Below are positions 1 through 4,775 of a stretch of DNA of 4,775 bases, piece after piece (the first letter of the stretch is position 1; each line of letters starts with the position of its first letter). The notes beneath the pieces are model-generated. The model was not told the origin of the DNA. It made no database searches and saw nothing but the letters and a program-made list of their open reading frames with translations. Source of the DNA: Naegleria gruberi (lineage: Eukaryota); assembly GCA_000004985.1 (NCBI GenBank), contig GG739174.1; one strand, 5' to 3'. The position numbers were made by a program, and so were the translations under genes.

Positions 1-128
1 AATGAATTTCATGGTGAAAATAATTATTTAACTTNTTTATTTAAATCATAATTTACAATTTATGATACAACAATATTTTAATCATAATATTGAATTAATT
101 TTAAATTTAAATTTTATTAATCAAAATA

Positions 129-1049
129 TTGAATTTAATATTAAAAATATTAAATTATTCAAATATTATTAATTTTAAAAATAAATTTATTGATAATTTT
201 AATAATAATAATTTAAATCAATTGAATAATAATTTAAATAATAATATAAATCAATTAAATAATTTAAATAATAATATAAATAATAATATAAATAATAATA
301 ATAGTAATATAATTTCAAATAATGATAATAGTATAAATATAGATAAATATATAAAACAAAGATATAAATTATTTTCCAAATATGACAATGGTATAAAAAT
401 AGATACAACAAGTTGGTATGAAGTAACACCTGAAAATATTGCAATTTATATTGCAAATAAAATAAATTTAATTTCTAAAAATATAATATTAATAGATGGA
501 TTTACAGGATGTGGTGGAAATATGATACAATTTTTATTACAACCAAATATAGAATTAGTAATTGGATGTGATATTTCTAAAATTAAATTAGATTATACTA
601 TAAATAATATTTCTATATATGGATGTAATAAAAATAAAATGAAATTAGTAGAAGGTGATTATATGTATCATTTACAAAATAATACTTTTAATAATATTAT
701 AAATGAATTTAAAAATAATAATCCAAATAAGGAATATACTATAATTACATTTTTAGCACCACCATATGGTACATTTAATTATTTAAATTGTATTTATAAT
801 TTAAAATTTGATTTATTAATTAATAATAATCAACATAATGGAATTGATATTTATAAATTTACAAGAAAATATTTTTGTAAAAATATTATTTATTTATTAC
901 CTAAAAATGTTAATATTAATCAAGTTAGTTATCAATTTAATCAAAATGATGAAGAAAATGAAATGGATTTTGAATTTATTTATATGGATGAAAAATATTT
1001 AAAATTAATTTTAATGTATTCAAATGAATGTTTAAATTTATTTAAATAA
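129..1049 (+). CDS. TGS1-family RNA cap guanine-N2 methyltransferase (trimethylguanosine synthase-like) with an N-terminal Asn-rich low-complexity tract. The 5' end is unresolved: the ORF-track 'M' at 129 is a TTG, and the frame is open back to a TAA at 108-110 with no in-frame ATG before the catalytic domain.
   Basis: The translation carries the hallmark TGS1 catalytic-domain motifs in the right order: 'RYKLFSKYDNGIKIDTTSWYEVTPENIAIYIA' (compare TGS1 RYxLFSRFDDGIxLDxEGWFSVTPExIAxHIA), the SAM-binding motif I 'LIDGFTGCGGNMIQF' (compare VVDAFCGVGGNxIQFA), the m7G-binding 'FLAPPYG' (compare FLSPPWGG) and 'YLLPKNVNINQV' (compare YFLPRNADIDQV). Stop codon TAA lies at 1047-1049. The comparison is from memory of the family, not a database search. 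Confidence 0.72.
   Translation: MNLILKILNYSNIINFKNKFIDNFNNNNLNQLNNNLNNNINQLNNLNNNINNNINNNNSNIISNNDNSINIDKYIKQRYKLFSKYDNGIKIDTTSWYEVTPENIAIYIANKINLISKNIILIDGFTGCGGNMIQFLLQPNIELVIGCDISKIKLDYTINNISIYGCNKNKMKLVEGDYMYHLQNNTFNNIINEFKNNNPNKEYTIITFLAPPYGTFNYLNCIYNLKFDLLINNNQHNGIDIYKFTRKYFCKNIIYLLPKNVNINQVSYQFNQNDEENEMDFEFIYMDEKYLKLILMYSNECLNLFK
199..333 (+). repeat. AAT-rich (Asn-codon) low-complexity coding repeat with interspersed TTA/CAA/ATA codons; a poly-Asn tract of the kind typical of dictyostelid proteins
   Basis: Direct reading gives ...NNNNLNQLNNNLNNNINQLNNLNNNINNNINNNNSNIISNNDNS... encoded almost entirely by AAT repeats. The reverse strand reads as poly-Tyr, which explains the spurious 199-456 minus-strand ORF. 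Confidence 0.9.
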
Positions 1050-1076
1050 AAATAAAAATAAATAAAAATAAATTCA
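1047..1076 (+). terminator. 3' end / polyadenylation-signal cluster of the TGS1-like gene (overlapping AATAAA motifs in an A-rich run)
   Basis: 'taaaaataaaaataaataaaaataaa' immediately follows the stop codon. Multiple AATAAA hexamers are typical of AT-rich eukaryotic 3' UTRs. The function is inferred and not proven. Confidence 0.4.
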
Positions 1077-2361
1077 TTGCACTATCAAGTCTTTTTTCAT
1101 CATATTCGTGTGTGTTTATTCTGCTATACAATAAATACAAAAAAAAGCACAATGCCAAGACCAATTACATTCAATCACAGTCGCATTTTTACTTTCTTAA
1201 CAAGTGAAGCTGTTAGAAGAGGATTAAGCTTACACATTGATTTCGTCCTTAATAATTTACATGAAAGTGATCCAATCAGACAAATTGTTGTACAAATATT
1301 ATTAAGATTCCATTAGAAGAATGCAGAGAAAAGATGAGGTTGGATTTCCTACAAGTTCAATATCTTTTGTATGAACTTACACCAGAAGAAATTAAATGGA
1401 TTAAAGATAATGTTAGAGTTTAAATGGTGAGTTAACCTAGCAATGTATTGGTACCGATATTCAACTGTTGGAGAAGAACACCCAACCAAGATTATCCACC
1501 TTGTGCTAATCTGTAATTTTAATTTGTTTGAGTTGGAGGTTAATAATCTTCTCCTTCAAATATTTAGAAAACACTTGTACGAATGTATTTCTCACCATAT
1601 TTTGAACTGCAATTTTCCATATTGCCTCAAAGATCCAATCATTGTATGCAGAATTAGATATTGCTGCTGCAGTGATATCATCATTTAATCTTGGAGCAGA
1701 GAGGAGTGGACAACCCTTGGTCTCACATTCTGAAGTTACATCTTATTATTCAAATAATACAAGAATTACTGTAGATACCATAGGACAGACGCAATAAATA
1801 ATAACATAAGATTGGAAAATGTAGCGAGCATGATATTTATGTGTATGATCTTATGTTAAACAGATCGCAACCCTTTATAGTATTGCAAGGTAAAATATGT
1901 ATAACGCAAATAATACACATATAACTGCGATATCTTAAGTTGTATCTCTGTTGATTGTGCACTCATCTTTATAAACAAATATGCAATGGTGCTCTAAAAT
2001 GAAAAGACACTATATCCACTTACACAATACATTGGTTTCTCATTGTTATTTAACTCTATTTTCAAATATGTTAAACATAATGTAGACCATGAGTTTGAAC
2101 GTAATCCTGTCTATGTACTTCAGGCAGAGTTGAGTACTTACACAGGTTTCATCCTATGATTTACCAAAGTTTGGAACAATCAAGAATGGATTATACTTCT
2201 ACATATCACATTCCAAAACAAACAGAACATCACCCAAATGGTAAGATTTCCAATGGAGAAAGTATTATTTGAAACACGCTGAAATATTATCCAAAAATTT
2301 GGGCATTGATGTTGGTTAATTGTTAGAGTTTTCAATCGTTTTACAAGTTATTCTCCAGAAA
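1077..2361. other. GC-enriched (~35-40% GC against <20% in the flanks) block with no convincing gene; candidate degenerate repeat or mobile-element relic, or a non-coding RNA locus. It continues into the assembly gap.
   Basis: Composition shifts abruptly at 1076/1077. Only short broken ORFs are present on both strands. GTAAGT hexamers lie on the minus strand at 2141-2136, 2023-2018 and 1380-1375. There is a 10-bp perfect inverted repeat at 1803-1812/1848-1857. The block sits in an unusually long convergent intergenic region next to a run of Ns. Confidence 0.3.
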
Positions 2362-2839
2362 NNNNNNNNNNNNNNNNNNNNNNNNNNNNNNNNNNNNNNN
2401 NNNNNNNNNNNNNNNNNNNNNNNNNNNNNNNNNNNNNNNNNNNNNNNNNNNNNNNNNNNNNNNNNNNNNNNNNNNNNNNNNNNNNNNNNNNNNNNNNNNN
2501 NNNNNNNNNNNNNNNNNNNNNNNNNNNNNNNNNNNNNNNNNNNNNNNNNNNNNNNNNNNNNNNNNNNNNNNNNNNNNNNNNNNNNNNNNNNNNNNNNNNN
2601 NNNNNNNNNNNNNNNNNNNNNNNNNNNNNNNNNNNNNNNNNNNNNNNNNNNNNNNNNNNNNNNNNNNNNNNNNNNNNNNNNNNNNNNNNNNNNNNNNNNN
2701 NNNNNNNNNNNNNNNNNNNNNNNNNNNNNNNNNNNNNNNNNNNNNNNNNNNNNNNNNNNNNNNNNNNNNNNNNNNNNNNNNNNNNNNNNNNNNNNNNNNN
2801 NNNNNNNNNNNNNNNNNNNNNNNNNNNNNNNNNNNNNNN
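2362..2839. other. Assembly gap (478 Ns); true length and content unknown
   Basis: An uninterrupted run of n characters. All supplied ORFs crossing it (2320-2955 +, 2341-2883 -, 2348-2905 -) are artefacts of translating N as X. Confidence 0.97.
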
Positions 2840-2980
2840 ACAGAAAAATACAAGAAGGAACAGAGTATGGTGAAACAACTCAAAATGATAGTGCTGAGGG
2901 TGCATTGATTTGTTTTGAATTGGATAAGATGAATTTTAAATTGTTATTTTATTAATTGAGGTAATAACATATCAAATTCT

Positions 2981-3631
2981 TTACATATACAATTTATAAA
3001 AGCTACGAGGTTTTGTCTTGCAAATAGGGCATTTAGAAAGGCAATGAGAACAACAAGTTTCGCAAAAAACATGTCCACAAGGATTGAAAGCAGCATTCTT
3101 ATTTCTATCCATACAAATGCAGCATCGTTGTTCTTCTTCTATTTTCTCCTTCAGATCCATCAGTTCATGGTTTGCAGTTTCTAGCTCAATTTTCATTCTT
3201 TCCAATTCACGTTTTTGAGTCTCAGGTTGCTGGTGTGAATTTTGTTTTTCAAGTATTTCATTCAATTTCACTTCAATTTTCATCTTTTCCTTTCCTATCT
3301 CAATCAGTTTGTTTTCAATTTTTATCTTTTCTTGTTCTTTGGTTCTCAAGTTTTGTTCAACTTGCTTATTCTCCTGTTCAATTTGCTCATTTAACTTTCT
3401 TTGTATATACCAATACCCCAAAAAGCTACCACCTACAATCACCAAAACTGTCATATAAATAGTATTTTTAAATTGATTTGCCAATTGGGTTTCCAATTGA
3501 ATTTGATCTTGTTCTTTTTTTAATTGTTGCAGTTTATATTCTTGTTCTTTTTCTAATTGTTTCATGTAATTTGTAAGGAACTTTGTATTTCCATAGTATA
3601 CGGCAATATCAAAAGCATCATATTTAGAGAA
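2981..3631 (-). CDS. Exon 2 (terminal) of a membrane-anchored RING E3 ubiquitin ligase. It encodes a partial ankyrin-like repeat, a TM helix (TIYMTVLVIVGGSFLGYWYI), an E/K/Q-rich coiled coil and a C-terminal C3HC4 RING of the IAP/MIB/MUL1 type.
   Basis: RING: 'CCICMDRNKNAAFNPCGHVFCETCCSHCLSKCPICKTKPRSFYKLYM*' follows C-x2-C-x11-C-x-H-x2-C-x2-C-x7-C-x2-C. The 'CxICMDRN...PCGH...CPIC' pattern and the protein ending about 12 residues after the last Cys are typical of IAP-class RINGs. The frame runs in-phase from the AG acceptor at 3633-3632 ('FSKYDAFDIAVYYGNTKFLTNYMKQLEKEQ...') to the TAA stop at 2983-2981. The supplied ORF 2981-3565 is the ATG-truncated version of this exon. Confidence 0.8.
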   Translation of the reverse strand, partial: FSKYDAFDIAVYYGNTKFLTNYMKQLEKEQEYKLQQLKKEQDQIQLETQLANQFKNTIYMTVLVIVGGSFLGYWYIQRKLNEQIEQENKQVEQNLRTKEQEKIKIENKLIEIGKEKMKIEVKLNEILEKQNSHQQPETQKRELERMKIELETANHELMDLKEKIEEEQRCCICMDRNKNAAFNPCGHVFCETCCSHCLSKCPICKTKPRSFYKLYM

Positions 3632-3676
3632 CTTTTAAAAATTAATATTACTCAGCTGCCTCAATAATTAACTTAC
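3632..3676 (-). other. 45-nt phase-0 intron of the RING ligase gene (GTAAGT...AAAAG)
   Basis: On the minus strand, exon 1 ends '...GAT TAT TGG' and is followed by a canonical GTAAGT donor (3676-3671) and an in-frame TAA. The acceptor 'ttttaaaag' lies at 3640-3632. Splicing joins the frames of the two supplied ORFs (3668-3997 and 2981-3565) exactly and completes an ankyrin-like repeat across the junction. Confidence 0.65.
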
Positions 3677-3880
3677 CCAATAATCAACTTTTTCATAAGG
3701 ATTGGCCTCTCCTCCTTTAATTAATTGATTGATCAATTCCCAATGATTGTTCTTAATGGCATCATGGAGTTGTTTGGTTGTTCTTTCATCACATGAAGCA
3801 ATAGTGATGAGAAGTAACATCATCATCATCATCATCAATACAAACAATATTACTGATTGAAGATTTAATGTTTTAGACAT
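3677..3880 (-). CDS. Exon 1 of the RING E3 ligase gene: signal peptide or signal anchor (MSKTLNLQSVILFVLMMMMMMLLLITIASC) followed by the start of an ankyrin-like repeat (TTKQLHDAIKNNHWELINQLIKGGEANPYEKVDYW)
   Basis: The ATG at 3880-3878 sits in an 'caaaaaATGtct' context. It is followed by an n-region (MSK), a hydrophobic core and an ASC motif. 'LHDAI..NH.ELINQLIKGGEANP' fits the ankyrin consensus (LHxAxxxGHxxxVxxLLxxGADxN). The supplied ORF's upstream extension to 3997 starts at a TTG, which is not a eukaryotic start. An alternative in-frame ATG exists at 3913-3911. Confidence 0.68.
3818..3835 (-). repeat. (ATG)6 / (CAT)6 trinucleotide microsatellite encoding a Met6 run in the signal-peptide hydrophobic core
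   Basis: 'catcatcatcatcatcat' is read directly; on the coding strand it gives MMMMMM. Confidence 0.9.
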
Positions 3881-4166
3881 TTTTTGTTTAATAAAGCAGT
3901 GAATGGTTCCCATCCACACAGGCTTAAACGTCTCAATCTTAATTACGGTTCCAAATGGGTAGAATTCACATTTCACCAAGGCGAAAAAATGGTGCAAAAA
4001 AAATTTTGAATGTGAACATGGTTACTTTGTAAACGTTCAATCTTTTACTGACTAATAACCTTGATTTCTGTCATATCCTATGATTAAACAGAAGTTACCT
4101 TATATCATCATATATACTTAATAAGAGAATGCATTTAATATAAAATCAATTTTCAACACAACAACT
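3881..4166 (-). promoter_or_regulatory. Intergenic region between two tandem minus-strand genes: the 3' UTR/poly(A) region of the upstream gene plus the promoter and 5' UTR of the RING ligase gene
   Basis: It lies between the TAA stop at 4169-4167 and the ATG at 3880. It contains A/T homopolymer runs (for example 'gcgaaaaaatggtgcaaaaaaaatttt' at 3981-4007). No specific element is recognised. Its GC is higher than a typical D. discoideum promoter. Confidence 0.3.
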
Positions 4167-4266
4167 TTAATTGAAATTATCCCATAAACCTCTAAAAGAT
4201 TTCTTTTTAATTGCATATGGTACTTCTAATGCTCCTCTTAACATTTTTAATACATCCAATCCCATA
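4167..4266 (-). CDS. Terminal exon of an uncharacterised minus-strand gene (…F MGLDVLKMLRGALEVPYAIKKKSFRGLWDNFN*)
   Basis: After the AATAG acceptor only one frame stays open. It runs 33 codons to the TAA at 4169-4167, and the other two frames hit stops within 20 codons. The phase matches the GTATGT donor choice upstream. Confidence 0.55.
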
Positions 4267-4281
4267 CTATTATAATAAAAT

Positions 4282-4309
4282 AAATATTAAATATTAAATA
4301 TTAAATATA
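4282..4309. repeat. (AAATATT)3-4 heptanucleotide microsatellite (intronic)
   Basis: Direct reading: aaatatt aaatatt aaatatt aaatata. Confidence 0.9.
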
Positions 4310-4344
4310 AATAAATATAAAACATATAAATAAATATAAAACAT
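4307..4344. repeat. Perfect tandem duplication of a 19-nt unit 'ataaataaatataaaacat' (intronic, ending 2 nt before the splice donor)
   Basis: The stretches 4307-4325 and 4326-4344 are identical on direct reading. Confidence 0.9.
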
Positions 4345-4346
4345 AC

Positions 4347-4775
4347 AAAATACCAATAATACCAGCAATTTGACCTAATAAACCTTCCATTGAAGAAGTT
4401 AAAAGTTCAGTAATCTTATTTTCATTTAAAGAAGAATAAGCAATTGAAATTACAACTAAATTTTCATCTGATTGAGTTAATTCAACAATTGATAATAAAG
4501 AATCCCATCTTGTATCAATTAAATCTGGATTTTCTATAGTTGGTTTTAATGTTTCAGTTACTATTTTTGTTAAAACAAAATAATTATCAACACCTGATAT
4601 TGCAAAATTAGTTTCAGCAAATACTTTTGGTATAGTTCCAGGTTCATGAAAACTAACTTGAAGTCCAAATCTAGAATCTCTATCTTCTGGTACATTGGGT
4701 ACATTAAAATAAAATGATATTGTACCTGCATATCCTGTTGCATTGGCTTTTTTTTTAATATTATATATTGTTATT
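4347..4775 (-). CDS. Internal or 5'-partial exon of an uncharacterised gene that continues beyond the window end. Product unknown: …KANATGYAGTISFYFNVPNVPEDRDSRFGLQVSFHEPGTIPKVFAETNFAISGVDNYFVLTKIVTETLKPTIENPDLIDTRWDSLLSIVELTQSDENLVVISIAYSSLNENKITELLTSSMEGLLGQIAGIIGIF
   Basis: There is a 143-codon stop-free frame on the minus strand from the window edge down to the GTATGT donor. Codon usage is typical (AAT, GAA, ATT, TTA, CAA). It is missing from the supplied track only because it has no in-window ATG. The true exon start may be the 'aaaaaaaaAG' acceptor at about 4747 or may lie beyond 4775. Confidence 0.62.

Follow-up and report, generated by a model that had tools for sequence, protein, structure and literature searches.

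RING fingers of the IAP type are found in XIAP, cIAP1/2 and BIRC7/ML-IAP, which are soluble proteins with BIR domains. In dimeric IAP-type RINGs (e.g. the BIRC7–UbcH5B~Ub complex, 4AUQ), an aromatic residue of the tail contacts donor ubiquitin in trans. C-terminal zf-C3HC4_3 fingers that face the cytosol follow two hydrophobic segments and a loop in MUL1/MAPL/GIDE and in plant SP1/SPL. In Mind bomb and plant XBAT/XB3, which are soluble and have other defining domains, a C-terminal zf-C3HC4_3-type RING is preceded by many ankyrin repeats on the same side as the RING. The type I receptor-like RING ligases (PA-TM-RING family, RNF43/ZNRF3) consist of a signal peptide, a small ectodomain of the PA type, one TM helix and a cytosolic RING-H2 finger. 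Here, we describe a locus of Naegleria gruberi whose predicted product shares features with each of these systems but differs from each in its domains.

The window, i.e. the whole stretch of DNA analysed, is an entire N. gruberi scaffold of 4775 nt with an internal gap at 2362–2839. Positions 2981–3880 of its minus strand likely constitute a single two-exon nuclear gene encoding a membrane-anchored RING ubiquitin ligase of 284 aa with predicted E3 activity. The list of open reading frames splits the locus into minus-strand ORFs 3668–3997 (109 aa) and 2981–3565 (194 aa). An earlier, sequence-only reading had joined these ORFs through a 45-nt GTAAGT…AG intron into a protein of 284 aa, and its coordinates were right: the spliced product was 100% identical over 284 aa to the deposited N. 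gruberi "predicted protein" NAEGRDRAFT_76826 (EFC35519.1 / XP_002668263.1 / UniProt D2W5Y2, D2W5Y2_NAEGR), and the intron of a paralogue agreed. The splice is already annotated in the deposited model; the protein itself is uncharacterised, and a literature search with the locus tags and accessions of NAEGRDRAFT_76826 and of the paralogue NAEGRDRAFT_66852 gave nothing relevant. The gene has the following features.

3677–3880, minus strand: exon 1, from the ATG at 3880–3878 to Trp68 (204 nt, ending in phase 0)
3632–3676, minus strand: predicted spliceosomal intron of 45 nt (GTAAGT...TAAAAG, 24% GC, phase 0)
2981–3631, minus strand: exon 2, Phe69 to Met284, then the stop codon TAA (2983–2981)
3797–3853, minus strand: N-terminal hydrophobic core, aa 10–28, VILFVLMMMMMMLLLITIA, a signal peptide or signal anchor
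3566–3778, minus strand: ankyrin-like module, aa 35–90, ~1.5–2 repeats, with the intron interrupting the beta-hairpin loop
3395–3460, minus strand: predicted TM helix, aa 126–147, IYMTVLVIVGGSFLGYWYI, then QRK (Kyte-Doolittle 1.63 at aa 126–144)
3128–3394, minus strand: E/K/Q-rich helical region, aa 148–236 (E 25%, K 16%, Q 11%)
3020–3124, minus strand: C3HC4 RING, aa 238–272, of the IAP/zf-C3HC4_3 subclass
2984–3019, minus strand: C-terminal tail, aa 273–284, KTKPRSFYKLYM, in which the HMMER alignment to 8w59_A reaches residue 283

An A-rich stretch, AAAAAATG, lies 5' of the ATG, and the same context was found at a locus of the paralogue (metagenome contig L002). Neither the Rfam nor the tRNA scan gave a match anywhere in the window. 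The neighbour of the gene on the scaffold is an ENaC/degenerin-type channel fragment; this channel family has been reported in Naegleria. The left end of the window is very AT-rich and Asn-rich. A giant-virus or contaminant origin of this end was considered, and the viral idea was rejected because the nearest relatives of the left-end ORF adjoin a PCNA gene and, judged by eye, an apparent Tim17/22-type ORF on 39%-GC contigs.

RING finger, stalk and ankyrin-like module

The RING reads C-x2-C-x11-C-x-H-x2-C-x2-C-x7-C-x2-C, with all eight zinc ligands present, and ends 12 residues before the C-terminus. The Pfam model zf-C3HC4_3 (PF13920) matched it with E=1.7e-9 and 37.7 bits (cut-off 27). The C-terminal IAP-type C3HC4 finger anticipated by the sequence-only reading was thereby recovered, and by profile and zinc pattern the window protein is a putative RING-type E3 of the zf-C3HC4_3 (PF13920) subclass. 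The best PDB matches to the RING were XIAP, BIRC7, cIAP1/2, MYLIP and MIB1 (E=5e-9 to 6e-6). AF2 modelled the RING with low confidence (pLDDT <50), both in the single-sequence model (overall pLDDT 58) and in the 2-sequence model, in which the ectodomain but not the RING was improved.

RING and tail resemble those of XIAP, cIAP1/2 and BIRC7/ML-IAP in the motifs CxICMDRN, PCGH and CPxC and in a near-C-terminal aromatic residue, a likeness from which E2 binding and RING dimerisation are predicted. The aligned counterpart of Tyr283 in XIAP is the C-terminal (penultimate-region) Phe. Ile240 and the basic Lys273 after the last Cys are conserved relative to IAP RINGs in the alignment, which we take to be an indirect sign of E2-dependent ubiquitin transfer. 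The His-to-Cys spacing, in contrast, is x2 in the window RING and x3 in IAP RINGs. Whereas IAPs are soluble and carry BIR domains, the window protein is predicted to be membrane-anchored; no BIR family was found among its Pfam matches at E≤1, and the PDB matches to IAPs cover the RING only (aa 226–283). Since a BIR domain is lacking, the window protein is not a member of the IAP (BIRC) family.

The region between TM helix and RING, hereafter the stalk, was predicted by AF2 as two helices (138–198 and 205–236, pLDDT ~70–80), and many database matches align over coiled coil and RING together. Judged by composition and predicted helicity only, the stalk is a probable coiled coil. A long E/K/Q coiled coil had been proposed before; its E/K/Q-rich predicted helix was retained, but heptad a/d occupancy over aa 149–236 was not significant against shuffles (p ~0.18), in what is a crude test.

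The ankyrin-like module was sought in the window protein and in its N. gruberi paralogue. With either paralogue alone, the Pfam Ank model stayed below its cut-off (E=0.13; 13.1 and 17.6 bits vs 21.1). Residues 35–85 matched designed ankyrin proteins in the PDB (phmmer; 4qfv, E=3e-5), and BLASTP against an approximate consensus of designed ankyrin-repeat proteins (DARPins) gave E=4e-6 across the exon junction. A profile of the two paralogous ectodomains aligned with this approximate DARPin consensus with 93.7% probability and E=1.8e-7 (hhalign). Against the PDB, the two-paralogue profile gave 259 matches at E≤0.01, and the best 60 of the 259 were almost all ankyrin-repeat proteins. The AF2 model built on the 2-sequence alignment consists of helix-helix-beta-hairpin(65–72)-helix-helix (pLDDT 70–86), the hairpin spanning the splice junction. 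A Foldseek search of this model against the PDB returned non-significant helical-hairpin matches only (best E=0.64). The earlier description as 1.5–2 ankyrin-like repeats is favoured by the two-paralogue profile but not by the sub-threshold Pfam Ank matches of single sequences; as a sequence-based description, "~1.5–2 ankyrin-like repeats" appears fair, with at most ~2 repeats.

Ankyrin repeats N-terminal to a C-terminal zf-C3HC4_3-type RING are shared with Mind bomb and plant XBAT/XB3, and MIB1 RING3 was among the PDB matches. In the window protein, however, the TM helix splits the repeats from the RING. The XB3/XBAT31 RING model (PF24921) reached 14.8 bits (cut-off 50), and Pfam gave no matches to MIB_HERC2 or ZZ. 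Because the XB3/XBAT31 RING is sub-threshold, MIB/HERC2 and ZZ are absent and a TM helix intervenes, the window protein is not a Mind bomb or XBAT protein. The resemblance to Mind bomb, XBAT and MUL1 suggested by the sequence-only reading is an analogy only, the defining domains of these proteins being absent.

Predicted membrane topology and mechanism

Two hydrophobic segments, which had been called an N-terminal signal or anchor and a TM helix from the letters alone, were located at aa 4–32 and 126–144, and both also occur in the paralogue. The first has a Kyte-Doolittle peak of 2.96 (19-residue window), with the counterpart in the paralogue at aa 1–26 (2.02). The second segment (1.63) is only marginally hydrophobic, which counts against the predicted TM helix; the paralogue has a TM segment of 2.16 at the aligned position. 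Basic residues lie on the RING side directly after the TM helix.

Gene structure, domain order and RING class are shown by the sequence analysis, whereas topology, dimerisation, E3 activity and cellular location are what we infer from these features. Membrane targeting would depend on the N-terminal hydrophobic segment, which would be either removed as a signal peptide or kept as the first anchor. The ankyrin-like helical module of ~95 residues would then lie on the non-cytosolic side, one TM helix would cross back, and the long charged helix would hold the C-terminal IAP-type RING in the cytosol. RING and stalk are placed in the cytosol because that is where E1, E2 and ubiquitin reside and because the second helix is followed by the basic QRK; the ankyrin-like module would therefore be on the opposite side of the membrane. 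The RING would recruit a ubiquitin-charged E2 and ubiquitinate proteins at that membrane. As in XIAP/cIAP/BIRC7, it is probably dimeric, with helical stalk and aromatic tail forming the contacts, and the small ectodomain may serve in binding or sensing. The protein is thus most likely a membrane-tethered, probably dimeric RING E3 that would act on proteins at its membrane.

The predicted plan recalls the PA-TM-RING ligases and RNF43/ZNRF3. It differs from them in its ectodomain, which is ankyrin-like, and in its finger, a C3HC4 RING of the IAP type; no Pfam match to a PA domain was found, and zf-RING_2 was below cut-off on the window RING. Lacking a PA domain and carrying a C3HC4 instead of a RING-H2 finger, the window protein is not a PA-TM-RING ligase.

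If the first segment is cleaved, a type I receptor-like layout would result; it could equally be left uncleaved, giving a MUL1-like hairpin. An actual MUL1/MAPL-like ligase of an organelle outer membrane, with two uncleaved TMs, the ankyrin-like loop in the intermembrane space and a cytosolic RING, strikes us as improbable. It would fit the combination of two hydrophobic segments with a C-terminal zf-C3HC4_3 RING as well as the first hydrophobic core, which at ~19 residues is long for a cleaved signal peptide, and a related crinoid protein (P0063) bears the name "E3 ubiquitin-protein ligase SP1-like" in its source. However, the GIDE/MUL1 intermembrane domain was not among the Pfam matches at E≤1, and the short loop of ~95 aa matches ankyrin repeats instead and is not MUL1-like. 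A long charged helix, moreover, separates TM helix and RING. Because the GIDE domain is lacking, the window protein is not MUL1/MAPL.

Returning to the membrane-tethered RING E3, we know of no description of an extracytosolic ankyrin module combined with a TM helix, a stalk and a cytosolic IAP-type RING, and ankyrin repeats on the non-cytosolic side are, to our knowledge, unusual and rare, which counts against the proposed topology. That the two Naegleria proteins form a lineage-specific receptor-like class of E3, with an extracytosolic ankyrin module (in the lumen, at the cell surface or in the intermembrane space) coupled by a single TM helix and a dimerising stalk to a cytosolic IAP-type RING, is a speculative and rather unlikely reading. 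If it were true, ligand binding outside would control ubiquitination inside.

Paralogue and environmental copies

An exhaustive HMMER search and cluster look-up identified the paralogue XP_002677889.1 (NAEGRDRAFT_66852), an uncharacterised protein of 249 aa encoded on a 442-kb N. gruberi scaffold. It is collinear with the window protein over nearly its full length (31% identity, E=5e-26). Both proteins have a signal segment, an ankyrin-like module, a TM helix, a helical stalk and a C-terminal RING in the same order, and both genes have a short phase-0 intron at a homologous position. The paralogue differs in its shorter stalk and in its RING, which has no Pro before the third Cys and carries a 3-residue insertion. 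Contig L002, from the same metagenome as contig L001 described below, contains a 98.8%-identical copy of the paralogue with the same two-ORF layout.

The exhaustive HMMER search returned 1634 matches, nearly all confined to helix and RING, and a two-paralogue profile searched against 5.8 billion protein clusters matched only the clusters of these two proteins. Neither search revealed an orthologue beyond the N. gruberi lineage, which leaves conservation-based support thin. From these searches, the family appears to comprise two Naegleria-specific genes. A module of TM helix, coiled coil and C-terminal RING is also present in the crinoid protein named above and in the multi-TM protein P0137, so the anchored stalk-RING plan is recurrent. 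As far as sequence comparison can tell, what sets Naegleria apart is the ankyrin-like ectodomain alone. The domain combination had previously been called unusual; it is not unique, since it occurs twice in N. gruberi and its anchored RING module recurs in other eukaryotes.

A near-identical copy of the window locus was found on L001, a metagenome contig of 796 nt (ENA ERZ929261). Between window and L001, the exons showed a single substitution over 381 aligned nt, and a run of Met codons was altered in frame by 6 nt: the window has (ATG)6 at 3818–3835 and L001 only 4 Met codons there. The intron differed by 3 substitutions and a 1-nt deletion over 44 aligned nt (substitutions 3/44 in the intron vs 1/381 in the exons; Fisher p=0.004), and over 253 nt of intergenic DNA there were 13 substitutions and 6 indels. 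Because the L001 differences are concentrated in the intron relative to the exons, the intron shows relaxed constraint. A stretch of 32 nt containing the annotated ATG is also missing from L001, with a 3-nt insertion nearby, and the final 18 nt of the contig resume at 3018 straight after position 3436, so that 417 nt are skipped in frame. This jump could reflect a chimera produced in assembly or in a read near the end of the contig, or genuine decay in a related strain, in which case the deletion would remove TM helix, stalk and RING. Given the loss of the start codon and the possible deletion, the gene may be dispensable or decaying in a close relative.

We assign a low probability to the window locus itself being a decaying or non-functional duplicate that is structurally intact in NEG-M without strong selection. 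The lost start codon and possible 417-nt deletion of L001 point in that direction, as do the lineage restriction of the gene and its position on a small, unplaced, gapped scaffold of 4.8 kb. Yet in the window the frame, splice sites, zinc ligands and TM helix are all intact, the exons are far less diverged from L001 than the intergenic DNA (1/381 vs 13/253 nt), and the oddities of L001, some of them at a contig end, could stem from the assembly.

The short intron and the standing of the gene

The intron (3676–3632) reads GTAAGTTAATTATTGAGGCAGCTGAGTAATATTAATTTTTAAAAG. When the segment was translated as retained, the frame ended as ...DYWVS*, with the in-frame TAA directly after GTAAGT that the sequence-only reading had foreseen. 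Six GT..AG pairs restore a single open frame, and the GTAAGT donor is used only by the 45-nt option and its 96-nt variant. The paralogue intron, determined by tblastn and direct splicing (L002 683–730), is 48 nt long (GTATGT...TTAG, phase 0, 25% GC, in-frame TGA). Its position is exactly homologous to that of the window intron, and the alignment of the paralogues is free of gaps at the junction (KVDYW/FSKYDAF vs RIQYL/ISSWDAF, the slash marking the junction). The ankyrin-like similarity also runs unbroken over the exon junction (aa 68/69). Three independent lines thus support the predicted intron, namely the paralogue intron at the homologous position, the unbroken ankyrin-like match and the clustering of the L001 changes in the intron. 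Canonical ends, an interrupted frame and a position conserved in a homologue mark it as a probable spliceosomal GT-AG intron, with removal predicted from sequence. The spliced-junction sequence and the end of exon 1 had no match in JGI metagenome contigs (two scans), hence these contigs gave neither transcript evidence nor further copies. In the contig index, searches for the exact products P0001 and P0153 gave no record.

For the N. gruberi NEG-M genome, published values are a GC content of 33%, 1.7 exons per gene and introns averaging 203 bp (PMC8296547, Table 2). The earlier remark that the intron is short by the standard of D. discoideum is moot, the host being N. gruberi, and the paralogue intron is equally short. 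An origin from Dictyostelium, an idea to which the AT-rich and Asn-rich left end of the window had probably given rise, was rejected on the identity to N. gruberi entries.

It is very unlikely that the two ORFs yield separate products or that the intron is retained, which would give a secreted or anchored peptide of 70 aa and a TM-helix-RING protein of 194 aa starting at Met 3565. The downstream ORF does have its own ATG, and prokaryote-style gene callers divide the window locus and the paralogue alike, but separate products would halve the ankyrin-like repeat, and the paralogue keeps both the residues flanking the junction and the intron position. Intron retention has been reported to be the commonest mode of alternative splicing in non-animal eukaryotes, including N. 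gruberi (PMC6142364), which favours retention here too. Against it, both introns carry in-frame stops and canonical GT-AG ends, and the 1-nt indel between the strains breaks the frame within the intron. The weakest alternative, an upstream donor at 3688 (GTTGAT) with a 57-nt intron and a product of 280 aa that lacks Val-Asp-Tyr-Trp and has the canonical ankyrin loop length, is very improbable because the paralogue retains the equivalents of VDYW (RIQYL/ISSW vs KVDYW/FSKY) and has its own intron after them, although the frame stays open and BLASTP against the designed-ankyrin consensus places a 4-residue insertion exactly at VDYW; GTTGAT is also a poorer donor than GTAAGT, and the deposited model uses the 45-nt intron.

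The two-exon structure with the 45-nt intron supports the view that the deposited, uncharacterised NAEGRDRAFT_76826 model is correctly spliced. The gene is most likely an ordinary, lineage-specific RING E3 gene that was already deposited. The result bears chiefly on annotation, and long-standing open questions are unaffected. It defines a two-member, Naegleria-restricted family of predicted membrane-anchored RING ligases with a conserved short intron. Should the proposed topology hold, this family would offer a modest case of a membrane E3 whose ankyrin-like module sits on the non-cytosolic side, of interest to those concerned with the ubiquitination of membrane proteins in protists.

A Tgs1-like ORF of low GC content

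Left part of the window
129-1049, plus strand: intact Tgs-like ORF of 306 codons, matching PF09445
Position 35: single N
1051-2361: stretch of about 1.3 kb (31% GC), flanked by the Tgs-like ORF and the scaffold gap, without a long ORF
2362-2839: scaffold gap, a 478-nt run of N

The ORF at the left end of the window encoded a clear RNA cap guanine-N2 methyltransferase domain of the Tgs1 type (PF09445, E = 1.3e-17), with an N-terminus rich in asparagine. Its GC content was 13.4%, whereas that of the remaining scaffold was approximately 31%. Since no identical protein was found in a database of 5.8 billion clusters, the N. gruberi proteome as deposited seems to lack the product. The closest relative (62% identity) was located on metagenome contigs with a GC content of 39%, where it was adjoined by a PCNA gene and by a putative Tim17/22-type ORF. 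The metagenome contig bearing the Tgs-like homologue, L003, additionally encoded a 282-aa protein (614-1462, minus strand) of repeated 'DREVVLxAVxxxGxALxYA' units, which by eye resemble DUF4116-type repeats.

In the adjoining 1.3-kb stretch, no ORF longer than approximately 80 aa was present on either strand, and scans for Rfam families and tRNAs gave no match. The stretch may be non-coding, or it may hold a gene that is degraded or split by several introns.

Flanks of the RING gene

Right part of the window
3818-3835, minus strand: (ATG)6, six consecutive methionine codons inside the signal/anchor segment of the RING gene
4167-4775, minus strand: channel gene of the ENaC/degenerin type, 3' part (PF00858 ASC, E = 1.2e-5)
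4346-4267, minus strand: probable 80-nt intron of the channel gene (GTATGT...AATAG, 5% GC)

The scaffold gap starts 141 nt downstream of the stop codon of the RING gene (NAEGRDRAFT_76826), so that part of its 3' UTR and terminator region may be missing from the window. On the other side, the channel gene continues beyond the window end. The final 92 nt of the channel gene were 100% identical to L001, an environmental contig carrying a near-identical copy of the RING locus.

An environmental copy of the RING locus

L001 lacked the 32 nt holding the annotated start codon of the RING gene (L001 350-360; window 3869-3900), and a 3-nt insertion was found just upstream. At its extreme end (776-796), window position 3436 was joined to 3018; the absence of the intervening 417 nt (3019-3435) is an in-frame deletion by which the transmembrane helix, stalk and RING are lost. 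The loss of the start codon and the 417-nt deletion stem from genuine decay in a related strain or, alternatively, from a chimeric assembly. L001 also carried (ATG)4 where the window has (ATG)6. Because the two copies differ in this number, the methionine-codon run in the hydrophobic core is, on comparison of their sequences, a trinucleotide-repeat length polymorphism.
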